This document shows, piece after piece, positions 1 through 64,000 of a stretch of DNA of 64,000 nucleotides. Position numbers and translations under genes: made by a program. The notes beneath the pieces were generated by a model that saw only the letters and a program-made list of their open reading frames with translations, was not told the DNA's origin and did no database searches. The first letter of the stretch is position 1. Each line of letters opens with the position of its first letter. Source of the DNA: Escherichia phage Baret. The DNA is taken from the sequence record OR896834.1. The stretch is one strand, 5' to 3'.

Positions 1-1317
1 ATGGAAGTATCAAGACCTTACGTTAATACAGTAGATGTTATTGATTTCGGAATAGATAAACGTTTCTTTCGTCTACCTGTTTCGGGAATACTAGCACAAG
101 AAGGTATTACACCTAATGGTCCTCAAATAGCGATTATTAATGCTCTAGAGGATCCTAGACATCGTTTTGTAACGGCGTGTGTATCACGCCGTGTAGGTAA
201 ATCCTTCATCGCATATACTCTTGGGTTCCTAAAATTGCTGGAACCTAATGTGAAGGTGTTAGTAGTTGCTCCTAACTATTCACTGGCCAACATCGGATGG
301 TCTCAGATTCGTGGTCTTATTAAAAAATATGGCCTACAAACTGAACGTGAGAACGCTAAAGATAAGGAAATTGAGTTAGCTAATGGTTCTCTGTTTAAAC
401 TAGCTTCCGCTGCTCAGGCTGACTCCGCAGTTGGACGTTCATATGATTTTATCATCTTTGACGAGGCGGCAATTTCCGATGTGGGTGGTGATGCCTTCAG
501 GGTTCAGCTGCGTCCTACTCTAGATAAACCTAATTCTAAGGCTCTATTTATTTCCACACCTCGTGGAGGTAACTGGTTTAAAGAGTTTTACGCCTACGGA
601 TTTGATGATACGTTGCCTAACTGGGTATCTATTCATGGTACATATCGTGATAACCCTCGTGCTGACCTGAATGATATAGAAGAAGCACGTCGTACGGTTA
701 GTAAAAACTACTTCCGCCAGGAATATGAAGCTGACTTCTCTGTATTTGAAGGTCAGATTTTTGATACTTTCAATGCTATTGACCATGTTAAAGACCTTAA
801 GGGTATGCGTCACTTCTTTAAAGATGATGAAGCATTCGAAACGTTGCTCGGTATTGACGTTGGTTATCGTGATCCTACAGCAGTTCTTACTATTAAATAT
901 CATTACGATACGGATACTTACTATGTATTAGAAGAGTACCAGCAGGCGGAGAAAACCACAGCTCAGCATGCTGCATATATTCAGCACTGTATAGATCGTT
1001 ATAACGTAGATCGTATCTTCGTTGACTCCGCGGCTGCCCAGTTCCGCCAGGACTTAGCTTATGAACATGAAATTGCATCAGCTCCAGCTAAAAAATCTGT
1101 CCTAGACGGTCTAGCATGCTTGCAAGCGCTATTCCAGCAGGGTAAGATTATTGTAGATGCTTCATGTTCTTCATTAATCCATGCATTGCAAAACTATAAA
1201 TGGGATTTCCAAGAAGGCGAAGAAAAATTATCACGTGAAAAACCACGTCATGATGCTAACTCTCACCTTTGTGATGCTCTGCGCTATGGAATTTACTCTA
1301 TTTCCCGTGGTAAATAA
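1..1317 (+). CDS. terminase large subunit (ORF begins at window position 1; N-terminus may be clipped)
   Basis: 438-aa ORF with P-loop-like VSRRVGKS and Walker-B-like DFIIFDEAA; first gene of a head-morphogenesis cluster (portal, protease, capsid follow). Confidence 0.8.
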   Translation: MEVSRPYVNTVDVIDFGIDKRFFRLPVSGILAQEGITPNGPQIAIINALEDPRHRFVTACVSRRVGKSFIAYTLGFLKLLEPNVKVLVVAPNYSLANIGWSQIRGLIKKYGLQTERENAKDKEIELANGSLFKLASAAQADSAVGRSYDFIIFDEAAISDVGGDAFRVQLRPTLDKPNSKALFISTPRGGNWFKEFYAYGFDDTLPNWVSIHGTYRDNPRADLNDIEEARRTVSKNYFRQEYEADFSVFEGQIFDTFNAIDHVKDLKGMRHFFKDDEAFETLLGIDVGYRDPTAVLTIKYHYDTDTYYVLEEYQQAEKTTAQHAAYIQHCIDRYNVDRIFVDSAAAQFRQDLAYEHEIASAPAKKSVLDGLACLQALFQQGKIIVDASCSSLIHALQNYKWDFQEGEEKLSREKPRHDANSHLCDALRYGIYSISRGK

Positions 1318-1330
1318 ATAAGTATAGGAA

Positions 1331-1354
1331 GGGATACTACTCAGTTGGTATCCC
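1331..1354 (+). other. perfect 7-bp stem-loop (GGGATAC-10nt-GTATCCC) between terminase and HNH genes
   Basis: inverted repeat read directly; no clear U-tract, so terminator function uncertain. Confidence 0.3.
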
Positions 1355-1431
1355 ATTCCTGCATTTTAAAATCCCCTTTACAAATTCGATACGATTATGT
1401 ATACTATATTCATACAGTTGAGGAGAACACT

Positions 1432-1869
1432 ATGGCAAGCAATGTAAAATATAAACGCGATGCTATATCCCTTATGAGAGACGGAATAAAAAGTCAATAT
1501 AAAAAAGACTCTCAATGTGCTATCTGCGGTTGTGCTGAAGAATTAGAGCTTCATCATTACCATACGGTGTCTCTACTAGTTAAAAAATTTGCTAAAGAAC
1601 TCCAATTGGATTTCACTGACGAAGAAATAGTCCTTTCAAATAGGACGGCATTCTATGATCGATATAGGCATGAGCTAGTAGAAGACACTGTTACCCTTTG
1701 TGTACACCATCACCAATTATTACATAAGGTTTACACAAAAGAACCTCCTTTATTTTCTGCTAATAAGCAAAAAGTGTGGGTTCAAAAGCAGAAAGACAAA
1801 TTACAGAATCCTCAAGAAAAGACACAAGTCAAGACTGAAACAAAATCAGGATTCGCAAGGTTCTTATAA
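1432..1869 (+). CDS. HNH endonuclease (terminase-adjacent)
   Basis: CAICGC...HHYH...CVHHHQLLH zinc/HNH motif; ATG 1432 preceded by GAGGAG RBS; ORF-track start 1345 is a TTG extension. Confidence 0.7.
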   Translation: MASNVKYKRDAISLMRDGIKSQYKKDSQCAICGCAEELELHHYHTVSLLVKKFAKELQLDFTDEEIVLSNRTAFYDRYRHELVEDTVTLCVHHHQLLHKVYTKEPPLFSANKQKVWVQKQKDKLQNPQEKTQVKTETKSGFARFL

Positions 1870-3080
1870 TGGGTTTTAAAAGCTGGATTACTGAAAAGCT
1901 AAATCCGGGTCAACGTATTATAAGAGACATGGAACCAGTTAGTCATCGCACTAACCGTAAGCCTTTTACCACTGGACAAGCCTACAGTAAAATTGAGATT
2001 CTCAATAGAACTGCTAACATGGTTATAGATAGTGCGGCGGAGTGTTCTTATACTGTCGGAGATAAATATAATATTGTCACGTATGCCAATGGCATCAAGA
2101 CAAAGACTCTAGACACTCTCTTAAATGTACGACCTAATCCATTCATGGATATAAGCACATTCCGTAGACTTGTAGTCACTGACCTACTTTTTGAAGGTTG
2201 TGCATACATCTATTGGGATGGCACAGCACTTTATCATGTCCCTGCTGCACTAATGCAAGTAGAGGCAGATGCCAATAAGTTTATCAAAAAATTTATATTT
2301 AATAACCAGATAGACTATCGCGTAGATGAGATTATCTTTATAAAGGATAACAGTTACGTGTGTGGCACAAATTCTCAAATTTCTGGGCAATCTCGTGTTG
2401 CTACTGTTATTGATTCTCTTGAGAAGCGTTCCAAGATGCTTAACTTTAAAGAGAAATTCCTCGATAACGGAACCGTGATTGGTCTTATTCTTGAGACGGA
2501 TGAAATCCTGAACAAGAAATTGCGTGAGCGTAAACAAGAAGAATTACAACTAGATTATAATCCTAGTACTGGTCAGTCCTCTGTCCTGATTCTAGATGGT
2601 GGTATGAAAGCTAAACCGTACTCCCAAATATCCTCTTTTAAAGATCTAGACTTTAAGGAAGACATTGAAGGATTTAATAAATCTATCTGTCTAGCCTTTG
2701 GTGTTCCGCAAGTGTTGCTTGATGGGGGTAATAATGCGAACATTCGACCAAACATCGAACTGTTCTATTATATGACTATCATTCCTATGCTGAACAAACT
2801 GACTAGTTCTCTTACTTTCTTTTTTGGTTATAAGATCACTCCGAATACTAAGGAAGTCGCAGCATTAACACCAGATAAAGAAGCAGAGGCTAAACATTTA
2901 ACCTCATTGGTTAATAATGGTATTATAACCGGTAACGAAGCTCGTTCAGAGCTGAACCTTGAACCTTTAGATGATGAGCAGATGAATAAGATCCGTATTC
3001 CTGCTAACGTCGCTGGTTCTGCAACAGGTGTATCTGGTCAAGAAGGTGGTAGACCCAAGAGTTCCACCGAGGGAGATTAA
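1869..3080 (+). CDS. portal protein
   Basis: 403-aa ORF between terminase and prohead protease; start overlaps upstream stop (TAATG); assigned by synteny and size. Confidence 0.7.
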   Translation: MGFKSWITEKLNPGQRIIRDMEPVSHRTNRKPFTTGQAYSKIEILNRTANMVIDSAAECSYTVGDKYNIVTYANGIKTKTLDTLLNVRPNPFMDISTFRRLVVTDLLFEGCAYIYWDGTALYHVPAALMQVEADANKFIKKFIFNNQIDYRVDEIIFIKDNSYVCGTNSQISGQSRVATVIDSLEKRSKMLNFKEKFLDNGTVIGLILETDEILNKKLRERKQEELQLDYNPSTGQSSVLILDGGMKAKPYSQISSFKDLDFKEDIEGFNKSICLAFGVPQVLLDGGNNANIRPNIELFYYMTIIPMLNKLTSSLTFFFGYKITPNTKEVAALTPDKEAEAKHLTSLVNNGIITGNEARSELNLEPLDDEQMNKIRIPANVAGSATGVSGQEGGRPKSSTEGD

Positions 3081-3082
3081 GA

Positions 3083-3568
3083 ATGATTGATTATAGTGGT
3101 CTGAGGACCATTTTTGGTGAAAAACTGCCAGAATCTCATATCTTCTTTGCTACGGTTGCTGCGCATAAATATGTTCCTAGCTATGCTTTTCTGCGTAGAG
3201 AACTAGGGCTTTCATCTGCGCATACTAATCGTAAAGTATGGAAGAAATTTGTAGAGGCTTATGGTAAAGCAATTCCTCCGGCTCCACCATTAACTCTTTC
3301 TAAAGATTTAACTGCGAGCATGTCAGTTGAAGAGGGAGCAGCATTAACACTTTCTGTTACTGCAACTGGGGGTACTGGTCCATATACTTATGCATGGACT
3401 AAAGATGGTTCTCCTATTCCTGGTGCTTCAGGAGCTACCTATACTAAGCCTACAGCAGCAGCTGAGGATGCCGGCTCTTATAAAGTAACTGTAACAGATA
3501 GTAAGCAAGTAAGTAAGGATTCTACTGCATGTGCTGTAACAGTTAATCCTACTGTTCCTGGAGGCTAA
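3083..3568 (+). CDS. capsid decoration protein with C-terminal Ig-like domain (pb10-like)
   Basis: 161 aa; C-terminal segment TLSVTATGGTGPYTYAWTKDG...SYKVTVTD is Ig-like; position between portal and protease. Confidence 0.6.
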   Translation: MIDYSGLRTIFGEKLPESHIFFATVAAHKYVPSYAFLRRELGLSSAHTNRKVWKKFVEAYGKAIPPAPPLTLSKDLTASMSVEEGAALTLSVTATGGTGPYTYAWTKDGSPIPGASGATYTKPTAAAEDAGSYKVTVTDSKQVSKDSTACAVTVNPTVPGG

Positions 3569-3571
3569 TAA

Positions 3572-4204
3572 ATGACACAAGCTGCTATTGACTATAACAA
3601 GTTAAAATCAGCACCGGTTCATTTAGATGCTTATATTAAATCTATTGATAGCGAATCCAAAGAGGGTGTTGTAAAAATACGTGGATTCGCTAATACAATT
3701 AGTAAAGATCGCGCTGGTGATGTAATTCCTGCTTCTGCATGGAAAACATCTAATGCACTTACTAACTACATGAAAAACCCGATTATTCTTTTCGGACACG
3801 ATCATCGTCGTCCAATCGGTAAGTGTATTGATCTTAACCCCACTGAAATGGGTCTCGAAATCGAATGCGAGATCTATGAAAGTTCTGACCCGGCTATCTT
3901 TTCACTAATTAAAAACGGTGTACTGAAAACTTTTAGTATCGGATTCCGCTGCCTAGATGCAGAGTGGGATGAAGCTACTGATATATTTATTATTAAAGAT
4001 TTAGAACTATACGAAGTTTCGGTAGTTTCTGTACCTTGTAATCAGGACTCAACATTCAATCTCGCTAAGAGCATGAATGGTCATGATTATACTGAATGGC
4101 GTAAATCTTTTACTGCAATAAGTTCTAAAGCTGTCCCAGCTCAAGAACGTAATCTTTCTGAACTAGAAAAACTTGCGATAGCTTTAGGCTACGTTAAAGA
4201 ATAA
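3572..4204 (+). CDS. prohead maturation protease
   Basis: 210 aa immediately upstream of major capsid gene; GGAGG RBS; assigned by synteny and size. Confidence 0.65.
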   Translation: MTQAAIDYNKLKSAPVHLDAYIKSIDSESKEGVVKIRGFANTISKDRAGDVIPASAWKTSNALTNYMKNPIILFGHDHRRPIGKCIDLNPTEMGLEIECEIYESSDPAIFSLIKNGVLKTFSIGFRCLDAEWDEATDIFIIKDLELYEVSVVSVPCNQDSTFNLAKSMNGHDYTEWRKSFTAISSKAVPAQERNLSELEKLAIALGYVKE

Positions 4205-4221
4205 CGGAGAATTATTTAAAA

Positions 4222-5598
4222 ATGACTATTGATATTAATAAGCTGAAAGAAGAACTTGGTCTGGGTGATCTGGCTAAATCTCTGGAAGGTCTGACCGCTG
4301 CTCAGAAAGCCCAGGAAGCTGAACGTATGCGTAAAGAGCAGGAAGAAAAAGAACTGGCTCGTATGAATGACCTGGTTTCTAAAGCAGTTGGCGAAGATCG
4401 TCAGAAACTGGAACAAGCTCTGGAACTGGTTAAGTCCCTGGATGAAAAATCTAAGAAGAGCGCAGAACTGTTCGCACAGACTGTAGAAAAGCAGCAGGAA
4501 ACCATTGTTGGTCTTCAGGATGAAATTAAATCTCTGCTAGCAGCTCGTGAAGGTCGTTCCTTCGTCGGTGATAGCGTAGCTAAAGCACTGTATGGTACTC
4601 AGGAAGCTTTTGAAGATGAAGTTGAAAAACTAGTTCTCCTGTCTTATATGATGGAGAAGGACGTATTTGAAACTGAACATGGTAAAGCCCACGTTAAAGC
4701 CGTTAATACTTCTTCCTCTGTACAGGTTTCCAGTGAAAACTACGAAACTATTTTCTCTACCCGTATCCTTCGTGACCTGCAGAAAGAGTTAGTAGTTGGT
4801 GCACTGTTCGATGAACTGCCAATGTCCAGCAAAATTCTTACTATGCTGGTTGAGCCTGAAGCTGGAAAAGCTACTTGGGTAGATGCTGGTTCCTACGGTA
4901 CTGATGCTACTGTTGGTAACGAAGTTAAAGGTACATTAACTGAAATTAGTTTTAAAACCTACAAACTGGCTGCTAAGTCCTTCATTACTGATGAAACTGA
5001 AGAAGATGCAATCTTCTCCCTGCTGCCGCTGCTGCGTAAGCGTCTGATTGAAGCACACGCTGTTTCTATCGAAGAAGCTTTTATGACTGGTGATGGTACT
5101 GGTAAGCCGAAAGGTCTGTTGAAACTGGCTGAAGATGATGGTGCTAAAGTTACTACTGAAGCTAAAGCTGATGGTACTGTTCTGGTAACTGCTAAAACTA
5201 TCTCTAAACTGCGTCGTAAACTGGGTCGTCATGGTCTGAAACTGAGCAAACTGGTACTGATAGTATCTATGGATGCTTACTACGATCTGCTGGAAGACGA
5301 AGAATGGCAGGATGTTGCACAGGTTGGTAACGATGCTGTTAAACTGCAAGGTCAGGTTGGTCGTATCTATGGTCTTCCGGTTGTAGTTTCTGAATACTTC
5401 CCAGCTAAAGCAGCAGATAAAGAGTTCGCAGTTATTGTTTATAAAGATAACTTCGTAATGCCGCGTCAGCGTGCTGTTACTGTTGAACGTGAGCGCCAAG
5501 CTGGTAAACAGCGTGATGCGTACTACGTTACTCAGCGTGTTAACCTGCAACGTTACTTCGAAAACGGCGTTGTATCTGGTGCTTACGCTGCATCTTAA
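4222..5598 (+). CDS. major capsid protein precursor with N-terminal coiled-coil scaffolding (delta) domain
   Basis: 458 aa; first ~150 aa charged coiled-coil (KLKEELGLGD...EIKSLLAAREG), then capsid-like body; strong codon bias (ctg/cgt/ggt) typical of a highly expressed gene. Confidence 0.85.
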   Translation: MTIDINKLKEELGLGDLAKSLEGLTAAQKAQEAERMRKEQEEKELARMNDLVSKAVGEDRQKLEQALELVKSLDEKSKKSAELFAQTVEKQQETIVGLQDEIKSLLAAREGRSFVGDSVAKALYGTQEAFEDEVEKLVLLSYMMEKDVFETEHGKAHVKAVNTSSSVQVSSENYETIFSTRILRDLQKELVVGALFDELPMSSKILTMLVEPEAGKATWVDAGSYGTDATVGNEVKGTLTEISFKTYKLAAKSFITDETEEDAIFSLLPLLRKRLIEAHAVSIEEAFMTGDGTGKPKGLLKLAEDDGAKVTTEAKADGTVLVTAKTISKLRRKLGRHGLKLSKLVLIVSMDAYYDLLEDEEWQDVAQVGNDAVKLQGQVGRIYGLPVVVSEYFPAKAADKEFAVIVYKDNFVMPRQRAVTVERERQAGKQRDAYYVTQRVNLQRYFENGVVSGAYAAS

Positions 5599-5618
5599 TA
5601 CAGGCTTTTCAGCCGATA

Positions 5619-5644
5619 AGGAGAGCTTCGGCTCTCCTTTTTTA
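5619..5644 (+). terminator. rho-independent terminator after capsid gene
   Basis: GGAGAGC-ttcg-GCTCTCC hairpin followed by TTTTTT. Confidence 0.7.
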
Positions 5645-5657
5645 TTGGGAAAAATAA

Positions 5658-6170
5658 ATGCAAATCATCACAGCCGAAGATTATAGATTATATGGTGGTT
5701 TAAAACGACCTGAATTAGAATCTGGTGTAGAAATGATGATTACTGCTGCCAATGCGCTGATCACAAGCCTTCTAGGCATGGATGACGCTGATGCGGTAGA
5801 CCAGTTAATCAATACAAAACCTACACGTAGGAAATATTTTCTGAGCTCACCATCTGCTACCTCCGTAACTAAAGTGACGATTAACGATAATGAGATTGAC
5901 CCAGAGCAGTATAGGCTATACTCTGACGGTATTATCCTCCTAAAGTTTAATCCTCCAGAAGGTTATATGGATGTAGCATATACACAAGGTGGATTCAATC
6001 CAATACCTGAAGATCTTAAGTTAGCAGCATGTATGCTAGTAGATCATTGGCATAAACAAGATTACCGCCAAGCTAAAACAATTGGTGGTGAAACAGTAAC
6101 CTTCAATAATACTAAATCTGGTATTCCAGAGCATATTCGTACTATTATTGAAGTATATAGGAGAGTATAA
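5658..6170 (+). CDS. head completion / connector protein (putative)
   Basis: 170 aa directly after capsid gene; synteny with T5-like head-tail joining genes. Confidence 0.45.
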   Translation: MQIITAEDYRLYGGLKRPELESGVEMMITAANALITSLLGMDDADAVDQLINTKPTRRKYFLSSPSATSVTKVTINDNEIDPEQYRLYSDGIILLKFNPPEGYMDVAYTQGGFNPIPEDLKLAACMLVDHWHKQDYRQAKTIGGETVTFNNTKSGIPEHIRTIIEVYRRV

Positions 6171-6937
6171 TGTCTCTTTCCGATCTAGCTAGACAAATTA
6201 TTAAAGAGCAGCTAGATACTGCAGGACGATCTGAAAATAATAAGAATACTGTTGTATACTCTGTTGAAACAGGGTTAAAAGATCCTACCAGAGACGGTAC
6301 TGTTGCTCAAGTATCTTTTAAGTTTTCAAAACCTGTATCACAAGATCTCCTTAACATTAGAACAGCTTCTATATTAAAAGCTGTATCCTCTAGCTTAGAT
6401 CTTTCTGGAGATTTAGGTGCTCTGGAGAATCTAATACAAGCAACCGCAGGTAAAAAATCTGCTGTAGGTAAAAAACGTTCTACAGGCAGAGTACAGGTAA
6501 ACTTTGGAGATCCTAAAGACGTAGAGGATGGATACTCAGGTGCAATAACAGGTGCTTCCGGACGTTTCGTGTCTAATAGCAATATGAAGGTTATATTAGA
6601 GATAGTTGCTAAAGAATACTTAATAAAGGATATGAAAAAGACAGGAGCGCCATTAAAATTTAGAACCGGTCGCTTTGCAAATTCTCTAAAAATTAAAGAT
6701 GTTATGCTTAGAGACGCAGAGACTAGTAAAGGTTCTCCTGAATTGAACGTAACATATAATTATATGACTCGTCCATATTCTGTGTTCAACCCCGCAGTAT
6801 CTACGTATAGAAGATTATCTCTACGACCTTATCCTGGCGCTAGAAACCCACAAAAACTTATTGGTGAGGCTATAGCAAAAGCTGCAAGAGACCTGATTCA
6901 CTCCAGATATAAAATTAAGGTTAATCAAGGAACCTAA
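6170..6937 (+). CDS. tail completion / neck protein (putative)
   Basis: 255 aa; ATG overlaps upstream stop; synteny. Confidence 0.4.
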   Translation: MSLSDLARQIIKEQLDTAGRSENNKNTVVYSVETGLKDPTRDGTVAQVSFKFSKPVSQDLLNIRTASILKAVSSSLDLSGDLGALENLIQATAGKKSAVGKKRSTGRVQVNFGDPKDVEDGYSGAITGASGRFVSNSNMKVILEIVAKEYLIKDMKKTGAPLKFRTGRFANSLKIKDVMLRDAETSKGSPELNVTYNYMTRPYSVFNPAVSTYRRLSLRPYPGARNPQKLIGEAIAKAARDLIHSRYKIKVNQGT

Positions 6938-6940
6938 TAA

Positions 6941-7426
6941 ATGGACCATAGAACAAGTATTGCACAAGCTATGGTTGACCGAATCTCTAAACAAATGGAT
7001 GGTTCTCAACCTGACGAATATTTTAATAACCTATACGGAAACGTTTCTCGTCAAACTTATAAATTTGAGGAAATACGAGAGTTTCCTTATGTGGCAGTTC
7101 ATATCGGAACTGAAACTGGGCAGTATCTTCCTTCGGGCCAACAGTGGATGTTTTTAGAACTTCCAATCCTGGTGTACGATAAAGAGAAAACAGACATTCA
7201 AGAGCAACTTGAAAAACTCGTAGCGGATATAAAAACCGTTATTGACACAGGTGGAAATTTAGAATATACTGTTAGTAAACCTAATGGATCGATCTTCCCA
7301 TGTGAGGCAACTGATATGATCATTACATCAGTTAGTACAGATGAGGGTCTACTGGCCCCATATGGTTTAGCAGAAATAAATGTAACAGTGAGGTATCAGC
7401 CTCCACGTAGGTCACTTCGCAGATAA
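6941..7426 (+). CDS. tail terminator protein (putative)
   Basis: 161 aa immediately upstream of tail tube gene. Confidence 0.45.
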   Translation: MDHRTSIAQAMVDRISKQMDGSQPDEYFNNLYGNVSRQTYKFEEIREFPYVAVHIGTETGQYLPSGQQWMFLELPILVYDKEKTDIQEQLEKLVADIKTVIDTGGNLEYTVSKPNGSIFPCEATDMIITSVSTDEGLLAPYGLAEINVTVRYQPPRRSLRR

Positions 7427-7452
7427 GTTACAGATTAGGAGAAAATAATTAA

Positions 7453-8859
7453 ATGTCTTTACAACTATTACGTAATACTCGAATCTTCGTGTCTACGGTT
7501 AAGACCGGTCACAATAAGACCAACACGCAAGAGATTCTAGTTCAGGATGATATTTCTTGGGGTCAGGACAGTAACTCAACAGATATTACTGTTAATGAAG
7601 CTGGTCCGCGTCCAACTCGTGGTTCTAAACGTTTTAATGACTCTTTAAACGCAGCTGAGTGGAGTTTCTCTACTTATATCCTGCCATATAAAGATAAAAC
7701 TACTAACAAACAAATTGTTCCTGACTATATGTTATGGCATGCACTTTCTAGTGGTAAAGCTATTAACTTAGAAGGTAATACAGGGGCACACAATAACGAA
7801 GCTAACTTTATGGTTAACTTCAAAGATAACTCTTATCACGAGTTAGCAATGTTACATATTTATATTCTGACTGATAAAGCATGGAGTTATATCGATTCCT
7901 GTCAGATTAATCAGGCAGAAGTTAACGTTGATATCGAAGATATTGGTCGTGTAACTTGGTCTGGTAATGGTAATCAGCTTATTCCTCTGGATGCTCAGCC
8001 ATTTGATCCAGATGTGGTAGGTATTGATGATGAAACTTATATGACTATTCAGAGTTCTTATATTAAGAACAAACTGACTATCCTGAAAATTAAGGATATG
8101 GATTCTGATAAGGCATATGATATCCCTATTACTGGTGGTACTTTCACCATTAATAATAACATCACGTACCTAACCCCAAATATTATGTCCCGTGTAAATA
8201 TTCCAATCGGTTCATTTACTGGTGCGTTTGAACTAACTGGTTCTCTGACAGCTTACCTTAATGATAAAGCTCTAGGATCTATAGAGCTATATAAAGATCT
8301 AATTAAAACTCTTAAGGTAGTTAACAAGTTTGAGATTGCACTTATCCTTGGTGGTGAATATGATGATGAACGTCCTGCAGCTGTGTTAGTTGCTAAACAG
8401 GCGCATGTTAACATTCCTACTATTGAGACTGATGATGTACTTGGTACTTCAGTAGAGTTTAAGGCTATCCCTACAGATCTGGATACTGGTGATGAAGGTT
8501 ATCTTGGTTTCTCTAGCAAGTATACTAAAACCACTGTGGCTAATCTGATTGCTACAGGAGATGGCGCTAAAACTCCACCAAAATTAGTTGAATCAATCAC
8601 AGTTAAATCTGCGGGTAATGTTACTTCAGTAGAGAATAGCAATACTTTGCAAATGTCTGTTGAGGTAACTCCGCCAGATGCTACTAATAGTGCTGTAACT
8701 TGGTCTATTTCTAGTGGTAATGCAGCTACAATTGATCCAGAATCTGGTCTATTAACTGCGGATACTACTAAGACTGGAGAAGTTACTGTGAAAGCTGTAG
8801 CTAAAGACGGTTCTGGTGTAGAAGGTACTAAGAGCATTACAGTTACTGCTGGTGGCTAA
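7453..8859 (+). CDS. tail tube protein with C-terminal Ig-like domain (pb6-like)
   Basis: 468 aa; AGGAG RBS; C-terminal ~90 aa (ITVKSAGNVTSVENSNTLQMSVEVTPPDATNSAVTWSISSG...) reads as a bacterial Ig-like fold; position before chaperones and tape measure. Confidence 0.7.
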   Translation: MSLQLLRNTRIFVSTVKTGHNKTNTQEILVQDDISWGQDSNSTDITVNEAGPRPTRGSKRFNDSLNAAEWSFSTYILPYKDKTTNKQIVPDYMLWHALSSGKAINLEGNTGAHNNEANFMVNFKDNSYHELAMLHIYILTDKAWSYIDSCQINQAEVNVDIEDIGRVTWSGNGNQLIPLDAQPFDPDVVGIDDETYMTIQSSYIKNKLTILKIKDMDSDKAYDIPITGGTFTINNNITYLTPNIMSRVNIPIGSFTGAFELTGSLTAYLNDKALGSIELYKDLIKTLKVVNKFEIALILGGEYDDERPAAVLVAKQAHVNIPTIETDDVLGTSVEFKAIPTDLDTGDEGYLGFSSKYTKTTVANLIATGDGAKTPPKLVESITVKSAGNVTSVENSNTLQMSVEVTPPDATNSAVTWSISSGNAATIDPESGLLTADTTKTGEVTVKAVAKDGSGVEGTKSITVTAGG

Positions 8860-8863
8860 TTAA

Positions 8864-9766
8864 ATGTACTACTCTCTAATGAGAGAGTCAAAAGTTATAG
8901 TTGAGTATGATGGTAGGGCATTTCATTTTGATGCCCTATCAAACTATGATATACAGACTTCCTACGAGGAATTCAAGACTCTTCGTAGGACTGTCCATCG
9001 TAGAACTAACTATGCAGACTCTATTATAAATGCTCAAACCCCCTCTTCTATCTCTCTAGCAGTAAATTTCAGTAATACTCTTACTGAGGCTAACTTCTTT
9101 GAATGGTTAGGTTTTGATAGAAAAGGTAATACTTTCTTACTCCCACTATATAGTAGTAATATTGAACCTATTATGTTCAATATCTATATAGTAAATAAAG
9201 ATAATAACTGTGTATATTTTGAAAACTGCTATGTATCTACAGTAGATTTTTCTTTAGATAAGAATATACCAATTCTTAATGTTGGTATTGAATCGGGGAA
9301 ATTTTCCGAAGTATCTACATATAGAGAAGCAGCTTCTATTATACAGGGTGAAGTAATGTCTTATAGCCCAGTAGTAGCTTCTACTAATGGCAGCATCTTA
9401 CCCGGTCTTATTTCTGCCTCTTTATCTTTCCAACAGCAGTGCTCCTGGAGAGAGGATAAGAGTGTTTTTGATATAAATAAAATTTATAATAATAAAAGAG
9501 CTTATGTAAATGAAATGAATGCTTCGGCAACCATTTCTCTATATTACTTAAAACGTTTTGCAGGAGATATGGTTTACAATATCGAACCGGAGACAGATGT
9601 ACCTTTAAATATAAGAAATAATAATATTTCTATAGATTTTCCTTCAGCACGTATTACAAAACGCCTAGATTTCTCAGATGTGTATAGAGTTGAGTGGGAT
9701 ATTATACCTACTGCTTCTTCAGACCCAGTGAGAATAGATTTCTTTGGAGAAATTAAAAATGATTAA
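8864..9766 (+). CDS. tail-associated structural protein (p140-like, putative)
   Basis: 300 aa between tail tube and chaperone ORFs. Confidence 0.4.
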   Translation: MYYSLMRESKVIVEYDGRAFHFDALSNYDIQTSYEEFKTLRRTVHRRTNYADSIINAQTPSSISLAVNFSNTLTEANFFEWLGFDRKGNTFLLPLYSSNIEPIMFNIYIVNKDNNCVYFENCYVSTVDFSLDKNIPILNVGIESGKFSEVSTYREAASIIQGEVMSYSPVVASTNGSILPGLISASLSFQQQCSWREDKSVFDINKIYNNKRAYVNEMNASATISLYYLKRFAGDMVYNIEPETDVPLNIRNNNISIDFPSARITKRLDFSDVYRVEWDIIPTASSDPVRIDFFGEIKND

Positions 9767-10163
9767 TTTAAAAGATATTACTCTTGATACTCGTACTATT
9801 ACTCTTTCCTACCCAGGTATGCCTAACTTTAAATTAGAACTTAACTATATGTCTCGTGCTACCTCTAAACGTGTTATTTCTTCTGCTAAACGCGATGAAT
9901 GGGTTAATGGTACTTTGATTCAGGTACAGGATGATGATAAGTTCATTGAAGCCTTCGTTGACGCAGCTATTAAAGGTTGGACCGGTTTGACTGTAGGTGA
10001 CGTTGAAAAACTGATGCTGATTGAAACAGATGCTGATCCTGCTACTGAAGTTCCTTTTAGCCGCGATAATGCTGTAATGCTCATGCAGAACTCTGCTGCG
10101 TTTGATTCTTGGATCAACCAGACAGTGTTCCACTTAGACACTTTTCGTAGCCCAAAAGCGTAA
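9759..10163 (+). CDS. tail assembly chaperone, short form (putative)
   Basis: ATG 9759 with GGAG RBS 9 nt upstream (ORF-track start 9744 is TTG); sits just upstream of tape measure gene; downstream ORF is open in +1 frame across its stop. Confidence 0.45.
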   Translation: MINLKDITLDTRTITLSYPGMPNFKLELNYMSRATSKRVISSAKRDEWVNGTLIQVQDDDKFIEAFVDAAIKGWTGLTVGDVEKLMLIETDADPATEVPFSRDNAVMLMQNSAAFDSWINQTVFHLDTFRSPKA

Positions 10164-10224
10164 AGAACTCCTAGATGCTGTTGCTGATTTTGCAGATAAG
10201 TGTATTAAAAGCTCAGCGTCTAAA

Positions 10225-10593
10225 ATGACTAAACAACAATATTTAATACTTTGTGAATCAATGGGTATAGAGCCTGATCCTAAGGCCATGCCTGTTGAAC
10301 TTGAAGACTTTCCACCTATTGTGGCTACTAGTATGAATATTTATAACAGTCTAATTGACTGCTTCATACCAGGTGACTTTCCTATCTTTATAGGTAAAGA
10401 TAAGGCTGCTCTAGGTGTTTTATTTGATATTTATGGGATTACTGATCCTATAGAGAAAGAATTTGTTCTACACATTATCAATATATTTGATGCTAAAGCT
10501 GTAGATGCTGCACGTAAACGTGCTGAGAAGCATAAACCGCAAAACGGAAGGATTCCTAACGTTAAGCCACATGCTAGATCTCGTGCACGGTAA
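10225..10593 (+). CDS. tail assembly chaperone C-terminal extension ORF (possibly expressed as frameshift fusion)
   Basis: no recognisable RBS before ATG 10225; its frame is open from 10138 and overlaps end of upstream ORF. Confidence 0.4.
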   Translation: MTKQQYLILCESMGIEPDPKAMPVELEDFPPIVATSMNIYNSLIDCFIPGDFPIFIGKDKAALGVLFDIYGITDPIEKEFVLHIINIFDAKAVDAARKRAEKHKPQNGRIPNVKPHARSRAR

Positions 10594-10628
10594 AAGTTTC
10601 CTCCAATGGGCGTTCCACGATGAGGCTT

Positions 10629-10660
10629 GGCTCTGGGTGATTTGCCCAGAGCCTTTTTTA
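10629..10660 (+). terminator. rho-independent terminator
   Basis: GGCTCTGGG-7nt-CCCAGAGCC hairpin followed by TTTTTT. Confidence 0.7.
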
Positions 10661-10676
10661 TTGGGAAAAATAAAAT

Positions 10677-13600
10677 ATGACTGATAAGCTAATACGAGAA
10701 TTACTAATAGACGTTAAACAGAAGGGGGCAACCCGTACTGCAAAGTCTATTGAAAACGTATCTGATGCATTAGAAAATGCTGCTGCTGCTTCCGAACTGA
10801 CAAATGAACAGTTAGGTAAAATGCCCAAAACTCTATATTCCATTGAGAGGGCAGCAGATAGAGCAGCGAAAAGTCTTACTAAAATGCAAGCTAGTAGGGG
10901 TATGGCTGGTATCACTAAATCCATTGATGGTATTGGTGATAAGCTAGATTACCTGGCTATCCAACTTATTGAAGTAACAGATAAGCTAGAAATTGGATTC
11001 GATGGAGTTTCTAGATCTGTTAAAGCAATGGGTAATGATGTTGCAGCTGCAACAGAGAAAGTTCAAGATAGATTGTATGACACTAATAGAGTTTTAGGCG
11101 GTACAACTAGAGGTTTTAATGATACTGCTGGTGCCGCTGGTAGAGCGTCTAGAGCCATTGGTAATACTTCTGGTTCAGCTCGTGGTGCAACTCGTGATTT
11201 TGCAGCAATGGCTAAGATAGGTGGTAGTTTACCTATTATGTACGCAGCTCTTGCTTCCAACATCTTCGTTTTGCAATCTGCATTCGAACAACTTAAATTA
11301 GGTGATCAGCTAAATCGTCTAGAAAAATTTGGTGTTATAGTAGGTACTCAGACAGGTACTCCTGTTCAGACCCTTGCTAGATCACTACAAGAAGCTGCTG
11401 GATATGCTATTTCTTTTGAGGAAGCAATGAGACAGGCATCTTCAGCATCTGCTTATGGATTTGATGCCGAACAACTTAATAAATTTGGTTTAGTAGCTCG
11501 TCGTGCTGCTGCTGTTCTTGGTGTTGATATGACTGATGCACTTAACCGTGTAATTAAGGGCGTATCTAAACAAGAAATCGAACTTCTGGATGAACTTGGT
11601 GTCACCATCCGTCTTAATGACGCATACGCTGATTATGTTAAACAGTTAAATGCTGCAAACACAGGTATAACATATAATGTTAATAGTCTTACCACTTTCC
11701 AGAAACAACAAGCATACGCTAATGCTGTTATAGCAGAGTCTACTAAACGTTTTGGTTACTTAGATGAAGTTTTACGTGCTACTCCGTGGGAGCAGTTTGC
11801 CGCTAATGCTGATGCCGCACTGAGAAAGATTCAGCAGGCTGCTGCTAAGTATTTAGGGCCGGTAATTGATGCTATCAACACAGTATTTTATACTTCTCAG
11901 GCTTCTATATCTGCTGAAGCAGCTAGAGCTCAAGAAAAAACCAATAGACAGATAGATCCTACCAACGTTGGTGCTGTTGCTTTAAGTTTGGCCGCTTCTG
12001 AAGAAGGCTATAATAAAGCTCTAGATATGTACAAGGAATCTCTTGATAAGCGTAATAAGCTAAAATCCGAATTCGATAAACGAATGGAGCAAGCGGATTT
12101 CTATACAAGATTAGCCATACGTCAAGTTGGTGAAGGTATTCCTGTTGGTCTTGCTGCTGCTGGTGCTTCCGAAGCTAATAAAAAGTTCGTAGAAGAAACT
12201 GCGGCTATGGGTCTACAAGTAACCAGACTAGGTAAGGAAGTAGAAGATTCTACTGAAAACCTTAATGCTTGGAAGTCAGCCTATCAAGCTGCGGGTGCTG
12301 CTGCTGCAAAAGCTAATCCAGAGTTTCAGAAACAGATTAATCTACAGAGAGATACTACTGATCCTGGTGCTGTATATGACTTTAACTCCACAGTATTAAA
12401 AGGACTAACTGAACAACAGAAAGCATATAATCAAACTAAGAAAACTGCTAGTGACTTAGCTAATGATATACAGAACGTTGCTCAGAATACAGATACTGCT
12501 GCTAAAACTAGTGCTACTTTAGCAGATGCTATAAAAAACATAGAATCTCTATCATTAGGCACTGGTAAGAGTGCCGATGAGTATGTTAAAAACCTTAACC
12601 TGGGCTATAACACACTGTCTGAAATGAAAACTGCATCTCAGGCTCTATCTGAGTATGTTAAACTAACTGGTAATGAAACTAAAAATCAGTTAGCAGTTCA
12701 ACAGAAAATAGCTGATGTGTACAACCAAACTAAGGATAAGGAAAAGGCTCAGGAAGCTGGTAGACGTTTAGAGTTGCAACAGTTAGAAGAGCAAGAAGCT
12801 GCTTTACGCCGTGTTCTTCAAACAAACCAGGGAAATAAAGCTGTTGAGAAAGAAATTGAAAAAATTCAGCTGGAGAAACTTAGACTTACCAATCAGGGTA
12901 TGGAAGCCCAGAAGAAGGTCAAGGATTACACAGATAAAATTCTTGGTGTAGATCGTGAGATAGCTCTCCTGAATGACCGTACTATGACTACTACTCAATA
13001 TAGATTAGCTCAGCTAAAACTAGAACTAACTGTAGAGAAAGAGAAGTACGAATGGTATACAAAACAAGCGGACAAACAGAAAGAGGCGGAACAGTCTAGA
13101 CGTGCGCAAGCACAAATAAGCCGGGAGTTATGGGAAGCGGAGAAGCAGGCAACTGCCTCACATGTATCAGCTCTCATGGATGCACTAGAAGTCAGCCAAA
13201 CACAAAGAAATGTTACTGGCCAAGCTCAGATTCTTACGGAAAGATTATCTGTTTTGCAAGAACAGCTAGAACTATCTAAGGGCAATACCGAAGAAGAGAT
13301 CAAGTATCGTAATGAGATCTATAAAACTGCTGCTGCTCTAGAGCAACTTAGAAAGCAAAGAGAAGGCCAAATGCAGCAACAGGTAGGATCTTCTGTGGGT
13401 GCTGTGTACACTCCTACAACTGGACTATCTGGGGAAGACAAAGATTTTGCAGATATGCAAAATAGAATGGCTTCTTATGATCAGGCAATCTCTAAGCTAT
13501 CTGAATTAAATTCTGAAGCAACCGCTGTGGCTCAAAGTATGGGTAACTTAACTAACGCTATGATTCAGTTCTCTCAGGGATCCTTAGATACTACCTCCTT

Positions 13601-14357
13601 GATTGCTTCTGGCATGCAAACTGTATCTTCTATGATTCAGTATAGTACTAGTCAACAGGTTAGTGCTATTGATGCAGCTATCGCAGCGGAGCAGAAACGT
13701 GATGGTAAATCAGAAGCATCTAAAGCTAAATTGAAGAAGCTAGAAGCTGAAAAGCTGAAGATTCAACAAGACGCAGCTAAGAAGCAGATTATCATCCAAA
13801 CTGCGGTAGCAGTAATGCAAGCGGCAACAGCTGTACCGTACCCGTTCTCTATTCCTTTGATGGTGGCGGCAGGTTTAGCAGGTGCCTTAGCTCTTGCTCA
13901 AGCATCTTCTGCTTCTGGTATGTCAAGTATTGCTGATTCTGGAGCGGATACAACTAGTTACTTAACCTTAGGAGAGCGTCAGAAGAATATAGATGTGTCT
14001 ATGTCTGCTAATGCTGGTGAATTATCTTATATCCGTGGTGATAAAGGCATAGGCGGTGCTAACTCTTTCGTTCCTCGTGCTGAGGGTGGTAATATGTACC
14101 CTGGGGTTAGCTATCAAATGGGTGAGCATGGTACAGAAGTAGTTACCCCTATGGTTCCTATGAAAGCTACGCCTAATGATGAGCTAAAAACCTCATCTAA
14201 CTCAACTTCAGGAAGACCTATCATCCTGAATATTAGTGCTATGGATGCTGCAAGTTTTAGAGAGTTTGCTTCTAGTAATAGTAGTGCTCTAAGAGACGCA
14301 GTGGAATTAGCTCTGAATGAGAACGGTGCTAGTCTGAAAACATTAGGAAATTCTTAA
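10677..14357 (+). CDS. tail tape measure protein
   Basis: 1226 aa, long alpha-helical/coiled-coil protein with Ala/Gln-rich repeats, upstream of distal tail and hub genes. Confidence 0.85.
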   Translation: MTDKLIRELLIDVKQKGATRTAKSIENVSDALENAAAASELTNEQLGKMPKTLYSIERAADRAAKSLTKMQASRGMAGITKSIDGIGDKLDYLAIQLIEVTDKLEIGFDGVSRSVKAMGNDVAAATEKVQDRLYDTNRVLGGTTRGFNDTAGAAGRASRAIGNTSGSARGATRDFAAMAKIGGSLPIMYAALASNIFVLQSAFEQLKLGDQLNRLEKFGVIVGTQTGTPVQTLARSLQEAAGYAISFEEAMRQASSASAYGFDAEQLNKFGLVARRAAAVLGVDMTDALNRVIKGVSKQEIELLDELGVTIRLNDAYADYVKQLNAANTGITYNVNSLTTFQKQQAYANAVIAESTKRFGYLDEVLRATPWEQFAANADAALRKIQQAAAKYLGPVIDAINTVFYTSQASISAEAARAQEKTNRQIDPTNVGAVALSLAASEEGYNKALDMYKESLDKRNKLKSEFDKRMEQADFYTRLAIRQVGEGIPVGLAAAGASEANKKFVEETAAMGLQVTRLGKEVEDSTENLNAWKSAYQAAGAAAAKANPEFQKQINLQRDTTDPGAVYDFNSTVLKGLTEQQKAYNQTKKTASDLANDIQNVAQNTDTAAKTSATLADAIKNIESLSLGTGKSADEYVKNLNLGYNTLSEMKTASQALSEYVKLTGNETKNQLAVQQKIADVYNQTKDKEKAQEAGRRLELQQLEEQEAALRRVLQTNQGNKAVEKEIEKIQLEKLRLTNQGMEAQKKVKDYTDKILGVDREIALLNDRTMTTTQYRLAQLKLELTVEKEKYEWYTKQADKQKEAEQSRRAQAQISRELWEAEKQATASHVSALMDALEVSQTQRNVTGQAQILTERLSVLQEQLELSKGNTEEEIKYRNEIYKTAAALEQLRKQREGQMQQQVGSSVGAVYTPTTGLSGEDKDFADMQNRMASYDQAISKLSELNSEATAVAQSMGNLTNAMIQFSQGSLDTTSLIASGMQTVSSMIQYSTSQQVSAIDAAIAAEQKRDGKSEASKAKLKKLEAEKLKIQQDAAKKQIIIQTAVAVMQAATAVPYPFSIPLMVAAGLAGALALAQASSASGMSSIADSGADTTSYLTLGERQKNIDVSMSANAGELSYIRGDKGIGGANSFVPRAEGGNMYPGVSYQMGEHGTEVVTPMVPMKATPNDELKTSSNSTSGRPIILNISAMDAASFREFASSNSSALRDAVELALNENGASLKTLGNS

Positions 14358-14364
14358 AACTGGA

Positions 14365-14390
14365 GGAGGACTTTGAGTCCTCCTTTTCTT
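14365..14390 (+). terminator. rho-independent terminator after tape measure gene
   Basis: GGAGGACT-ttg-AGTCCTCC hairpin followed by TTTT. Confidence 0.7.
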
Positions 14391-14410
14391 TATGGAAAAA
14401 TAAAAATTTC

Positions 14411-14439
14411 TTGATAAAATTTTCTAATACTATTATAAT
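14411..14439 (+). promoter_or_regulatory. sigma70-type promoter (TTGATA-17-TATAAT) inside late structural operon
   Basis: -35 TTGATA 14411-14416, 17-nt spacer, -10 TATAAT 14434-14439, AT-rich upstream; GAGGAG RBS and ATG 14467 follow. Confidence 0.5.
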
Positions 14440-14466
14440 ATTGTTATTAAAGAGGAGAAATTAACT

Positions 14467-15081
14467 ATGAGATTACCAGACCCATACACGAATCCAGAAC
14501 TTTCAGGCTTAGGATTCGAAAGTGTTAACCTGATTGATAATGACCCAGTAATTCGTGATGAGTTACCAAATGGTAAAGTTAACGAAGTTAAGGTATCTGC
14601 TCAATACTGGGGTATAAATATTTCTTATCCAGAATTATTTCCAGATGAATATAGTGTTCTAGATGCATTTATTCTAGAATACAAAAGGACTGGTGGTTAT
14701 ATAGATGTTATATTACCCCAATACGAAGCTTTTAGAGTTAGAGGTAATACTAGTCTAGTAAATATACCTGCTGGACAGAAAGGTTCTAATATAACTATGG
14801 ATACAAAAGGACTTCTTACAGGTACTCCAAAACCGGGGGATCTATTTAAGCTGTCTAACCACCCAAAAGTATATAAAATAACATCATTTAACAAATCAGG
14901 TAATACATGGTCTATAAACTTATACCCTGATTTATTTATAACTACTACTGGAGCGGAGAAGCCAGTATTTAATGGAATACTATTTAGAACAAAACTCATG
15001 AATGGTGATGCTTTTGGATCTACACTAAATAATAACGGAACATACTCCAACATCTCATTAAATTTACGGGAAAGTCTATGA
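14467..15081 (+). CDS. distal tail protein (pb9-like)
   Basis: 204 aa immediately after tape measure; synteny. Confidence 0.55.
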   Translation: MRLPDPYTNPELSGLGFESVNLIDNDPVIRDELPNGKVNEVKVSAQYWGINISYPELFPDEYSVLDAFILEYKRTGGYIDVILPQYEAFRVRGNTSLVNIPAGQKGSNITMDTKGLLTGTPKPGDLFKLSNHPKVYKITSFNKSGNTWSINLYPDLFITTTGAEKPVFNGILFRTKLMNGDAFGSTLNNNGTYSNISLNLRESL

Positions 15082-17927
15082 AAAAAATATTAGATAGTGC
15101 CAGAAACTACTTAAAAAATAATAGCAGAATAAAAACTGCTAGTCTAATTTCTCTAGAATTACCCGGCTCTACTGGTACTAGTACTGCTTTTATTTACTTA
15201 ACTGACTATTTTAGAGATGTACTATATAACGGTATTCTGTATCAGGCCGGTAAAGTTAAGTCTATTAGCACACATAAACAAAATAGAGATTTATCTATTG
15301 GCAGCCTATCTTTTACTATTACAGGTACAGCTCAGGATGAAGTACTGAAATTAGTGCAGAATGGTGTGTCCTTTTTAGATAGACTAGTATCAATTCATCA
15401 AGCAGTTATTACAGAGGATGGTTCTATTTTACCTGTAGACCCAGACACAAATGGGCCTTTATTATACTTTAGAGGTAGAATTACTGGTGGAGGTATTAAG
15501 GATAATATTAGTACTTCGGGAGTTGGAACCTCCACAATTACTTGGAATTGTTCTAACCAATTCTATGATTTTGATAGGGTTAATGGTAGATTTACTGATG
15601 ATGCTTCTCATAGAGGGCTTGAGATTGTAGCAGGACAATTAGTTCCATCTAACGGGGCTAAAAGACTTGAGTACCAAGAAGATTATGGGTTCTTTCATGC
15701 CAATAAAAGTATCTCTATTCTAGCAAAATATCAGGTACAGGAAGAAAGATACAAGCTAAAGTCTAAGAAAAAGCTATTTGGACTATCTAGAAGTTATAGT
15801 CTTAAAAAGTATTATGAGACTGTTACTAAAGAAGTAGATATAGATTTTAACCTTGCTGCTAAGTATATACCAGTAGTTTATGGTGTACAGAAAATACCAG
15901 GAATACCTATTTTTGCGGATACGGAATTACACAATCCTAATATAGTTTATGTAGTATATGCTTTTGCTGAAGGAGAGATAGACGGTTTTCTTGACTTTTC
16001 CTTTGGTGATAATCCTATGATTTGTATGGACTCTAATGATAGCTCTGCTAGAACCTGCTTCGGTGTTAAAAAAGTAGCAGGAGACACCATGCAAAGAATA
16101 GCATCAGGAATACCTTCTAGTAGTCCTTCTGTGCATGGCCAGGAATACAAGTATAACGATGGTAATGGTGATATAAGGATTTGGACTTACCATGGAAAAG
16201 CTGATCAAACAGCTTCTGAAGTATTAGTAGATATAGCGAAGGAACGTGGGTTCTACCTCCAAAATATGAATGGTAATGGGCCTGAGTACTGGGATGCTAG
16301 ATATAAACTATTAGATACTGCATACGCGGTAGTACGCTTTACTATTAATGAAAACAGAACTGAGATTCCAGAAGTTAGTGCTGAGATTCAGGGTAAGAAG
16401 ATAAAAATCTACCATTCTGATGGTAGAGTAACTGCTAATAGTACTAGTTTAAATGGTATTTGGCAAACACTTGACTACTTAACTTCAGATAGGTATGGTG
16501 CAAACATTGCTATTGATCAGTTCCCTCTCCAACAATTAGTACAAGAAGCTGCTATCTTAGATATTATAGATGAATCTTACCAAGTATCCTGGCAGCCATA
16601 CTGGAGATATGTTGGGTGGACTGATCCATTAGCAGAAAATAGACAAATAGTACAAATGAATACTATTCTAGATACATCTGAATCAGTATTTAAAAACGTG
16701 CAAGGTTTGCTAGAGTCCTACGGTGGGGCTATTAACAACTTATCTGGTCAATATAGGATTACTGTAGAAAAATATTCTAATACTCCATTAGAGATTAATT
16801 TTCTGGATACTTATGGTGATTTAGAGCTATCAGATACTACTGGTAGAAATAAATTCAACTCAGTTCAAGCATCCATAGTAGACCCAGCTCTTAGCTGGAA
16901 AACTAACTCTATTACCTTTTATAACTCTAAATATAAAGAGCAAGATAAAAATTTAGATAAAAAATTACAATTATCTTTTGCAAATATAACTAACTACTAT
17001 ACTGCTAGAAGTTTTGCAGACAGAGAACTTAAGAAATCTAGGTATTCTAGAACCCTCTCATTCTCTTTACCATATCAATTCATTGGTATTGAGCCTAACG
17101 ATGCTATTGCATTTACATACGACCGTTACGGATGGGATAAGAAGTACTTTTTAGTAGATGAAGTAGAAAACTCTAGAGAAGGAAAGATAAATGTTACTCT
17201 ACAGGAATATGGGGAAGATGTATTTATCAACTCTGATCAAGTAGATAATAGTGGTAATGATATACCAGATATTAGTAACAACGTTCTTCCTCCTAGAGAT
17301 TTTAAATATACTCCTACACCCGGTGGTTTAGTTGGTTCTATAGGAAAAAATGGTGAGTTATCTTGGCTTCCAAGCTTAACTAATAACGTAGTTTATTATT
17401 CTATCGTACATTCCGGTCATGCTGAGCCTTATACTGTGCAGCAACTAGAAACAAATCCCAATGAACGCATGATCCAAGAGATAATTGGAGAGCCTGCAGG
17501 CTTAGCGATATTTGAAATAAGAGCTGTGGATATAAACGGTAGAAGAAGTTCTCCAGTAACATTATCTATAGAACTTAACTCTGCTAAAAACCTTAGTGTA
17601 GTATCTAATTTTAGGGTAACTAATACTGCTTCTGGAGATGTAACTGAGTTTGTTGGCCCAGATGTGAAACTAGCCTGGGATAGAATACCTGAAGAAGATA
17701 TAATAGAGAGTATATTTTATACCCTTGAAATACACGATTCGCAAAATAGGATGTTAAGAAGTGTACGTATTGAAAATCAGTATACTTATGACTATTTATT
17801 AACATATAATAAGGCAGACTTTGCTCTCCAGAACAGCGGTGCTCTAGGTATAAATAGAAAATTGTATTTTCGTATTAGAGCTGAAGGGGATGATGGAGAA
17901 CAGTCTGTGGAGTGGGCATCCATTTAA
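15078..17927 (+). CDS. baseplate hub protein (pb3-like)
   Basis: 949 aa following distal tail protein; start overlaps upstream stop. Confidence 0.6.
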   Translation: MKKILDSARNYLKNNSRIKTASLISLELPGSTGTSTAFIYLTDYFRDVLYNGILYQAGKVKSISTHKQNRDLSIGSLSFTITGTAQDEVLKLVQNGVSFLDRLVSIHQAVITEDGSILPVDPDTNGPLLYFRGRITGGGIKDNISTSGVGTSTITWNCSNQFYDFDRVNGRFTDDASHRGLEIVAGQLVPSNGAKRLEYQEDYGFFHANKSISILAKYQVQEERYKLKSKKKLFGLSRSYSLKKYYETVTKEVDIDFNLAAKYIPVVYGVQKIPGIPIFADTELHNPNIVYVVYAFAEGEIDGFLDFSFGDNPMICMDSNDSSARTCFGVKKVAGDTMQRIASGIPSSSPSVHGQEYKYNDGNGDIRIWTYHGKADQTASEVLVDIAKERGFYLQNMNGNGPEYWDARYKLLDTAYAVVRFTINENRTEIPEVSAEIQGKKIKIYHSDGRVTANSTSLNGIWQTLDYLTSDRYGANIAIDQFPLQQLVQEAAILDIIDESYQVSWQPYWRYVGWTDPLAENRQIVQMNTILDTSESVFKNVQGLLESYGGAINNLSGQYRITVEKYSNTPLEINFLDTYGDLELSDTTGRNKFNSVQASIVDPALSWKTNSITFYNSKYKEQDKNLDKKLQLSFANITNYYTARSFADRELKKSRYSRTLSFSLPYQFIGIEPNDAIAFTYDRYGWDKKYFLVDEVENSREGKINVTLQEYGEDVFINSDQVDNSGNDIPDISNNVLPPRDFKYTPTPGGLVGSIGKNGELSWLPSLTNNVVYYSIVHSGHAEPYTVQQLETNPNERMIQEIIGEPAGLAIFEIRAVDINGRRSSPVTLSIELNSAKNLSVVSNFRVTNTASGDVTEFVGPDVKLAWDRIPEEDIIESIFYTLEIHDSQNRMLRSVRIENQYTYDYLLTYNKADFALQNSGALGINRKLYFRIRAEGDDGEQSVEWASI

Positions 17928-19984
17928 TGATTTCAAATAATGCACCAGCCAAAATGGTCTTAAATAGTATAATGACTGGATATACTTTGGCATATGTCCA
18001 GCACTCTATATATACTGACTATGACGTTATTGGTAGATCTTTTTGGTTAAAAACAGGGGAAAGTATAGATAGACGTGATTATACTGGTATAGATACTTTC
18101 TTCGTAATGATTAATAACCTGACCCCTTCAACCTCTTACGAGATTCAAGGGGCTTTTTATGATTCTATTATAGACTCTGAGCTATTAGAGGCTAAGATCG
18201 GTATAAATTTATCTAATAAAACTACCTTTAGTACTAAGAGAAAACCTACTATTACTGCTGCTCGATCAGAAGCAGATCCAGTAGATGTGGGTGTTGGTGC
18301 TCCAATAGTAGTTATAGAAACTACGGGAGAAGCTAGTTATTGTACTATTGAGCTAAAGAGTACTCAACCTTCAAATAGCCCGTGGGTAAAGCATTATATA
18401 GGTCCACTATCCCCCACTATTAGATTTGGTGGTGTTCCTGTTGGGGATTACAAAGTACGCATATCAGGGCAAGTTACTATGCCTGATGGTGTAACGGTAG
18501 ACTCCTCTGGGTACTTTGAATTTTCCAAAGTTCTTACTGTAGAATATAACTTTGTACCTCCTACTGCTCCTAATAACATTACCTTCAAAGCTGCAAGAAT
18601 AGCGGATGGTAAAGAGAGATATGACCTCCGTGTACAGTGGGAATGGGATAGAGGAGCTGGAGCTAACGTTCGCGAATTTGTTGTTTCTTACATAGATTCA
18701 GTAGAATTCAAAAAAACTGGATGGACTAAAGCCCAAAAAATTAACGTAGGTGCTGCACAAGCGGCAACTATTATATCGTTTCCGTGGAAAATTGAGCATA
18801 AATTTAAAGTCTCTTCTATAGCATGGGGGCCAGATGCTCAAGATGTTACAGATTCCGCAGTACAGACTTTTATACTAAATGAGGATACTCCTCTTGACAA
18901 TAGTTTTGTTAATGAAACGGGTATTGAAGTAAACTATGCGTATATTAAGGGTAAGATCAAAGATGGATCTACTTGGAAACAAACATTTTTAATTGATGCC
19001 GCTACCGGTGCTATTAACATAGGTCTTCTAGATGCTGAAGGAAAAGCACCAATATCTTTTGATCCGATTAAAAAGATAGTTAACGTTGATGGTAGTGTTA
19101 TAACTAAAACTATCAATGCTGCTAACTTTGTAATGACCAATCTAACTGGCCAAGATAACCCTGCAATCTATACTCAAGGTAAAACTTGGGGGGATACAAA
19201 ATCTGGTATCTGGATGGGAATGGATAATACTTCCGCTAAACCAAAGTTAGATATAGGTAATGCTACTCAGTGGATACGCTATGATGGTACTACACTTCGT
19301 ATTTCTAGTGGTGTTGTTATAGGAACTCCTAATGGTGACGTGGATCTTGGTACAGGTATGCAAGGTAAGCAAACGGTATTTGTTTACAAACTCGGTAAAA
19401 GCTTGCCTGCTAAACCTCTAGAACAAGATTACCCGCCTCCTGGATGGTCTAAAACACCACCAAATCGTACTGATATGACCCAAAATATCTATGCTACTAC
19501 TGGTACTCTAGATCCTGTTACTAATAAGTTATTAGAGGGTACTAGTTGGGCAGATGTGGTTCAGTGGAGTGGTACTGAAGGTACTATAGGGCATGATGGA
19601 CAACGTGGTCCTGGGATGTATTCTGTAGGTATAGCAGGTTTAGGTGGTTGGGATGATGGACAAGCTAATTCCTTCTTTCAAAGTAACTTCGGTTCTCCCC
19701 CAGTTAAATATGATGTATTAACTGAATTTAATAGTAATGCCCCACAATCAGCATTTACAAGGCAATGGAATGGGTCTGGTTGGATTAACCCTGCAATGGT
19801 TCTCCATGGAAACATGATTGTTAATGGGACGGTGACGGCAGATAAAATTGTAGCAGGAAATGCTTTCTTATCTCAGATCGGTGTTAACATCATTTATGAT
19901 AGGAATGCTGCATTATCGGGAAACCCTGAGGCATACTACAAGATGAAGATAGACCTAAATAGTGGGTATATCCATATAAGGTAA
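17927..19984 (+). CDS. central straight fibre / tail tip protein (pb4-like)
   Basis: ATG 17927 overlaps hub stop (TAATG); ORF-track start 17912 is GTG; synteny. Confidence 0.5.
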   Translation: MISNNAPAKMVLNSIMTGYTLAYVQHSIYTDYDVIGRSFWLKTGESIDRRDYTGIDTFFVMINNLTPSTSYEIQGAFYDSIIDSELLEAKIGINLSNKTTFSTKRKPTITAARSEADPVDVGVGAPIVVIETTGEASYCTIELKSTQPSNSPWVKHYIGPLSPTIRFGGVPVGDYKVRISGQVTMPDGVTVDSSGYFEFSKVLTVEYNFVPPTAPNNITFKAARIADGKERYDLRVQWEWDRGAGANVREFVVSYIDSVEFKKTGWTKAQKINVGAAQAATIISFPWKIEHKFKVSSIAWGPDAQDVTDSAVQTFILNEDTPLDNSFVNETGIEVNYAYIKGKIKDGSTWKQTFLIDAATGAINIGLLDAEGKAPISFDPIKKIVNVDGSVITKTINAANFVMTNLTGQDNPAIYTQGKTWGDTKSGIWMGMDNTSAKPKLDIGNATQWIRYDGTTLRISSGVVIGTPNGDVDLGTGMQGKQTVFVYKLGKSLPAKPLEQDYPPPGWSKTPPNRTDMTQNIYATTGTLDPVTNKLLEGTSWADVVQWSGTEGTIGHDGQRGPGMYSVGIAGLGGWDDGQANSFFQSNFGSPPVKYDVLTEFNSNAPQSAFTRQWNGSGWINPAMVLHGNMIVNGTVTADKIVAGNAFLSQIGVNIIYDRNAALSGNPEAYYKMKIDLNSGYIHIR

Positions 19985-19990
19985 TAAATA

Positions 19991-20413
19991 ATGAGTACTG
20001 AAAATAGAGTTATAGACTTAGTGATAGATGAGAAAGTACCTTATGGTCTAATGATGCAATTCTTAGATGTTGATGATAGTACTTATCCGCATACAAATAC
20101 CCCTGTTAACTTAACAGGGTATTCTCTAAGAGGTACTATAAAGACCAGTCTTGATGAGAATGCGGAAACTTTGGCATCTTTTACTACTAAAATTATTGAT
20201 GCTGCTCAAGGTGCTATAGCCATAAGTTTGCCCGTAGAGGCGGTAGAGAATATTGGTGCCAAAGCCACCAAAGAAAGAGATAAATATAATCCTCGCCAAC
20301 GTTTTGCAGGATACTATGACATAATTATGACACGAGATGTCATAGGATCAGCTATTAGCTCCTTTCGTATAATGGAGGGTAAAGTATTTATCAGTGATGG
20401 GGTAACTAAATAA
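19991..20413 (+). CDS. small tail collar protein (p132-like)
   Basis: 140 aa between pb4-like gene and tail-fibre gene. Confidence 0.45.
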
Positions 20414-22803
20414 TGGCAGTAACTACTAAAATTATTGTGCAACAAATACTGAATATAGATGATACGAAAGCTACTGCTAGTAAATTTCCTAGATACACCG
20501 TAATTCTTGGAAATTCTATTAGTTCTATTACTGCTAGTGAGTTAGTATCTTCTATAGAAGCCGCTGCTAAATCTGCTGCAGCTGCTAAAGATTCTGAAAT
20601 AGCAGCTAAGACTTCAGAGCTTAATGCTAAGAACTCTGAACAGAAAGCTGCTATTTCTGCTGGAGCTTCTGAAGCTTCTGCTACTCAGTCTGCTACCTCT
20701 GCTACTCAGTCTGCCACTTCTGCTACTAAATCCGCAGAATCAGCTGCAGCTGCAAAAACCTCTGAAACCAATGCTAAGTCTAGTGAAACAAAAGCTAAAA
20801 CTAGCGAAACTAATGCAAAAGCTAGTGAAACAAAAGCTAAAACTAGCGAAACTAATGCAAAAGCTAGTGAGGATAAGGCAAAGGCTAGTGAAACTAATGC
20901 TGCTGCTTCGGCTGCAGCGGCAAAACTTAGTGAGGATAATGCAAAGGTCAGTGAGACTAATGCTGCCGCTTCTGCTGCGGATTCCAGTGGTTTTAGGAAT
21001 GAGGCGGAAACATTCTCTACACAAGCTGCGACATCAGCTTCTGCTGCAAAAACCTCCGAAACAAAGGCTAAAACTAGCGAAACTAATGCAAAAGCTAGTG
21101 AGACTAAAGCCAAAGCTAGTGAGACTAACGCAGCTAGTTCCGCAACTTCAGCTAGTCAGTCAGTAACTACTATTCAAGGCTTAAAATCAGATGTTGAGCA
21201 ACTAAAATCAGATACTCAGGCCATTAAAAACAGTGCTGTAACAGAGACAACAGCTATAAAAGCAGATGTTGCACAGTTAAAAACAGACACACAAGGCATT
21301 AAGAATAGCGCGATAACAGAAACTACCACGCTAAAAAACCAAGCTGCAACTTCTGCAACTAATGCTGCTAATTCTGCAGCAGAAGCGGGGAGACAGGCTA
21401 CTGCTGCTGCTAATAGTGCTAATACTGCTAAAACTGAAGCCGATCGTTCAAAAACTGAGGCTGATAGATCAGAAGCTGCTGCTAATTCTACCCCCGACAT
21501 TCAACCTCTTCCAGATGTATGGATACCGTTTAATGACTCTCTGGACATGCTAGCAGGATTTGCACCAGGCTATAAAAAAATAACAGTCGGTGATGAGGAA
21601 ATAACAATACCTAGTGACAAGATTGTTAGCTTTACACGTGCATCAACTGCGACATATATTAATAAATCAGGTGTATTAGCTGTTGCGGAGATTGACGAGC
21701 CGCGATTTGAACTAGATGGGTTGTTAATTGAAGGGCAAAGAACTAACCTGCTAATCAACTCAACCAATCCGACTAAATGGAACAAGTCGTCAAATATGAT
21801 CTTAGATAGATCAGGTGTAGATGATTTCGGATTCCAGTACGCAAAATTCACATTAAAACCAGAAATGGTAGGACAAACTTCAGCTATTAACATAGTAACC
21901 GTTTCCGGCAGTAGAGGTTTTGATGTAACAGGAAATGAAAAGTATGTAACCATATCATGCAGGGCGCAAAGTGGGACTCCAAATTTAAGATGCCGATTAC
22001 GATTTGAAAATTACGATGGATCTGCTTATACATTTTTGGGTGATGCTTACGTAAATCTGACAGATTTATCAATTGAAAAAACTGGCGGCGCTGCAAATCG
22101 TATTACTGCAAGGGCTGTTAAAGATGAAGCAAGCAAATGGATTTTCTTTGAGGCAACAATTAAAGCGCTTGATACAGAAAATATGATAGGTGGAATGGTT
22201 CAGTATGCGCCAGCAAAAGGGGAAGGTACTGGTGCAGATGATTATATTTATATTGCGACACCTCAAGTTGAAGGCGGGGCGTGCGCTTCATCGTTTATTA
22301 TTACAGAAGCGACTCCAGTAACACGGGCAAGCGATATGGTCACATTACCAATAAAAAACAACCTTTACAATTTGCCGTTTACAGTACTTGTGGAAGCTCA
22401 TAAAAACTGGAGTATAACGCCAAATGCAGCGCCACGTGTTTTTGATACCAGCGGTCATCAAACCGGAGCGGCTATTATTCTTGCTTTCGGATCTGCCGAA
22501 GGCGATAATGATGGTTTCCCTTATTGCGATATAGGTAAATCAAACAGAAGGGTTTACGAGAATGCAAAACTAAAAAAGATGATCATGGGAATGAGAGTAA
22601 AGAGTGATTACAATACTTGCTGTGTAAGTAATGCCAGAATATCAAGCGAAACAAAAACGGAATGGAGATACATACAATCAACGGCTACTATAAGGATTGG
22701 AGGACAAACAACTACGGGCGAACGTCATCTTTTCGGGCACGTTAGAAACTTTAGAATCTGGCATAAGGAACTAACTGATAGACAAATGAAGGAGTATGTA
22801 TGA
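20413..22803 (+). CDS. L-shaped tail fibre protein A: N-terminal heptad-repeat shaft, C-terminal globular receptor-binding region
   Basis: 796 aa; residues ~90-250 are 7-residue repeats (SETNAKA/SETKAKT...), then 20-residue repeats, then Cys-containing globular C-terminus. Confidence 0.65.
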   Translation: MAVTTKIIVQQILNIDDTKATASKFPRYTVILGNSISSITASELVSSIEAAAKSAAAAKDSEIAAKTSELNAKNSEQKAAISAGASEASATQSATSATQSATSATKSAESAAAAKTSETNAKSSETKAKTSETNAKASETKAKTSETNAKASEDKAKASETNAAASAAAAKLSEDNAKVSETNAAASAADSSGFRNEAETFSTQAATSASAAKTSETKAKTSETNAKASETKAKASETNAASSATSASQSVTTIQGLKSDVEQLKSDTQAIKNSAVTETTAIKADVAQLKTDTQGIKNSAITETTTLKNQAATSATNAANSAAEAGRQATAAANSANTAKTEADRSKTEADRSEAAANSTPDIQPLPDVWIPFNDSLDMLAGFAPGYKKITVGDEEITIPSDKIVSFTRASTATYINKSGVLAVAEIDEPRFELDGLLIEGQRTNLLINSTNPTKWNKSSNMILDRSGVDDFGFQYAKFTLKPEMVGQTSAINIVTVSGSRGFDVTGNEKYVTISCRAQSGTPNLRCRLRFENYDGSAYTFLGDAYVNLTDLSIEKTGGAANRITARAVKDEASKWIFFEATIKALDTENMIGGMVQYAPAKGEGTGADDYIYIATPQVEGGACASSFIITEATPVTRASDMVTLPIKNNLYNLPFTVLVEAHKNWSITPNAAPRVFDTSGHQTGAAIILAFGSAEGDNDGFPYCDIGKSNRRVYENAKLKKMIMGMRVKSDYNTCCVSNARISSETKTEWRYIQSTATIRIGGQTTTGERHLFGHVRNFRIWHKELTDRQMKEYV
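20680..21165 (+). repeat. in-frame tandem repeat tract within tail-fibre gene, including a perfect 42-bp tandem duplication (20782-20823 = 20824-20865)
   Basis: repeat read directly from sequence; encodes heptad repeats; explains spurious antisense/out-of-frame ORFs at 20624-21166. Confidence 0.85.
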
Positions 22804-23078
22804 GAGATATAATCCTAAAATTCACGGATAAATCAGCATATAAAGATTTTCTCTTAAAAATAGAGTGGGATACTAATGAAAATTTGCAAAACCAAATAAT
22901 GCTTGACGAAATTGGATATACTTATACTGAAATCTCTCCGCTAGGTGATGAGGAACCTAGATGCATCCGTAATGAAGGGTATTATATTAATGTAAGGATT
23001 CTTGATGAATCCTTTACTTACGAATCCTTCGAGCCTTTTATAGTTCAGCTAGAACAGCCTCTTAGAGTATGGGCATAA
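22800..23078 (+). CDS. hypothetical protein between the two tail-fibre genes
   Basis: 92 aa; AAGGAG RBS 5 nt upstream; ATG overlaps upstream stop. Confidence 0.45.
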   Translation: MRDIILKFTDKSAYKDFLLKIEWDTNENLQNQIMLDEIGYTYTEISPLGDEEPRCIRNEGYYINVRILDESFTYESFEPFIVQLEQPLRVWA

Positions 23079-23087
23079 GGTTTTATA

Positions 23088-24839
23088 ATGGTAACTAAAA
23101 CAGTAATTCCTACGGATATTACAAAACTTAAAAATGAGTCACTTAATAAAAATAATAACCTGAGTGACTTAGCAGACCGTGCAGCAGCATGGCTAAATGT
23201 ACGTCCTATTGGATCTACTCCCCTTGCGGGAGACCCCGTTAATGATTATGATGCTGTAACTAAGCGTTGGGTAGAAAATAAGATTAATACTGGCACAGTA
23301 GGACCCACAATGAATGGTGTCATGAACTATGGTGTAGGTGATTTTCACCTTCGCGATAGCCGTGCGTATATTCAACCTTATGAGGTAGTTTCTGATGGGC
23401 AGCTTCTTAACAGGGCTGACTGGCCGGAGCTTTGGGCTTACGCTCAAATGGTGGGGGCTATAGAGGATTCTGAATGGCTGGCTGATAAATTTCAGCGCGG
23501 CAAATACTCTAAAGGGAATGGAACAACAACCTTTCGTGTTCCAGATAAGAATGGTGTACAAGATGGGTCAATACGCGCTCTTTATGGCCGCGGAGATGGT
23601 GGGAATAGCAATGCAAATGGGCAACTGTTCGAATCCGCTGCGCCTAATATCTATGGGCGTATTGCTAGTTATTCTGGCTCGTCATATGCTCAGGTATTCA
23701 GCGATATCAATCAAGGTGCATTTAGAACAAGTAATGATCTATACCCTGCTGCGGCAGGTGATGCAATCCCGATGACGGGTGCAATTTCAATATCTGGGCG
23801 CTACAACACCCTTGAGATTGATGCGTCACGCTCAAGCCCGATCTACGGGGCATCAAATGACGAAATCCTTACACGAAACTTTGTCGGCGTCTGGGTGATT
23901 CGTGCATCTGGTGGATTTGTTGCTGCGAAGACATCATGGAGTGTGATAAACGCTGATGCTGTTAAACCTTCTGCTAGTACTACTGTTTATGGCGGAAGTG
24001 TACTATCTGAATATAAAGTAGGTACTAGCAGTGAAGCTATAAGTACATTACGTGCTAAAGCTACTATTGATGGCAACTACTCTACTGAGCTACTAATAGA
24101 TAATAAATCTACTGGTAAATCGAGTTCCGCCCAGCTTGTAGATACTGGGAATTTTGTAGCGGATCGTTTTGAAGCTAATCTAGTAACTGGTATGGCGTGG
24201 TCTCAGACGGGCTGGGTACAAGGTACTTTTTCTCAGAGCGAAGCGAATATAGGCAGTACATTTAATTTTAATAGTATTTTGAGTGGTTCCCAGTATTCTA
24301 CTGCGGGGTATAAAACATCTGCACATTTTGGATTAATTCATAATGACTTGGGTTCCTTTGCTGATTCTTGCTGGCATGTATCAGGAGATGCGGATAACAA
24401 ATTTGGTGTACGTTTAAAAATTCAACCAAACAATAATAGTATTTATTTCTATTCTTGGTGGCCAGGTGCTTCAGCAACCTATACTTTGCAATTAAATGCT
24501 GTATCTGATTCTCGCTTAAAGCATGATATTAAGGCTATAGACGCAACTAAGTCCATCGAGGTATTAAAAGGATTAGAATTCCAATCCTTTGTATATAATA
24601 ACGATGAAAAATCTCGTGTCCGACGTGGGGTTATTGCTCAGCAAGTAGAGACTATAGAACCACTTTATGTAAAAACTAGAAAATTTTATAATGATGACGG
24701 AATAGAGCAGGAGCAAAAGGAATTAGATACAACTCCAATGCTTCTTGACACTATGCATGTTGTGCAAGATCTTATTAAACGGATTGAAGATCTAGAGAAA
24801 GAGCTTGAGCAATTAAAGGTACAATTAGTATCACAATAA
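23088..24839 (+). CDS. L-shaped tail fibre protein B with tail-collar-type domain and C-terminal intramolecular chaperone (peptidase S74-like) domain
   Basis: 583 aa; N-terminal DAVTKRWVENK and ADWPELWAY motifs; C-terminal NAVSDSRLKHDIKAID...RRGVIAQQVE typical of self-cleaving tail-fibre chaperone domains. Confidence 0.75.
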   Translation: MVTKTVIPTDITKLKNESLNKNNNLSDLADRAAAWLNVRPIGSTPLAGDPVNDYDAVTKRWVENKINTGTVGPTMNGVMNYGVGDFHLRDSRAYIQPYEVVSDGQLLNRADWPELWAYAQMVGAIEDSEWLADKFQRGKYSKGNGTTTFRVPDKNGVQDGSIRALYGRGDGGNSNANGQLFESAAPNIYGRIASYSGSSYAQVFSDINQGAFRTSNDLYPAAAGDAIPMTGAISISGRYNTLEIDASRSSPIYGASNDEILTRNFVGVWVIRASGGFVAAKTSWSVINADAVKPSASTTVYGGSVLSEYKVGTSSEAISTLRAKATIDGNYSTELLIDNKSTGKSSSAQLVDTGNFVADRFEANLVTGMAWSQTGWVQGTFSQSEANIGSTFNFNSILSGSQYSTAGYKTSAHFGLIHNDLGSFADSCWHVSGDADNKFGVRLKIQPNNNSIYFYSWWPGASATYTLQLNAVSDSRLKHDIKAIDATKSIEVLKGLEFQSFVYNNDEKSRVRRGVIAQQVETIEPLYVKTRKFYNDDGIEQEQKELDTTPMLLDTMHVVQDLIKRIEDLEKELEQLKVQLVSQ

Positions 24840-24840
24840 A

Positions 24841-24885
24841 AGAAAACCCCAGTGGACAAAATCCACTGGGGTTTATTATTTATTT
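24841..24885. terminator. bidirectional rho-independent terminator at convergence of late (+) and early (-) transcription
   Basis: 10-bp perfect stem CCCCAGTGGA/TCCACTGGGG, A-run upstream and T-run downstream. Confidence 0.8.
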
Positions 24886-24895
24886 TATATGTAGA

Positions 24896-25342
24896 TTACT
24901 TACTTCCTGAACTTCCAAATCCTCCTTCTCCACGTACAGTCTCTTCTAACTCATCAACGATTTCAAAATTATGAGTTGAGTAATGTGGCAATACCACTAG
25001 CTGACAAAGTCTCTCGAAATTCTCCAGAGTTTGCATTTCAGAACCGTAATTATAGAGGTTCATCTTAATAGTACCACGATAGTCTGAGTCGATCACCCCT
25101 GCGGTGTTTGCAATCATCAAATAGCGCTTACCTAAAGAGCTACGAGGAACCACCAAACCGAACCAACCTCGCGGAATTTCTACCGCGACACCGGTGTCAA
25201 TCATTAGGGATTTGCCTGGCGCAATAGCACGTAAATCTGCGGCAGGGTTTGTACCAAAGAATGCTCGCAGATCCATACCTGCGGCATCTTCGGAACCAAT
25301 CTTAGGCATACAATCTGGATGAGTTAATTTAATTTTAATCAT
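24896..25342 (-). CDS. dut: dUTP diphosphatase
   Basis: AGMDL, PRSSL, GVIDSDYRG and RGEGGFGSSG motifs (dUTPase motifs I-V). Confidence 0.9.
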   Translation of the reverse strand: MIKIKLTHPDCMPKIGSEDAAGMDLRAFFGTNPAADLRAIAPGKSLMIDTGVAVEIPRGWFGLVVPRSSLGKRYLMIANTAGVIDSDYRGTIKMNLYNYGSEMQTLENFERLCQLVVLPHYSTHNFEIVDELEETVRGEGGFGSSGSK

Positions 25343-26214
25343 TGTTCTGCAATCTCCAAAATATCTTTTGTAAACTTATCTAATACATCTTGACCTACAG
25401 CAGCAATAGCGTCCACACAGTAGGTAGGTAAATCCACCAGAATTAGGTTTCGATAAAGCAATTCTTCCGAAGCATTTAAATTCTGTATATATTTCTGTTT
25501 TCCAGGTAGTGGAAGCTGATCAATAATATCCAGAACGTTACCAAATTCACGGATAATATTATATCCGCGTTTTGCCCCAATACCTTCAACACCACGGATA
25601 TTATCCCCTAAATCACCCATAATTGCTTTCAGAGAGATAAACTGCTCTACATCGTCAACATTATGGTGCTCATACATATCACGAAGATGATATTCACGAC
25701 GTGTTGTGAAAGAAAAACGGGAAACTTTATCTGTTAATAAAGTATCCCAGTCACCATCGGTAGAAATTAGCCAAACATGATCATATAGATGCCCAATCAG
25801 CTTAACAATATAAGCTGCCATATCATCTGCTTCTACGCCACGAATAGTGAAGGTTGGGAATGTAGTTTCACATAGTTCGAAAGCATCTTTCAAATACTCG
25901 AAGAACTGCTCATCTAACGCTTTTTCCTCTTCCGTACGCTGAGAGTATTTCTCATCTCGATTCCCTTTATACTCTGGAAGATGCTCTAGGCGGAATGCAG
26001 ACTTTCCTTTATCCCCTAAAACTATTGTAGTTCTAGCAGAATAAGATTTTGCTAGAGACTGAATAGTGGAAACATAACTTGAGGCAAATGGTTTTTTACT
26101 GTTGTTATGTTTGAAGCGAAAGCCTAAGTTAGTTCCATCGACAATCATTAGGTTACGACGGGAAGCCATTTCAGCTTCCTCTTCTTCAATAAATTTTCCC
26201 CAGGATTTACTCAT
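25339..26214 (-). CDS. flap endonuclease / 5'-3' exonuclease (D15-like)
   Basis: 291 aa; MIVDGTNLGFR, GVEADD, LISTDGD acidic clusters typical of FEN/5'-exonuclease fold. Confidence 0.85.
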   Translation of the reverse strand: MSKSWGKFIEEEEAEMASRRNLMIVDGTNLGFRFKHNNSKKPFASSYVSTIQSLAKSYSARTTIVLGDKGKSAFRLEHLPEYKGNRDEKYSQRTEEEKALDEQFFEYLKDAFELCETTFPTFTIRGVEADDMAAYIVKLIGHLYDHVWLISTDGDWDTLLTDKVSRFSFTTRREYHLRDMYEHHNVDDVEQFISLKAIMGDLGDNIRGVEGIGAKRGYNIIREFGNVLDIIDQLPLPGKQKYIQNLNASEELLYRNLILVDLPTYCVDAIAAVGQDVLDKFTKDILEIAEQ

Positions 26215-26696
26215 TATTTAATTAAGTCCTCAACAGATGCATGATGTAGCCACGGCTCAAATAAACCAATTACGATTTCCATGTCTTTTTTATTTAACAC
26301 CATATGGGTACGACTCATTAAGTTGTCAACCATCGGGTCTGAGCTATCCAAAGCTATTAACCACTGTCCTCTGTCTTTTTTGAATATTAATGCAGGCTTG
26401 GAGTTCATCTGCTCACCTTCACGTGAGCACTGCTGCCACCACTTCTCTAGAGTGGATTCACCAACATTAAATAAATTACTTGAGATATTATCATCTTTAT
26501 ACCACTTAACTTCGAAGCAGTATTTACTAATGTGTCCACTTTGTGGTGGAAGGTAGATGTCACCCTTCAGTCCATGGCTCTGGCCAAAAGCACCAGAGCC
26601 AGGAACACGTTCCCACTCAAGACCTGTACGCTCACGTAGAATATCTCTTACCTGATATTCACCACGTTTACCTTTCTCTCTACTATCTACAGCCAT
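26214..26696 (-). CDS. putative PD-(D/E)XK nuclease (possible junction-resolving enzyme)
   Basis: 160 aa; GKRGEYQV...KGDIY...CFEVK arrangement resembles D...E-x-K nuclease core; sits in recombination gene cluster. Confidence 0.4.
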   Translation of the reverse strand: MAVDSREKGKRGEYQVRDILRERTGLEWERVPGSGAFGQSHGLKGDIYLPPQSGHISKYCFEVKWYKDDNISSNLFNVGESTLEKWWQQCSREGEQMNSKPALIFKKDRGQWLIALDSSDPMVDNLMSRTHMVLNKKDMEIVIGLFEPWLHHASVEDLIK

Positions 26697-26699
26697 GTT

Positions 26700-28538
26700 T
26701 TATTCTAAGTAGGAAAATCCTTCTGCATCTTTTTTGACAGTAATCTTATGAGCTAGTGGATGCGTATGCCCATGAGAAACAATGATAGAATTTAGACTCT
26801 CTTCCTCATTTAATAATTCAACGAGAGTATCAAGTCCTTTAGTATCAATAAAGCTAATTACTTCATCAAGGAATAGAAGATTAATATTAACTTTACTAAT
26901 AGATGTTAGCAGCATCCGAATAGCTAACAGGGTTGCTAGATTAATTCGACTTTGCTGACCAGTAGAGCAGTTCTCCATACTGGTACGATTTCCATCATTG
27001 AAGATTACTACTTGCAATTTCGTTTCATCAAGTTCAAATCCAAGTGCGAACTTACCGCCAGTCATAATGGAAAGGTATTTATTAATTAGTTCTTCAAATA
27101 CTTTCACACTATGCTCTAGCTTATATCCTACTAGATTCTTTAACGCAGCAATCAGAATATCGAGATCAGCAACAGCTTCTGATACTCCATCCAGTTTGGA
27201 AGTAATCTCAGACATTTCTGCCTCAGCTTTCTCAATCTGTTCTAGTTTCGCCTTATATTTTGCATTGGCTAATTCAACATTTGCATTATGTTCTTTAGCA
27301 ATTGCAACCTTAGAACGTCCATCAGCGATTTCCTGTTCTAATTGTCGGATTTGCACCTGTAGGATTTGCACATTGAGTTCTTCAAAAGAGGCGTCACTCA
27401 TTGAATTTTTGAACTCGTCTCTAGCTGCCACTGCTTTATCCAAAGCATCCTTTGCTCTAGTATACGCAACGTACTCAAGTTGTTCTTTCTTCAACTGTTC
27501 TAGCTTAGCTTCAAGAGATTGCTTCTCTTTGAACAGAGGGTCATATTCTATTCTAGCCATATCCATTGCTTTTTGAGCAGCAGTTGTATCCAGATGAGTA
27601 CCACAAGTAGGGCATTCAGTATTTGAAGCCTCTTGCTTGAACTTCTGATAACGTTTCTTAACTTCACCCGCACGTGAGGTCACAATCGTTAGGTCACGCG
27701 TAACACTTGAGATTTCTTCGTTTTGGTCAGTGGGCGCAGGCAGATTTTTGAAAGGCTCGAAAGATTGTTCGGCAACTTGTACAGCTTTGTCCAAATTACG
27801 CAATTTAGTAATATTAGCCTCTTGAGACTTGGCTAATGCCGCCTTAATTTTCGATTCAGTAAGTTCTTGTGCTAATGGTTCTTCATCAAACTCTGGTACT
27901 TCTATAGGTTCCTGCAAAGTTCCCAGATTATTCTTTCCATTAAGAATTTTCGTAATTACAGCCATTTGGCCCTGCAAATTATTTAAGGTATTTGCTATTT
28001 CTTTACGGTCAGCCTTAATAGTTTCTGACATTTCTTTGTACTGTTCTTGATTGAACAAGTTAACAAGAAAAGCCTTACGTGTTGCATCTGTTGCTTTTAG
28101 AAAGTCTAGATTAGAACCCACTGATTGATAGATTAGTTTGGTGAATGTTTGGAAGTCACCTCCCATAATCTCTTCAATCATCTTGTATGTTTGAGTTGCC
28201 GTGTGTCCACTAATATCTTCCCCATTCTTAATAAGAGTTACTTTAGCAGTTGACTTAACTACTTTATGTAGTTCGTATTCATCCTCATCTTTTGAGAAGT
28301 AAGCGTGCATATCATACTCTTTTTTCGGAGAAGACCAAGAGAACAGAGCATCTTTCTTAATACCGCGTGAGTTCTTATTATAAAATAGTTCTTCAATAAC
28401 AGTAGCGATGGTGGATTTCCCTAGCCCATTACCACCAATTAGTTGAGTAACTGGATTCTTATCGAAATGAATTACGATGTCCTTACCGTAAGACATAACG
28501 TTACTAAATTTTAGTGTCTTAATTGTAATCTTTGACAT
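26700..28538 (-). CDS. sbcC: SbcC/Rad50-like recombination ATPase
   Basis: Walker A GGNGLGKST, long coiled coil with CPTCG zinc hook, C-terminal LLFLDEVISFID; start at ATG 28538 (MSKITIK), ORF-track start is an upstream extension. Confidence 0.8.
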   Translation of the reverse strand: MSKITIKTLKFSNVMSYGKDIVIHFDKNPVTQLIGGNGLGKSTIATVIEELFYNKNSRGIKKDALFSWSSPKKEYDMHAYFSKDEDEYELHKVVKSTAKVTLIKNGEDISGHTATQTYKMIEEIMGGDFQTFTKLIYQSVGSNLDFLKATDATRKAFLVNLFNQEQYKEMSETIKADRKEIANTLNNLQGQMAVITKILNGKNNLGTLQEPIEVPEFDEEPLAQELTESKIKAALAKSQEANITKLRNLDKAVQVAEQSFEPFKNLPAPTDQNEEISSVTRDLTIVTSRAGEVKKRYQKFKQEASNTECPTCGTHLDTTAAQKAMDMARIEYDPLFKEKQSLEAKLEQLKKEQLEYVAYTRAKDALDKAVAARDEFKNSMSDASFEELNVQILQVQIRQLEQEIADGRSKVAIAKEHNANVELANAKYKAKLEQIEKAEAEMSEITSKLDGVSEAVADLDILIAALKNLVGYKLEHSVKVFEELINKYLSIMTGGKFALGFELDETKLQVVIFNDGNRTSMENCSTGQQSRINLATLLAIRMLLTSISKVNINLLFLDEVISFIDTKGLDTLVELLNEEESLNSIIVSHGHTHPLAHKITVKKDAEGFSYLE

Positions 28539-29496
28539 ATTTCGCAGCTCTAGCCAAGATTCTATCAATGTCGCCTTGAGATAGCTTCTCGACTTCACGG
28601 AAGTAAAGTTCAAGTTCGCCTAATATATCAAGATCAACAAGATTTAACTTAGCGTCTTTAGTAACTCGATGATTAATTTTCTTATCTAATAAATCAGAGT
28701 CTTTGATAGACTTTAATTGAACAACGTCACCAGTAACTTCATAGACTACACGATCATAATCACTAGGTTCCATCTCTTCACCAGCCCCGATTGTTTTACG
28801 AATCAGTTGTGGTAAATCACCGAGTTCAATCCACTCTACTTTTAATGTATCGGTATCAATGATAAAGCAACCATTTGTACCTTTTGTGCGTTCTCTATGG
28901 AACGATGTAGTTAATGGAGACCCTGGGTAGAGAAGTCTAGTAGATCCGATAGTCTGGCTATTAGTATAAGAATGTAAATCACCAGCAATTACAGTATCAT
29001 AACAGTTGTACTTAGTTAGATCAATTTCTGGTTTTACATGCGGAGGGATTTCACCGCGAACATGCGTGAAACATAGTTTTGATTCAGATGGTTTCCACTT
29101 AGATTTATGGATCTCATCATATGGAACAATATCAAATTCAGGAGAACGATATGGTTTGGTAATTACTTCCCACTTCCCACTAGTTACTTTATTAATAACT
29201 CCTGCATAGTGATATAGACATGAAATGGTTTTAGTTAGCATTTCATGATTTCCAGTAAAGATTTTGCCTGGATGGTCAAGTCTTGACATGAACTGTTCAA
29301 GCAGCTCTATTTCTTCTGACGACGGGTCGGAATGGTCAAATAAATCACCACCAATAATATGAAGATCACAGTTATGATTATGGAATACATCATTTAAACG
29401 GCCTCCCAACATTAAGAATCTCTTCTTTTGCCATTCTTTGGGAATTTTGTCCTGCCCAAGTTTTATATGATGATCTGCGCTAAAGAGTATTTTCAT
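28519..29496 (-). CDS. sbcD: SbcD/Mre11-like nuclease
   Basis: N-terminal MKILFSADHH metallophosphoesterase motif, GDLFDH, GNHE; overlaps sbcC start by 20 nt. Confidence 0.8.
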   Translation of the reverse strand: MKILFSADHHIKLGQDKIPKEWQKKRFLMLGGRLNDVFHNHNCDLHIIGGDLFDHSDPSSEEIELLEQFMSRLDHPGKIFTGNHEMLTKTISCLYHYAGVINKVTSGKWEVITKPYRSPEFDIVPYDEIHKSKWKPSESKLCFTHVRGEIPPHVKPEIDLTKYNCYDTVIAGDLHSYTNSQTIGSTRLLYPGSPLTTSFHRERTKGTNGCFIIDTDTLKVEWIELGDLPQLIRKTIGAGEEMEPSDYDRVVYEVTGDVVQLKSIKDSDLLDKKINHRVTKDAKLNLVDLDILGELELYFREVEKLSQGDIDRILARAAKYVKDYN

Positions 29497-30008
29497 CTTT
29501 GTGCATACTTTCGCTTTATCTCTTGAATATCTATTCCTTGTTTCAGTTCACTCAAAACTTGGTCTAAGATGCCCTCGAGATCTTTTCGTTCTTTACTAGC
29601 CATTATATGGTAGTGTTTTTTATTATAGTACAAACGTAGAGTATATGTACTTGATTTGGCATTGTAGCTTATATTTCCAGAATAATTTTCTATATTCTGC
29701 ATGTTAGATCGGTGATCACCATTTTTGAGATTGTCCCACCTATTATCGTGTCGTATGCGATTATCATGGTCAATTTCTTCTGGCATCTCCCCGGTTTGCA
29801 TTAACCAAATAAGTCTGTGCAACCTATATTTAGTTCCAAATACCCTAGCGTCTAAATATCCAGACTGCTTAGAGGGAGTTCCCACAGGTTTTCCTACACA
29901 ATCTTTAGGAAGCCCATTTGACCATACTTTATAGGTTACAATACCTGTACCTGGATCATATGAGAATCTACGATGACATTCATCGTACAACTTAACTAAA
30001 TCATCCAT
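29493..30008 (-). CDS. HNH homing endonuclease (AP2-domain type), paralog of 36672-37205
   Basis: EEIDHDNRIRHDNRWDNL HNH core; inserted between sbcD and SSB-like gene. Confidence 0.75.
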   Translation of the reverse strand: MDDLVKLYDECHRRFSYDPGTGIVTYKVWSNGLPKDCVGKPVGTPSKQSGYLDARVFGTKYRLHRLIWLMQTGEMPEEIDHDNRIRHDNRWDNLKNGDHRSNMQNIENYSGNISYNAKSSTYTLRLYYNKKHYHIMASKERKDLEGILDQVLSELKQGIDIQEIKRKYAQR

Positions 30009-30009
30009 A

Positions 30010-30036
30010 AGTTAAAAAGAAAGGGGCCGAAGCCCC
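30010..30036 (-). terminator. rho-independent terminator (minus strand)
   Basis: AGGGGC-ttcg-GCCCCT hairpin followed on minus strand by TTTCTTTTT. Confidence 0.6.
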
Positions 30037-30044
30037 TCTATTTA

Positions 30045-30818
30045 TTAGTCGTCCAGATCGCTTGCAGCTTCTGTGTCAATACCTTTCTGGGAGCCTGCAT
30101 TGCTATTACCAGATTTGGCATCATCATCTTTATTCTCACGACCCTCCATGAAGGCTTGAATTGCTTCTTTCTGCTCTTCATAGGTAGGAACCGGATAGGT
30201 TTGTTCCAGAGAAGGAACTTTTTCGAACTTAATGATGTCGCCATCTTCATCACACATAGCTTCACCGATCAGATCTACATCTGCAGCATATTGCTTAGAT
30301 TCTGCACTGTTAGGATCTTGCAGCTTAATCTGGAACTGCATAGCAGCAATCTGCTGTACATCATACTCAGTATCGAAACCTTTACCTTTTTTCTCGATAG
30401 AAATATCAATATCAAACGGAGTTGCCAGATTCAACTGCTTCATGATAGACTGGATGCCTTTCAGAATAGTAGCCTTGACTTCCATTACTTTCAGTTTGTT
30501 ATCAGAACGGTCGATAACAAAAGCGATATAGTTTTTCTTCGGTTTCAGCGGAACACGATTACCGTCTTTATCCAGCTCTTTCTCAAAGAAGCCCATCTCA
30601 TGAACCGGATCGGCTTTACCACGAACAAAGCTCTCTTTGTCACGGTTGAAACGAAGACATTCGAAAGGAGCTACGCTACCCTCTTTATTAGTCAGCCAAT
30701 AGACATAACGTGGAAGAACACCAGAAACGATACGAACACGAGTGATACCGTTGTTGAACTTCAGGAATTCGATTTTATCGTTAGAACCGCCAGTAGTTTC
30801 GCCCCAAGACTTAGCCAT
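30045..30818 (-). CDS. putative ssDNA-binding protein with acidic C-terminal tail
   Basis: 257 aa; strongly acidic C-terminus (...TEAASDLDD) as in T7 gp2.5-type SSBs; high-expression codon bias; replication-module position. Confidence 0.4.
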   Translation of the reverse strand: MAKSWGETTGGSNDKIEFLKFNNGITRVRIVSGVLPRYVYWLTNKEGSVAPFECLRFNRDKESFVRGKADPVHEMGFFEKELDKDGNRVPLKPKKNYIAFVIDRSDNKLKVMEVKATILKGIQSIMKQLNLATPFDIDISIEKKGKGFDTEYDVQQIAAMQFQIKLQDPNSAESKQYAADVDLIGEAMCDEDGDIIKFEKVPSLEQTYPVPTYEEQKEAIQAFMEGRENKDDDAKSGNSNAGSQKGIDTEAASDLDD

Positions 30819-31095
30819 ATTTTATTTCCTCTTTAAAGATTAATTTCGATTTGTTAATTGCGATTAGTGGGTTAGTGTCGATTACTAAACGTGGTATCCA
30901 TACTGGAACATATTGTATGTCCAAACTAGGATCGTTTGTAAACTTGTATTCGGCATAATTTCGTAGACTTAAAATTCCTAGATATTCTGCCAGTTGTCTA
31001 TTAGACAACTTATTTGGATTATCAACTATTGTTGATTCATTCAAAATGAATGAGGAACCGACCAATAATTGATGAGCATCAGGCTCTGTAAGCAT
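30811..31095 (-). CDS. hypothetical protein
   Basis: 94-aa ORF downstream of tandem promoters. Confidence 0.35.
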   Translation of the reverse strand: MLTEPDAHQLLVGSSFILNESTIVDNPNKLSNRQLAEYLGILSLRNYAEYKFTNDPSLDIQYVPVWIPRLVIDTNPLIAINKSKLIFKEEIKYG

Positions 31096-31202
31096 TCTTT
31101 TGAATAGCTTAATAATTAGGTCGGAATTTCCTCTAGCTAGTAAGTATAGCTTTTCATAATCGAAGAATTTAATTTTTGTTTTCTCCTCGAATTTATGTAT
31201 AT

Positions 31203-31232
31203 ATTATACTAGATTTCGAGAGAATTTAGCAA
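31203..31232 (-). promoter_or_regulatory. sigma70-type early promoter (TTGCTA-18-TATAAT)
   Basis: minus-strand -35 at 31227-31232, -10 at 31203-31208, AT-rich upstream block. Confidence 0.65.
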
Positions 31233-31303
31233 CTAAAATTTTTATTTTTCTGCTTCGGACTTTCTTATCAATCCGAAACTTTCTCTCTCAAATTTATGTA
31301 TAT

Positions 31304-31331
31304 ATTATACACCATTTATAAGCTGTTGCCA
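31304..31331 (-). promoter_or_regulatory. sigma70-type early promoter (TTGGCA-16-TATAAT), tandem with 31203-31232
   Basis: minus-strand -10 at 31304-31309, -35 at 31326-31331; shares 22-nt downstream element AATTTATGTATATATTATAC with neighbour. Confidence 0.5.
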
Positions 31332-32668
31332 AATGCAATTTTAGCTAATTGAACTGCTTTCTCCGGAGTCATAGTAATAGTTTTCCACCCGTTGTTACGA
31401 TATACTGCCATACGCCCAGAAGCCTGCCTTAGTCCAGTGCCACCTTTCATAATTAGATCTACAACAATCGGGTCGAGTTTACCATCAACAATACGTTGAA
31501 CACGACCTGCAAGCTGTTCAATGAGAGACTCATTATTAATGAGACTTCCCATTATTAAACAAGACAACTCATTAAGAGAAATACCTTCAGAGAAGATACT
31601 TTGAGCTGCTGCAAGTACACAAGGTCCACCTTTTGCTATATCTTCCTGAATTTTTAATCGGTCATCCAAGTGGGTTGCCCCTATAATTTCATACGTTGTA
31701 ACACCACGCTGTGCAAGAGCTTCTAGTACTGTTTGGATTAACTCTGTTCTATCGCTTACAATGAGTACTTTATGCCCCATATTCACGTATAAATGTGCTA
31801 GATTTATAATAGTCTCTCGATATTCAGGATGATTATATACATCGTTAGCACGTAATGCCCATGGCACATTCTGATTTCCGGATAACTCAACAGGTACAGA
31901 GTACCTGTGGATTGTAGGTGCAACAGTATTATTAACCGGTGGGCTAAAGATCTTATATCCAAAGAAATCTTTGAACATAACTTGTAGACCATCTTTACGT
32001 TTTAATGTTCCAGATAGCCCAATCTTATAGCGAGCACATGATATTTCTAGGAAGTTAGTGAAAGTTGTAGCCACACAATGGTGAACTTCATCAACTATAA
32101 CAGTACCGAATACTTTAGAAAGATTATTCGCATGTTTATTCACTGTTTGAATATTACTGACCACAATTGGTGGATCAATATTGTATTTCCCAGAACCTAT
32201 TATACCGGGTTCAAACCCAAACCATTTACGAACTTCTGCTGCCCACATCTCACGAATAGATGTATTTGTACAGATTACCAAAGTTTTCTGGCCAAATTTA
32301 TACGCAAGTGCAAGGGCTAGGATAGTTTTACCAAATCCAGGTTTACCATTAATAATACAGGTATCGTCACATTCTTCATATATTGGAAGCTGATCTTCTT
32401 CACGCAGCTTGAACTTAGGTTCTGGTATAGCTACCGGAGCTAATGTGCGTTTATCTACTAATTCGTATTTTACTCCTTTAGCATCTAGTAAGTCCAGACG
32501 CGTAATAGGAATCCACTTAATCTCTTTGGCAACAACACCACTATTCTTGTACATAATAGGGTATTTACTAGTCATTGTCTCTATGTGATAAGTGGTTTGC
32601 TTGCTACAATAATCCCAAAGTTCATCATCGGGCTTGAAATAGGCTTTATTAGATATAACAACTTTCAT
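31316..32668 (-). CDS. SF2 DNA helicase (D10-like)
   Basis: Walker A GKPGFGKT, DEVH box (VIVDEVHH), 450 aa. Confidence 0.75.
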   Translation of the reverse strand: MKVVISNKAYFKPDDELWDYCSKQTTYHIETMTSKYPIMYKNSGVVAKEIKWIPITRLDLLDAKGVKYELVDKRTLAPVAIPEPKFKLREEDQLPIYEECDDTCIINGKPGFGKTILALALAYKFGQKTLVICTNTSIREMWAAEVRKWFGFEPGIIGSGKYNIDPPIVVSNIQTVNKHANNLSKVFGTVIVDEVHHCVATTFTNFLEISCARYKIGLSGTLKRKDGLQVMFKDFFGYKIFSPPVNNTVAPTIHRYSVPVELSGNQNVPWALRANDVYNHPEYRETIINLAHLYVNMGHKVLIVSDRTELIQTVLEALAQRGVTTYEIIGATHLDDRLKIQEDIAKGGPCVLAAAQSIFSEGISLNELSCLIMGSLINNESLIEQLAGRVQRIVDGKLDPIVVDLIMKGGTGLRQASGRMAVYRNNGWKTITMTPEKAVQLAKIAFGNSL

Positions 32669-33162
32669 AATTTTATTCTAAGTCTAGGAATTTCAGGCTC
32701 CTCTTGATGGACTTGATAAATAACAGGGCTATTATTTACCAGAATATAGCTTATATAAGCTGGAACATAGGATAATACAAATGGATATGGAACTTTAGCC
32801 ACATAGCATTGGTATTTTCCATTATAAATTCTAGCTGAATGCAAAACTTTAGAGGTGACAACATCATAGAACGTAGTTTTCTTCCAATTAATAAGATTTC
32901 CATCAGAATCTATAAATTGGTTACGCTTTGACCCCACTAATTGAGACAACATTGATATTCTACCCCTAATAGGATAGAGCTTGTATGGTAATTCTTTCCG
33001 TTTCTCAAATAGAATAAGCCTACGTTGAGAAAACGTGCCAGGCAACTTCCTGTTATCTAGCACATATTTATTATATCTTGTTGTAATTACGGAATAATCA
33101 CCTTCTTGCTCAATTGATACAAATGCCCGTAACGCATAGACGGGCAATTTGAAATTAAGCAC
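32665..33162 (-). CDS. hypothetical protein (start uncertain, GTG or TTG)
   Basis: 166-aa ORF with no ATG near 5' end; AAGGA RBS ahead of GTG 33162. Confidence 0.35.
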   Translation of the reverse strand: MLNFKLPVYALRAFVSIEQEGDYSVITTRYNKYVLDNRKLPGTFSQRRLILFEKRKELPYKLYPIRGRISMLSQLVGSKRNQFIDSDGNLINWKKTTFYDVVTSKVLHSARIYNGKYQCYVAKVPYPFVLSYVPAYISYILVNNSPVIYQVHQEEPEIPRLRIKL

Positions 33163-35722
33163 CAAGAATCCTTTTCACGTTATCCAGATCTTTACATACA
33201 GCAATAAACTTATCATCCTTGTACTTGCTATGATCTGGATGCTCTTTATCCATTGCAGCTAGTTTCTTATACTCGAACTCTGCATCAAGTAATACACCCT
33301 TGACATAACGAGTATATTCATCATCATCAATACAAGCGATTGATGGATGCTGTTTCTTCATCTTACCACAGGAGTAGTCACGAGAACCCCCAGCCTCAGA
33401 ATCAGAATCAATACCAATCGGACAGCCAGGGATACTGATACCACGGTCTTTCTGAATATTACGAATCAGGATTTCATTGTATTGGTCGATCAAATCCTCA
33501 CGAACAATAGCAACTACGGAGTCATGAACCAGCATAACAATCTTCATCTCTTGTTCTAGGCCAAGAGAAATGATCTCATTATCTGCATCTACCGCACCTA
33601 AAAGGAGGCTATCAGAAGAAGCAGACTGAATGATTGCGTTAAATCCAGAACGGATTTCTTCACCCTGAACACCACGGTCTTCGGAGTGGATATTATGCAG
33701 ACGACGTTTACGACCAAAGTGACTATAGATAAATCCATGATTCTTGATCTGATCGTGGCACTTATCAATCCAACGCTTAAGCTGCGGGAACTGACCGAAG
33801 TAAGTTTCAATGTACTCTTTAGCATCTGCAACAGTACACTCTACAAACGGTTCGCCTGTCTTAGCAGCCTGTTCCAGAAGAGCTTCGTTAACAGAATGAG
33901 CTACTTTAGCTGGGCCAGAACCATACAGAATACCAAAGGTGATTGCTTTAGCTGCTTGACGCAGAGCTGGGAATAACTTTTTAACATCACGAGGTTCGCA
34001 TTGGAGCTTAAATACCATGTGTGCGATGTTAGAGTGGAAGTCAGGGTATTTATCAGGTTCATTTCTCATGTTGATAAATACCTGTTGCATATTTCTATCA
34101 CCAGATAGAACAGCAGCATAATAAACTTCCGCAGTTGTTAAGTCCCATGCGATTACACGGTATCCAGGTGGTGCAACCACACAACCCTTGATAATAGATT
34201 CATCACGAGGTAACTGTTGCAGGTTCAGTTTACCAGAAGAACTCAGACGACCAGAAGTAGTCATGTGTTCGTGGAAGCCAGTACGAATGCAACCATCAGC
34301 ATCAATGCTCAGAAGAATCTTCTCAACGTAAGTAGAGATCAGCTTAGTCAGCTTACGAATCTCTAGTAGAGTCTTAGCAATTGGATGCTGCGTAGCCAGT
34401 TCATTCAGAGCTTCTGCATCTGTAGAGTCTGCCCCAGTATCCGTCAATTTACCTGTTGGAGTTAAGCCAACATAATCAAACAGAAGAACACGCAGTTGCT
34501 TAACAGAGTTTGGGTTAAACGCCTCGTTCTGGTCTTTTTCTAGCTGAACGACTTCTGGATAAGTATACAGTTTCTCACGAGCCTTATTCAGATTATGGGT
34601 TAACTGGTACTGAGCTTCTTTTAAACGATCAATAGAAATAGGTACACCACGATCCTCAACACGCTGGAGAAATACACAACCAGGCATTAGGACATCATAA
34701 TACAGACTGCAAAGTTTTTCATTCTTCTCAATTTTTGGTAAGAAGAAGTTGTGCAAACGTATGGTGGCATCGGTATCTTTTGCAGCGTAAGGCCACATAA
34801 TATCAAACGGAATTAAATCATAGGTGAAATCTTCTTTCTTGATTTTATGTGCTTTGCAGTAATCCTCCTTGAACTTATCTAGTTCAAAGTCATAGTCGCC
34901 CATATCGGTATACTTCATTGCTAGAGATTTCAAGCCATGAGTACCACGACGCTCATCTAGAACATAATGCTGCAACATGGTATCATGGAGCCTGCGTTCT
35001 TTATGTGCTTTATCAAAAGTAAGTCCCAGATGGTACTTATAAAAGTGCATATCAAACTTCAAGTTGTGAAAAACAATAGTGTGGTTTTCACTATCCAGAA
35101 TTTTCTGGAGATAATATACTGCAACCTCTGTGAGACAATCAGAATCGATATATACACCCTGATACTCTTGGTGAGACATAGAAACACCAAGCAGATAACC
35201 ATCTCGACAGTATAGTGCTGAGGTTTCGGAGTCGAATGCGACAGGTCCGATAACCATATTATACACCATCTTGATATATTCTTCCGCCTCGTCAGGGTCA
35301 GTAATAGGACGGTAATCACCAGCTTTTGCAATCTTCTCACGACCATTGATAATATCGTGGATATTCTCTACTGTTGCATCGAAAACTGGTTTCATTTCAG
35401 GCTTAAAGTGTAACTGGGCTGGGCTGATACTCGCAATCCAGTTAGCATATCCATTATACTCTACACGTTTACCAGTATAGTCACCAATGCCTTTCTTACC
35501 TGCAAAGTACAGGAAAGGCTCGGCACCTACCAGTATAACAAAATCATAATCATTCGGGTCAAATGGGTTTTCCGGAGTCCCGATAGTAATATGCTTTTTG
35601 AGCAAACGACCGGATAACTTCTCGTTACACATATGGAATACATCAACTTCCTCGCCGTATAGCTGGAAATGTTTATCATAACGAGTGTTATTTAGAGCTT
35701 TATCAACTACTGCTATTTTCAA
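33155..35722 (-). CDS. DNA polymerase, family A, with 3'-5' exonuclease domain (TTG start codon)
   Basis: 855 aa; exo motif FDSETSAL; pol motifs RQAAKAITFGILYGSG and LVHDS; start codon is TTG preceded by GAGGAG RBS. Confidence 0.9.
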   Translation of the reverse strand: MKIAVVDKALNNTRYDKHFQLYGEEVDVFHMCNEKLSGRLLKKHITIGTPENPFDPNDYDFVILVGAEPFLYFAGKKGIGDYTGKRVEYNGYANWIASISPAQLHFKPEMKPVFDATVENIHDIINGREKIAKAGDYRPITDPDEAEEYIKMVYNMVIGPVAFDSETSALYCRDGYLLGVSMSHQEYQGVYIDSDCLTEVAVYYLQKILDSENHTIVFHNLKFDMHFYKYHLGLTFDKAHKERRLHDTMLQHYVLDERRGTHGLKSLAMKYTDMGDYDFELDKFKEDYCKAHKIKKEDFTYDLIPFDIMWPYAAKDTDATIRLHNFFLPKIEKNEKLCSLYYDVLMPGCVFLQRVEDRGVPISIDRLKEAQYQLTHNLNKAREKLYTYPEVVQLEKDQNEAFNPNSVKQLRVLLFDYVGLTPTGKLTDTGADSTDAEALNELATQHPIAKTLLEIRKLTKLISTYVEKILLSIDADGCIRTGFHEHMTTSGRLSSSGKLNLQQLPRDESIIKGCVVAPPGYRVIAWDLTTAEVYYAAVLSGDRNMQQVFINMRNEPDKYPDFHSNIAHMVFKLQCEPRDVKKLFPALRQAAKAITFGILYGSGPAKVAHSVNEALLEQAAKTGEPFVECTVADAKEYIETYFGQFPQLKRWIDKCHDQIKNHGFIYSHFGRKRRLHNIHSEDRGVQGEEIRSGFNAIIQSASSDSLLLGAVDADNEIISLGLEQEMKIVMLVHDSVVAIVREDLIDQYNEILIRNIQKDRGISIPGCPIGIDSDSEAGGSRDYSCGKMKKQHPSIACIDDDEYTRYVKGVLLDAEFEYKKLAAMDKEHPDHSKYKDDKFIAVCKDLDNVKRILGA

Positions 35723-35783
35723 ATTTAATCTCCTCTTGGTAAGTAAGTATAACTTCAGTGTTTCTTCTCTAACTTACCAATAT

Positions 35784-35813
35784 ATTATACCAAATCTTTA
35801 AGCGATTCAGCAA
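35784..35813 (-). promoter_or_regulatory. sigma70-type early promoter (TTGCTG-18-TATAAT) upstream of polymerase gene
   Basis: minus-strand -10 at 35784-35789, -35 at 35808-35813; overlaps 3' end of primase gene. Confidence 0.6.
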
Positions 35814-36675
35814 CTAAAATTTCAATACGTTTTGCTAACATATCAATTTCATCTTTGTTTAAATCACCCGGATCTTTGCCTTCAGGCAGGAGAAAGTTAG
35901 CAACTACAGGTGTTAGACGCGTTTTTGTACGAATTAGCTTAGCCAATGCTTGTGCAGCTTTATTACCAGAAGCATCATTATCTAGTAAGATAACAACAAC
36001 TTTTACACCAGCAATAATATAAGGACTGAACTTATCTGCAATGTTATCTGAAGTGAACTGATGTGTACCAAAGCAGCAAGAAGCATAATCTATACCATTA
36101 TCCTCTAGGTTCAGCATATCAAAGATACCTTCAACTAGAATAAGAACTGGAGTATTATATCGTACAGGGAAAATCGGTGGTGAAACTTGTTTTGGTTTTA
36201 CTAAGTATTTAGGAGGGGCAGAACTGTTTATAGAACGACCCAAAAATAGGATATTGCGTCCAACAGCATCTGTGATTGGGAATACAATTCTGCCTTCCCA
36301 GTTCTCTTGGTGTTGGAAAGCAAAATATTTCTTCAAGGTCTTAGAACTGATACCTCGGAAATCACCTTCAAAAAGAAAGGCAGATTCTGGGATTGCAAGA
36401 TTCGTAGATCCATTTCTAATCTCAGAAATTTTTTTACGTACTTGGGATAGTCTTGGAGATTGTCTATATTGAGTCTCATTAAAATAATGATAAATACTAG
36501 GTATACCTTTGCCAAAACCGCAACTCAAGCAGTGCATAATCCCGGTTTCAGGATCAATACGCAAACTTGGGTGTTTATCCTCGTGTTCAGGATTAAGACA
36601 ACAGATTAAAATATCCCCACCAGTATCTTTATACTCAATTCCTTTAAGATCAAGTAATTCTGTTATTCTACTCAT
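35785..36675 (-). CDS. DNA primase (DnaG-like, zinc finger + TOPRIM)
   Basis: CLNPEHEDKHPS...CLSCGFGKG zinc-binding motif; TOPRIM acidic motifs LVEGIFDM and ILLDNDASG. Confidence 0.75.
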   Translation of the reverse strand: MSRITELLDLKGIEYKDTGGDILICCLNPEHEDKHPSLRIDPETGIMHCLSCGFGKGIPSIYHYFNETQYRQSPRLSQVRKKISEIRNGSTNLAIPESAFLFEGDFRGISSKTLKKYFAFQHQENWEGRIVFPITDAVGRNILFLGRSINSSAPPKYLVKPKQVSPPIFPVRYNTPVLILVEGIFDMLNLEDNGIDYASCCFGTHQFTSDNIADKFSPYIIAGVKVVVILLDNDASGNKAAQALAKLIRTKTRLTPVVANFLLPEGKDPGDLNKDEIDMLAKRIEILVAESLKDLV

Positions 36676-37205
36676 GAATTTATCTCCTCTAATGCAGGAT
36701 AATTAGACGGGTCGAATATTTCTTGAATAGCATTTTCCCCATGAAATTGTAATCGTAGCTTATTAATCTTATCTACTGCTGATTCTAAATTCTGGTACTC
36801 AAAATATCCACCGAATACTTTCTTTTTATTGGTATCTCTTAGTTGAACTTGCCATTTTTGCCGTTGTTTATTCCAACTAACTCCTATATACCCTGATTTA
36901 CTTTTAGCTGCTTTATTCCTACTATTCTCTTGGTGAGAAGAATCTTTAAGATTAACCCAACGATTATCACTTCGTATACGGTTTATATGGTCTACTTCTT
37001 CAGGTAAATAACCTTCCATATAGAGAAAAGCTAGTTGATGCGCATAGTAAGGCTTTCCATCTACCCATATACATATATAACCGTCTTTTCTTAAAGAGCC
37101 AGCTATACTACCAGCTTTCTGATTGCCTCTAGATACTTTTCTAGTAAACTCCCCAGTTTCTGGGGAGTAATCAAATAACTCTTTTAGCCTTTTCTGTGTT
37201 ATCAT
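36672..37205 (-). CDS. HNH homing endonuclease (AP2-domain type), paralog of 29493-30008
   Basis: EEVDHINRIRSDNRWVNL HNH core plus GYIGVSW...KW AP2-like motif; inserted between helicase and primase genes. Confidence 0.75.
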   Translation of the reverse strand: MITQKRLKELFDYSPETGEFTRKVSRGNQKAGSIAGSLRKDGYICIWVDGKPYYAHQLAFLYMEGYLPEEVDHINRIRSDNRWVNLKDSSHQENSRNKAAKSKSGYIGVSWNKQRQKWQVQLRDTNKKKVFGGYFEYQNLESAVDKINKLRLQFHGENAIQEIFDPSNYPALEEINS

Positions 37206-38674
37206 ATATCGCTGGCCTGTTCACCTGTTGAATTTTCAGCTTTGTCTTTCTTAGCACGTTTAGATTGAGCCGGCTTATCCTTCTCAATAGGGATAACGAA
37301 CTCAGCTTCCATTTGAGATATATCTTCCATTGCTAGGTTGGTAGTGTTATCCATCCGCAGGGTTTCCCAGTTCATTTTAGGCATAAACTTCACGCTATCA
37401 GAAGAACGAGTCTTAACGAAGTCAAACATAATAGCACCTTGACCATTATCAGCTTTTGCAGCATTAAGATTAGCAGCCATGTCTGCGGAATCAAGAATCC
37501 CCTTTGACATACGTGTTCTACCATCTTGATCGATCTGGTAAGGAGCTACACCAGCTACGTTATGTTTCTGGCAGATAGATTTGAAAGACGAGCTAACAAC
37601 CATCTGTTCTTTCCAGTCATACATATCAATGGTTTTAGAGTCTGGGAGTCGGGTTTGGTTAATATAGTCCAGTAAAGCTACTGTAACTTTATCACCATAT
37701 CTAGCAACTAATTTATTTAATTCTACGTCAACTGTTGTAATGGACAGTTCAGGGTCATAAACGATAATCATAGGAGTATGTAGTTCATACCCTTCTATTA
37801 GTTTACTCTCCATATCGTAGAAATCACTCATCTTAGCCATTGTGTACTGTTTAACGAAGTTATCGAAAAGCTCTTCACCGCCATTAAACATCCTAGCTCT
37901 AGTTCTGGCTAATCTCAACAGAGCTGCACCTTCTAGAGTATTATTACGCATTGCTAGTGCTGATACACCAGCTAACATGGCTAGATTACGTCTAAATACT
38001 TCATGTTCTTTCATCTCAATTGAGAAGTATGGAGCAATATCTCCATTCAAATATTGCTGAACCTGTATGTTTGAACAGATAATGGATTTACCAGTACCAC
38101 GCCAACCACCAAGCAGTAACGTTTCTGTGCGAGCTAAACCAATTTGAGCGTCGAACTCATTACAAATACCAAGAGCGATTAAGTTCAGTTTGGTATCTTC
38201 TTCTCTCTGGAAAATACGCATGTTATCTGCGTTGAATACTTTTCCAGTATTCGTTACTTTCTCTTCTAATTTTAAGTGAAGGGAGGCAACTCGGTTGAGA
38301 ATTTCTCCCTGATCCAGCATTGTTAAATCTTGAAGCACGTCTGTTTCTAGAAGCTTCAGGAATAAATCCTGTGTATATTCAGCCTCTAGGACTTCAAGTG
38401 CCTGTTCCATGCTAACTTCTGGAATTTGAGTGTTAGCTAAAACGACTAGAGCTTGAGAAAGGCGGGCGTTCCTATTAGCCTCAAGCATCAGTGCGTCAAT
38501 GGACGGCATTGTGTTATATTTTTTATAATAATTCTGGACGGCTTGGTAAATTGAGGAGAAAGCGTCATTAAAATGATCTTTATGCAGTTTTGAGAATGTT
38601 TCCAATGCTATTTGCTTCTGTTCGGAAGCTAGAAGCATCTTCAACACTACAGCTTGCACGTTAAACAAGGTCAT
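37202..38674 (-). CDS. DnaB-like replicative helicase (RecA-fold ATPase)
   Basis: Walker A GGWRGTGKS; adjacent to primase; start taken as ATG 38674 (MTLFNV...), the upstream ATG lies in a terminator hairpin loop. Confidence 0.55.
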   Translation of the reverse strand: MTLFNVQAVVLKMLLASEQKQIALETFSKLHKDHFNDAFSSIYQAVQNYYKKYNTMPSIDALMLEANRNARLSQALVVLANTQIPEVSMEQALEVLEAEYTQDLFLKLLETDVLQDLTMLDQGEILNRVASLHLKLEEKVTNTGKVFNADNMRIFQREEDTKLNLIALGICNEFDAQIGLARTETLLLGGWRGTGKSIICSNIQVQQYLNGDIAPYFSIEMKEHEVFRRNLAMLAGVSALAMRNNTLEGAALLRLARTRARMFNGGEELFDNFVKQYTMAKMSDFYDMESKLIEGYELHTPMIIVYDPELSITTVDVELNKLVARYGDKVTVALLDYINQTRLPDSKTIDMYDWKEQMVVSSSFKSICQKHNVAGVAPYQIDQDGRTRMSKGILDSADMAANLNAAKADNGQGAIMFDFVKTRSSDSVKFMPKMNWETLRMDNTTNLAMEDISQMEAEFVIPIEKDKPAQSKRAKKDKAENSTGEQASDI

Positions 38675-38705
38675 TCTCCTTTGCACGCTTTCGTGCCTTC
38701 TAAAT

Positions 38706-38740
38706 GCAAAAAGGGGAAGGAGCATAGCCCCCTCCCCTTA
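38706..38740 (-). terminator. rho-independent terminator (minus strand)
   Basis: AAGGGGAGG...CCTTCCCCTT imperfect hairpin followed on minus strand by TTTTT. Confidence 0.5.
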
Positions 38741-38756
38741 GGTTTAATTTACCAGA

Positions 38757-39524
38757 TTATTCAGCAGCCGCAGCTTTTGCATCCAGTTTAGCACGCTTAG
38801 CGGCACCATCATAGTCCTTAGCAACCAGACCACGACGAGACAACATAGATTTAACACCACGCTCAGACTTACCAGTTTTCTCAGCGATCTCAGCAACGGT
38901 CATGTTAACCAGATCCAGACCTTCTAGCAGATCTTCACGAGTTTTAGCACTTGAAGTTTCCTGTACCGGCATAGCAGCGATACGACCTTCACGAAGCAGG
39001 CTCAGAGCTTTACCACGGATCTGCTTGATATTACGACCGAAGTGAGCAGCGATAGCTTCAATAGTAGCTCCAGCAACAACCTGATTAACAAAATCGGTTT
39101 CTTCATCAGGAGTGAAGGAACGAACAGCAGCAGCTTTTTCAGTTGGTTTAACAGAGGCGGTCATTTCCAGACTCAGGATCTTACCCTGTACCTGCTTAGC
39201 ACCAAATTGACCACCAGCTACAGCAGCAGCGATTTCAGCATAAGTATACTGACCAGCATGAGCGTTCAGGAAATCAACCAGTTCAGCTTCCTGCTCAGGA
39301 GTCCATGGGGATTTCTGTACTTCGTTAGCTTTCTGTACTTCAAAACCTTCTTTACGCAGTTTAGAGCCAACAGAGCGAGCAGTAACATCTTTGCCAGTTT
39401 CAGCAGCCAGTTCAGCAGCAATAGCAGCTACTTGTTCTTGAGAGATTACAGAAACACCCAGAGCGGTGGCTTTTGCTTTCAGAGACTCGGTTACACCTTC
39501 TACGTTCCAGTTCAGTTTAGACAT
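38757..39524 (-). CDS. DNA-binding protein with four repeated helix-turn-helix-like modules (D5-like, putative)
   Basis: 255 aa, Ala-rich, four ~55-aa internal repeats each with T.AEIA...GK...LS signature; high-expression codon bias. Confidence 0.5.
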   Translation of the reverse strand: MSKLNWNVEGVTESLKAKATALGVSVISQEQVAAIAAELAAETGKDVTARSVGSKLRKEGFEVQKANEVQKSPWTPEQEAELVDFLNAHAGQYTYAEIAAAVAGGQFGAKQVQGKILSLEMTASVKPTEKAAAVRSFTPDEETDFVNQVVAGATIEAIAAHFGRNIKQIRGKALSLLREGRIAAMPVQETSSAKTREDLLEGLDLVNMTVAEIAEKTGKSERGVKSMLSRRGLVAKDYDGAAKRAKLDAKAAAAE

Positions 39525-40287
39525 TATTATTTTTCTCCAATAGTTCTTTAATCGACAGGATTTCTATCCCATTCGTTTCGGCTTTCTTATAAGATGAGGA
39601 AGAACGCTTCGATTCATCCTCACAGATTAGGTATTTGACGTCTTTGGTAACGGATTTCTTAACCGTGTATCCTAGACCTTCTAAATAGTTTGTTGCATCC
39701 GTTCGGTTTGCAAAGTCTTGCAAAGATCCGGTAATACATACCGCGATTCCATTTGGCTGGGCAACTAAATCATCAGTAACGACGGTTTTAGCTTTAGCAC
39801 CAGTTGAGAATTTCCACGGTAATTCGATAACATCCTTGCCTTGTGGGGAATTTAGCCAGGCTTTATAGTTTTCTCCAGCCTTGCCGTCAGCCTTCACATC
39901 GTGAAAGCCAGTGCAATTTTGGGATAATTTCTTTGCTGCAACCTCTCCAATTAGAGGGATTCCTAAAGAACCGAGAACTGAACCAAAGTCAATGTCTCCG
40001 CGAACTTTAGTATTTAATTCGCTAATTAACTTAGCGGCAACCTTGCTACCCACGGCTCTAACCAAATCTTCTTCGGTTAGGTAAAATAGTTCTGAAATCT
40101 TCGTCAGCTCCAGCTTCTCAATAGTTTTCGGGCCAAAGCCCTTTAACTTCATTTTTGTACAGAAGTTCTCAATTAACTTACTTGATTGCGCTGGACAGTT
40201 GGACTTATTCCGACAGAATAATTGTCCGTTGACAAGATCTAGCTTAGAACCACAAGAGGGACATTGTGTTGGAATTTCGATTTTCAT
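39517..40287 (-). CDS. NAD-dependent DNA ligase, C-terminal segment (Zn finger + HhH + BRCT)
   Basis: CPSCGSKL...C...C zinc finger, HhH-like GIPLIGEVAAKKL, BRCT-like C-terminus; real ATG at 40287. Confidence 0.8.
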   Translation of the reverse strand: MKIEIPTQCPSCGSKLDLVNGQLFCRNKSNCPAQSSKLIENFCTKMKLKGFGPKTIEKLELTKISELFYLTEEDLVRAVGSKVAAKLISELNTKVRGDIDFGSVLGSLGIPLIGEVAAKKLSQNCTGFHDVKADGKAGENYKAWLNSPQGKDVIELPWKFSTGAKAKTVVTDDLVAQPNGIAVCITGSLQDFANRTDATNYLEGLGYTVKKSVTKDVKYLICEDESKRSSSSYKKAETNGIEILSIKELLEKNNNV

Positions 40288-40317
40288 CAAATTTCTTCCT
40301 TATCAATTTATATAAAT

Positions 40318-40346
40318 ATTATAGCAAGTATTTAAGCATTTAGCAA
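40318..40346 (-). promoter_or_regulatory. sigma70-type early promoter (TTGCTA-17-TATAAT) in ligase inter-segment spacer
   Basis: minus-strand -10 at 40318-40323, -35 at 40341-40346. Confidence 0.65.
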
Positions 40347-40410
40347 CTACAATTTTAACTAACTTTGCTTACCCTCGCCATAACTTTCTATCCCTCAACT
40401 GAATGATAAT

Positions 40411-40439
40411 AGTATATACCTAAGCGGCGAAAATGTCAA
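40411..40439 (-). promoter_or_regulatory. sigma70-type promoter (TTGACA-17-TATACT) in ligase inter-segment spacer
   Basis: minus-strand -10 at 40411-40416, -35 at 40434-40439. Confidence 0.5.
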
Positions 40440-40489
40440 TAACCACTTTATAATTCCGATATGGTAGATGGGTAGCAAAGGGTTATGTA

Positions 40490-41461
40490 TTAATCATATA
40501 CTCGCTCTACTATGCACGGGATTACACCACCAGCACGAATCACTCGAATCTGGCAACCGATCTCTAGATCAAGAGAGTTAATATAATCAACGTTATTAAG
40601 AGTCGCTTTAACAATTGTAGCATCATCAATAATTACCGGTTCGAAATAACCAACTGGAGTTACTTTACCAGAGGCCCCTACCTGCCACTCAACTTTAGTA
40701 AGAGTAGTAATCTCACCTTCTTCATCCTCTTTAATAGCGAATGCTCCACGAGGGAATTTATTAGTCCAGCCTTCTCGGAAGAATTTGTTGTTGTCATTAA
40801 TACGAACAACTTTACCATCCGTTGGAATCCACTTAAAGAAGGAACGCACATTAACAACTGTTAAGAAATCTTCATTCTCTAGCCAAAGCATATCTTTTAA
40901 ATACGTTTCTGTAATACCTACAGATTCAGCAGAACACTGGATACCATATGCAACGAAGATTAAACCACCTTCCCCTATACGTTGTACGAAATCATCGCTA
41001 TCTTTGAGGTTAATAGCACCAGAGGCAAAGTTACGTTTATTTTCTACTTCTTTTGTAATTAGAACTTCACCAGTGATTTGAGTAGGTACTTTTTGGGAAA
41101 TCTTTTGAGGGATGTTCAGCAATCTTACGTTGCTTGTGACATCATTCCCTAGAATACCATTACCACGAGTTAGTGCTTGAACAAATTCGCCATTAATATA
41201 TAACAGAGAAATCGCACAACCATCTAACTTATCAGTTTCTACCTGACCTAATGGGTTAAACGGAGGTTTATCTCCACGATTATAATAAACTTTCTGTAAA
41301 GAATACATACGATACAGATGTGGAATATCGCCCTTAGGCCCGATCTCTTCTTCTAACGGAAATCTTTTAATCAGACGATCATATTCTTCGTCAGAGATTA
41401 AAGACATTCCCTGGTAATATGCTTCTTGGCAACGTTTAATAAAGTCTTTTACATTAGTCAT
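40490..41461 (-). CDS. NAD-dependent DNA ligase, N-terminal segment (Ia + adenylation + OB domains)
   Basis: adenylation motif KLDGCAISLLY (KxDG), NAD-binding N-terminus (SDEEYDRL), OB-fold C-terminus. Confidence 0.85.
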   Translation of the reverse strand: MTNVKDFIKRCQEAYYQGMSLISDEEYDRLIKRFPLEEEIGPKGDIPHLYRMYSLQKVYYNRGDKPPFNPLGQVETDKLDGCAISLLYINGEFVQALTRGNGILGNDVTSNVRLLNIPQKISQKVPTQITGEVLITKEVENKRNFASGAINLKDSDDFVQRIGEGGLIFVAYGIQCSAESVGITETYLKDMLWLENEDFLTVVNVRSFFKWIPTDGKVVRINDNNKFFREGWTNKFPRGAFAIKEDEEGEITTLTKVEWQVGASGKVTPVGYFEPVIIDDATIVKATLNNVDYINSLDLEIGCQIRVIRAGGVIPCIVERVYD

Positions 41462-41492
41462 TTATTTGTATCTCTCATTAATTTATATAAAT

Positions 41493-41521
41493 ATTATATA
41501 ACAAAACTGAGTTGAAAGCAA
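41493..41521 (-). promoter_or_regulatory. sigma70-type early promoter (TTGCTT-17-TATAAT)
   Basis: minus-strand -10 at 41493-41498, -35 at 41516-41521. Confidence 0.6.
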
Positions 41522-41548
41522 ATACATTTATAAAGAAAAAGCCAAGAA

Positions 41549-41857
41549 CTAGGCATTCTTGGCTTTGAGTTCTTCAGCTCGTTTCTGTACTTCATGTAAA
41601 ACCTCAGATTCGCTAAGAATCTGTGTAAACGCATAGAAAAGCTGCGATGTTGTTTCTAGGGTGTAAGGAAAAGAGAAGCCAGATTTCGTTGGAAACCATT
41701 CATCATTAATATCAAGAAGCCAGTAACGAATACCCATGTATAGATTCCCACGAAATTCAGATACTGTTAATCTTACTTGTTCTCCCTCCTTCTCCCAGAG
41801 TATGATGGACTGGTCATCAACGTGTCCTTCATAGTTTTGATTTACCTGTTCGCTCAT
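41549..41857 (-). CDS. hypothetical protein
   Basis: 102-aa ORF with ATG start. Confidence 0.45.
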   Translation of the reverse strand: MSEQVNQNYEGHVDDQSIILWEKEGEQVRLTVSEFRGNLYMGIRYWLLDINDEWFPTKSGFSFPYTLETTSQLFYAFTQILSESEVLHEVQKRAEELKAKNA

Positions 41858-41907
41858 TTACATATCCCAAATACACAAAAAGCCCCATATAGGGGCTAAT
41901 TGGTTTC

Positions 41908-42204
41908 TTATCGGCCTACTGGAGAAGCACGATCTAACTCTGATTGGAGGCTAGTCACACGACGGACTTTCTCGACAGGAATAAAACGGAAGCTATCATT
42001 AGTACGAGAGAAGACAAGGATCTCATCATCTTTCGCTTTACGAATACGTTCACGTTTAATACGCTCAGCCAGATATTTATCTTGGGCTGGATCAAATTCC
42101 ATCGTACCCTGAAGGTACGTGGTTCCTTTCTGACGAAGTTTCTCGTAATGAAGATAAAACTCACCAAATTTTTCACATTGTGCGATAATTTCAGCTTTGG
42201 TCAT
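41908..42204 (-). CDS. hypothetical protein
   Basis: 98-aa ORF with ATG start. Confidence 0.45.
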   Translation of the reverse strand: MTKAEIIAQCEKFGEFYLHYEKLRQKGTTYLQGTMEFDPAQDKYLAERIKRERIRKAKDDEILVFSRTNDSFRFIPVEKVRRVTSLQSELDRASPVGR

Positions 42205-42240
42205 AACTGTGTTCCTTTTGTTGGTGGATTTATCTAAAAA

Positions 42241-42651
42241 TTACTTAGTGATAGCTCGGATTGCTTCTGCCAGATGAGCAGCCGCTTTACCAGTCAGTTT
42301 GTCGATAATTGCATCATCCAGAAAATCTGGTGCTAAGCCAGCATCAGAGAATGCTGAACGAAGATCGGCATGAGCTTGGGCTTTGGAAGTACGAGAACCA
42401 CCAGAAGCTTTTTCTCCAGTAGATGCGCTAGATTTAGAAGCAGAGCCAGCAGCTTTCTTGATATACACACCTGCTTTAGTTAGCTTCATACGAAAACCGT
42501 TCGGAGTTACACCATTTTCCTGGGCAATTTCGCTAACAATTTCCATGCTAACACCCGGACGTTCATCCTCTGGGAATTGCTCCATACGAGCAACGTATTC
42601 GGAAGACATTTTTTCGAACAGTTCATCAGTCCACTGAGTTGGAGTAGTCAT
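42241..42651 (-). CDS. hypothetical protein with HTH-like segment related to the 38757-39524 repeats
   Basis: 136 aa; Ala/Ser-rich; downstream of promoter 42709-42737. Confidence 0.45.
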   Translation of the reverse strand: MTTPTQWTDELFEKMSSEYVARMEQFPEDERPGVSMEIVSEIAQENGVTPNGFRMKLTKAGVYIKKAAGSASKSSASTGEKASGGSRTSKAQAHADLRSAFSDAGLAPDFLDDAIIDKLTGKAAAHLAEAIRAITK

Positions 42652-42708
42652 ATTTTATATTTCCTTAATTAATAATTAAACAGAATAGTTCTTTCAAACT
42701 ATGAGAAT

Positions 42709-42737
42709 ATTATACCAAGAATTATAGGATTAAGCAA
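42709..42737 (-). promoter_or_regulatory. sigma70-type early promoter (TTGCTT-17-TATAAT)
   Basis: minus-strand -10 at 42709-42714, -35 at 42732-42737. Confidence 0.6.
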
Positions 42738-42757
42738 CTGAAATTTTTCTGTAATTG

Positions 42758-43021
42758 CTACACATCTAGCTCAACGATCTCCCAATCATCCGCCAGAGCT
42801 TCTTCTAGGGTTAGGGAGGAGGTTTTCCATGTTGCGTCTTTTATATCGAACTTGGTATACCCATCTTCATTGGGCCACCAGGTAAACTCGACAATATCAT
42901 TATTATCAACATCTACTTTTATAATGGTAGAGTAATAAGTACGAGCGTCCCAATTACCCCAGCTATCCCGCTGGAGATATTTTACATCTCCATCTTTAAG
43001 CAAATCTGTTAGCTTACTCAC
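42758..43021 (-). CDS. hypothetical protein (non-ATG start, GTG 43021 or TTG 43045)
   Basis: ORF has no internal Met; AAGGAAA RBS 5 nt before GTG 43021. Confidence 0.35.
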   Translation of the reverse strand: MSKLTDLLKDGDVKYLQRDSWGNWDARTYYSTIIKVDVDNNDIVEFTWWPNEDGYTKFDIKDATWKTSSLTLEEALADDWEIVELDV

Positions 43022-43718
43022 GGCGTTTTCCTTTTTCTTTATCAAGCTTCAGGGCGGCCTTAACAGCTTCGTTAATCAACGTAATAATTTCTTCACGAGT
43101 CCACTTGTACCCTAGAGATTTTACGTCAACCCCTAACTTTTCTAGATGCTTAACAGAGGCCAACTCGTAATTCATATAATGGACGTTCTGTTGTTTGCCT
43201 TCCGATAGAAGCCATACACGGTAACAACCAACAGGATTATCCATTGCTTTTTTGATTTCACCGATACACTGGTATCCAGGAACCCAAACAAGCTCACCAA
43301 CTGCAAATTCTTCTGCTACAGCATCATCAGGAATAATTGGAGGATTCAATGGATCTACAATATCGTTCAAACGAAGTAGAGCACCATATCGTTCCAGAAC
43401 AGATTTAACCATTGCTACAGAGCGGTAATTACGATCGGCAATTTCTTCAAAAGAATCACCAGATAAATACTGCTCAATAACGTTAGCTAACTCAATGCCT
43501 TCAATGAGTGTGCCACGTTTCTTTTTCTTCATTTCGGCAACTTGAATCTGGCGGTCTTGCCATTCTTCAATCATTCTTTCCATAGTTGGATTAGATGATA
43601 CGCCGAGCATTTCACACGCTGCTTTCTTAGTACCACCGTTCTCCAGATGCTCTATAACCTTTTTAAAGACTTCATCCGGGATTTCATGGATATGTTTCTT
43701 TCTACGAGAACCAGCCAT
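43014..43718 (-). CDS. hypothetical protein with N-terminal HTH-like region
   Basis: 234 aa; GAGGAG RBS 7 nt upstream of ATG; immediately downstream of PN25-like promoter. Confidence 0.5.
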   Translation of the reverse strand: MAGSRRKKHIHEIPDEVFKKVIEHLENGGTKKAACEMLGVSSNPTMERMIEEWQDRQIQVAEMKKKKRGTLIEGIELANVIEQYLSGDSFEEIADRNYRSVAMVKSVLERYGALLRLNDIVDPLNPPIIPDDAVAEEFAVGELVWVPGYQCIGEIKKAMDNPVGCYRVWLLSEGKQQNVHYMNYELASVKHLEKLGVDVKSLGYKWTREEIITLINEAVKAALKLDKEKGKRRE

Positions 43719-43749
43719 ATTTAAACTCCTCTCTCAAATTTATGAATCT

Positions 43750-43778
43750 ATTATACAGAAATTTTTTGCACTATGCAA
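43750..43778 (-). promoter_or_regulatory. PN25-like T5 early promoter (TTGCAT-17-TATAAT followed by AGATTCATAAATTTGAGAGAGGAG)
   Basis: minus-strand -10 at 43750-43755, -35 at 43773-43778; downstream sequence closely matches the T5 PN25 promoter as I recall it. Confidence 0.7.
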
Positions 43779-43786
43779 ATAAATTT

Positions 43787-44020
43787 TTACGATTCCTTGA
43801 GCAAAGAAGCAAGTTCAGCATAGACTTTATCTAATTCAAAGCCGATGCGAAGAGACACGTTTGTTTTCCGTTGTTTAAGTAACCACTCGGATATGTTAGG
43901 GATGCCAGCTAATCTAGCAGGAACCACCCTACATAGCTTTTCCGAAGTATCGTAAACAGGAACTTTACGCTCTTTTACTGGGAACTTCCTTGTTTCCCAT
44001 TTTTTATTCTTCACTGTCAT
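43787..44020 (-). CDS. hypothetical protein
   Basis: 77 aa from ATG 44020 (ORF-track start is GTG 44029). Confidence 0.4.
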   Translation of the reverse strand: MTVKNKKWETRKFPVKERKVPVYDTSEKLCRVVPARLAGIPNISEWLLKQRKTNVSLRIGFELDKVYAELASLLKES

Positions 44021-46793
44021 TTCTAGCACCTAGCTCTGCCATTGCTTCATCATGCATATGTTTCTCCTCATCAGGCATAAACTTATAAGGAATTGGCATA
44101 CACTCGATTTTACAATAGGTTCTGTACCAGTCTACAATATTTTCAGTGTTCATATCCTTACCAATACCCATCATACCAAGATACATTCTAGCATATTTTG
44201 GGTTAGCACTCTGACCTGTTTTAAGGAAGAAGTCCTTCTTCTTACCTTTCAGAGCTTCTATGAATGGTTTGATAGTGACGTTTGAACACTTCTTAATATC
44301 TTCCCAAAACATCTCGTGCATTTTATGGAAGAATGCCGCTCGATCATTAGGTTTATCCTTGATATATTGTTCAACATGCTCAACTGTTACATCTTTAATA
44401 GACTCAAGATGATAATAGCGAACAAGAAGTAGTTTAGCTTCATACGCATCCGCATGACGTGGAGCACAATAATCAGGAGTTGAATGTAGAATAGCTTTGA
44501 TTCGCTCTTCCATATATTCTTTCCCTGCACCTTCAATAGTTCCCCAGCTTTCGCTGAAAATATCAATAGTTGCACCCTGATCAAGCAAGTAATAACGTAA
44601 AGTACTAGTATAATTTCTAGATTCCAGCTCTCTACGACGTGCATATAATTGCTGTGCTAACTCCAGCCAGCCCTCATCAATATTATATTGTTCAGAACCT
44701 GCAGAGAATCCACTCGTAGATTTATCAATAAAATAATAGATATTCTGAGCACCACGGTCGCGCCTGATTGCTTGAAAACGCATGTTTGGCGCTTGGTTAC
44801 TGGTTCTAGTAATAACGAATACGTTATCAAAATAGTTGAAGTCAACCCCACTCGTTACGGATGGACTACATAATAAGCAATCAATTTGTTGATCAATCAG
44901 CTCATTAGTTGTGTAATCCAGAATACGTCTAATATCCACATCAGACGTAGAATTTGAGTGGATTTCCTTAACTAACGCACCCGTATTACGACGTAATGCC
45001 ATACCCTTCTCATTCAGCTCATCAGGGGCACAATCAGATACCAGAATAGATTTCTCACCCATCTCTAGAGAAGTCTGAAGTGCAACCCAAATACTGGATT
45101 CATCAGGAAACTCATAAGCATGAGCTTTTGACAGCATTTTACGGTGATGATTATAAAATGCAACCGGTTTATCAAACTCGATCAAAGAACCATATGCTTC
45201 AATTGTTTCTGCACTAATATCACCATCTGATAATATAATGATTTTTGCAGTTGCAAGAATATCCCGAAGAACCTGAATACATTCACGACGTTGTTTAACA
45301 ACCGGGGCGAATAGTAGGTCATTCATTACTGCATCACATTCATCTATAAAGATTGCATCAATTTGACCAATAAAACTCTTGAACTTATGCAAAGAGTGAA
45401 TAGTTGTGGACATACGGTCAATAGCACCACGCTTAAAATTAAGCATATCTACAGACTTATCATATTGTCCTGCACTAAATTTCTTAGCATTGGAAGATAC
45501 CAGTGCTCGAGTATTGGTAATTGCTAAGAAATTACCTTTAATAACTCTTGAATCTAACCAACGCACAACCGCTGTAGTTTTACCTGTACCTAGACTCGCT
45601 TTTACAAAAGTCATATAACCTTCTGGTGGCACAGTATTTAATTTCAAGAAGTTATCAGTCTCTAAAGAGTTAGTTTCTAGCTTTTTGAGTGGAATACCTT
45701 TTAAAACATCCGGTATATCACGTTTAGAATTATTAACAAATGCTTTTAGAGCCTGTTTACGACCATTATTAAAGTAGTCTTGAATATTACGACTATTATC
45801 TTTAGTTGCAATATATTCTGATAAGGCTGGACGGATTTCTTTTTCTAGCCATGCAAAATCAACACCATCCTCTAAAGCCCTGTGATAGAGTTTAGGAATA
45901 ATACGTAGATACACTCCATCCTCAGCTTCTTCTAGTTCGCTGATGGTTTCTTCTACTTTATCAGAGGCAGCTTTTTTACCCTTAATTTGGTCGAGTAAAG
46001 AGTAGAACTCTTCTTTAAACTCACCTCTAGTTGTTTCATAGTCAACCAGATTATTGGGTAAATTTACTTTAGAACCCTTAACAAATACCAGACGTGAAGC
46101 ACCCTCCGCTTTAAACGGATCTACTATACCATCGGTAAATAACGGATCTGCAAAATAATGGAGCTGTACGGAAGAGTAATAAGCTAAGTCGGCAATATCA
46201 AAGCCATACTTTTGTCTACTACTTTCGTTGATAGATGTAAATAAGAATTTGATTTGACCCTGAGTTACTTTAACATTAGATTCTAGTATTAAGTGCATTC
46301 GGATACCTGGTTTTAGCCCAGCCGAAGATGATGCATGAGCGATAAACCCTGCATCAAGAGGAAACATATCCTCACTAATACTATTTAACATTCTAATAAT
46401 ATGTCGAGCCATGCCAACAAGATCAAACTTGTTACAACCACCTGTATCTACAATACCATCCACGTCCATTGCAATTATATGACTTGGGTTAGATACATTA
46501 AAGTTGCCCTTCTTACGTCGCACATTATTTTTAGGTGCAAGACATCGACCTCGTACCGCAACGATATGAGGGTCAGACGTTAAACGTCTCATAAGAGGAA
46601 GCATTTCTACTAGGGTTTGAGGATCAACTTCGTCAATTACATCAAACTTGAAGGGCATTGAAGCTGGTTTACCTTCAGGATGCTTTGAGGAAAATCTTTT
46701 AGCAAAAAGATAATCTTCTGCTTTAACTTCTCGCCAATTGCCTGTGGCTAAATCGCGATGAAATCCTGCATGACCTTGTAGGATTGAAAACAC
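44004..46793 (-). CDS. large P-loop NTPase, putative replication-initiation/origin-binding helicase (start uncertain)
   Basis: Walker A SLGTGKTT and Walker B IFIDECD; ORF-track start 46871 is TTG; GTG 46793 has AGGAG RBS 7 nt upstream. Confidence 0.55.
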   Translation of the reverse strand: MFSILQGHAGFHRDLATGNWREVKAEDYLFAKRFSSKHPEGKPASMPFKFDVIDEVDPQTLVEMLPLMRRLTSDPHIVAVRGRCLAPKNNVRRKKGNFNVSNPSHIIAMDVDGIVDTGGCNKFDLVGMARHIIRMLNSISEDMFPLDAGFIAHASSSAGLKPGIRMHLILESNVKVTQGQIKFLFTSINESSRQKYGFDIADLAYYSSVQLHYFADPLFTDGIVDPFKAEGASRLVFVKGSKVNLPNNLVDYETTRGEFKEEFYSLLDQIKGKKAASDKVEETISELEEAEDGVYLRIIPKLYHRALEDGVDFAWLEKEIRPALSEYIATKDNSRNIQDYFNNGRKQALKAFVNNSKRDIPDVLKGIPLKKLETNSLETDNFLKLNTVPPEGYMTFVKASLGTGKTTAVVRWLDSRVIKGNFLAITNTRALVSSNAKKFSAGQYDKSVDMLNFKRGAIDRMSTTIHSLHKFKSFIGQIDAIFIDECDAVMNDLLFAPVVKQRRECIQVLRDILATAKIIILSDGDISAETIEAYGSLIEFDKPVAFYNHHRKMLSKAHAYEFPDESSIWVALQTSLEMGEKSILVSDCAPDELNEKGMALRRNTGALVKEIHSNSTSDVDIRRILDYTTNELIDQQIDCLLCSPSVTSGVDFNYFDNVFVITRTSNQAPNMRFQAIRRDRGAQNIYYFIDKSTSGFSAGSEQYNIDEGWLELAQQLYARRRELESRNYTSTLRYYLLDQGATIDIFSESWGTIEGAGKEYMEERIKAILHSTPDYCAPRHADAYEAKLLLVRYYHLESIKDVTVEHVEQYIKDKPNDRAAFFHKMHEMFWEDIKKCSNVTIKPFIEALKGKKKDFFLKTGQSANPKYARMYLGMMGIGKDMNTENIVDWYRTYCKIECMPIPYKFMPDEEKHMHDEAMAELGARNDSEE

Positions 46794-46871
46794 AACAATA
46801 CTCCTGTGTTGAAAATGAAATAAGTTTTCTTTAGGACTATTCAGAAAGAATAGAACAACTGTTACTGTCAA

Positions 46872-47292
46872 TTTCTCAACAAATTAATCGCAAATACTGA
46901 AGGGGGGTGGCAACTTCCCCTTTCACGCTACACTGCCGCTTCACTATACCGCACAAATCCTTGAGGATGGCCGCTAAGCCAGATTTGCTCACCTAATGCT
47001 TCATGTACTAGCTCATACTAGATGCAGTATACCTTACGTCATCACTTCTCAGAGTTTTTCACTCTTCCCGTCTCACTTCACAACCACCTCACACTAGGTT
47101 GCTTCGAGGCCTTACCAGGGTTCCTACGGGATGTAGATCGCTAAGTATTCTATTAACTATTTGTTTAAAAACTAACACGTAACAGTTAAAACAACCCTTA
47201 ATGGGGCAGCCTAACTGTTCCGTATCGCGGATTGTAAACAAGAAAAATTAGCAAAATCAATTTTTACTAATGTCTCTCAATTCAATATAAAT
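46872..47292 (-). other. ORF-free, compositionally distinct leader/non-coding island downstream of promoter 47293-47321
   Basis: no ORF of 60 aa or more on either strand; plus strand C/T-rich, unlike flanking AT-rich DNA; transcribed leftward from a consensus promoter. Confidence 0.5.
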
Positions 47293-47321
47293 ATTATATC
47301 AAGATTTTGGGCATCCTGCAA
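47293..47321 (-). promoter_or_regulatory. sigma70-type early promoter (TTGCAG-17-TATAAT)
   Basis: minus-strand -10 at 47293-47298, -35 at 47316-47321. Confidence 0.55.
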
Positions 47322-47397
47322 GTAAAATTTTCCGGATGGTGCTATCATTGGTCTTGAGTACGGATAAAACCGAGCCAAAATGACTCGGTTATGTGGA

Positions 47398-47595
47398 TTA
47401 GACGCTTAAAATACTTCTAATCTCTTCTATATACTTACCTACTTTTTTAGCATCTACTTTACTTAGTTTTCCTATATCAAAATCAGGATCAGTAAACATT
47501 CTAGCTATCTCTATCTCTAGAGACTTACTAATTTTCCCGGTAGTATTCCACTTAGAAATCTTACCTTTTATTTTCCAAAATTCCTTATTCATCAT
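47398..47595 (-). CDS. hypothetical small protein
   Basis: 65-aa ORF, Lys-rich. Confidence 0.4.
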   Translation of the reverse strand: MMNKEFWKIKGKISKWNTTGKISKSLEIEIARMFTDPDFDIGKLSKVDAKKVGKYIEEIRSILSV

Positions 47596-47977
47596 TTAGG
47601 CCTGGAACATAAATCCCAACACGGTTTAATTGTTCTTTAGCTTCTTTGAGAATATCTGGAGTGTACTCCCAAATATCATCTTCTACCTGTAAAAGATGGG
47701 GCGAACAACCGTCATCAGGCACACGACATATGGCCAAACCACGTGGATGGAATATAGAGAAGTTTAGGGCAACAATTAAACCCATAGCAGACAATTCATT
47801 CCAATCCAATTCCCATTCCCTAGCGTAGCCTGATAGGAAAACACCAACACAGGGATCATCTATTTGCTGCTCTGGAAAAGTGAAGGAGGCTTGTCTTACC
47901 CCCAACCAACGTTGTAGCAGCTTCTCAGCACGCTTCACCAAACTAGGATCAATCTGACGCCAATATACTTGTTCCAT
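47585..47977 (-). CDS. hypothetical protein, tandem paralog of 47987-48415
   Basis: 130 aa; shared pattern (PC[IV]G...MGL[IV].ALN...F.P...L.V.....W.Y.P...PGL) with neighbour; AAGGAGG RBS. Confidence 0.55.
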   Translation of the reverse strand: MEQVYWRQIDPSLVKRAEKLLQRWLGVRQASFTFPEQQIDDPCVGVFLSGYAREWELDWNELSAMGLIVALNFSIFHPRGLAICRVPDDGCSPHLLQVEDDIWEYTPDILKEAKEQLNRVGIYVPGLNDE

Positions 47978-47986
47978 TCTGCCTCC

Positions 47987-48415
47987 TTAAGCAGTTAAAC
48001 CTGGGATCATATACCCGAAATGGCGAAGTTTCTGAATCCCCTCATTCACTTCTTCCGGTGAGTAAGACCAACCATAACGTTCATTAACCTGAAAACCAGG
48101 AGATTCACTAGTTTTATAGTTAACAACTAGGCGATGCTTAGCAGGCATAAACAGCTTATAGTTTAACGCAAAAACTAAGCCCATTTCGTCTAACTCTTTC
48201 CAGCCCACAATCTCTTCAAGACCATCCTCTACCTGCACAATTAAACCAATACAGGGGGCCTCATCAATATCATCCTTAAAAGCAAAGGAGATTTCGTTAT
48301 TCTCACACCATATTTTCAAAGAGTTAATAGCCTCATTATACAGGCTAGCTGGGAGAGTACGCCAAAAGTTAACCAAAATTGGGTTAGCTTCTTTAGAGAA
48401 TACATTATTGAACAT
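47987..48415 (-). CDS. hypothetical protein, tandem paralog of 47585-47977
   Basis: 142 aa; see paralog. Confidence 0.55.
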   Translation of the reverse strand: MFNNVFSKEANPILVNFWRTLPASLYNEAINSLKIWCENNEISFAFKDDIDEAPCIGLIVQVEDGLEEIVGWKELDEMGLVFALNYKLFMPAKHRLVVNYKTSESPGFQVNERYGWSYSPEEVNEGIQKLRHFGYMIPGLTA

Positions 48416-48417
48416 AT

Positions 48418-48924
48418 TTACACCTTAAATTGTTGTAAGGATTTACACATTTCAATATCTGGGCTAAATTCTAGCATATAGCTAACAGCTTTTAAATCTT
48501 GAAGATTTATCCCAGTCCTACCGTTGACTATAACCGTTGGATACTGATACATCATAGCACCAGCATCATCAAGCACACACCAATGTTTGAGCTTATGCTT
48601 TTCAACGAAACGGAGAACAGAATTACCTCTAGATAGCCCACCCCCAGTAAAATCAGTTGTACCAAGAAAACGATCGATAAGACCTAATCCGGTCATAATC
48701 TGAACGTTCTCCATCTCATTCCTGACAGAGAACCATGAGGATACTCCAACAATCATTATCGGAGAAGGACGAATAAAATCCTGAAAAGCCTTGAGAAGCG
48801 GTTTGAAAACCCAGTCACTTCCAAAGAAAATCTTTTCATTATCAGGTGCATGATGATGGGAGATGCTCGAATTGAGCACCCCATCAATGTCTAGAAAAAT
48901 AATTGGAGTATTACTTATTTCCAT
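48418..48924 (-). CDS. HAD-superfamily hydrolase (putative phosphatase/nucleotidase)
   Basis: motif I FLDIDGVLN near N-terminus and C-terminal VLDDAG (DD motif). Confidence 0.55.
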   Translation of the reverse strand: MEISNTPIIFLDIDGVLNSSISHHHAPDNEKIFFGSDWVFKPLLKAFQDFIRPSPIMIVGVSSWFSVRNEMENVQIMTGLGLIDRFLGTTDFTGGGLSRGNSVLRFVEKHKLKHWCVLDDAGAMMYQYPTVIVNGRTGINLQDLKAVSYMLEFSPDIEMCKSLQQFKV

Positions 48925-49093
48925 TTTTGTTCCTTTCTAAGAACGTATCATACTCAACCGTATCAACATATATAACACCATAGTCATCAGATTTATAGTC
49001 CATTTCCCACAGCTCACAACGATAGCACCAACTACCGTCCGCCCATACAAATATATCATCAGGGTGTGTATACACAGATTTAATTATGGACAT
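48911..49093 (-). CDS. hypothetical small protein
   Basis: 60-aa ORF, ATG start. Confidence 0.35.
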   Translation of the reverse strand: MSIIKSVYTHPDDIFVWADGSWCYRCELWEMDYKSDDYGVIYVDTVEYDTFLERNKNGNK

Positions 49094-49908
49094 ATTTGTT
49101 TCCCCGGCACATAAGGTCTACCCTCTAAATGGGCTTCTACACGAGCGATAAAATCAGGGTCATTGAAAGCATCTACCGCACCTTTACTCCAGTAAGAGAT
49201 ACCACGTTCTTCCAGCTGGTACATCTCACTACGAGTCATACCTTGATAGCCAGGTTCCGCTGCGAGGGCACTATCATAGTAGTTAACAACCATAAGTTTC
49301 GCAGCAGTCAAATTAAGAACAGGAAATAATTCCCAGTAGAAGTTAATTACTTGGTTAGAGCAACCAACCACAATGATCATATCTTGACTGGTAATACCAT
49401 CAAAAATATTGTACATTTCTGCATACGCTGGAGCATGCTCCCCAAAGAAGATTACATTAGGTTTAACCCATTTATAATCATCTGGATCAATAGAAGTGTA
49501 CCCTACATCAATAATCCGTTTATTGCTACTATTGTAGCTATCAGCTACAACAACCTCTTTTAAATATCCGTGAATGTGCAGAATGTCACTATGTGGAACG
49601 CCAGCACGCTCAATAAGGTCATCAACGTTGGTAGTCAAGTTTACTACCTGACCTGGATATTGTTTATACCATTCACCAATACGCAAATGTGCAAGATTGG
49701 GTTCAACAGTTTTTAGCTCTTCACGACGTTTGTTGTAAAACATATGGGTTTTATGGTAAAAATTACCACGAAAGGCATGAATATTACATACTTCTTCTAG
49801 ATCATAATCATCCCACAGTGCTTTACCACTAGCAGTATCAGTACGAAAAGCTCGTACACCACTTTCAACACTCAAACCCGCACCGCTAATAATAATTAAT
49901 CTACGCAT
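49084..49908 (-). CDS. Sir2-like (sirtuin-fold) protein lacking the zinc-ribbon module
   Basis: GAGLSVESGVRAFR (cf. sirtuin GAGIS..SGIP.FR), HG motif, FFGE motif, VVGCSNQV (cf. GTSL.V); no Cys4 cluster; ATG 49908 with AGGTGG RBS (ORF-track start is TTG). Confidence 0.55.
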   Translation of the reverse strand: MRRLIIISGAGLSVESGVRAFRTDTASGKALWDDYDLEEVCNIHAFRGNFYHKTHMFYNKRREELKTVEPNLAHLRIGEWYKQYPGQVVNLTTNVDDLIERAGVPHSDILHIHGYLKEVVVADSYNSSNKRIIDVGYTSIDPDDYKWVKPNVIFFGEHAPAYAEMYNIFDGITSQDMIIVVGCSNQVINFYWELFPVLNLTAAKLMVVNYYDSALAAEPGYQGMTRSEMYQLEERGISYWSKGAVDAFNDPDFIARVEAHLEGRPYVPGKQICP

Positions 49909-50122
49909 TTTCCACCTGTTCTCTGAAGTTTTGCCCAATACTGTCTAATAGCTCAGCTAATTCTTTATTGCCTTTCTCCATTAAGGTATTAGCAATAACT
50001 TCTAGCATATTAGCGCAGGATTCAACACCATCCTTATAGCCAGTTTCCCAATACTGCATTAATGCGTTTTCCAAAGCGGCATTTAAACCCTTATCTGGTA
50101 GCATCGGCTTCGAGAATGCCAT
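49901..50122 (-). CDS. hypothetical small protein
   Basis: 73-aa ORF. Confidence 0.35.
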   Translation of the reverse strand: MAFSKPMLPDKGLNAALENALMQYWETGYKDGVESCANMLEVIANTLMEKGNKELAELLDSIGQNFREQVENA

Positions 50123-50297
50123 AAAGTTTCTCCTCTAGTTCCATAACACGATTTTCATAAGAAGCACGCAACTTTTCAATTGCCAGCGCACGCACTGTAA
50201 CCTCATTAGAATTAATAGCTAACTGGGCTAGGTCTTCTGTTTCCATACGTCCGTTGTAAATTAAGCGATATTTAAGGTGTTTCACATTCTTAGTCAT
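50091..50297 (-). CDS. hypothetical small protein
   Basis: 68 aa from ATG 50297 with GGAG RBS. Confidence 0.35.
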   Translation of the reverse strand: MTKNVKHLKYRLIYNGRMETEDLAQLAINSNEVTVRALAIEKLRASYENRVMELEEKLYGILEADATR

Positions 50298-50670
50298 TAT
50301 TAAACTCCACTGCAACTGTTTCTAGGTCTTCATCAGAAAAACTAGAGTATACATCTTTAAGATATTGTTTAATACTCCAAGTAATATCTTCGTACCCATG
50401 GGGGCTACGTTGGTACACTTTTAGCACTCTATTATACACAAATTCAAGATTACATTTTACTTCATCTCTGTCTTCATCAAACAAGCAATATGGATTATAA
50501 GGTGATACATCTAGATTTGTTCCCACCCAATCGCCAATAATTGATGAATATCCAATACCCTCTAGATGGGAATAATCTCCAGTAGATGCAAAAATAGCTT
50601 CTCTAAGATCGTCTACGCCAAGATGGAAACTACCACATGTAGACTCAACTATATAGGGCTTTAATTCCAT
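50290..50670 (-). CDS. hypothetical protein
   Basis: 126 aa; GGAGAAAGG RBS; downstream of promoter 50699-50727. Confidence 0.45.
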   Translation of the reverse strand: MELKPYIVESTCGSFHLGVDDLREAIFASTGDYSHLEGIGYSSIIGDWVGTNLDVSPYNPYCLFDEDRDEVKCNLEFVYNRVLKVYQRSPHGYEDITWSIKQYLKDVYSSFSDEDLETVAVEFNND

Positions 50671-50698
50671 ACCTTTCTCCTATCAAATTTATAAATCT

Positions 50699-50727
50699 AT
50701 TATATATAAATTTTTGGCTGAAAGCAA
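50699..50727 (-). promoter_or_regulatory. PN25-like early promoter (TTGCTT-17-TATAAT)
   Basis: minus-strand -10 at 50699-50704, -35 at 50722-50727, immediately after nrdD terminator. Confidence 0.6.
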
Positions 50728-50732
50728 ATAAA

Positions 50733-50769
50733 ATAAAAGCCAGGTCGACTAGCAACCCGGCTGATTAGC
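50733..50769 (-). terminator. rho-independent terminator after nrdD (minus strand)
   Basis: GCCGGG-11nt-CCTGGC hairpin followed on minus strand by TTTTATTTTATTT. Confidence 0.5.
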
Positions 50770-52644
50770 TTACTTAGCTCGAATATCCTGATGCTTCACC
50801 CTGCCCATCACCTCGTGCTGTTTGCCAGGGTTAAATGGACGAGCACCCGGATTTCCAAGATACCCACAAACCCGACGAGTTACTTCAAGAGTTTCAGGGT
50901 CATGATTACCACAGATAGGGCACTTGAATCCATCTTCGGATGCTACTGTTTCACCTAAGAATCCACATTTACCACAAGAATCCACTGGAGTATTAATACC
51001 AAAGTAATGAACCTTACTAGCAGCATAATTAATAACCCATTCCAGTGCATCTGGGAATCGTTTCATATCCGGTAGTTCTACATAGGAAATGCACCCACCA
51101 GAAGCAATCGGAGTAAAGTTAGATTCATAATCAAATTTGACGTTAGGAGCAACTTTACGTTCCACATCAAGGTGGTGAGAGTTAGTGTAGTAACCTTTGG
51201 ACAGAATATCTTCATGCTCCGGGAAATATTCACGGTCTAGACGACAAAAGCGATCACATAGGGACTCTGATGGTGTAGCATACAGACTATAGCCTAACTG
51301 AGTCTCTTCCTTCTTCTGATCGACTCTATCTCGCATGTACTGCAATACACGCTGAACAAACTTGATGCAGGTCTCGGACATTGTATCTACATCTTTGCCA
51401 AACATGAACTGTAGCATTTCATGGCAACCAATATACCCTAGAGATACAGAAGCACGGTTATAGAAATGATCGAATACATATTCATCAGGCCCCAAGCGTA
51501 ACCCAAAGGCTCCTGACATATAGAGGATGGGTGCAGCTTTAGCTTGAATGTATTTTAAGCGATCAACTCTCCACTCCAACGCTTTTAATGCTGTATCCAC
51601 ACGTAGCTCAAGCAAATCAAAGAATAGATCAATATTTCCTTCAGCTTCGATAGCAATTCTAGGCAAGTTTACAGAAACAACACCTAAGTTATTACGACCG
51701 GCAGTTTCACCATCTTCTGTAGCAGCTAGGAATGAACGGCAGCCCATAGAAACTTTGTAGTCTCCAGTAACCTCTACAACTTTGTCATAGCTGATATAAT
51801 CTGGATACATACGTTCAGCAGTACATTTCATAGATAACTTCTTGATGTCATAATTAACATCTCCTGGTTTCATATTAACGCCATCACGAAGTACAAATAC
51901 CAGTTTCGGGAAGATAGCTGTACGTTTATTGATACCTAAACCATCCATGCGTACTTTCAGTATTGCCCTCTGTACTAGACGTGCTTCCCAAGAAGTTCCT
52001 AGACCAAAACCAAAGGTAATAAATGGGCTCTGACCATTAGAGTTGAACATGGTATTGATTTCATATTCTAAACCCTGACAAGCGTCATAGACTTCTTTTT
52101 CAGTCATCTCCGTAGCCATTACGGATGCTTTGGCTTCATCCTTAGTCCAACGTTTTGCAAACGCATGATTTTTATCATAGGATTTACGAACATAAGGTGC
52201 TAATACTTCATCAAGGCGATCTACAGAAGTACCACCATACTGATGGGAGCTAACTTGAGTGATAATCTGAGCAGTGATAGCCGCCGCAGTAGTGATAGAG
52301 TTTGGAGTGCTAATTTCAGCATTACCAACCTTCATACCATTCTTCAACATATCTTCCAGAGCTACCAGGCAACAGTTAGTCATGCCTAATGCAGCATAAT
52401 CAGCATCATGGAAATGAATATCCCCAATCATATGAGCATTTCGAATCTGAATTGGCATTTCTTCTAGAATCAGATACTTACTCAATTCACCTGCAAGCAT
52501 ATCCCTTTGTGTAGGGAAACGTTCTGAGGGTTTATTGGCATTATTAAACAGCAGCTCTTCATCTGCTGACCCTTCGATAATCTCTTTGCAGTTTCTAATT
52601 AACGCCTGCATTTCTTTATACTTTAGTTCTTCATTGCGATTCAT
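50770..52644 (-). CDS. nrdD: anaerobic ribonucleoside-triphosphate reductase (class III)
   Basis: 624 aa; C-terminal zinc ribbon CGKCG...CPICG and glycyl-radical motif RVCGYLG. Confidence 0.85.
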   Translation of the reverse strand: MNRNEELKYKEMQALIRNCKEIIEGSADEELLFNNANKPSERFPTQRDMLAGELSKYLILEEMPIQIRNAHMIGDIHFHDADYAALGMTNCCLVALEDMLKNGMKVGNAEISTPNSITTAAAITAQIITQVSSHQYGGTSVDRLDEVLAPYVRKSYDKNHAFAKRWTKDEAKASVMATEMTEKEVYDACQGLEYEINTMFNSNGQSPFITFGFGLGTSWEARLVQRAILKVRMDGLGINKRTAIFPKLVFVLRDGVNMKPGDVNYDIKKLSMKCTAERMYPDYISYDKVVEVTGDYKVSMGCRSFLAATEDGETAGRNNLGVVSVNLPRIAIEAEGNIDLFFDLLELRVDTALKALEWRVDRLKYIQAKAAPILYMSGAFGLRLGPDEYVFDHFYNRASVSLGYIGCHEMLQFMFGKDVDTMSETCIKFVQRVLQYMRDRVDQKKEETQLGYSLYATPSESLCDRFCRLDREYFPEHEDILSKGYYTNSHHLDVERKVAPNVKFDYESNFTPIASGGCISYVELPDMKRFPDALEWVINYAASKVHYFGINTPVDSCGKCGFLGETVASEDGFKCPICGNHDPETLEVTRRVCGYLGNPGARPFNPGKQHEVMGRVKHQDIRAK

Positions 52645-52673
52645 TATACTCTCCTTCTCTAACTAAGACTACT

Positions 52674-52702
52674 ATTATAACTCATTCGAGGGCGGATGTC
52701 AA
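52674..52702 (-). promoter_or_regulatory. consensus sigma70 promoter (TTGACA-17-TATAAT) for nrdD
   Basis: minus-strand -35 at 52697-52702, -10 at 52674-52679; AAGGAGAG RBS and ATG 52644 follow. Confidence 0.7.
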
Positions 52703-52753
52703 CAATATTTTACTATAAAGTTCTGTAACATGATCTGAGTCAAAAAATTTTAT

Positions 52754-52782
52754 TTGCCAATCTCTATTAAAAATTGTATAAT
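52754..52782 (+). promoter_or_regulatory. sigma70-type promoter (TTGCCA-17-TATAAT)
   Basis: -35 52754-52759, -10 52777-52782, AT-rich upstream. Confidence 0.55.
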
Positions 52783-52894
52783 CACGCACTCGTACACGCG
52801 ATATAAAATGATTATCTAGTATCACACATCTCACGTTAAAAGCAAGCAAATTTTTTATTTAAATGCAATATCATAGGCTTATTTAAAATTGTAG

Positions 52895-52923
52895 TTGCTT
52901 TTTACTGTATATATTGGTATAAT
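52895..52923 (+). promoter_or_regulatory. sigma70-type early promoter (TTGCTT-17-TATAAT) upstream of phoH
   Basis: -35 52895-52900, -10 52918-52923. Confidence 0.65.
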
Positions 52924-52996
52924 ATATTTGTAAGTTGATAAACAAGATCTTTTTGTTGATCCTCTGTTAGCGAAGTACACTATAGGAGTGTTATTT

Positions 52997-53749
52997 ATGG
53001 GAAAAGCACGTCAAAAAAGAGAGAACCGCAATGGTTCAAGAAAGCGTGGCAACAAATATGAGAATAACGTAATTCAGGCTGATTTTTCTAATGATTACGC
53101 TAACCCAGTTGCTAAATCCCTAGTAGGTAAAAACCGCGAGCAAAAATCATATATCAATATGATCAAGAACAACACAGTGACTGTGGGTATCGGTGAGCCA
53201 GGTACTGGTAAAACCTTTATTCCGTCCGTTCTTGCAGCTCAGGAACTCGTAGACATTCACTCAGATATTGAGCAAGTGATTCTCGTACGTCCTAATGAAC
53301 CTCTAGGTAAGTCTCTTGGTATGCTTCCTGGTGATCTGGCGGAAAAGCTAGAGCCTTGGTTAGAGCCAATAGCTGATGGTATGAAATGGGCCATCGGCGA
53401 TCATGCCTATAAGGGATATGTCGAACGTCAGAAAATTAAATTTTTGGCTGTCGAACATGCTCGTGGCAGAACTTTCAACAACTCCTATGTAATTGTCGAT
53501 GAAGCTCAGAATATTTCCGTTGAGGCAATGATTTGTCTCCTAACTCGTGTAGGGCAAGACTGCCGTTTAATTATCTGTGGAGATATAGCTCAGAAAGACA
53601 TTAAAGGTGACTCAGGTCTAGCACTCCTTATGGAAGTCTATGAGAAATATGAAAATGCCCCATTCTCAATGATCGAATTGATTGATAACGTTCGTTCTGT
53701 TGAGTCTAAAGCATTCTATGATATTTTTAAAGATATGGGAAAGGTGTAA
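52997..53749 (+). CDS. phoH: PhoH-like ATPase
   Basis: Walker A GEPGTGKTF, Walker B VIVDEAQN; ATG 52997 with AGGAG RBS. Confidence 0.8.
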   Translation: MGKARQKRENRNGSRKRGNKYENNVIQADFSNDYANPVAKSLVGKNREQKSYINMIKNNTVTVGIGEPGTGKTFIPSVLAAQELVDIHSDIEQVILVRPNEPLGKSLGMLPGDLAEKLEPWLEPIADGMKWAIGDHAYKGYVERQKIKFLAVEHARGRTFNNSYVIVDEAQNISVEAMICLLTRVGQDCRLIICGDIAQKDIKGDSGLALLMEVYEKYENAPFSMIELIDNVRSVESKAFYDIFKDMGKV

Positions 53750-53750
53750 T

Positions 53751-53993
53751 ATGGGAAACGTCGTTCATCTGAGCCGTAAAACTAAAATACATCGTACTTC
53801 ACTGAGTGCTGCTAATATGATTACACGTAAGGAAGGGGAAGAAAGTCCTAAGACAACCCTAGCGTGGAAAATTGTAACCTCAAATCCAAATAAACCATTC
53901 AATTATAACGAGCTGAGCACCTCTATAGATATTCTATTAAAAGAAGTAGCTAGAGCTAAAGTAATTGAACAAGCTAAAAAGCTAGACTGGTAA
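53751..53993 (+). CDS. hypothetical small protein
   Basis: 80 aa from ATG 53751 (ORF-track extension upstream overlaps phoH). Confidence 0.4.
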   Translation: MGNVVHLSRKTKIHRTSLSAANMITRKEGEESPKTTLAWKIVTSNPNKPFNYNELSTSIDILLKEVARAKVIEQAKKLDW

Positions 53994-54114
53994 TATACAG
54001 GGCCTGGGTATGAAAATACTCGGGCCTTTTCTATCAGAAAATTTTATTTGCCTAATGACAGATAATAAAGTAGAATATTCCTTAAATCCTGATAACTATA
54101 AAAAGGAAAGCCAA

Positions 54115-56445
54115 ATGAGCCATCGCATTGAAAAAGTAATTAAACGTGACGGTACTGTAGAAGACTTTGCTCCTGAAAAACTCAATGGTTGGGCAGAGTA
54201 TGGTTGCAAAACAGTTGATGTAAGTTGGTCAGCCATTACTATGGCTGCTCAAAAAACTCTGCCTAAGGGGGTTGTAGATTCCGACACTCTGATGGACGCA
54301 TTAATTAAAGCTGCTGAAAGTCTTATCAAAGATAACCCAGCATACGATGTGCCAGCAAAGGAATTACGTCTTGCGCAAATGCGTAAACGCCTTTACGACT
54401 CTTTCGAACCACCTTCTCTACGCTTCTTCCATGACCATATGGTTAGCGTAGGTGCATGGGAAGACATGAGTGCATGGATTACCGATGAGCAGTTCGAAGC
54501 TCTGAATCAGGTTATCGACCATGATCGTGACCGTCTTTTTACTAGTGGTGGACTGAAACAGTTCTTTGATAAGTATTCCCGTCGTAACATAGCCACTGGT
54601 GAAATTTATGAAACTCCGCAGTTTGCCTACATGGGTATGGCAATGGCGATGTTATCTCAACCTAGCTGGACAATTCTAGATGCAATCGACCTCTACAACG
54701 CAATGTCACTCCACAAAATCAACGTTCCTACGCCGCCACTGGTTGGTCTGCGCTCTAGTGACCGTGGATTTGCTAGTTGCTGCCTCGTGGATTCCACTGA
54801 CACGTTGGATTCAATCGACACCGCCGAGCACATCGTCTTCAAAATGGTCGCAGCCAGAGCGGGAATCGGGTATCATCTTGAAAGCCGATCAATTGCTGAT
54901 CCGGTGCGAAATGGGGCATTCCCGCATTCCGGAAAACTGCCATATTATCGACACATTGACCGCTCAGTAAAGGCCAATACTCAGCAAACTCGTGGTGGTT
55001 CTGCCACAGTGTCTTATCCGTACTTCGACCCTGAAATCATTCAATTGATGCAGGTTAAGCAACAACGTGCTACAGATGAGAATAAAATCGATAAGATGGA
55101 TTATTCTCTGAGCTTTAACAATCTTTTGTTAAAACGTTATCTTAAAAACGAAGATATTACGCTAATGTCATACTTCTATGCTCCAGAAGTTCATGAAGCG
55201 TTTTATAGTGATGACGAGGCTAAATTTGAAGAAATCTACGTGGCAGCGGAGAAACGTGTGGCATCTCTTACAAAGATCGACCACGAAGGAAAAACAGTTC
55301 CAGCAGCTCCTAAAGTCTCTGCAAAAGAAATCCTAGATACTTGGCTACGTATCCGAATGGAAACAGGACGTATGTATGCGCATCACATCGGGGAATCTAA
55401 TCGTCACGGTAATTTCCTTGATCCGATCCGTATGACAAACCTTTGTGTTGAGATTACTCAGCCTACACGCCCGTTCCACCATATCACGGAACTGTATAAA
55501 ACAAAAGAACAACTTGATCAAATGAAGCCGGAGGATATTGGTGAAGTATCTCTGTGTAACTTAGGTGGTGTTGTACTTGGACGCATGGAATCTCTGGCTG
55601 AGTGGGAAAAAACTTGCTACATCCTCCTGAAATTCGTTGATACAATTATTGAAATCCAGGATTATCCGTTCCCAACTATGGAATATACGGCTAAGAAACG
55701 TCGTAATGTTGGTATTGGACTGATGAACGCAGCAGGTGCAATGGCAGCAGAAGGTCTGGCTTATGAAGGTATTGAAGCCCGTAACTGGATTCACCGTGAG
55801 GCTGAAAAACTGTCTTACTTCCTGCATAAAGCCTCTGTACGCCTAGCTAAAGAACAGGGTGCATGTGAGTGGTTTGATCGTACTAAACCATCTAAAGGAA
55901 TTCTGGTAATCGACACGTACAAGAAAACTGTTGATGAGCTGGTATCCGTAGGTCTAGAAATGGATTGGGAGTCTCTACGTGCAGATATTCTGAAATATGG
56001 TATGCGTAACTCTGTTCTGACTGCTCAGATGCCGGGAGAAAGTTCTTCTGTTCTGTTAGGTGTTACTAACTCTATTGAACCACCTCGTAAGATTGTATCT
56101 ATCAAGGGTAGTGCAGTAAATAAAGTAATTGCAATTGCTCCAGGTGCAACCGATTGGGAAACGTTAATGAGCTATAAACTGGCCTATGATGTAGATCGTA
56201 TCGAGTGGATCAAGTGGGTAGCAACTATGCAGAAATTCTTCAGTCAGTCTATCAGTACTAATATGTACTATGACTACACCAAGTTTGAGAATGAAATCAT
56301 TCCTGGCCCAGTAGTAGTTCGTGATTTCATGACTGCTGTTAAGTATGGGTGGAAAACTTGGTATTATGCTAACTTCAATACCGCAAATGGTGGAGGTGCT
56401 GGAGAAGAAGCAGCCGGTTGTGCATCCGGTGGTTGTACTATTTAA
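54115..56445 (+). CDS. nrdA: ribonucleoside-diphosphate reductase alpha subunit (class Ia)
   Basis: N-terminal ATP-cone (IEKVIKRDGTVEDF), C-terminal Cys pair (GCASGGCTI); ATG 54115 with AAAGGAAAG RBS. Confidence 0.9.
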   Translation: MSHRIEKVIKRDGTVEDFAPEKLNGWAEYGCKTVDVSWSAITMAAQKTLPKGVVDSDTLMDALIKAAESLIKDNPAYDVPAKELRLAQMRKRLYDSFEPPSLRFFHDHMVSVGAWEDMSAWITDEQFEALNQVIDHDRDRLFTSGGLKQFFDKYSRRNIATGEIYETPQFAYMGMAMAMLSQPSWTILDAIDLYNAMSLHKINVPTPPLVGLRSSDRGFASCCLVDSTDTLDSIDTAEHIVFKMVAARAGIGYHLESRSIADPVRNGAFPHSGKLPYYRHIDRSVKANTQQTRGGSATVSYPYFDPEIIQLMQVKQQRATDENKIDKMDYSLSFNNLLLKRYLKNEDITLMSYFYAPEVHEAFYSDDEAKFEEIYVAAEKRVASLTKIDHEGKTVPAAPKVSAKEILDTWLRIRMETGRMYAHHIGESNRHGNFLDPIRMTNLCVEITQPTRPFHHITELYKTKEQLDQMKPEDIGEVSLCNLGGVVLGRMESLAEWEKTCYILLKFVDTIIEIQDYPFPTMEYTAKKRRNVGIGLMNAAGAMAAEGLAYEGIEARNWIHREAEKLSYFLHKASVRLAKEQGACEWFDRTKPSKGILVIDTYKKTVDELVSVGLEMDWESLRADILKYGMRNSVLTAQMPGESSSVLLGVTNSIEPPRKIVSIKGSAVNKVIAIAPGATDWETLMSYKLAYDVDRIEWIKWVATMQKFFSQSISTNMYYDYTKFENEIIPGPVVVRDFMTAVKYGWKTWYYANFNTANGGGAGEEAAGCASGGCTI

Positions 56446-56452
56446 TAAAAAC

Positions 56453-56480
56453 AAGGAGATCTTCGGGTCTCCTTTTTCTT
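56453..56480 (+). terminator. rho-independent terminator after nrdA
   Basis: GGAGATC-ttcg-GGTCTCC hairpin followed by TTTTT. Confidence 0.7.
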
Positions 56481-56491
56481 TGAAATTTTAC

Positions 56492-56520
56492 TTGCTAATC
56501 GCTACCAGATTTGCTATAAT
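56492..56520 (+). promoter_or_regulatory. sigma70-type early promoter (TTGCTA-17-TATAAT) upstream of nrdB
   Basis: -35 56492-56497, -10 56515-56520. Confidence 0.7.
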
Positions 56521-56551
56521 ATTCCTGAAATAGTGAGAAAGAGGAAAATCA

Positions 56552-57697
56552 ATGACTACTTTACTAAACCTGAATTGGGATCATACTAACGCTGACCTTT
56601 TCCTGGGAGATTCTCTCGGTATCGCAGATTATGTACGTGTAGCACATCCAGAACTAGAACGTCTGGCACTTCTGCAACGCTCTCAATTTTGGACTGAAAC
56701 TGAAATTAGTCTGGAAGCAGATAAGAAACAGTGGCCTAATCTCCCGCGTGAAATTCAGGAAATTACACTCCTGAACTTAGCATGGCAGACTCAAACAGAT
56801 TCCTTTATCAGTCGTGCCCCTGAAGCAGCTATTATGCCGCTTGTAAGTCGTCCAGAGTTGGAAGGTATGCTCAAGCAGTGGAGCTACTTCGAAGATCTGC
56901 ATAGCCGTGCATATAGTAATATTATTCGTAATGTGCTGACTGATCCAGCAGAATTTATTGATTCTGTAACCAAAAACCAAGAAGCATTCGCACGCATCGC
57001 TGATTCTGTTGAACTATTCGATGAACTGTACCAGTTAGGTCAGTATTTCATCGCAGTACGCGATCATCGTGGCGACAATACATATCCAGAAACTGAGTTC
57101 CCTGAAGTTAAACGTGAAACTCAGGCTAAGCTATTAGATGCTTACTTTGCGATCTATGGTCTGGAAGCAATGCAGTTTTACGCATCCTTTGCATGTACCT
57201 TTGCATTAGCAGAGAACGATATTCTGCAAGGTATTGCTAAAAATCTGCAATTAATCGCTAAAGATGAAGCTCTGCACACTCAGATGTCCAAAGCAATCAT
57301 CCAGATTATGTTTCAACAATTTGACAAAGATCTGGTAGATGAAGCAGTGGCTAAAGCACCAGCACAGCTCCTGAAAACTCTGAAAACTGAAATTGAATGG
57401 GGTCATTTCATTTTCAAAGGTCGTAGTCTGATTGGTTTGAACGCAGAACTTCTAGAAGAGTATCTATATTTTGTGGGGCGTAATGCGTTTATGCACATTG
57501 GTGTAGAATGGCCTAGTCATTTACCAGTAATCACCAAAAACCCTATTCCGTGGATCATGAACTGGTTGGATACCACTTCTTTACAGCCTGCTCCACAAGA
57601 AATCCAGATTGGTGCAGCCTACCGTGTGGGTCAGGTAACTGAGACCTCTACTGATACTCTGAAAGATCTGGGTAATGAATTTGGAGATTTCTTATGA
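56552..57697 (+). CDS. nrdB: ribonucleoside-diphosphate reductase beta subunit (class Ia)
   Basis: 381 aa directly after nrdA; ferritin-like helical protein with acidic C-terminal tail. Confidence 0.85.
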   Translation: MTTLLNLNWDHTNADLFLGDSLGIADYVRVAHPELERLALLQRSQFWTETEISLEADKKQWPNLPREIQEITLLNLAWQTQTDSFISRAPEAAIMPLVSRPELEGMLKQWSYFEDLHSRAYSNIIRNVLTDPAEFIDSVTKNQEAFARIADSVELFDELYQLGQYFIAVRDHRGDNTYPETEFPEVKRETQAKLLDAYFAIYGLEAMQFYASFACTFALAENDILQGIAKNLQLIAKDEALHTQMSKAIIQIMFQQFDKDLVDEAVAKAPAQLLKTLKTEIEWGHFIFKGRSLIGLNAELLEEYLYFVGRNAFMHIGVEWPSHLPVITKNPIPWIMNWLDTTSLQPAPQEIQIGAAYRVGQVTETSTDTLKDLGNEFGDFL

Positions 57698-58227
57698 TAA
57701 CGGCATTATATGCAGTTGGGCCGAATGGGGAGTTCGGCCTCCGAGGTAAACTCCCTTGGGGTTCCTTCAAAGAAGAACTAGATGCTTTCTACTCTCAACT
57801 GGACGTGTTGAACCCAGATAACATCATCATTGGTGCGGGTACTTATTTAGCACTTCCAGAAGTTATTCGGCAACGTATGATTGGAGAATCTGACCTCTTT
57901 ATTCGTGCGGATCGTCCTCTGCCTGATGATATTAAACATGGTATCTATACCCCAATTTCTAAGATTGGGGATACATTACCTACGTTCTTAAAAGATCAGC
58001 AAACAGTAGTTCTAGGCGGAGCTAATCTTCTCCTAGAAATGTATCAGCATGGACATATAGAAAGTGCTTTTGTATCTACAATCTTTAGCGAGCAGAAGCT
58101 AGAGGCGGATATACACCTAGATAGTATGATACTGGATTATAACTACGAATCCACTCGATTAGTCTATGCAGTTGGCGCAAACAGTGATAACAGCCTGCGA
58201 TTTGTACAGGAATTGGTTACTTATTAA
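57694..58227 (+). CDS. frd: dihydrofolate reductase
   Basis: 177 aa between nrdB and thyA with overlapping start/stop codons; N-terminal MITALYAVGPNGEFG and internal glycine-rich segment. Confidence 0.6.
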   Translation: MITALYAVGPNGEFGLRGKLPWGSFKEELDAFYSQLDVLNPDNIIIGAGTYLALPEVIRQRMIGESDLFIRADRPLPDDIKHGIYTPISKIGDTLPTFLKDQQTVVLGGANLLLEMYQHGHIESAFVSTIFSEQKLEADIHLDSMILDYNYESTRLVYAVGANSDNSLRFVQELVTY

Positions 58228-59066
58228 TGCAACAATACTTAAAAATTTTGACAGATGTAATTTTACTAGGTGAACCCCGTAATGACCGTACAGGAACAGG
58301 CACAGTTTCAATTTTTGATTCCTATGCTAAATTCGACCTACGTGAGGGGTTTCCGGCTGTAACTACCAAACGTCTAGCTTGGAAATCCGTAGTAGGAGAA
58401 CTCTTATGGTTCTTGTCTGGTTCCACAAATCTCCATGATCTACGTGTATTCACATTTGGTCGTGACGAAGGACAGTGGACCATCTGGACTCCAAATTATG
58501 AAGATCAAGCTATAAGTATGGGGTATGATAAGGGTAATCTAGGACCGGTATATGGTAAACAGTGGCGTAACTTTGGTGGGCGAGATCAGATTCTAGAACT
58601 TATTGAAGGACTCAAGAATAATCCTCATGGCCGCAGACATCTAGTTTCTGCGTGGAACGTAGCTGAACTTGATAAAATGGCATTACCACCTTGTCACTAC
58701 GGCTTCCAGTGCTATGTAAGTAACGATGGATACCTAGATCTTAAATGGACACAACGCTCTGTGGATTGTTTCCTCGGTTTACCTTTCAATATTGCTAGTT
58801 ATGCTTTATTAACACATATCCTGGCAAAACTGACTGGATTAAAACCTCGCTACCTTATCTTTAGTGGCGGTGATACTCATATCTATAATGACCATATGGA
58901 ACAGGTAGAAGAACAGGTAAAACGTAAACCTCGTTCTTTACCAACTCTAGTAATGCCAGAATTTGTAGATCTCTACGATTTACTGGAGAATAATACTGCA
59001 GCTTGGTCATTCCATTTAGAGGGGTACGATCCTCACCCAGCTCTTAAAGCTAAGATGTCTTCTTAA
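58227..59066 (+). CDS. thyA: thymidylate synthase
   Basis: active-site motif PPCHYGFQCYV and conserved RSVD/C-terminal regions. Confidence 0.9.
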   Translation: MQQYLKILTDVILLGEPRNDRTGTGTVSIFDSYAKFDLREGFPAVTTKRLAWKSVVGELLWFLSGSTNLHDLRVFTFGRDEGQWTIWTPNYEDQAISMGYDKGNLGPVYGKQWRNFGGRDQILELIEGLKNNPHGRRHLVSAWNVAELDKMALPPCHYGFQCYVSNDGYLDLKWTQRSVDCFLGLPFNIASYALLTHILAKLTGLKPRYLIFSGGDTHIYNDHMEQVEEQVKRKPRSLPTLVMPEFVDLYDLLENNTAAWSFHLEGYDPHPALKAKMSS

Positions 59067-59069
59067 CTC

Positions 59070-59097
59070 AAATAGCCCTTCGGGGCTATTATATTTA
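59070..59097 (+). terminator. stem-loop terminator after thyA
   Basis: ATAGCCCC-ttc-GGGGCTAT hairpin followed by T-rich tract. Confidence 0.5.
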
Positions 59098-59105
59098 AAT
59101 TTCAT

Positions 59106-59134
59106 TTGCTTACTGAGTGAAATTTAGATATAAT
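59106..59134 (+). promoter_or_regulatory. sigma70-type early promoter (TTGCTT-17-TATAAT)
   Basis: -35 59106-59111, -10 59129-59134. Confidence 0.7.
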
Positions 59135-59158
59135 ATATTTTATAAATCGGAGACAACT

Positions 59159-59413
59159 ATGGGACTATTTAAAAAGAAAGTTTATTTAACACAAAGTCAA
59201 GAACGTAGGTTCTTAGCTCTGTCTCAGTATTATCACTTACCTTTCGATCATTTTGTAGAACGGGCGTTAGAACAATTCATAGAAAAGGAATTAAAGGCAA
59301 TTAGACCTGAACCGCCAAGAGTACTAAATGATGCACAGAGAGGTCAACCATGTATTCCTCCTATGCCGCCAATTCCTCCAGCGACTAGGGTAATTATAGA
59401 AGGCGAAAACTAA
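59159..59413 (+). CDS. hypothetical protein
   Basis: 85 aa from ATG 59159 downstream of promoter; Pro-rich C-terminus. Confidence 0.45.
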   Translation: MGLFKKKVYLTQSQERRFLALSQYYHLPFDHFVERALEQFIEKELKAIRPEPPRVLNDAQRGQPCIPPMPPIPPATRVIIEGEN

Positions 59414-59682
59414 TGTCTATTCTTTTATCTGCTTTAGAAGCAAAACAAAATACTATTGCTGTTATTAAACAGGAAGTACTTAATCTAGAGTCACTTATTG
59501 CCGTAGAGATTGATAAAGCAATCAAAGAAAAAGAATTTAACTGCCATATTCAGGGATTAACTGAATATTCAGAAAACGCCAGAAACAGCGTTATGCAACG
59601 ACTCACTAAACTAGGCTACGTCGTAGAAGCTAAGTATGAGCAGCGTGAAGGTTTTTGGCTTGAAATTGACTGGAGCAAATAA
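59413..59682 (+). CDS. hypothetical protein
   Basis: 89 aa; start overlaps upstream stop. Confidence 0.45.
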   Translation: MSILLSALEAKQNTIAVIKQEVLNLESLIAVEIDKAIKEKEFNCHIQGLTEYSENARNSVMQRLTKLGYVVEAKYEQREGFWLEIDWSK

Positions 59683-60158
59683 TGTCGGTTTTCCACATTT
59701 ACACAGATGGTGCTTGTAAGTCTAACCCAGGTCCAGGTGCTTGGGGATTTATTGTCTATGATGATAACGATGATCGTTTAGGTTCTAAATCTGGATATAG
59801 TCCTAAAACTACAAATAATGAGATGGAACTCACGGCTATTGTAGAGGCTCTACGTTGGTCAGTTAAAAAAGATAATAGACCAATTGTTATCTATACTGAT
59901 TCTGCTTATTGCAAAAATGGTATGGAAAGTTGGATGTTTTCTTGGCAAAGGAAAGGCTGGAAGAAAGCAGATGGTGAAGTTCCTCTTAATCTAGAACTTT
60001 GGCAGGAAGCATTTAAATTAACACAGCAGTATATCAACTTTCATAATACTAACCCTACCTTTATTAAGGTTAAAGGACATTCTGGTATTAGTGGTAATGA
60101 AGCTGTAGACGCCTTATGTAACACAGTTATTACTGAAGCTGAAATGGCTGAGATGTGA
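59682..60158 (+). CDS. rnhA: ribonuclease H (RNase HI type)
   Basis: N-terminal YTDGACKSNPGPGAWGFIV and TNNEMEL, YTDSAY motifs. Confidence 0.85.
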   Translation: MSVFHIYTDGACKSNPGPGAWGFIVYDDNDDRLGSKSGYSPKTTNNEMELTAIVEALRWSVKKDNRPIVIYTDSAYCKNGMESWMFSWQRKGWKKADGEVPLNLELWQEAFKLTQQYINFHNTNPTFIKVKGHSGISGNEAVDALCNTVITEAEMAEM

Positions 60159-60179
60159 TAAATAAATTAAAAAATTTTC

Positions 60180-60208
60180 TTGCTTAAAGCCCTCTAATTT
60201 AGTATAAT
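60180..60208 (+). promoter_or_regulatory. sigma70-type early promoter (TTGCTT-17-TATAAT)
   Basis: -35 60180-60185, -10 60203-60208. Confidence 0.7.
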
Positions 60209-60235
60209 ATTCGTATTGAAAGTGAGGAGGGCTTT

Positions 60236-60514
60236 ATGAGAATTTATAACTCAAATTCATTAGGATTTAAACCGTTGAGAAAACGTGCACAATCACCTCG
60301 TCAAATAAGAAAGGCTAATATTGGTGAGCCAGAAACACGTCTTCCACCTCCTCCGGAACAACGTTTAGTTTATCTGGATGAAGAATTAGCTGAACGCGAA
60401 AGAAAAGCTCAAGAAGAGATTGAGCGTAAGAAAATGTGTACTGCTCCAGCATATAATAAAGGAGCGTATCAATATGTTTCCGATGCAGAACAAGCCAAGA
60501 TGGTTGGTAGATAA
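60236..60514 (+). CDS. hypothetical protein
   Basis: 92 aa; GAGGAGGG RBS. Confidence 0.45.
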   Translation: MRIYNSNSLGFKPLRKRAQSPRQIRKANIGEPETRLPPPPEQRLVYLDEELAERERKAQEEIERKKMCTAPAYNKGAYQYVSDAEQAKMVGR

Positions 60515-60530
60515 TTTTTAAAAAATTCAT

Positions 60531-60559
60531 TTGCTAAACGCTTCAAATTCTCGTATAAT
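60531..60559 (+). promoter_or_regulatory. sigma70-type early promoter (TTGCTA-17-TATAAT)
   Basis: -35 60531-60536, -10 60554-60559. Confidence 0.7.
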
Positions 60560-60597
60560 ATACTTCATAAATTGATAAACAAAAAGGAAAATAAATA

Positions 60598-61113
60598 ATG
60601 GCTAAGCAGAAAAACGCAAAAACTCAAGCAGCCCCGGCAGTTAAAACTTTCCCTCAGACTGAGGCTAACCGCAAAGCTCGTCTGGAACGCCACCTGCGCA
60701 AGCACCCTACTGATGCTCAAGCTGCACAGGCACTGAATCGTCCGGCTCCGATTCGTCAAAAGCCGAAGGCTAAGAATACCACTCGTTCTGTAGCCCGCCT
60801 TGTGACCTATGTACAGGGTTATGGTCACAAATCTGTTCCAGTAGCACTGAGTTTCAATGCTGGAGCAGAATTGTTCCCTCGTAATGGCATGGCCATGAAA
60901 GATTACGAGAAAGCAGTTAACCAGAAACGCAAACCAACGGCAGATGTATTGCGTGATACTCGTGGACAGTTTGGTTCTGTTAAGCCAAATATCTTCGGTG
61001 TAGGGTATAGCAAAGATAATGTTCGTGCTCTATGTTACGGTGTAGGCATTAAGTTCACGGGTGATTCTGCTCGTAAATCTGCTAAACCAGCTCGTAAACG
61101 TAAAGCGAAGTAA
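60598..61113 (+). CDS. hypothetical basic protein (Lys/Arg-rich), probably abundant
   Basis: 171 aa; strong high-expression codon bias; N- and C-terminal basic tracts (ARKSAKPARKRKAK). Confidence 0.55.
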   Translation: MAKQKNAKTQAAPAVKTFPQTEANRKARLERHLRKHPTDAQAAQALNRPAPIRQKPKAKNTTRSVARLVTYVQGYGHKSVPVALSFNAGAELFPRNGMAMKDYEKAVNQKRKPTADVLRDTRGQFGSVKPNIFGVGYSKDNVRALCYGVGIKFTGDSARKSAKPARKRKAK

Positions 61114-61122
61114 TAGATAAAT

Positions 61123-61138
61123 AGGGGCAGAAGCCCCT
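61123..61138 (+). other. GC stem-loop (AGGGGC-agaa-GCCCCT) without U-tract
   Basis: inverted repeat read directly; same hairpin family as 30022-30035 and 61403-61416. Confidence 0.35.
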
Positions 61139-61176
61139 ACAATCTACTAATTCTCTAACTAATCAAGGATATTTTT

Positions 61177-61392
61177 ATGTTCTCTAAGAAACCACGTTCC
61201 GTTACTGAAATCGTTGCTTCCTTTACCACTATCACTGATGAGCTTCAAGCTCGTATTGAGGCTGATCAAAAAATTGCGGCGGATATTCAGAAACAGCAGG
61301 AAGAACTCGCTTTAAAGTTGGCTGAAACCAACAAGAGTGAAAAATCTGCCCAAACTATTATGGAAAATATCCTTAAACTGCTGGGCAAGTGA
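61177..61392 (+). CDS. hypothetical small coiled-coil protein
   Basis: 71 aa; AAGGA RBS. Confidence 0.45.
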   Translation: MFSKKPRSVTEIVASFTTITDELQARIEADQKIAADIQKQQEELALKLAETNKSEKSAQTIMENILKLLGK

Positions 61393-61399
61393 TTTAAAT

Positions 61400-61425
61400 C
61401 AGGGGGCGAAAGCCCCTCTTATTTG
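61400..61425 (+). terminator. stem-loop terminator (GGGGC-gaaa-GCCCC) followed by T-rich tract
   Basis: hairpin plus CTTATTT. Confidence 0.5.
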
Positions 61426-61433
61426 GAGAAACT

Positions 61434-61670
61434 ATGCGTAATTTTGTAGCAAAGAATGATTTTAACCGTGCTAGCACTCATAAGTCCGCTAGAGATTATA
61501 CACGACTTTCTAGTCATGAGGTAATGGACACCTGTTATGAAGAGCTGGAAGGTAGCTGGAATGAATGGCCCGACTTCTCTATGGAAGAGAACTGGGATGT
61601 CAGTGAGGATATGCTTCCTGGCTTTAAAGACCCCAAGAAGTGGGAGTCTATTAAAGAGACAGCTCTTTAA
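61434..61670 (+). CDS. hypothetical protein
   Basis: 78-aa ORF with ATG start. Confidence 0.45.
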   Translation: MRNFVAKNDFNRASTHKSARDYTRLSSHEVMDTCYEELEGSWNEWPDFSMEENWDVSEDMLPGFKDPKKWESIKETAL

Positions 61671-61698
61671 TAGTTTTCTACACAGTAAAGGATAAGTT

Positions 61699-62400
61699 AT
61701 GAAAGTAAAACCATTTGGTATGCTAGATATTGAATCTCTAGGAACTCCAGGAGATTGTGGTACTACTCATATCGTAATGCCTTCTTTCGCTTTTGTGGCT
61801 ATGCATGGGGTTGATAAAGACCCTGATCTAGTATTTGTTACTTTGGATGTGCAGGATCAGCTTAATTCTGGTGCCAAAGTTACAGCATCTACTCTAGCAT
61901 TCTGGATGGATCAAGCTAAAAATAGCCCCTCTGCTATCCACATTATGGAAGCTATGAAGGAACGTAATACAAAACTGATTGCCTTCCAAAATGGTAAACA
62001 TCATTGCACTAATAAATTAGGCTCAAACTATGCTGCCTTCTCTATGGCTCAAAATATTATGGAGTTGGCTCTAGGCGAAAATGCTTTGTATTATGGCAAT
62101 GGCCCAGAGTTTGATATGACTATCTACTCTGCAAACACGTTCCATGCTGGAACCAATGAAGAGGTAGTTCCATGGAAATTCTGGAATTTGGGTAATGTTC
62201 GATCTCTTCGTAATCTCTGGATGCAAGCTGGATACAGTTATAAGGCTCTAGAGACCGAAGGTATTAGCTGGGCAATAGCTAAAATGGAGAAGATGGACAC
62301 CATTCGTTATGGGATCTATCCGGTTAAGCACGACCCAGCATTCGATGCCCTAGTTGAGAGTTATTGTGTTGCAGCTATGATCGAAAAAATGAAAATTTGA
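61699..62400 (+). CDS. putative DEDDh-type 3'-5' exonuclease (low confidence on function)
   Basis: N-terminal MLDIESLG (D-x-E motif) and C-terminal H-x4-D (KHDPAFD); AAAGGA RBS. Confidence 0.4.
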   Translation: MKVKPFGMLDIESLGTPGDCGTTHIVMPSFAFVAMHGVDKDPDLVFVTLDVQDQLNSGAKVTASTLAFWMDQAKNSPSAIHIMEAMKERNTKLIAFQNGKHHCTNKLGSNYAAFSMAQNIMELALGENALYYGNGPEFDMTIYSANTFHAGTNEEVVPWKFWNLGNVRSLRNLWMQAGYSYKALETEGISWAIAKMEKMDTIRYGIYPVKHDPAFDALVESYCVAAMIEKMKI

Positions 62401-62401
62401 T

Positions 62402-62430
62402 TTGCTTCCGGCTCCAAAATTCTGTATAAT
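62402..62430 (+). promoter_or_regulatory. sigma70-type early promoter (TTGCTT-17-TATAAT)
   Basis: -35 62402-62407, -10 62425-62430. Confidence 0.7.
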
Positions 62431-62470
62431 ATATTCATAAATTTGAGAAAACAATAAAAGGAAAACAAAT

Positions 62471-62653
62471 ATGCCAGTATCTAAAAATGTTCGTAAAAAT
62501 GGTAAGAAAGCTACTCGTAATCTGGGTATCCGTCGTATGGCTGAACGTCAATCAGGTATCCAGAAAATCTTTGATCTGCTAAATCGTGCTAATCCTAAAA
62601 TTGATAACAGTAATGATACTGTTCTGCGCACTCTGCTGGCAATTGGTCTGTAA
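62471..62653 (+). CDS. hypothetical small basic protein
   Basis: 60 aa; AAAGG RBS; high-expression codon bias. Confidence 0.45.
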   Translation: MPVSKNVRKNGKKATRNLGIRRMAERQSGIQKIFDLLNRANPKIDNSNDTVLRTLLAIGL

Positions 62654-62706
62654 TAGACCAAATTTAAACAAATTCAAATCTCAAACTTCATATAAGGAAG
62701 CAAATA

Positions 62707-63345
62707 ATGACTACTCGTATCTCTAAAACTCGCGCTCTAGCAACTATCAAATCTCTGGAAGCTAAAATCCGTAAAGCTACTGAACAACAGCTTCTGATCG
62801 CTGTTGGTGAAGGTAAGGATAAAAATAAGGTTGTAGTTGGCGCTGCAATCGAAGTAGATGATTTATCTGAGCGTATTAAGACAGATTTCCAGTCTCTGCT
62901 GGATATGATGTCTCAGCGTGATCGTATCAAAGCTGCTCTGATTAAGAGCAATGCGGAAACAGTAGTTGAGATTGGCTCTCGTAAGATGACTGTTGCGGAA
63001 GCAATTGAAGCTAAGCGTTCTATGGAGCTTAAAGCTCAACTGCTGGCTAACATGCGTAAGCAGTTCCATGCCGCTACGGTTAAATTTAATACGCAGAAAG
63101 CACAGTTTGATGCTAAATATGAGCGTTTGCAGGATAGCATGGCTACCCGCGATAAGAAAACTTCCGAAGATGAAGTTAAAATGCAGCTCAACCTGCTGGA
63201 ACTCAAGAATACTCCATTCTTGATTGATCCGCTGGAACTGGAGAAGCTGATTAAGCAGCATGACGAGGAATACCAGGACTTTGCAACAAATGTTGACTTT
63301 GTTCTGTCCGAGTCTAACGCCTCTACCTTCATTGAAGTAGAGTAA
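62707..63345 (+). CDS. hypothetical alpha-helical protein
   Basis: 212 aa; AAGGAAG RBS; strong codon bias. Confidence 0.55.
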   Translation: MTTRISKTRALATIKSLEAKIRKATEQQLLIAVGEGKDKNKVVVGAAIEVDDLSERIKTDFQSLLDMMSQRDRIKAALIKSNAETVVEIGSRKMTVAEAIEAKRSMELKAQLLANMRKQFHAATVKFNTQKAQFDAKYERLQDSMATRDKKTSEDEVKMQLNLLELKNTPFLIDPLELEKLIKQHDEEYQDFATNVDFVLSESNASTFIEVE

Positions 63346-63728
63346 TAATTTAAAAGCTAGTAAATCGGTAGACGAAAGCCCAAGCATCTTACCTCGCAGC
63401 AGCGGTTGAAATACGAGGTTAAATAAGACCGCTGACCATACTATAAAGTATAATCTATTGGAGATTATGTTTATTACACCAGCCTTTTAAGCTGACACGT
63501 AAGAACAAAGCGTCGTTGATATTACCGACACAACTTCAAAGATCAACATTTAAGTATGAAAGCTGAAAAGTTTAAAGAACTCAAACTTCTAAACTTCTAA
63601 AGCTAAAAGATGCAAAGTATTCGTTGATGATTCAAACCCTAGATCAAAGGTACATGGCTCATAAGATATGGCCTGTGGCGCCTCTAGGCTGTTTATCGGT
63701 TTACTAGTTTCACAATTTAAAAATGTAT

Positions 63729-63757
63729 TTGCTAATCCACTAAATTATATGTATAAT
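63729..63757 (+). promoter_or_regulatory. sigma70-type early promoter (TTGCTA-17-TATAAT)
   Basis: -35 63729-63734, -10 63752-63757. Confidence 0.7.
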
Positions 63758-63787
63758 ATATTTTTAAATTGATGAAACGAGGCTATT

Positions 63788-64000
63788 ATGACTTTTCATA
63801 TTTTGATTGATGATGTGCGTAATCTTCATGGAATGGACATTATCATTCGAACCCCAGAAGCCGCTGTAGAGTTTCTGAATAAAACTGATACCACAGGCCA
63901 TTTCGTTTATATGGATAATGACTTGGCTGTAGATGGTATGGAAGGTTATCAAATTCTTCGTTTACTCTTAGAATTTGGGCAGAGACCAAAGAAAGTGGTA
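63788..64000 (+). CDS. hypothetical protein, 3'-truncated by window end
   Basis: ATG 63788 with GAGG RBS; open to end of window (71 codons); absent from ORF track because no stop in window. Confidence 0.45.
   Translation, partial: MTFHILIDDVRNLHGMDIIIRTPEAAVEFLNKTDTTGHFVYMDNDLAVDGMEGYQILRLLLEFGQRPKKVV

Follow-up and report, generated by a model that had tools for sequence, protein, structure and literature searches.

Genes of the lateral fibre locus

The window, that is, the whole stretch of 64,000 nucleotides of Escherichia phage Baret analysed here (OR896834.1), carries two fibre genes, ltfA and ltfB, and a small ORF, orf92, directly downstream of an LtfC-like collar gene (Table 1). This agrees with the lateral-fibre locus proposed in a first-pass annotation of the sequence; all three ORFs were found on the + strand with the coordinates and sizes given there. 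As shown by homology, LtfA is the proximal and LtfB the distal fibre. The genes ltfA, orf92 and ltfB are tightly coupled, and a strong terminator lies downstream. The stop codon of ltfC and the start codon of ltfA share 1 nt (TAATG), and the start of orf92, with an AAGGAG ribosome-binding site upstream, overlaps the stop of ltfA (ATGA). The terminator stem contains 7 GC pairs, with T-runs on both strands, and an annotated bidirectional terminator is found at the equivalent position in T5.

Table 1. Features of the Baret lateral fibre locus (positions in the window)
Feature	Positions	Strand	Basis or remarks
ltfC-like collar gene, 140 aa	19991..20413	+	Pfam PF23926 LtfC, E 4.5e-14; phrog 'collar tail protein for L-shaped tail fibre attachment'
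ltfA, proximal fibre (by homology), 796 aa	20413-22803	+	
LtfA N-terminal anchor, aa 1-60	20413..20592	+	homology to DT57C LtfA, T5 Ltf
LtfA shaft, aa 61-369, Ala/Ser/Thr/Lys/Glu-rich repeats	20593..21519	+	tandem repeats
LtfA conserved segment before lectin-like core, aa 370-437	21520..21723	+	alignment
LtfA lectin/CBM-like core ('GTA head spike fibre' domain), aa 438-639	21724..22329	+	
LtfA C-terminal conserved part, aa 640-796, ends ...HLFGHVRNFRIWHKELTDRQMKEYV	22330..22803	+	
orf92, 92 aa	22800-23078	+	
ltfB, distal fibre (by homology), 583 aa	23088-24839	+	
LtfB N-terminal 15-aa peptide MVTKTVIPTDITKLK, candidate docking peptide	23088..23132	+	conservation
LtfB conserved N-terminal region, to aa 105	23133..23402	+	identity among relatives
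LtfB RBD1 ('Gp12-like RBD1'), about aa 106-300	23403..23987	+	homology; name from PMC11990801
LtfB distal part ('T5-like RBD2' region), aa 301-472	23988..24503	+	name from PMC11990801
LtfB S74 intramolecular chaperone, aa 473-583, and stop codon	24504..24839	+	PF13884, E 3e-12
Bidirectional intrinsic terminator, between ltfB and convergent dUTPase gene	24844..24874		13-14 bp stem

Residues 1-218 of LtfA match residues 1-233 of DT57C LtfA (PDB 8hqz_d, E 1.8e-36), and the N-terminus is 53-54% identical to those of T5 Ltf and DT57C LtfA. In DT57C, the N-terminal part of LtfA is threaded into the LtfC ring (PMC10713586). Homology to the 1396-aa T5 Ltf, as detected by BLASTP, is confined to the start of LtfA (aa 1-234 against T5 Ltf 1-205), and neither orf92 nor LtfB gave a BLASTP match to T5 Ltf. 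As the first-pass annotation had it, a repeat shaft and a globular C-terminus follow: tandem repeats of 21, 42 and 63 nt at 20668-21132 and of 75 nt at 21182-21336 precede a non-repetitive C-terminal part. The length of the shaft differs among relatives (VSe12, 698 aa; KS_S14, 557 aa). In an alignment of 21 homologues from several phage groups, residues 370-437 showed a mean pairwise identity of 0.72-0.90, and residues 438-639 are the most variable part of the protein. Residues 405-654 are homologous to the RcGTA head spike fibre Rcc01080 (PDB 6tb9, E 1e-6), and the GTA_spike_fiber domain scores above its family cutoff (NCBIfam NF048003). The C-terminal region has a CBM-like fold; its AF2 model is confident in the core only (mean pLDDT 59). 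No S74 domain was found in residues 640-796, and a Laminin_G_3 match at the C-terminal end is sub-threshold.

The 15-aa peptide at the N-terminus of LtfB is kept in T5-like phages, Seuratvirus, Warwickvirus and two prophage lineages, in proteins that differ over their remaining length; S74 is also part of those from KurtStettler, tunus and a lambdoid prophage. No sub-region of LtfA was selectively conserved in the lineages with a docking-peptide gene. The N-terminal region that follows is 97-100% identical (aa) in seven T5-like relatives, 90% identical in AKFV33, and nearly identical to DT57C LtfA 540-627. RBD1 is 52-78% identical to its counterparts in T5-like relatives; its closest match is in SP15 (90% aa), with further relatives in Wifcevirus and phiEco32-type phages. 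Tail-collar motifs had been noted in LtfB. The Pfam Collar match at aa 139-155 is sub-threshold (13.8 bits vs a cutoff of 24), but the region is homologous to the 'Gp12-like RBD1' of IrisVonRoten Gp24. The C-terminal chaperone domain named in the first-pass annotation is present, with Peptidase_S74 at aa 473-525 (47 bits vs a cutoff of 22) and an SDSRLK motif at 473-478 that marks its start; the chaperone would self-cleave at Ser473.

The product of orf92 is an acidic 11-kDa protein (pI 4.3; AF2 pLDDT 83.7) belonging to phrog_1361, of unknown function, in a family of 303 clusters of which none is named. In each of 81 loci, a homologue of the LtfA C-domain immediately precedes it; these are not 81 independent events, because closely related E. 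coli prophages dominate among them. A docking-peptide gene lies downstream in just 12 of these loci and is missing there in 68; thus, the primary partner of orf92 would be the LtfA C-domain. No orf92 is present in DT57C or T5, whose fibres end in S74. Fibre chaperones can be encoded separately, downstream of the fibre genes, as are Tfa of lambda and Mu and gp38 and gp57A of T4. Like these, orf92 is a small gene immediately 3' of a fibre gene that is devoid of an intramolecular chaperone, and it is strictly co-inherited with the fibre C-terminal domain; profile and fold comparisons detected no sequence or fold similarity to them. We infer that the orf92 family is tied to the lectin-type fibre end as a fibre-end assembly or accessory factor, an assignment contributed here.

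Mosaicism and base composition

The mosaic composition suspected in the first-pass annotation was borne out mainly by comparison with other phages. The best donor phage changes at least seven times over about 5 kb, with switch points at about 19200, 21550, 21700, 22255, 23222, 23540 and 24430. The backbone is 96-97% identical to SIA3lw and FGS017, but the fibre locus just about 80%, and its modules show 60-92% aa identity to unrelated phage groups. For the LtfA C-domain, identity reaches 92% in ~51-kb siphoviruses and 85% in Seuratvirus; relatives of RBD1 occur among sipho-, myo- and podoviruses. The RBD2 region is 87-91% identical (nt) to mar004NP2, IrisVonRoten and T5_ev219, and from about 24430 the S74 region is 100% identical (nt) to mar004NP2 and KS_S14. 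Nearest relatives differ for the shaft, the lectin core, the unit of orf92 and the junction, RBD1, RBD2 and S74, and some of them belong to unrelated phage families. The lectin/CBM-like core of LtfA is an exchanged allele. The receptor-binding parts of this strongly mosaic locus, for which horizontal acquisition had been proposed, are common to unrelated phages.

Two segments encoding globular parts had been described as GC-rich, and only one of them proved to be so. Segment 23400-23900 has 48.3% GC vs 39.0% for the window (z 2.9; 0.4% of same-size windows as high) and a GC3 of 0.407 vs a mean of 0.263 in 194 late-gene windows (sd 0.049, max 0.359). This patch, together with most of the sequence without a close donor, lies in the RBD1 stretch. 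Segment 21540-22800, however, is ordinary (39.9% GC, z 0.38; 34% of windows equal or higher; GC3 0.30). The modestly enriched part of ltfA is instead the shaft (20560-21540; 43.4%), which we attribute to amino-acid content because its GC3 is only 0.20. From its sequence, then, the globular domain of LtfA is not marked by GC enrichment, although the comparative data identify it as an exchanged module.

Related fibre systems and alternative readings

The arrangement is not new: three-gene loci of this kind were described for AKFV33 in 2012, for mar004NP2 in 2019 and in the BASEL collection in 2021 and 2025, and annotations of many Tequintavirus genomes show it as well, among them those of IrisVonRoten, BUCT632, SIA3lw, FGS017, mar004NP2, T5_ev219, Es2 and AKFV33. 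In IrisVonRoten (Bas32; Maffei 2021, PMC8594841; Humolli 2025, PMC11990801), Gp22, Gp23 and Gp24 (796/92/574 aa) have identical gene order and spacing. As in Baret, the proximal fibre ends in a lectin-like ('galectin-like') domain, and the "T-shaped" distal fibre carries two receptor-binding domains (a Gp12-like RBD1 and a T5-like RBD2) besides its S74 chaperone (PMC11990801). The N-anchor (93%), orf92 (92%), the LtfB N-region (97%) and S74 (99%) are closely similar, whereas the lectin domain is only 75% and RBD1 59% identical. AKFV33 ORF137-136-135 (Niu 2012, PMC3326045) and mar004NP2_00160-00162 (Michniewski 2019, PMC6563131) form the same cassette after ltfC. The parts of the former are 23-90% identical to those of Baret; the latter is 99.5-99.6% identical over 22255-23222 and 24429-25440 but has another lectin-core allele (64-67% nt) and another RBD1 (52% aa). 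Mass spectrometry of virions detected the first fibre protein in AKFV33 (ORF137; PMC3326045) and mar004NP2 (mar004NP2_00160; PMC6563131), and both fibre proteins, ORF42 and ORF44, in SIA3lw.

[quoted passage not shown] LtfB 3-577 of Baret matches DT57C LtfA 511-1073 (44%, E 1e-147) and also DT57C LtfB from residue 206 (44-45% for the distal module as a whole). In DT57C, however, both fibre proteins end in S74, there is no lectin-like domain, a 38-nt gap replaces orf92, and LtfB docks via a phiEco32 gp15-like N-terminus, whereas in Baret the distal module is encoded as a protein of its own that starts with the 15-aa peptide. T5 does have a single fibre of the size given in the first-pass annotation (ltf, or pb1; 4191 nt, 1396 aa); its gene lies, as in Baret, between the collar gene on one side and the bidirectional terminator and dut on the other. 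Beyond the first ~205 aa (53% identity to LtfA) no homology is detectable, except that the fibres of both phages end in a chaperone of the S74 type, matching at the family level. The T5 locus is a single gene; orf92 and the GTA-spike-fibre domain are absent from it. The Baret locus is not a split T5-type fibre, as had been supposed, but a different, widespread three-gene cassette. We conclude, with a probability of roughly 85%, that it encodes a two-segment lateral (L-shaped) tail fibre of the AKFV33/mar004NP2/IrisVonRoten type, a recombinational patchwork within Tequintavirus.

A single T5- or DT57C-like ltf gene broken by a nonsense or frameshift mutation, with the downstream ORFs as remnants, would account for the collinearity of both ends with DT57C LtfA (1076 aa; LtfA 1-188 with 1-202, LtfB 3-577 with 511-1073). 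However, about 600 aa of LtfA and the whole of orf92 have no counterpart in DT57C LtfA or T5 Ltf, the three ORFs are intact with their own start codons and ribosome-binding context, their sizes and spacing are kept in many phages, the virions of relatives contain both fibre proteins, and the LtfA C-domain scores above the threshold of a defined family. The uniform composition and full-length collinear homology to a single-gene fibre that the first-pass annotation would have expected of a pseudogenised fibre were both absent, and this candidate was rejected. Pseudogenisation is thus extremely improbable; the locus is real and functional. That LtfB is a fibre in its own right, bound at another site of the tail tip, is also very unlikely, even though weak density in DT57C suggested that LtfB folds back onto the tail tip (PMC10713586). 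LtfB has no T5-type N-terminal anchor, and the homologous distal module of DT57C is covalently continuous with the anchored fibre. Moreover, the tail tips of lambdoid, T1-like and Seuratvirus phages differ, yet their proteins with the same peptide always lie behind an LtfA-type C-domain and orf92. AlphaFold-Multimer models of IrisVonRoten, in which Gp24 is placed on Gp22 (PMC11990801), also agree with a position of LtfB on LtfA, as its distal segment or branch.

Instead of a chaperone, orf92 may be a structural adaptor kept in the virion at the LtfA tip, where it would form a socket for the LtfB peptide or cap the lectin domain; we hold this to be the less probable role. Its place between the two fibre genes, the fixed gap of 9-12 nt to the docking-peptide gene, and the presence of every docking-peptide gene immediately 3' of an orf92 homologue in the loci examined are consistent with this. 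So is the C-terminal tail (...LEQPLRxWA), which is among the best-conserved blocks (0.71) yet modelled as disordered (pLDDT 42), suggesting a partner-binding motif; among the weak fold neighbours are adaptor proteins and immunity proteins, for example MecA and CdiI. Against it, the 68 loci lack a docking-peptide gene behind orf92, the published IrisVonRoten model joins the fibres without invoking Gp23, and orf92 went undetected in virion proteomics of relatives by methods that could not have detected it. For the GC-rich patch, amino-acid composition by itself, with no bearing on horizontal origin, is an improbable explanation. About half of the GC excess does come from Gly/Ala-rich content, and all T5-like alleles have 45-53% GC here; yet amino-acid content alone predicts 42.3% GC (vs a 39% background), short of the value observed, and GC3 exceeds that of all the late-gene windows. 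Only GC3 is allele-specific (0.24-0.44), and because the alleles differ it is not explained by codon selection common to all. The segment also has no donor of at least 95% identity among close relatives, and its homologues are spread across morphotypes.

Fibre assembly and host range

In the two-segment fibre that we propose, the first ~60 aa of LtfA are, by homology, the T5/DT57C-type anchor into the LtfC collar, followed by the repeat shaft and the lectin/CBM-like domain. orf92 would be a dedicated partner of the LtfA C-terminal domain, which has no chaperone of its own, most likely an assembly chaperone or small accessory subunit produced in step with LtfA via translational coupling. LtfB would plug non-covalently into the distal end of LtfA via its 15-aa peptide, as suggested by the conservation of the peptide and the published IrisVonRoten model. 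A plug-in junction of this kind, at a peptide conserved across five phage or prophage lineages, is a further proposal of the present analysis.

The assembled fibre would offer up to three glycan-binding sites; with these acting together, the phage would bind the O-antigen reversibly before its pb5 engages the outer-membrane receptor. Capsular polysaccharide is bound by the RcGTA head spike fibre Rcc01080 (PMC10218006), but this is a 325-aa protein on capsid vertices, whereas the Baret domain makes up the distal end of an 800-aa tail fibre, with orf92 encoded directly downstream. IrisVonRoten infects O16-restored K-12 (PMC8594841; PMC11990801); given the divergence of its lectin domain and RBD1, its receptor specificity probably differs from that of Baret. 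By analogy with T5, DT57C and IrisVonRoten (PMC4728585, PMC8594841, PMC11990801), and in line with the first-pass annotation, the locus should set the O-antigen-dependent host range of the phage.

Organization of the fibre locus and its counterparts

The lateral-fibre locus of phage Baret consists of three genes, with exactly the sizes and coordinates that the first-pass annotation had assigned to them: ltfA, for the proximal fibre LtfA, the small orf92, and ltfB, for the distal fibre LtfB. ltfA lies directly 3' of the collar gene ltfC, with pb4 and pb3 upstream of the latter. The stop of ltfC and the start of ltfA overlap in the sequence TAATG, as do the stop of ltfA and the start of orf92 in ATGA, with an AAGGAG ribosome-binding site closely upstream of orf92; ltfB follows orf92 after 9 nt. 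Sigma-70-like sites within the locus are rarer than in shuffled sequences (7 versus 14.5 expected), and thus there is no sign of separate transcription of the three genes.

Features of the fibre locus and nearest relatives of its segments (nucleotide identity)
Feature	Position	Strand	Description
LtfC collar gene	19991-20413	+	PF23926
ltfA	20413-22803	+	796-aa ORF
orf92	22800-23078	+	92-aa ORF
ltfB	23088-24839	+	583-aa ORF
Bidirectional terminator	24844-24874	.	13-14-bp; ends the unit before the convergent dUTPase gene
Segment	19000-19200		SIA3lw, 98-100%
Segment	19163-21273		BUCT632, 98.7-99.4%; three runs, breaks at ~19570-19697 and ~20877-20893
Segment	19163-20499 and 21568-21885		VSe12, 98.4-99%
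Segment	21850-22200		BUCT632, 98.6%
Segment	22255-23222		mar004NP2/KS_S14, 99.5-99.6%; spans ltfA end, orf92 and ltfB start
Segment	23277-23534		BUCT632, 98%
Segment	23550-24430		None above ~91% ("private" stretch, contains RBD1)
Segment	24429-25440		mar004NP2/KS_S14, 99.5%

The three proteins are letter-for-letter those deposited in GenBank as WWD13086-88 with the 108-kb genome of Baret, a Citizen Phage Library isolate listed just as "Tequintavirus" and without an analysis of its fibres. Over 20-24 kb, the flanks of the window share 96-97% identity with two Salmonella phages, SIA3lw and FGS017, and with several Escherichia phages. The cassette found here, formed by ltfC, a fibre of ~780-810 aa without the S74 chaperone domain, an ORF of ~90 aa on its stop and, ~10 nt on, an S74 fibre of ~560-590 aa, is annotated with the same order and sizes in eight Tequintavirus records (IrisVonRoten, BUCT632, SIA3lw, FGS017, mar004NP2, T5_ev219, Es2 and AKFV33). 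In IrisVonRoten the sizes are 796/92/574 aa as against 796/92/583 aa in Baret, and its Gp24 is homologous to LtfB over the full length, with 97/59/90/99% identity by part.

The two-gene fibre of AKFV33 was described in 2012 and its first protein confirmed in virions (PMC3326045), as was the homologue in mar004NP2 by mass spectrometry (MS) (PMC6563131); both fibre proteins were found by MS in virions of SIA3lw (PMC12752171). For IrisVonRoten, the models of Humolli 2025 (PMC11990801) show a galectin-like domain protruding from the proximal fibre Gp22; in the same models Gp24 is "T-shaped" and carries two receptor-binding domains, a Gp12-like RBD1 and a T5-like RBD2, as well as an intramolecular chaperone. 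A T-shape for LtfB would rest on this model of Gp24. The 92-aa protein is not discussed in the AKFV33, mar004NP2, SIA3lw, Golomidova 2016, Ayala 2023 or Humolli 2025 papers. The Baret locus is a deposited but uncharacterised example of a documented arrangement.

Some inconsistencies were found in these sources. The proximal fibre of IrisVonRoten is Gp22 in the legend of Fig 12 of PMC11990801 and Gp23, the 92-aa ORF, in its main text, and PMC12752171 gives SIA3lw a single Ltf gene, yet reports the S74 protein ORF44 in virions. The distal fibre gene is in two to three ORFs in VSe12 (L006), KS_S14 (L008) and the mar004NP2 record OR896837 (L002), which is short of one Ala codon-equivalent in ...ADRAAAWLNV...; in the earlier mar004NP2 record LR027384 (L009) the gene is intact. 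The breaks could stem from errors in sequencing, or the distal fibre could have been lost during passage on rough laboratory hosts.

Domains of the two fibres and their relation to T5 and DT57C

Residues 438-639 of LtfA match GTA_spike_fiber (NCBIfam NF048003; 60.5 bits against a cutoff of 36, profile positions 1-181 of 182), and the domain also matches in sequence the head spike fibre of RcGTA (PDB 6tb9; E 1e-6), which binds capsular polysaccharide (PMC10218006). The predicted beta-sandwich fold, lectin- or CBM-like, is consistent with polysaccharide binding. The monomer model of the whole C-terminal region has a mean pLDDT of 59 and is usable only over residues ~449-624. In LtfB, S74 (PF13884) covers residues 473-525, with 47 bits against a cutoff of 22, and Pfam Collar is sub-threshold (13.8 bits versus 24). 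SDSRLK, at residues 473-478, fits the S-D-x-R-x-K motif at the start of the domain, which we take, from the endosialidase and T5 chaperones, to be the catalytic Ser...Lys cleavage motif; the predicted products are a mature fibre of 472 aa and a chaperone of 111 aa.

T5 has a single Ltf of 1396 aa, and the locus had been described at first as a split version of such a fibre. This is not so: the likeness is confined to residues 1-234 of LtfA, 53% identical to residues 1-205 of T5 Ltf (E 1e-33), and no BLASTP match was found between T5 Ltf and either orf92 or the 583-aa protein. The LtfA N-terminus is also 54% identical to residues 1-202 of DT57C LtfA and matches PDB 8hqz_d (DT57C LtfA residues 1-233) with E 1.8e-36. 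LtfA thus has a T5-type anchor, its N-terminal part being homologous to the segment that inserts into the LtfC collar. In DT57C, where a branched LtfA/LtfB fibre is established, the LtfA N-terminus is anchored in the LtfC ring (Golomidova 2016, PMC4728585; Ayala 2023, PMC10713586). No match to DT57C LtfA was found for residues 235-796 of Baret LtfA, and it is the 583-aa protein that aligns with its residues 511-1073. Judging from these alignments, the two ends of a single DT57C protein fall on two genes here. A fibre gene interrupted by a nonsense mutation, the pseudogene that the first-pass annotation had named as what would refute its view, is ruled out by the ~600 aa of sequence unrelated to T5 Ltf and DT57C LtfA in BLASTP and by orf92, which lie between the two ends, and by the conservation of the layout in many phages.

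The arrangement also differs from that of DT57C as a whole. Both DT57C fibre proteins end in S74, whereas here PF13884 is found in the 583-aa protein only, and the 796-aa protein gave no Pfam match, nor did S74 emerge when its C-terminal part was scanned at E up to 10. The DT57C fibre genes have no intervening ORF, unlike those of Baret. Moreover, DT57C LtfB uses an N-terminal domain resembling phiEco32 gp15 to dock on a gp14-like region of LtfA, but the alignment of the Baret protein begins only at residue 206 of DT57C LtfB, and its own N-terminus (MVTKTVIPTDITKLK) is unrelated.

Mosaicism and base composition

Segment donors were assigned by nucleotide-level comparison with eight relatives, per record (see the table). 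The nearest relatives of the backbone are only ~80% identical at the fibre locus, and mar004NP2 and IrisVonRoten just 64-67% across 21700-22300. Within the straight-fibre gene pb4 (17912-19984), the sequence changes at about 19200 from SIA3lw-like (98-100%) to BUCT632/VSe12-like (99-100%); identity to SIA3lw falls to 80-85% beyond ~19200 in the 3' part of pb4 (19000-19600). The recombinant block therefore begins upstream of ltfC and not at the fibre gene.

By amino acid identity, the best relative of RBD1 is that of the T5-like phage SP15 (90%; O157:H7 host), followed by IME178 (78%), BRET (75%; ~60-kb genome), YD-2008.s (71%; ~45-kb genome), Wifcevirus myoviruses (~60%) and phiEco32-type podoviruses (51-58%). 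For the LtfA C-domain, identity reaches 92% in the ~51-kb siphoviruses XY3, swan01 and tuinn and is 85% in the Seuratvirus KurtStettler, 70% in the Warwickvirus tunus and 56-74% in Stf-like proteins of E. coli prophages. Because relatives of both occur across such diverse phages, the horizontal acquisition of the receptor-binding modules, proposed from base composition, is well supported, by these comparisons and not by composition. Frequent horizontal transfer of RBDs has been remarked upon (Humolli 2025, PMC11990801).

Two segments had been singled out by eye as GC-rich. At 23400-23900 this held: GC is 48.3%, in the top 0.4% of equal-sized windows (39.0% for the window as a whole), and GC3 is 0.41, higher than in all 194 same-size late-gene windows (mean 0.26, maximum 0.36). 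Amino acid content and late-gene codon usage predict 42.3% GC. All T5-like alleles of the domain have 45-53% GC, while GC3 varies from 0.24 to 0.44 between alleles; the anomaly is thus part amino acid effect, part allele-specific codon signature. The enrichment claimed for 21540-22800 is absent, GC there being an ordinary 39.9%; the shaft has 43.4%. Save for that segment, the initial observation is real, and its reading of the two-fibre locus as a mosaic that is exchanged horizontally and determines host range is in essence correct. With the architecture and its mosaic nature already published, the finding is confirmatory and not surprising.

The orf92 family and a proposed junction between the fibres

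orf92 codes for a protein of 11 kDa (pI 4.3) belonging to phrog_1361, "unknown function". A profile search against clusters at 90% identity returned 303 clusters, all of unnamed proteins of 91-93 aa, and an HMM search run exhaustively on 1.84 billion representatives only 90 (at 50% identity) after removal of repeat-protein false positives. The latter, proteins of 590-3677 aa with 5-10 "orf92 repeats", scored below 15 bits per stretch and are TPR or PKD repeat arrays; one such match, P0328, has no relation to the Vequintavirus fibre. The family is essentially restricted to Escherichia phages and prophages. A scan of one genome per species gave only four loci, three from Escherichia and a 2.8-kb contig (L107) binned as a Collinsella sp. 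MAG (actinobacterial), in which an orf92 homologue is followed by a MATSTVIPGDITTLK protein; this contig is most likely a mis-binned fragment of an Escherichia prophage. The AF2 model of orf92 (pLDDT 84) is an alpha/beta sandwich with only generic structural neighbours. The C-terminal tail is among the best-conserved blocks, yet is modelled as disordered, as would fit a motif that binds a partner.

In 81/81 loci with enough upstream sequence, mostly closely related E. coli lambdoid prophages, the gene directly 5' of orf92 encodes a homologue of the C-terminal region of LtfA over its full length, and this gene ends 3-6 nt past the orf92 start (ATGA or adjacent stop/start). No orf92 is present in T5 or DT57C, the fibres of which end in S74. 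This pairing, together with the absence of orf92 where fibres end in S74, suggests that orf92 would serve the C-terminal domain of the proximal fibre, which has no chaperone of its own, either in assembly or as a small accessory subunit. Tfa, gp38 and gp57A showed no similarity to orf92 in sequence or fold; orf92 does resemble such chaperones in gene position, lying directly downstream of the C-terminal domain of its putative client fibre and being co-inherited with it.

An LtfB-type gene follows orf92 in only 12 of the 81 loci. In 68, the place of the distal fibre is taken by a conserved hydrophobic protein of ~95-98 aa (MDISPLLHALCAVAAQ...), unrelated to LtfB, with no Pfam match and starting 9-12 nt after the orf92 homologue (L030-L104 and L014, Lambda_ev245); possibly it is a membrane protein associated with the fibre module. 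Other genes were noted beside the cassette. In three E. coli chromosomes (L018-L020, 6402-8301), a retron-like defence pair of a reverse transcriptase (RVT_1) and SLATT_5 lies directly 3' of the prophage fibre cassette, followed by DinI, and the lambdoid phage Lambda_ev245 (5177-8626) has a sitABCD manganese transporter, annotated as cargo, right after the fibre-orf92 pair.

The first 105 residues of LtfB are 97-100% identical in seven T5-like relatives and 90% in AKFV33; in neighbouring parts identity ranges from 52% to 100%. The first 15 recur at the start of the post-orf92 gene in KurtStettler, tunus, prophages and several viral contigs, as MATSTVIPGDITTLK in lambdoid prophages and MASVTVIPTDINNLK in a second prophage type. 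Beyond this peptide, the proteins of those lineages are unrelated in sequence and length (234-586 aa); S74 was present in the three scanned (KurtStettler, tunus and a lambdoid prophage). In DT57C LtfA the homologous module starts just past the position of the peptide and is covalently continuous. Probably, the peptide acts as a non-covalent plug of the distal onto the proximal fibre. As to a socket in LtfA, no C-domain region was differentially conserved between lineages with and without a docking-peptide gene, in a comparison that included two mis-extracted sequences. We tentatively propose, at a probability of about 0.3, that orf92 represents an undescribed fibre-end family and would be one of three elements of a universal plug-and-socket junction, the others being the conserved scaffold that surrounds the lectin domain of GTA-spike type and the 15-aa peptide with which the downstream S74 proteins begin, M-[VA]-T-x-T-x-I-P-x-D-I-[TN]-x-L-K.

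In L021-L023 (E. coli prophages, about 5290-5660) the start of the S74 protein has been called too late; the true start is MASVTVIPTDINNLK, ~10 nt past the orf92 stop, and the frame appears interrupted in L021. In proteins of 234-245 aa, S74 begins at residues 116-120 (tunus, L013:4792-5529; L018:5292-5996), and the mature part would be little beyond the peptide and a coiled coil. In KurtStettler (L012:4789-6321), S74 covers residues 208-259 of 510, with ~250 aa remaining after it.

Which types of O-antigen a T5-like phage can penetrate depends on its lateral fibres, and the locus is therefore the practical point at which to predict host range or re-engineer it, for phage therapy as for biocontrol. 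The additions made here are modest: the breakpoint map, the allele-specific GC3 of RBD1, the strict orf92-lectin coupling and the cross-lineage candidate docking peptide. The nucleotide map marks the sites where natural recombination already exchanges units, namely the shaft, the lectin core (21724-22329), orf92 with the junction, RBD1 (23403-23987), RBD2 and S74. The strict pairing of orf92 with the lectin fibre end and the conserved N-terminal peptide of distal fibres provide two testable hypotheses on fibre assembly and on swapping between unrelated phages. If the proposed junction is real, T5-like, T1-like, Seuratvirus and lambdoid phages could swap distal fibres without re-evolving attachment.

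Follow-up and report, generated by a model that had tools for sequence, protein, structure and literature searches.

What could occupy several hundred base pairs that seem to code for no protein and that lie directly ahead of a replication gene? In this work, we have addressed this question by computational analysis of a window of 64,000 nucleotides, the whole stretch of DNA considered here, from Escherichia phage Baret (OR896834.1). A preliminary description of this DNA had pointed to an island at positions 46,872-47,397 and had listed as candidates a structured leader or small RNA, a replication origin, or a decayed gene. Our results strongly support the first of these, with a conserved promoter, at least 11 helices and abundant compensatory changes in diverged relatives. 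The island is probably the template for a large conserved structured RNA, which would constitute a new family in T5-like phages (Demerecviridae) and would form the 5' leader of the D2 helicase transcript. We infer that the function of this RNA is tied to the replication-initiator gene.

Extent and coding content of the gap

As the preliminary description stated, no ORF of 60 aa or more is present at 46,872-47,397 on either strand, and the ORF listing holds only five ORFs of 33-50 aa there. This is the largest gap of its kind in the window, the others measuring 220, 343 and 376 bp. Its D2-side edge had been placed too far to the right, at a 955-aa ORF that starts from a TTG at 46,871, but all relatives annotate the gene from a GTG at 46,793, which is preceded by an AGGAG Shine-Dalgarno site and whose M1 is invariant in the N-terminal alignment. 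Since the gene starts at this GTG, the intergenic stretch is 46,794-47,397, that is 604 bp and not 526 bp. The gene that it precedes is the following:

44004..46793, minus strand: D2 orthologue (T5.108), a 929-aa SF2 bipolar helicase annotated 'replication origin binding protein' (annotation and Pfam)

The D2 orthologue matches the Pfam family Herpes_ori_bp (E = 2.4e-7). The biochemistry of T5 D2 has been described, and the protein has been proposed as the initiator of T5, the origin of which is unmapped (PMC3632103). The RNA described below was always found ahead of D2; that it leads into the large helicase gene, as first suggested, agrees with our prediction, with the helicase starting at 46,793 instead of 46,871.

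The composition of the island does differ from that of its neighbours: at 46,900-47,099 the plus strand is C-rich, with a GC content of 0.485 and a GC skew of -0.32, against a GC content of 0.30-0.42 on either side. The RNA had also been called purine-rich, which holds mainly as an excess of G over C (0.27 versus 0.16 in the core), the purine excess of the RNA sense strand being modest (0.535).

It is very improbable that the gap contains a decayed gene, or a string of small protein genes as in PP429239, without function at the RNA level. One close relative annotates ORFs of 38, 50 and 33 aa in the gap, and the record of a D325 Vibrio phage fills its own gap with ORFs of 29-55 aa. However, none of the five ORFs of 33-50 aa matches a PHROG at E <= 0.1 (the flanking 65-aa ORF does so at 6.5e-40), there is no conserved frame, and the longest ORF varies in strand and position between sequence types. 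Eight relatives (T5, Eps7, oldekolle, JLBYU43, DaisyDussoix, My1, DU_PP_V and JIPh_Kp127) annotate no gene in the gap, and the substitutions preserve base pairs, not codons. According to the annotation, 590-1,270 bp ahead of D2 are gene-free in T5, DaisyDussoix, My1, DU_PP_V, JIPh_Kp127, PSTCR5, Brizo and KKP_3711. The size of the gap is 590-710 bp in 8 of the 9 relatives measured, across subfamilies (1,273 bp in KKP_3711), a steadiness unexpected of decaying DNA in a compact phage genome. We have therefore rejected both the decayed gene and the small protein genes, and annotations that place hypothetical mini-genes in the gap are corrected by this finding.

Promoter and predicted transcript

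Two signals delimit the transcription unit on its 5' side:

47366..47390, minus strand: terminator-type hairpin AACCGAGUCA-uuu-UGGCUCGGUU followed by UUUU, an inverted repeat that ends the upstream 65-aa gene
47293..47321, minus strand: T5-early-type sigma-70 promoter (sequence and conservation)

The hairpin is the 5' boundary of the unit; the homologous site is annotated as a terminator in HASG4 and T5, and it is kept in DU_PP_V with compensatory differences. The promoter consists of a -35 TTGCAG (47,316-47,321), a 17-nt spacer and a -10 TATAAT (47,293-47,298), with an A/T tract upstream. Its position had been given exactly in the preliminary description, which called it a consensus sigma70 promoter; the -35 is instead typical of T5, matching TTGACA at 3 of 6 positions. 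Because of this -35 a generic promoter scan missed it, and the generic promoter/terminator scan, which also missed the upstream terminator, was therefore dropped as evidence. TTGCA and TATAAT are invariant in 8 relatives, one of them a Pectobacterium phage, the T5 GenBank record (AY543070) annotates a promoter at the homologous position, and a pattern search (TTGC-N19-21-TATAAT) found like promoters in sequence types A-E, G and H.

Transcription is predicted to start at about 47,286, and the resulting RNA, of ~495 nt up to the helicase start at 46,793 and not ~400 nt as first estimated, should run into D2. This read-through is deduced from the lack of a recognisable terminator between promoter and D2, an interval in which we found no defined 3' end for the RNA either. 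As in a cis-regulatory leader, the RNA lies between the promoter and the D2 start, with neither a terminator nor another promoter in between. In the window, T5, My1, the Klebsiella phage, the Providencia phage and type H, the stretch from core to D2 is free of promoter-like sites; the exceptions are the Proteus phages, with a consensus promoter 66 nt before D2, and possibly DU_PP_V, at -99.

A large predicted multi-helix fold

Type-restricted alignments were used, since most helices were lost, and type H was misaligned, when all types were aligned together by anchor-segmented MAFFT. The Markadamsvirinae set comprises 29 distinct T5/Epseptimavirus leaders (87 pairs), and the four-type set comprises sequence types A, H, C and D (61 pairs), whose D2 N-termini are 65-100% identical. 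The predicted fold consists of a 5' hairpin, a 26-nt invariant motif, a core of ~335 nt with at least 11 helices that is closed by a long-range duplex of ~30 bp, and two small hairpins 3' of the core, with the ribosome-binding site and start codon inside the second one. Its parts are, from 5' to 3' of the RNA:

47240..47278, minus strand: H1, 5'-terminal hairpin GAGAGA-c-AUUAGUAAAA / UUUUGCUAAU-u-UUUCUU, RNA positions 9-47
47201..47226, minus strand: J1, 26-nt motif GAUACGGAACAGUUAGGCUGCCCCAU between H1 and core, RNA positions 61-86
47155..47188, minus strand: P1, 5' strand of the core-closing duplex, positions 99-132
46889..47154, minus strand: core multi-helix domain, positions 133-398
47,144-47,150/46,891-46,897, minus strand: P2, from single-sequence folds, RNAduplex and reading by eye, outside the pair counts
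47,131-47,141/46,925-46,933, minus strand: P3
47,126-47,130/47,067-47,071, minus strand: P4, which encloses P5 and P6
47,110-47,119, minus strand: P5
47,073-47,107, minus strand: P6
47,051-47,065, minus strand: P7
47,043-47,050, minus strand: conserved GAGAAGUG
47,026-47,033/46,943-46,950, minus strand: P8a
47,017-47,024/46,990-46,997, minus strand: P8b
46,981-46,988/46,953-46,960, minus strand: P9, which encloses P10
46,969-46,980, minus strand: P10, GGCU-UAGC-GGCC
46,901-46,921, minus strand: P11
46856..46888, minus strand: P1, 3' strand, positions 399-431 (basis as for the 5' strand)
46837..46853, minus strand: hairpin CUAUUC-uuucu-GAAUAG ahead of the ribosome-binding site, positions 434-450
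46791..46808, minus strand: hairpin CACAG-GAGUAUUG-UUGUG, with part of the Shine-Dalgarno AGGAG and the D2 GUG start

All 16 pairs of H1 are formed (100% paired) in the 29 leaders and, as read by eye, the hairpin is built from different bases in DU_PP_V, My1 and the Klebsiella phage. J1 is invariant in all Markadamsvirinae examined, nearly so in the Pectobacterium and Klebsiella phages, and without covariation. The closing duplex P1, which contains a 9-nt perfect inverted repeat, was recovered by RNAduplex from two flanking windows at -26 to -38 kcal/mol in 10 of 11 sequence types, with a different sequence in each of the 10 and none of 300 shuffles as good; columns 104/431 switch from G-C to A-U (14 versus 14 sequences). 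P1 and P2 together make an imperfect duplex of ~39 bp in the window RNA, with comparable duplexes in 10 of 11 types, which is longer than the double-stranded RNA of at least about 20 bp expected of an RNase III substrate. Within the core, P3, P9 and P10 hold in the T5/Eps7 type too. The hairpin at 46837..46853 is invariant in the 29 leaders, and hairpins in the same place were read by eye in DU_PP_V (CUUUC/GAAAG) and the Klebsiella phage (CUAUC/GAUAG); the five pairs of the hairpin at 46791..46808 are 100% paired, two of them changing from C-G to U-G.

No conserved mutually exclusive pairing of the core with the ribosome-binding-site hairpin or with a terminator was found. The only candidate alternative pairing, J1 AACAGUU with P1 AACUGUU, is interrupted by a C-A mismatch in DU_PP_V and in sequences of the T5 type. 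A contact between J1 GGCUGC and P10 GCGGCC, which fits types A, C, D and H without double compensatory change, is speculation on our part.

Covariation and the strand that carries the fold

The preliminary description had proposed folding and alignment with T5-like relatives as a check, and compensatory changes were found in both sets. In the 29 leaders, 99.9% of the cells are paired, versus 38-48% in slid controls, and 96.4% versus 36-46% in the four types, percentages that are inflated by drawing the tested structures from the same alignments; this does not inflate the both-sided changes relative to the controls. Such changes affect 17 of the 87 pairs in the 29 leaders (0-3 in slid controls) and 37 of the 61 pairs in types A, H, C and D (3-12 in slid controls, 10.4+-2.3 in shuffles). 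The covariation score is 0.228 in the first set, a value that none of 500 shuffles reached, versus at most 0.059, and 0.364 in the second, versus at most 0.07. Thus the fold is supported by covariation, as expected of a cis-regulatory leader, and compensatory substitutions maintain helices across otherwise unalignable sequence types. An automated search for positionally conserved helices was dropped: it anchored the wrong UUAGCG copy, and 4-bp stems within +-6 nt were equally common in shuffles.

Thermodynamic z-scores (-2.7 for sense RNA, -3.1 for antisense RNA and -4.65 for sense DNA) separate neither the strands nor RNA from DNA, and the strand was therefore assigned from the G-U pairs. G-U is the commonest form in 16 of 87 pairs in the 29 leaders and in 11 of 61 pairs in the four types, with almost no unpaired cells. 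On the other strand these pairs would be A-C mismatches, so that the fold belongs to the transcribed-sense strand.

These data also bear on a possible origin of replication. Transcription from the strong early promoter could open the duplex, after which the transcript would serve as primer or R-loop or, alternatively, the sense-strand DNA thus displaced would adopt the conserved fold; in either case the adjacent D2, an orthologue of the herpesvirus UL9 origin-binding protein, would be recruited. The island is directly upstream of the only origin-binding-type gene, that of the proposed initiator of a phage without a mapped origin (PMC3632103), and the site lies near the middle of the T5 genome (59.0 of 121.75 kb). 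The G-richness of the RNA and the C-richness of its template favour RNA:DNA hybrids, folding predictions give a stable structure for the DNA as well (z = -4.65), and a promoter with a ~495-nt non-coding transcript is predicted, as in transcript-primed origins. Nevertheless, we regard a transcript-dependent origin at the island as improbable, since so strongly self-paired a transcript would be a poor R-loop former, and the 16-18% of G-U wobble pairs, well tolerated in RNA, would become destabilising G-T pairs in DNA. Iterons are absent, as are other repeats apart from chance-level two-copy ones of 10-17 nt, and the GC skew has no inflection at 47 kb; its switches, at about 25 and 53 kb, coincide with changes of gene orientation. 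In T5, the strand bias of a recombitron suggests mainly unidirectional replication from one end (PMC10055335). On the absence of iterons and of a skew change, an origin of the iteron/DnaA-box type was rejected, and the preliminary suggestion of an origin drew no support from these tests.

Distribution among T5-like phages and exchange of the core

Throughout the family, D2 is preceded by a long gap free of ORFs. In T5-like phages of six enterobacterial host genera (Escherichia, Salmonella, Klebsiella, Providencia, Proteus and Pectobacterium), this gap holds a promoter-led leader in which the conserved motifs and the closing duplex recur. In the window, identity to T5 falls to 34-49% over 47,170-46,888 and is mostly 80-97% in the flanks, so the core is a sharply bounded cassette differing from that of T5. 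Such allelic cassettes suggest that the core is a specificity or arms-race determinant. A covariance model of the P3-to-P7 subdomain recovers types A, H, C and D only; the T5 type and the Providencia, Proteus and Vibrio phages escape it, and in the Klebsiella phage it finds P7 plus GAGAAGUG only (E = 0.55). Conservation of the architecture therefore does not extend to the whole core. A distant metagenomic relative gave one weak match to this model (E = 0.017-0.067), next to its D2 homologue. Scans of IMG/VR and metagenomes added few new sequences, and no similarity was found in 5,426 E. coli genomes. Three GTDB genomes matched a two-motif pattern and were discarded as chance matches: about 7 are expected by calculation, and none shows further similarity.

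Does the RNA belong to a known class? Scans with Rfam/Infernal and ARAGORN, named as checks in the preliminary description, returned no known family and no tRNA. ARAGORN found 0 tRNA or tmRNA genes in the whole window, in agreement with the lack of tRNA signatures noted before. With the 4,227 covariance models of Rfam 15, which include riboswitches, RNase P, 6S, GOLLD, ROOL, OLE, HEARO and group I/II introns, nothing in the window reached the gathering score and nothing credible appeared at E <= 10 in 46,700-47,600, where the best match was to an archaeal snoRNA model (17.4 bits, threshold 36). The corresponding loci of 16 relatives gave one match at E <= 0.1, on the upstream terminator hairpin (28.7 bits, threshold 100). 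Some motifs (AGAAGUGA, UAGCG and AGUGU-GGGG...CCCC) are reminiscent of 5S rRNA, a resemblance without Rfam support. Full-text searches of the literature yielded no description of this RNA, no discrete RNA species and no mapped T5 origin. A large fold ahead of D2 that matches no catalogued family is thus probably a new functional RNA, and not junk or a dead gene.

Possible roles of the RNA

We propose that the host RNA polymerase would transcribe the RNA early in infection and continue into D2, and that RNase III would cut the long AU-rich closing duplex P1. The core could thereby be freed as a stable RNA, with the D2 mRNA keeping a short hairpin-capped leader, and the RNA might set the level or timing of D2, act with a protein partner, or both. 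Since the Proteus phages have a second promoter, D2 is not always leader-dependent, which weakens a purely cis-regulatory role.

Does the function lie in the leader or in the core itself? The core could be the functional product, an independent non-coding RNA acting in trans after release, for example, by RNase III at P1. As RNA or ribonucleoprotein, it might then work with D2 or with some other replication protein, or distract a host nuclease or defence system as a decoy, and its linkage to D2 would reflect co-expression or co-evolution and not regulation; this overlaps with a structured D2 leader, the only difference being the place of the function. With about 335 nt, at least 11 helices and several invariant single-stranded motifs, the core exceeds typical translational operators, nearly every type has the long closing duplex, the Proteus phages have the separate D2 promoter downstream of the RNA, and the exchange of the core as a cassette that retains its structure would suit a specificity or arms-race determinant. 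Against this, no terminator or defined 3' end was found, the searchable literature documents no discrete RNA species, and in the Markadamsvirinae the interval between core and D2 is without a promoter-like site, so that in these phages the D2 transcript physically includes the RNA. A trans-acting RNA is thus a possibility that we hold with some doubt. Rather unlikely, though bolder, is that a new large class of phage RNA starts T5 replication together with D2, as a loading platform, primer or specificity module whose cassette defines the replicon 'type', or that it is a decoy RNA against host defence.

T5 is a classic model phage, and an RNA of ~0.5 kb before its putative initiator helicase would be an unexplored player in the start of replication or in early-gene control. 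It would be among the few large structured RNAs (over 300 nt) outside the known classes, and its allelic cassettes, which keep the structure at about 40% identity in near-identical genomes, are a natural experiment on RNA function and specificity. If the replication-partner or decoy reading is true, the long-unmapped initiation of T5 replication becomes directly testable.

Comparison with known systems

The proposed D2 leader resembles leaders and spacers processed by RNase III, such as the lambda N leader, the R sites of T7 early mRNA and the rRNA processing stems, in having a long imperfect AU-rich duplex, the strands of which, hundreds of nucleotides apart, enclose structured RNA in a phage early transcript. 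Cleavage, which is here a proposal, would free the enclosed RNA and re-shape the downstream mRNA. In phages, the RNase III sites known so far are simple ~60-nt hairpins, whereas here the duplex closes a 335-nt multi-helix domain with invariant motifs. As in riboswitch, T-box and glmS leaders, a covariation-supported domain occupies the 5' UTR of a single gene, whose start codon and ribosome-binding site fall in a hairpin further downstream; the T5-like RNA differs in having no match to an Rfam riboswitch, no nameable ligand, a much larger core, swappable cassettes and, in the Proteus phages, a D2 promoter that bypasses it.

The GOLLD, ROOL and OLE RNAs also span several hundred nucleotides, with many helices and islands of invariant nucleotides, and GOLLD and ROOL are phage-carried. 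They come from stand-alone genes, which often lie close to tRNA genes, and assemble into homo-oligomers; in contrast, the T5-like RNA is co-oriented and apparently co-transcribed with a replication gene, and it does not match their Rfam models. With ColE1 RNA II, T4 oriF/oriG and the T7 primary origin it shares a strong promoter and a long structured G-rich non-coding transcript near replication genes, and ColE1 RNA II also needs a specific fold; unlike in these transcript-dependent origins, no hybrid-forming element, RNase H site or unwinding element was identified here, and the whole RNA is a closed compact domain. Finally, the pRNA of phage phi29 is likewise a phage-encoded structural RNA supported by covariation, which serves a DNA-handling machine, although it is shorter (120-174 nt), is a component of the packaging motor, is transcribed between a promoter and a terminator of its own, and shares no similarity with the T5-like RNA.

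The predicted leader region upstream of D2

The window belongs to a T5-like phage (Demerecviridae, Tequintavirus), and the 1.1 kb around the finding, which matches 523 phage records, is 99.5% identical to Salmonella phage vB_Si_CECAV_FGS017. As the preliminary description stated, every ORF listed in 46,872-47,397 is shorter than 60 aa, and this is the biggest such gap within the 64 kb, followed by gaps of 376 bp (63,388-63,763), 343 bp (52,645-52,987) and 220 bp (31,096-31,315). The island thus stands, but its size of 526 bp does not. The mechanical ORF on its left (44,004-46,871) begins with a TTG at 46,871; since the relatives' annotations start the helicase at the GTG at 46,793, with an AGGAG site ahead in all of them, and the N-terminal Met from this GTG is invariant in 10 orthologues, the true intergenic stretch is 46,794-47,397, or 604 bp. 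The 78 extra nucleotides of the TTG-start ORF (46,794-46,871) overlap the hairpins around the ribosome-binding site. The distinct composition was also confirmed, with GC 0.485 and GC skew -0.32 at 46,900-47,099, and with G 0.27 and C 0.16 on the minus strand of the core.

The downstream gene, the orthologue of T5 D2 (T5.108), codes for an SF2 helicase with a Herpes_ori_bp domain; the D2 product is a bipolar helicase and the proposed initiator of T5 replication (PMC3632103). Relatives also have a long stretch ahead of this gene.

Stretch without annotated gene upstream of D2 in relatives
T5: 617 bp
DaisyDussoix: 619 bp
Pectobacterium phage DU_PP_V: 600 bp
Pectobacterium phage My1: 590 bp
Klebsiella phage JIPh_Kp127: 598 bp
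Providencia phage PSTCR5: 711 bp
Vibrio phage Brizo: 712 bp
Enterobacter phage KKP_3711: 1,273 bp

In the GenBank record of T5, a promoter and a terminator are the sole annotations within this gap, at places homologous to those in the window; in other records the gap is empty or holds hypothetical mini-ORFs.

Signals flanking the island in the window
47,366-47,390, minus strand: terminator-type hairpin closing the upstream 65-aa gene
47,293-47,321, minus strand: promoter (A/T tract, TTGCAG, 17 nt, TATAAT)

The promoter had been described as consensus sigma70; its site and position hold, but the -35 matches TTGACA at only 3/6 positions, which is why a generic promoter scan overlooked it. TTGCA and TATAAT are invariant in 8 relatives, one of them a Pectobacterium phage, and the same promoter type is present in every sequence type searched for it. 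Transcription is predicted to start at about 47,286, and promoter and D2 start are ~495 nt apart, instead of the ~400 nt first proposed for the leader. Because no terminator is seen between promoter and D2, and no second promoter in Markadamsvirinae, the RNA would form the 5' leader of the D2 mRNA. In two Proteus phages (loci L050 and L051) a consensus promoter of the RNA unit, TTGACA-17-TATAAT, stands at -796 from the D2 start and a second one, TTGACA-18-TATAAT, 66 nt ahead of D2, so D2 can be transcribed there independently of the leader. In DU_PP_V, TTGATG-17-TATAAT occurs at -99, within the 3' strand of P1, a part of the RNA listed with the fold.

No tRNA was found, in agreement with the preliminary description, and no tmRNA. 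The decayed gene that it listed as a candidate did not hold up: the small ORFs match no PHROG, in contrast to the 65-aa ORF next to them (47,398-47,595, minus strand), which matches phrog_29527 with E = 6.5e-40, and the longest ORFs shift strand and position among sequence types; a coding remnant was thus rejected. The 65-aa ORF lies between a DUF7415 gene and the terminator. It is missing at the corresponding position in T5 and an Eps7-like phage, with no alignment across 47,471-47,570, and is an accessory insertion adjoining the RNA unit. Further upstream, 47,585-47,977 and 47,987-48,415 (minus strand) are adjacent paralogues with two DUF7415 repeats each (E = 9e-32 and 3e-35), labelled 'exonuclease' or 'tail tube protein' in various records, apparently on no basis.

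A conserved fold around an exchangeable core

In the alignment of relatives, the promoter, the 5' hairpin, a 26-nt motif (GAUACGGAACAGUUAGGCUGCCCCAU) and the final ~75 nt before the start codon are ultra-conserved. The core between them occurs in very different sequence types, with invariant islands such as GGCUUAGCGGCC. Between the window and T5 the flanking genes mostly share 80-97% identity and the stretch 47,170-46,888 only 34-49%, with sharp edges; over this stretch T5 shares 88-96% identity with an Eps7-like phage. The window's core, designated type A, is nearer to those of Pectobacterium phages and of a metagenomic locus (L109) whose D2 N-terminus is 70% identical than to that of T5. 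The core thus behaves like an exchangeable cassette.

Predicted fold of the window RNA (minus strand; RNA positions counted from the predicted start)
9-47: H1
61-86: J1 motif
99-132 with 399-431: P1
137-143 with 390-396: P2
146-156 with 354-362: P3
157-161 with 216-220: P4, with P5 and P6 inside
222-236: P7, followed by conserved GAGAAGUG
Next in the model: P8a and P8b
299-306 with 327-334: P9, with the P10 hairpin GGCU-UAGC-GGCC inside
366-386: P11
434-450: hairpin preceding the ribosome-binding site
479-496: hairpin with the Shine-Dalgarno site and GUG start

Compensatory changes, which the preliminary description had proposed to look for among T5-like relatives, were found in two alignments, each evaluated on the structure derived from it. 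In the first (A3; 29 distinct Markadamsvirinae leaders), RNAalifold gave 87 pairs, which were then counted independently: 99.9% of cells are paired, against 38-48% with partners slid by 1-3 columns, both-sided changes affect 17 pairs (0-3 in slid controls), and the covariation score is 0.228 (at most 0.059 in controls; 0/500 shuffles reach 0.228). P3 CUACAU/GUGUAG varies to CUGCGU/GCGCAG and CUGUGU/GCACAG, P9 changes at 4 pairs, and in the outer closing helix G-C becomes A-U in 14/29 sequences. The second (A4), restricted to the core of eleven type-A variants and types H, C and D, has 61 pairs in 11 helices, 96.4% of cells being paired (36-46% in slid controls); both-sided changes occur at 37 pairs, compared with 3-12 in slid and 10.4+-2.3 in shuffled controls (0/500 shuffles reach 37), and the covariation score is 0.364 (controls at most 0.07).

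Folding energies separate neither the strands nor RNA from DNA (z-scores of -2.7, -3.1 and -4.65 with sense RNA, antisense RNA and sense DNA, respectively). At 16/87 and 11/61 pairs G-U is the most frequent form, with almost no unpaired cells; as G-U pairs become A-C mismatches on the complementary strand, the fold belongs to the strand transcribed by the promoter. The abundance of wobble pairs would also favour RNA over single-stranded DNA.

The closing duplex was evaluated type by type with RNAduplex, in windows set relative to the UUAGCG motif. It reaches -26 to -38 kcal/mol, equalled by 0/300 shuffles, in 10 of 11 types (A, A2, A3, T5, Eps7, H, DU_PP_V, My1, Providencia and Proteus), and is weak in the Klebsiella type. 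A covariance model of P3 to P7 recovers only types A, H, C and D and finds no T5-type, Providencia, Proteus or Vibrio leader, so the model does not demonstrate conservation of this part of the core in them; in the Klebsiella leader it weakly matches only P7 and GAGAAGUG (E = 0.55). Of the window's elements, equivalents in the T5 type can be assigned only for H1, J1, P1, P3, P9, P10, P11 and the 3' hairpins.

An optional 88-96-nt insert between H1 and J1 (insertion point near window 47,240-47,247), found at loci L006 (JLBYU43), L028, L041 and L054, forms a hairpin, is single-copy and lies between copies of a TTTTTCTT direct repeat. It occurs in 51 phage records, among them both core types and Epseptimavirus phages, and could represent either an additional RNA module or the trace left by a small mobile element. 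Klebsiella phage IME260 has a second unannotated gap (1,971-2,528 of its locus L009; 558 bp) between the SSB and DNA helicase genes, with a 60-nt promoter region in common with the finding, and this gap may be another long leader. Among distant relatives, Vibrio T5-like phages (L016, L060-L064) and a metagenome locus (L114; D2 N-terminus 29% identical) likewise have a leader ahead of the D2 homologue that is 650-750 nt long, G-rich and free of ORFs. In L114 and the Thalassavirus-type (Brizo-like) leaders, a strong promoter comes first and a 5' hairpin next, and the Vibrio leaders share a GUGACUAACC motif; alifold on 6 of them gave 30 compensatory pairs, with non-canonical cells in 89/160 pairs.

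Possible roles of the RNA

The conserved promoter, the conserved strand-specific fold with its covariation and the fixed synteny with D2 strongly support the structured leader or small RNA proposed among the preliminary candidates. We consider it probable that the RNA is a structured leader/ncRNA of the D2 transcription unit. Host RNA polymerase would make it early and continue into D2. The ~39-bp AU-rich P1/P2 duplex would be a natural RNase III substrate, whose cleavage would free a ~330-nt core and leave a D2 mRNA with a ~70-nt leader beginning near the hairpin that precedes the ribosome-binding site. The RNA may set D2 expression, act as stable RNA or within a ribonucleoprotein, or combine these functions.

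A role beyond that of a simple operator is favoured by how large the core is, by its invariant loops and by the second consensus promoter that Proteus phages have directly ahead of D2. These features would suit a purely trans-acting RNA, a reading that overlaps with ours; the missing terminator and the strict linkage to D2 favour a role in cis, and exclusive trans action is rather unlikely. Since the evidence points to both roles, we retain the broader designation of a structured leader/ncRNA.

Replication origins were also considered. The preliminary description raised a replication origin; one of the iteron kind is contradicted by the lack of repeats and of any inflection of the GC skew at 47 kb. 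Skew flips occur at ~25 and ~53 kb, coinciding with flips of gene orientation. The 343-bp gap at 52,645-52,987, at such a switch (cumulative-skew minimum ~53 kb), is a divergent control region with two promoter-like sites on the plus strand (52,754 and 52,895) and, if only skew is considered, a more conventional candidate for an origin than the island. Derivation of the island from the host was rejected, with 0 matches in 5,426 E. coli genomes. That the transcript itself drives an origin is unlikely: D2 is UL9-like and no T5 origin has been mapped, but the RNA is compact and self-paired, there is no skew signal, and the strand bias of T5 recombitrons suggests replication chiefly from one end (PMC10055335).

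The N-terminal 300 aa of D2 (window 45,894-46,793) have no sequence match in Pfam or PDB, and D110-x-D112, S155/S157/G159 and H167 are invariant in orthologues down to 25% identity, a pattern that may resemble the catalytic motifs of archaeo-eukaryotic primases.

The covariance-model scan advised in the preliminary description placed the RNA in no family of Rfam 15, and a full-text literature search found no description of it. A two-motif pattern gave 3 matches in 185,579 species genomes, where ~7 are expected by calculation; these are chance matches, none with further similarity, and the pattern has no credible occurrence outside the phage family in that set. The most fitting class for the RNA is that of a new family of a known kind, the large structured leader/non-coding RNAs of phages, among which it is unusual in its long closing duplex, its cassette-like core and its fixed pairing with an initiator helicase.

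What the first reader, a model, noticed from the sequence alone, without database searches (positions are those of the whole stretch)
49084..49908. Phage-encoded Sir2-like protein without the zinc-ribbon module
The ORF carries the sirtuin NAD-binding signature (GAGLSVESGVRAFR), an HG motif, FFGE and a GTSL-like VVGCSNQV segment, but no Cys4 zinc ribbon. Sir2-fold domains are best known as NAD-consuming effectors in bacterial anti-phage systems (Thoeris ThsA, DSR, SIR2-HerA). A phage-borne copy in an early block of small genes could be an NAD-metabolism hijacker, a decoy or counter-defence factor, or an ADP-ribosyltransferase.
Basis: partly seen in the sequence, partly recalled or inferred. Interest (0 to 1): 0.55.

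Follow-up and report, generated by a model that had tools for sequence, protein, structure and literature searches.

The report
T5-type phage sirtuin lacking zinc ligands
This is the well-known, widely annotated Sir2/CobB-like gene of T5-like phages: a true sirtuin that has lost its zinc-binding cysteines, sits next to a phosphatase of an RNA-repair family, and has no biochemical function reported in any paper I could find.

Summary

It is a genuine sirtuin:
- Pfam SIR2, E = 1e-24.
- AlphaFold model with pLDDT 90; best fold matches are E. coli CobB, Sir2Af1 and SIRT5.
- It does not match defence-type SIR2 models (no PADLOC hit).

The window is a T5-like phage. The gene occurs in 977 of 50,697 phage records and is routinely annotated "Sir2 NAD-dependent deacetylase". 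It is under strong purifying selection (dN/dS 0.06-0.16).

The zinc module is kept in shape but has no ligands. This loss tends to go with a Q-to-T change in the QNxD motif.

Zinc-ligand loss in phage sirtuins was described in 2016. The pairing seen here, a sirtuin with a "Swiss-army-knife" HAD phosphatase, was described in 2022 with a T5-like phage as its type example. That paper predicted Tpt1/KptA-like removal of RNA 2'-phosphates. I reproduced the context evidence:
- HAD_SAK_2 lies 151 bp downstream in this window.
- In V5-like phages the orthologue sits in an Rnl1-cREC-kinase-sirtuin operon.

Caveats: T5-like phages encode no RNA ligase, the protein is acidic, and the acyl-lysine pocket is intact. 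Ordinary lysine deacylation therefore remains a close rival. No biochemical test was found. The feature is already known; interest is low to moderate.

The parts
49084..49908 (-). Sirtuin gene (274 aa), a phage-specific zinc-ligand-less clade derived from class III (CobB/SIRT5-like) sirtuins
   Evidence: Pfam SIR2 E = 1e-24. PHROG 2162 E = 1e-120. AF2 pLDDT 90.2. Foldseek top hits are CobB 1s5p/6rx*. dN/dS 0.06-0.16.
49843..49884 (-). NAD-binding motif GAGLSVESGVRAFR (residues 9-22)
   Evidence: G9, A10, G11, S13, S16, G17, F21 and R22 are invariant in 78 homologues. The motif aligns to GAGISAESGIRTFR of CobB.
49726..49737 (-). Class III sirtuin Y-x-x-R motif (Y58, R61), the anion-binding pair of the acyl pocket
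   Evidence: Y58, R61 and R62 are invariant. The motif aligns to FYNARR of CobB. That this pair binds the succinyl carboxylate in SIRT5/CobB is from my own knowledge.
49621..49635 (-). TTNVD motif (residues 92-96), replacing the canonical TQN(I/V)D; the Gln is lost while Asn and Asp are kept
   Evidence: Present in 114 of 120 homologues. T93, N94, V95 and D96 are invariant. Zinc-bearing sister sequences keep TQN.
49567..49578 (-). HIHG with catalytic His113
   Evidence: H113 and G114 are invariant. His is present in 142 of 142 family representatives. The motif aligns to HMHG of CobB.
49465..49566 (-). Degenerate zinc-ribbon module (residues 115-148): three predicted strands, a conserved DVGY motif, no Cys
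   Evidence: The alignment with CxxC...CxxC relatives L064, L065 and L068-L070 shows the same module with ligands replaced. Predicted strands are 114-122, 131-134 and 147-152.
49438..49449 (-). FFGE (residues 154-157), the substrate-tunnel loop
   Evidence: F154, F155 and E157 are invariant. G156 varies (H/E/C/R in some members).
49348..49371 (-). VVGCSNQV (residues 180-187), equivalent to the GTS NAD-phosphate-binding loop
   Evidence: G182, S184 and V187 are invariant. The segment aligns to AIGTSGHV of CobB.
48911..49093 (-). 60-aa ORF between the sirtuin and the phosphatase. Its start overlaps the sirtuin's end by 10 nt, and its end overlaps the HAD gene's start by 14 nt.
   Evidence: PHROG 5116, unknown function. 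Present in most T5-like loci.
48418..48924 (-). HAD_SAK_2 phosphatase (168 aa), the conserved partner of the sirtuin in T5-like phages
   Evidence: Pfam PF18143 E = 7e-20. All four HAD motifs are invariant. AF2 pLDDT 94.8. Nearest folds are capless HADs: MDP-1, Scp1, UBLCP1. It lies within 0-442 bp of the sirtuin in 28 T5-like loci and 2.4 kb away in L062.
49901..50122 (-). 73-aa ORF upstream; its end overlaps the sirtuin ATG by 8 nt, consistent with translational coupling in one early transcription unit
   Evidence: PHROG 5827, unknown function.

Best explanation
The gene encodes an active NAD+-consuming sirtuin. It belongs to a phage-only clade descended from class III (CobB/SIRT5-like) sirtuins that has lost its zinc ligands. 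It is expressed in the T5 early block together with the translationally coupled HAD_SAK_2 phosphatase.

Most likely role: the pair is a small RNA-end-cleaning module that helps the phage cope with RNA (tRNA) cut by host metal-independent nucleases. In this model the sirtuin works like Tpt1/KptA, in two steps:
1. An RNA 2'-phosphate oxygen attacks C1'' of NAD+ and nicotinamide leaves.
2. The His113-activated ribose 2''-OH attacks the phosphate. [quoted passage not shown]

The HAD enzyme would remove a terminal RNA phosphate or dephosphorylate the ADP-ribose phosphate by-product.

Shown here: sirtuin fold, a near-complete NAD pocket (the Gln of QNxD is replaced by Thr93), catalytic His, purifying selection, and the conserved gene context. 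Inferred: that the enzyme is active, the RNA substrate, and the two-step chemistry.
For: (1) Catalytic competence.
- GAGxS, F21/R22, N94, D96, H113, FFxE and GxS are invariant across 78 homologues.
- dN/dS is 0.06-0.16.
- The model is confident and superposes on CobB.

(2) Context. I examined three kinds of phage genome, and in two of them the sirtuin lies next to RNA-end-processing genes, with unrelated partner sets.
- HAD_SAK_2 lies on the same strand within 0-442 bp in 28 T5-like loci and 2.4 kb away in one more (L062). These include T5-sized genomes and sirtuins only 52% identical. In Erwinia phage KEY the gene order is inverted.
- In V5-like phages the 56-63% identical orthologue sits in a tight Rnl1-cREC-kinase-sirtuin-DNA ligase operon, with a Metallophos gene nearby.

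(3) This is the published prediction for this clade. T5-like phage SP15 (94% nt identity to the window) is its type example (PMC9503650 sect. 3.7.3).

(4) Chemistry (inference). Sirtuin catalysis and Tpt1 catalysis share a logic: an O-nucleophile attacks NAD+ C1', then the ribose 2'-OH attacks to give a 1',2'-cyclic species. The invariant Y58/R61/R62 pocket could bind an anion.

(5) Substrate-binding elements that form the peptide beta-staple are altered. VxP becomes V-I-N, and the Gly of FGE is not conserved.

(6) The partner HAD is a capless type whose nearest folds act on macromolecules.
Against: - T5-like genomes encode no RNA ligase, 5'-kinase or cREC (whole-genome scan of fp01). The pathway would therefore need host enzymes.
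- The third kind of genome examined, Phapecoctavirus-like (~150 kb), keeps the cREC-Metallophos-Rnl1-kinase cluster without the sirtuin, which lies about 30 kb away beside a DNA-methyltransferase-like gene.
- The family is acidic (median pI 5.2, net charge -12) and has no extra nucleic-acid-binding domain. By my recollection, Tpt1 enzymes are basic.
- The acyl-lysine pocket residues of CobB are all conserved or conservatively replaced: A76>C41, Y92>Y58, R95>R61, I131>V95, V187>V152, F190>F155, H147>H113. The CobB numbering rests partly on PMC5107563 and on PDB entry titles.
- T4-type Pnkp/Rnl1 repair leaves no 2'-phosphate (my knowledge).
- Gene adjacency in tightly packed phage genomes is weaker evidence than in bacteria.
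- No biochemical test of any phage sirtuin was found.
Confidence: 0.37

Rival explanations
1. It is an ordinary NAD+-dependent protein lysine deacylase (deacetylase or desuccinylase, CobB/SIRT5-like). The phage would use it to strip acyl groups from host or phage proteins, for example adenylate-forming enzymes or ligases, or basic nucleic-acid-binding proteins. The HAD neighbour would then be a protein phosphatase, so the pair would erase post-translational modifications.
For: - The closest relatives by sequence and by fold are all deacylases: CobB, Sir2Af1, SIRT5, Sir2Tm. NCBIfam's best hits are CobB-type deacylase models.
- The catalytic residues, the hydrophobic acyl-lysine tunnel and the class III Y-x-x-R pair are invariant.
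- Acidic pI is typical of cellular sirtuins.
- The zinc site is structural, not catalytic (my knowledge).
- The nearest folds of the HAD partner include protein phosphatases such as Scp1, UBLCP1 and MDP-1.
- This is the function proposed in PMC5107563 for the Vibrio-phage homologues.
Against: - Scores lie far below every curated CobB cut-off: 100 bits against 243, and 89 against 320.
- The Gln of QNxD, the Pro of VxP and the Gly of FGE are lost or variable.
- The recurrent linkage to RNA-repair genes in two of the three kinds of phage genome examined is unexplained by this model.
- The host already has CobB.
Confidence: 0.3
2. It acts on small NAD+/ADP-ribose metabolites as part of the phage's NAD economy or counter-defence. 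It might process NAD+ or ADP-ribose derivatives, with the HAD enzyme dephosphorylating an ADP-ribose phosphate. This would be analogous to the Macro-domain phosphatase Adpp that extends the NARP1 NAD+-rebuilding pathway.
For: - HAD_SAK_2 homologues (37-39% identical) lie directly upstream of Prs-like and NAPRTase-like genes in ~150-kb phages. That gene pair is NARP1 (Adps/Namat), validated in the BASEL phage Bas63 (10.1101/2024.02.11.579819).
- NARP1 operons are known to recruit an accessory ADPR-1''P phosphatase (10.64898/2026.01.28.702374).
- The sirtuin lies 4.4-5.8 kb from NARP1-like genes and a NADAR gene in V5-like phages. It lies 2-4 kb from Nampt and NMNAT/Nudix genes in jumbo phage 7t3.
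Against: - The NAD-salvage genes are several kb away and often on the other strand.
- T5-like phages have no NARP genes near the sirtuin.
- A sirtuin consumes NAD+, which is odd for a phage that also depends on an NAD+-dependent DNA ligase.
- No small-molecule sirtuin reaction of this kind is known apart from CobB's weak phosphoribosyl transfer (my knowledge; PMC9503650).
- Capless HADs usually take macromolecular substrates (my knowledge).
Confidence: 0.13
3. It is a protein (or DNA) mono-ADP-ribosyltransferase that modifies host machinery, like SirTM or SIRT4/6-type activities. Alternatively it is a plain NADase that shuts down host metabolism.
For: - Zinc-less sirtuins that have been characterised (SirTM, defence SIR2) are ADP-ribosyltransferases or NADases (my knowledge; PMC9503650).
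- The changed QNxD motif could alter the fate of the ADP-ribosyl intermediate (inference).
Against: - No Macro-domain partner among the eight neighbouring genes.
- The catalytic His is retained. By my recollection, SirTM lacks it.
- No similarity to defence SIR2 models.
- NAD+ destruction would starve the phage's own NAD+-dependent ligase.
Confidence: 0.1
4. It is a catalytically dead decoy that binds or sequesters a host factor or an NAD-derived immune signal.
For: Loss of the zinc ligands and of the conserved Gln.
Against: - Every other catalytic and NAD-contacting residue is invariant across lineages only 50% identical.
- His is present in 142 of 142 representatives.
- dN/dS is about 0.1.
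Confidence: 0.03

Closest known systems
Phage 'RNA-repair' sirtuin clade of Iyer, Burroughs, Anantharaman & Aravind 2022 (PMC9503650, sect. 3.7.3), neighbourhood type 3 (Escherichia phage SP15: sirtuin + Swiss-army-knife HAD phosphatase)
   Same: It is the same gene. SP15 matches the window region at 94.4% nt identity over 100% of the query. The sirtuin-HAD_SAK_2 pairing is present. The type-2 neighbourhood (tRNA ligase, cREC, kinase, calcineurin-like phosphoesterase) is reproduced in V5-like orthologues.
   Different: Nothing structural differs. I add the following:
- T5-like genomes lack a ligase, kinase and cREC.
- Another group of large phages (Phapecoctavirus-like) separates the sirtuin from its RNA-repair cluster.
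- The clade is acidic with an intact acyl-lysine pocket.
The predicted Tpt1-like function is therefore less secure than the paper implies.
E. coli CobB (PDB 1s5p, 6rxj) and class III sirtuins (SIRT5, Sir2Af1)
   Same: - Same fold: Foldseek E = 6e-17, target-normalised TM 0.82-0.84.
- About 25% identity.
- Shared features: GAGxS, the GIRxFR-type loop, the Y-x-x-R pair, N-x-D, catalytic His, FGE-type loop and GxS loop.
   Different: - No zinc ligands.
- Gln of QNxD replaced by Thr; GTS replaced by GCS; VxP replaced by V-I-N.
- An invariant Cys41 at CobB position A76.
- A C-terminal extension of about 60 residues.
- Scores far below the NCBIfam CobB cut-offs.
- Found only in phages: the best cellular match in 185,579 species genomes is 43% identical over residues 1-188.
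Sir2/CobB of Vibrio 'schizoT4-like' phages (KVP40, phiSt2, phiGrn1; PMC5107563)
   Same: These are phage sirtuins modelled on CobB, reported to lack the zinc ligand. That paper lists T5 as carrying a homologue. Related Vibrio-phage sequences are 35-41% identical and also Cys-less.
   Different: - The Vibrio-phage proteins carry T-A-N-V-S instead of T-T-N-V-D.
- They sit between thymidylate synthase and topoisomerase genes, without a HAD_SAK_2 neighbour.
- That paper proposes activation of acetyl-CoA synthetase by deacetylation.
Tpt1/KptA RNA 2'-phosphotransferase
   Same: A proposed functional analogy only: NAD+-dependent, placed in RNA-repair gene contexts, and sharing a two-step ADP-ribosyl/cyclisation chemistry (PMC9503650; PMC11417386 abstract).
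   Different: An unrelated fold and family. The only Pfam hit here is SIR2. No activity data exist.
Defence-associated SIR2 NADases (ThsA, DSR1/2, SIR2-HerA, SIR2-APAZ) and SirTM
   Same: Sir2-type Rossmann fold using NAD+; these also lack the Cys4 zinc ribbon (my knowledge).
   Different: - No PADLOC hit.
- Pfam assigns it to SIR2 (PF02146) only.
- No sensor or effector domains and no Macro partner.
- The nearest structures are deacylases, not ThsA or DSR2.

Membership tests
Sirtuin family (Pfam PF02146 SIR2) | Profile match above the curated gathering score | tested here: met
   87.9 bits against a cut-off of 24, E = 1e-24, profile positions 1-178 of 180.
Sirtuin family (Pfam PF02146 SIR2) | Sirtuin fold: Rossmann domain plus a small domain | tested here: met
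   AF2 pLDDT 90.2, pTM 0.88. Foldseek against PDB: CobB, Sir2Af1, SIRT5 and Sir2Tm, probability 1.00, target-normalised TM up to 0.84.
Sirtuin family (Pfam PF02146 SIR2) | NAD-binding GAGxS motif and catalytic His in the HG motif | tested here: met
   G9-A10-G11-x-S13 and H113-G114 are invariant. His is present in 142 of 142 representatives.
Sirtuin family (Pfam PF02146 SIR2) | Q-N-x-D motif of the nicotinamide-ribose pocket | tested here: inconclusive
   N94 and D96 are invariant, but the Gln is replaced by Thr93 in 114 of 120 homologues.
Sirtuin family (Pfam PF02146 SIR2) | Cys4 zinc ribbon in the small domain | tested here: not met
   No Cys between H113 and K149. No CxxC in 120 homologues. 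Zinc-bearing sister sequences align over the same module. This feature is typical but not universal among sirtuins.
Sirtuin family (Pfam PF02146 SIR2) | NAD+-dependent deacylase or ADP-ribosyl transfer activity | not testable with these tools
   Needs an enzyme assay. No published assay was found.
CobB equivalog (NCBIfam NF040867 / NF001753) | Score above the curated equivalog or subfamily cut-off | tested here: not met
   89.4 bits against 320, and 99.8 bits against 243.
Class III sirtuins (SIRT5/CobB type) | Y-x-x-R pair in the acyl pocket | tested here: met
   Y58 and R61 are invariant and align to FYNARR of CobB. That the motif defines class III is from my own knowledge.
Phage RNA-repair sirtuin clade, type 3 (PMC9503650) | Sirtuin of the phage clade encoded next to a SAK-type HAD phosphatase | tested here: met
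   HAD_SAK_2 (PF18143, E = 7e-20) lies 151 bp downstream on the same strand. Type phage SP15 is 94.4% identical in DNA.
Phage RNA-repair sirtuin clade, type 3 (PMC9503650) | Removal of RNA 2'-phosphate (the function proposed for the clade) | not testable with these tools
   A prediction only. See the decisive next steps.
Defence-associated SIR2 (ThsA, DSR, SIR2-HerA, SIR2-APAZ) | Match to defence SIR2 models, or fused or adjacent sensor/partner domains | tested here: not met
   No PADLOC hit at E <= 0.01. It is a single-domain protein. The neighbours are a HAD enzyme and small unknown proteins.
SirTM (Macro-linked ADP-ribosylating sirtuins) | Operon partner with a Macro domain | tested here: not met
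   None of the eight flanking ORFs has a Macro domain.
Tpt1/KptA (PF01885) | Homology to the RNA 2'-phosphotransferase family | tested here: not met
   The only Pfam hit at E <= 1 is SIR2. Any resemblance would be functional, not familial.

The most novel reading that the evidence does not exclude
The phage sirtuin clade could be the first sirtuin whose substrate is nucleic acid. It would be a Tpt1-analogous RNA 2'-phosphotransferase, or a related RNA-phosphate ADP-ribosylase. The HAD_SAK_2 partner would clear the phosphorylated RNA end or the ADP-ribose phosphate by-product, letting T5-like and V5-like phages undo damage from host RNA-cutting defences. The joint loss of the zinc ligands and of the QNxD glutamine would mark this change of substrate.
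Probability: 0.3. Interest if true: 0.75.

Novelty: already known. Interest (0 to 1): 0.3.

Why it matters
The gene is common: 977 of 50,697 deposited phage genomes carry it, including T5 and many therapeutic T5-like and V5-like phages. It is under strong purifying selection. Yet no paper I could find reports a biochemical or genetic test, and every database calls it a "deacetylase" by homology alone.

If it removes RNA 2'-phosphates, it would extend sirtuin chemistry to nucleic acids. It would also show a phage answer to RNA-cutting immunity. If it is a deacylase, it would show phages editing the host acyl-proteome. Either result would correct or confirm thousands of annotations.

As a discovery from this window, however, it adds little. 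The gene, its missing zinc site and its HAD partner are all in the literature.

Tried and rejected
- Defence-type SIR2: rejected. No PADLOC hit, only PF02146, and the nearest folds are deacylases.
- SirTM-type: rejected. No Macro neighbour.
- Domain fusions as clues to function: the ten longest of the best 150 family representatives carry only SIR2, plus one WG repeat. Nothing informative.
- Cellular origin or prophage copies: none closer than 43% identity in 185,579 species genomes.
- Second 'Sir2' annotation in RefSeq records: it is the HAD_SAK_2 gene, mislabelled through PHROG 18062.
- Solved relatives of the HAD protein by sequence: none. By fold, only generic capless HADs appear, not specifically polynucleotide phosphatases.
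- RNA ligase, kinase or cREC genes anywhere in a T5-like genome: none, only a distant Metallophos homologue.
- KptA-like gene replacing the sirtuin in Phapecoctavirus-like RNA-repair clusters: the gap holds only 67-106-aa ORFs, which I did not scan against any family library.
- Strict covariation of zinc loss with Q-to-T: strong but not absolute. The counts are 76 Q with Zn, 41 non-Q without Zn, 9 Q without Zn and 13 non-Q with Zn. They are not corrected for phylogeny.
- Experimental papers on phage sirtuins: five full-text searches found none.
Full report
**The observation**

Window 49084..49908 on the minus strand is an ATG-to-TAA ORF of 274 codons. It contains GAGLSVESGVRAFR (residues 9-22), HIHG (111-114), FFGE (154-157) and VVGCSNQV (180-187). 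Its only cysteines are C41, C183 and C273.

The ATG is preceded by AGGTGG and overlaps the end of the upstream 73-aa ORF by 8 nt. The stop overlaps the start of a 60-aa ORF by 10 nt. That ORF in turn overlaps the start of a 168-aa ORF by 14 nt. This is a translationally coupled run of early genes.

A perfect sigma-70 consensus promoter lies upstream of nrdD (52702-52674, minus strand). A terminator-like hairpin lies after nrdD (50762-50738), upstream of this block.

**What the protein is**

- Pfam gives one hit, SIR2 PF02146, at 87.9 bits against a cut-off of 24.
- PHROG 2162 'Sir2 (NAD-dependent deacetylase)' matches end to end, E = 1e-120.
- The best solved relatives by sequence are E. coli CobB, Sir2Af1/Af2, SIRT5 and Sir2Tm.
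- An AlphaFold2 model built on 78 homologues has mean pLDDT 90.2.
- Foldseek against the PDB returns CobB first (E = 6e-17, target-normalised TM 0.82-0.84), then Sir2Af1 and SIRT5.

The protein is also not of the anti-phage SIR2 kind:
- No PADLOC model matches.
- There are no partner domains.
- There is no Macro neighbour.

It is not a CobB equivalog either. NCBIfam CobB models score 89-100 bits against cut-offs of 243-320.

**Where it comes from**

The window is a T5-like phage (Tequintavirus). The 2.3-kb region around the gene is 95.8% identical to Escherichia phage fp01 and matches 446 phage records. By tblastn, 977 of 50,697 phage records carry the protein. Carriers include:
- T5-like phages;
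- V5-like phages;
- Phapecoctavirus and Justusliebigvirus phages;
- Salmonella phage 7-11;
- KVP40-like Vibrio phages;
- RaK2/7t3-like jumbo phages.

The gene is nearly always annotated as a Sir2 or CobB deacetylase. A 121,750-bp contig that I take to be T5 itself carries it, with the HAD gene 314 bp away.

In 185,579 species genomes the best cellular matches are 43% identical (a Bacilli MAG contig) and 37-38% identical (Rhodoblastus). Everything else is ordinary CobB-like at 32% or less. The clade is therefore phage-specific. Among T5-like phages dN/dS is 0.06-0.16.

**The zinc site**

None of 120 homologues has a CxxC motif. Sister sequences at 36-38% identity keep CxxC...CxxC and the canonical TQN(I/V/C)D. 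These are two jumbo viral contigs and three Rhodoblastus genomes.

These sisters share clade-specific motifs with the phage proteins: V-C-N after the cofactor loop, FYNxRR, an (I/V)GY motif between the Cys pairs, and KPNVVFF. They align over a module of nearly the same length. The model predicts three strands there. The module is therefore a ligand-less zinc ribbon, not a deletion.

All Cys-less members I examined have lost the Gln of QNxD:
- TTNVD here;
- TTNVD in jumbo phage 7t3;
- TANVS in Vibrio phages.

Across 142 cluster representatives of the wider family the association is strong but not absolute, and it is not corrected for phylogeny:

| | Zn site present | Zn site absent |
|---|---|---|
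| Gln kept | 76 | 9 |
| Gln lost | 13 | 41 |

Loss of the zinc ligand in phage Sir2/CobB was already reported for KVP40 and phiSt2, with T5 listed as a carrier (PMC5107563).

**Catalytic equipment**

Invariant in 78 homologues:
- G9, A10, G11, S13, S16, G17, F21, R22;
- C41;
- Y58, R61, R62;
- T93, N94, V95, D96;
- H113, G114;
- K149, P150, V152;
- F154, F155, E157;
- G182, S184, V187, F190;
- N209.

I mapped these on CobB, using the engineered-pocket positions named in PDB entries 6rxm/6rxs and the residues cited in PMC5107563. On that mapping the acyl-lysine pocket is conserved or conservatively replaced: A76>C41, Y92>Y58, R95>R61, I131>V95, V187>V152, F190>F155, H147>H113.

The elements that differ are those that clamp a peptide backbone. 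V-x-P becomes V-I-N, and the Gly of FGE is variable. The family is acidic, with median pI 5.2 and net charge -12, as are ordinary bacterial sirtuins.

**Context**

The 168-aa ORF at 48418..48924 is Pfam HAD_SAK_2, 'HAD domain in Swiss Army Knife RNA repair proteins', E = 7e-20.
- All four HAD motifs are invariant.
- The model is confident, pLDDT 94.8.
- The nearest folds are capless HADs: MDP-1, Scp1 and UBLCP1.

RefSeq records label this gene 'Sir2' because it matches PHROG 18062. That is an annotation error.

The 59 viral-contig loci with the sirtuin divide as follows:

| Context | Loci | Details |
|---|---|---|
| HAD_SAK_2 on the same strand | 29 | 28 within 0-442 bp, all T5-like, with sirtuins as low as 52% identical; one (L062) at 2.4 kb |
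| Rnl1, kinase or Metallophos (often cREC) within about 3 kb | 12 | V5-like phages; one of these contigs is short and shows only the kinase |
| Metallophos only | 3 | |
| None of these | 15 | Mostly Phapecoctavirus-like phages: DUF7277/7275, a DNA-methyltransferase-like gene, unknown genes, then the sirtuin |

Further points on context:
- Erwinia phage KEY has the inverted order HAD-p118-sirtuin.
- In Raoultella phage Ro1 the operon reads Rnl1-cREC-kinase-sirtuin-ATP DNA ligase, with gaps of 0-14 bp.
- Phapecoctavirus-like phages keep a cREC-Metallophos-Rnl1-kinase...DNA ligase cluster about 30 kb from the sirtuin. Only small ORFs occupy the sirtuin's place there.
- A full T5-like genome (fp01) has no Rnl1, kinase or cREC. 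It has only a distant Metallophos homologue.

**A second thread: NAD+ recycling**

- V5-like phages have Prs-like and NAPRTase-like genes 4.4-5.8 kb from the sirtuin, and a NADAR gene. This gene pair is NARP1 (Adps/Namat), validated in the BASEL phage Bas63 (10.1101/2024.02.11.579819).
- HAD_SAK_2 homologues sit directly upstream of that pair in ~150-kb phages.
- A 2026 preprint shows that NARP1 operons can recruit an accessory ADPR-1''P phosphatase of the Macro type (10.64898/2026.01.28.702374).
- In jumbo phage 7t3 the sirtuin lies 2-4 kb from Nampt and NMNAT/Nudix genes.

**Interpretation**

Iyer et al. 2022 described this clade and its three neighbourhood types. T5-like phage SP15 is their example of the sirtuin + SAK-HAD type. 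They proposed KptA/Tpt1-like removal of RNA 2'-phosphates (PMC9503650).

My analysis reproduces their context evidence, and the chemistry is plausible. Both sirtuins and Tpt1 use an oxygen nucleophile on NAD+ C1' followed by attack of the ribose 2'-OH (inference; Tpt1 mechanism from the abstract of PMC11417386).

Four things keep ordinary lysine deacylation a close rival:
- T5-like phages have no ligase.
- Phapecoctavirus-like phages keep the sirtuin apart from their RNA-repair cluster.
- The protein has an acidic surface.
- The acyl-lysine pocket is intact.

My estimates:
- Tpt1-like RNA-repair role: 0.37.
- Lysine deacylase: 0.30.
- NAD/ADPR small-molecule role: 0.13.
- ADP-ribosyltransferase or NADase: 0.10.
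- Decoy: 0.03.

**Verdict**

The feature is already known as a gene, as a zinc-less phage sirtuin and as a sirtuin-HAD pair. Five full-text searches found no functional test. What remains open is its substrate, and only experiments can settle that.

Noticed in passing
window 48418..48924 (-): RefSeq/Pharokka-style records annotate the HAD_SAK_2 phosphatase gene as a second 'Sir2 (NAD-dependent deacetylase)'. The cause is its match to PHROG 18062, a 92-position family covering its C-terminal half. The mislabel is repeated in many T5-like genomes.
   Followed up: yes
L147 6001-9217 and L148 6001-9569 (Serratia phage ChuuTotoro-like, ~150 kb): A HAD_SAK_2 homologue (37-39% identical) lies immediately upstream of Prs-like and NAPRTase-like genes. 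This is the domain pair of the NARP1 NAD+-rebuilding pathway. It may be a HAD-type accessory phosphatase analogous to the Macro-domain Adpp just described for NARP1. I found no report of this.
   Followed up: partly
L004 3806-8133; also L040, L045, L048, L049, L052, L053, L056: In Phapecoctavirus-like ~150-kb phages the sirtuin sits in a different conserved block. The order is a DUF7277/DUF7275 protein, a 131-aa protein, a DNA-methyltransferase-like protein (PHROG 757), two unknown proteins (one with a CxxC motif), the sirtuin, then a 90-aa protein. The RNA-repair cluster of these phages is about 30 kb away.
   Followed up: partly
L064, L065 (jumbo viral contigs of 279 and 608 kb); L068-L070 (Rhodoblastus genomes): These are zinc-bearing sister sequences of the phage sirtuin clade (36-38% identical). 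They have CxxC...CxxC and TQN(I/V/C)D but share clade motifs such as the (I/V)GY motif and, in four of the five, V-C-N. They look like the ancestral state before ligand loss.
   Followed up: partly
window 47585..48415 (-): Two tandem paralogous genes (130 and 142 aa) lie directly downstream of the HAD gene. Each carries two DUF7415 repeats (E = 9e-32 and 3e-35). They are conserved next to the sirtuin-HAD pair in almost all T5-like loci. Function unknown.
   Followed up: no
window 52674..52702 (-) and 52754..52782 (+); 50738..50762 (-): A perfect TTGACA-17-TATAAT promoter faces nrdD, and an 11/12 match faces the PhoH-like gene in the divergent intergenic region. A 10-bp-stem terminator-like hairpin follows nrdD, just upstream of the small-gene block that contains the sirtuin.
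   Followed up: no
L151 2261-2782 (fp01 gp146 'phosphoesterase'): T5-like phages carry a homologue (E = 1e-23) of the Metallophos phosphoesterase that belongs to the V5-like RNA-repair cluster. In T5-like genomes it lies far from the sirtuin, next to a NinI-like Ser/Thr phosphatase.
   Followed up: no
L153 1-5726 (Salmonella jumbo phage 7t3): The Cys-less, TTNVD-type sirtuin lies 2-4 kb downstream of nicotinamide phosphoribosyltransferase and a bifunctional NMNAT/ADP-ribose pyrophosphatase. This is a NARP2-like gene pair.
   Followed up: no
L003 7652-8008 versus window 50290..50670 (-): The 118-aa gene between the HAD and sirtuin genes in Erwinia phage KEY is homologous (PHROG 11748) to the 126-aa ORF that lies upstream of the sirtuin in the window. 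The block has therefore been rearranged rather than newly assembled.
   Followed up: no
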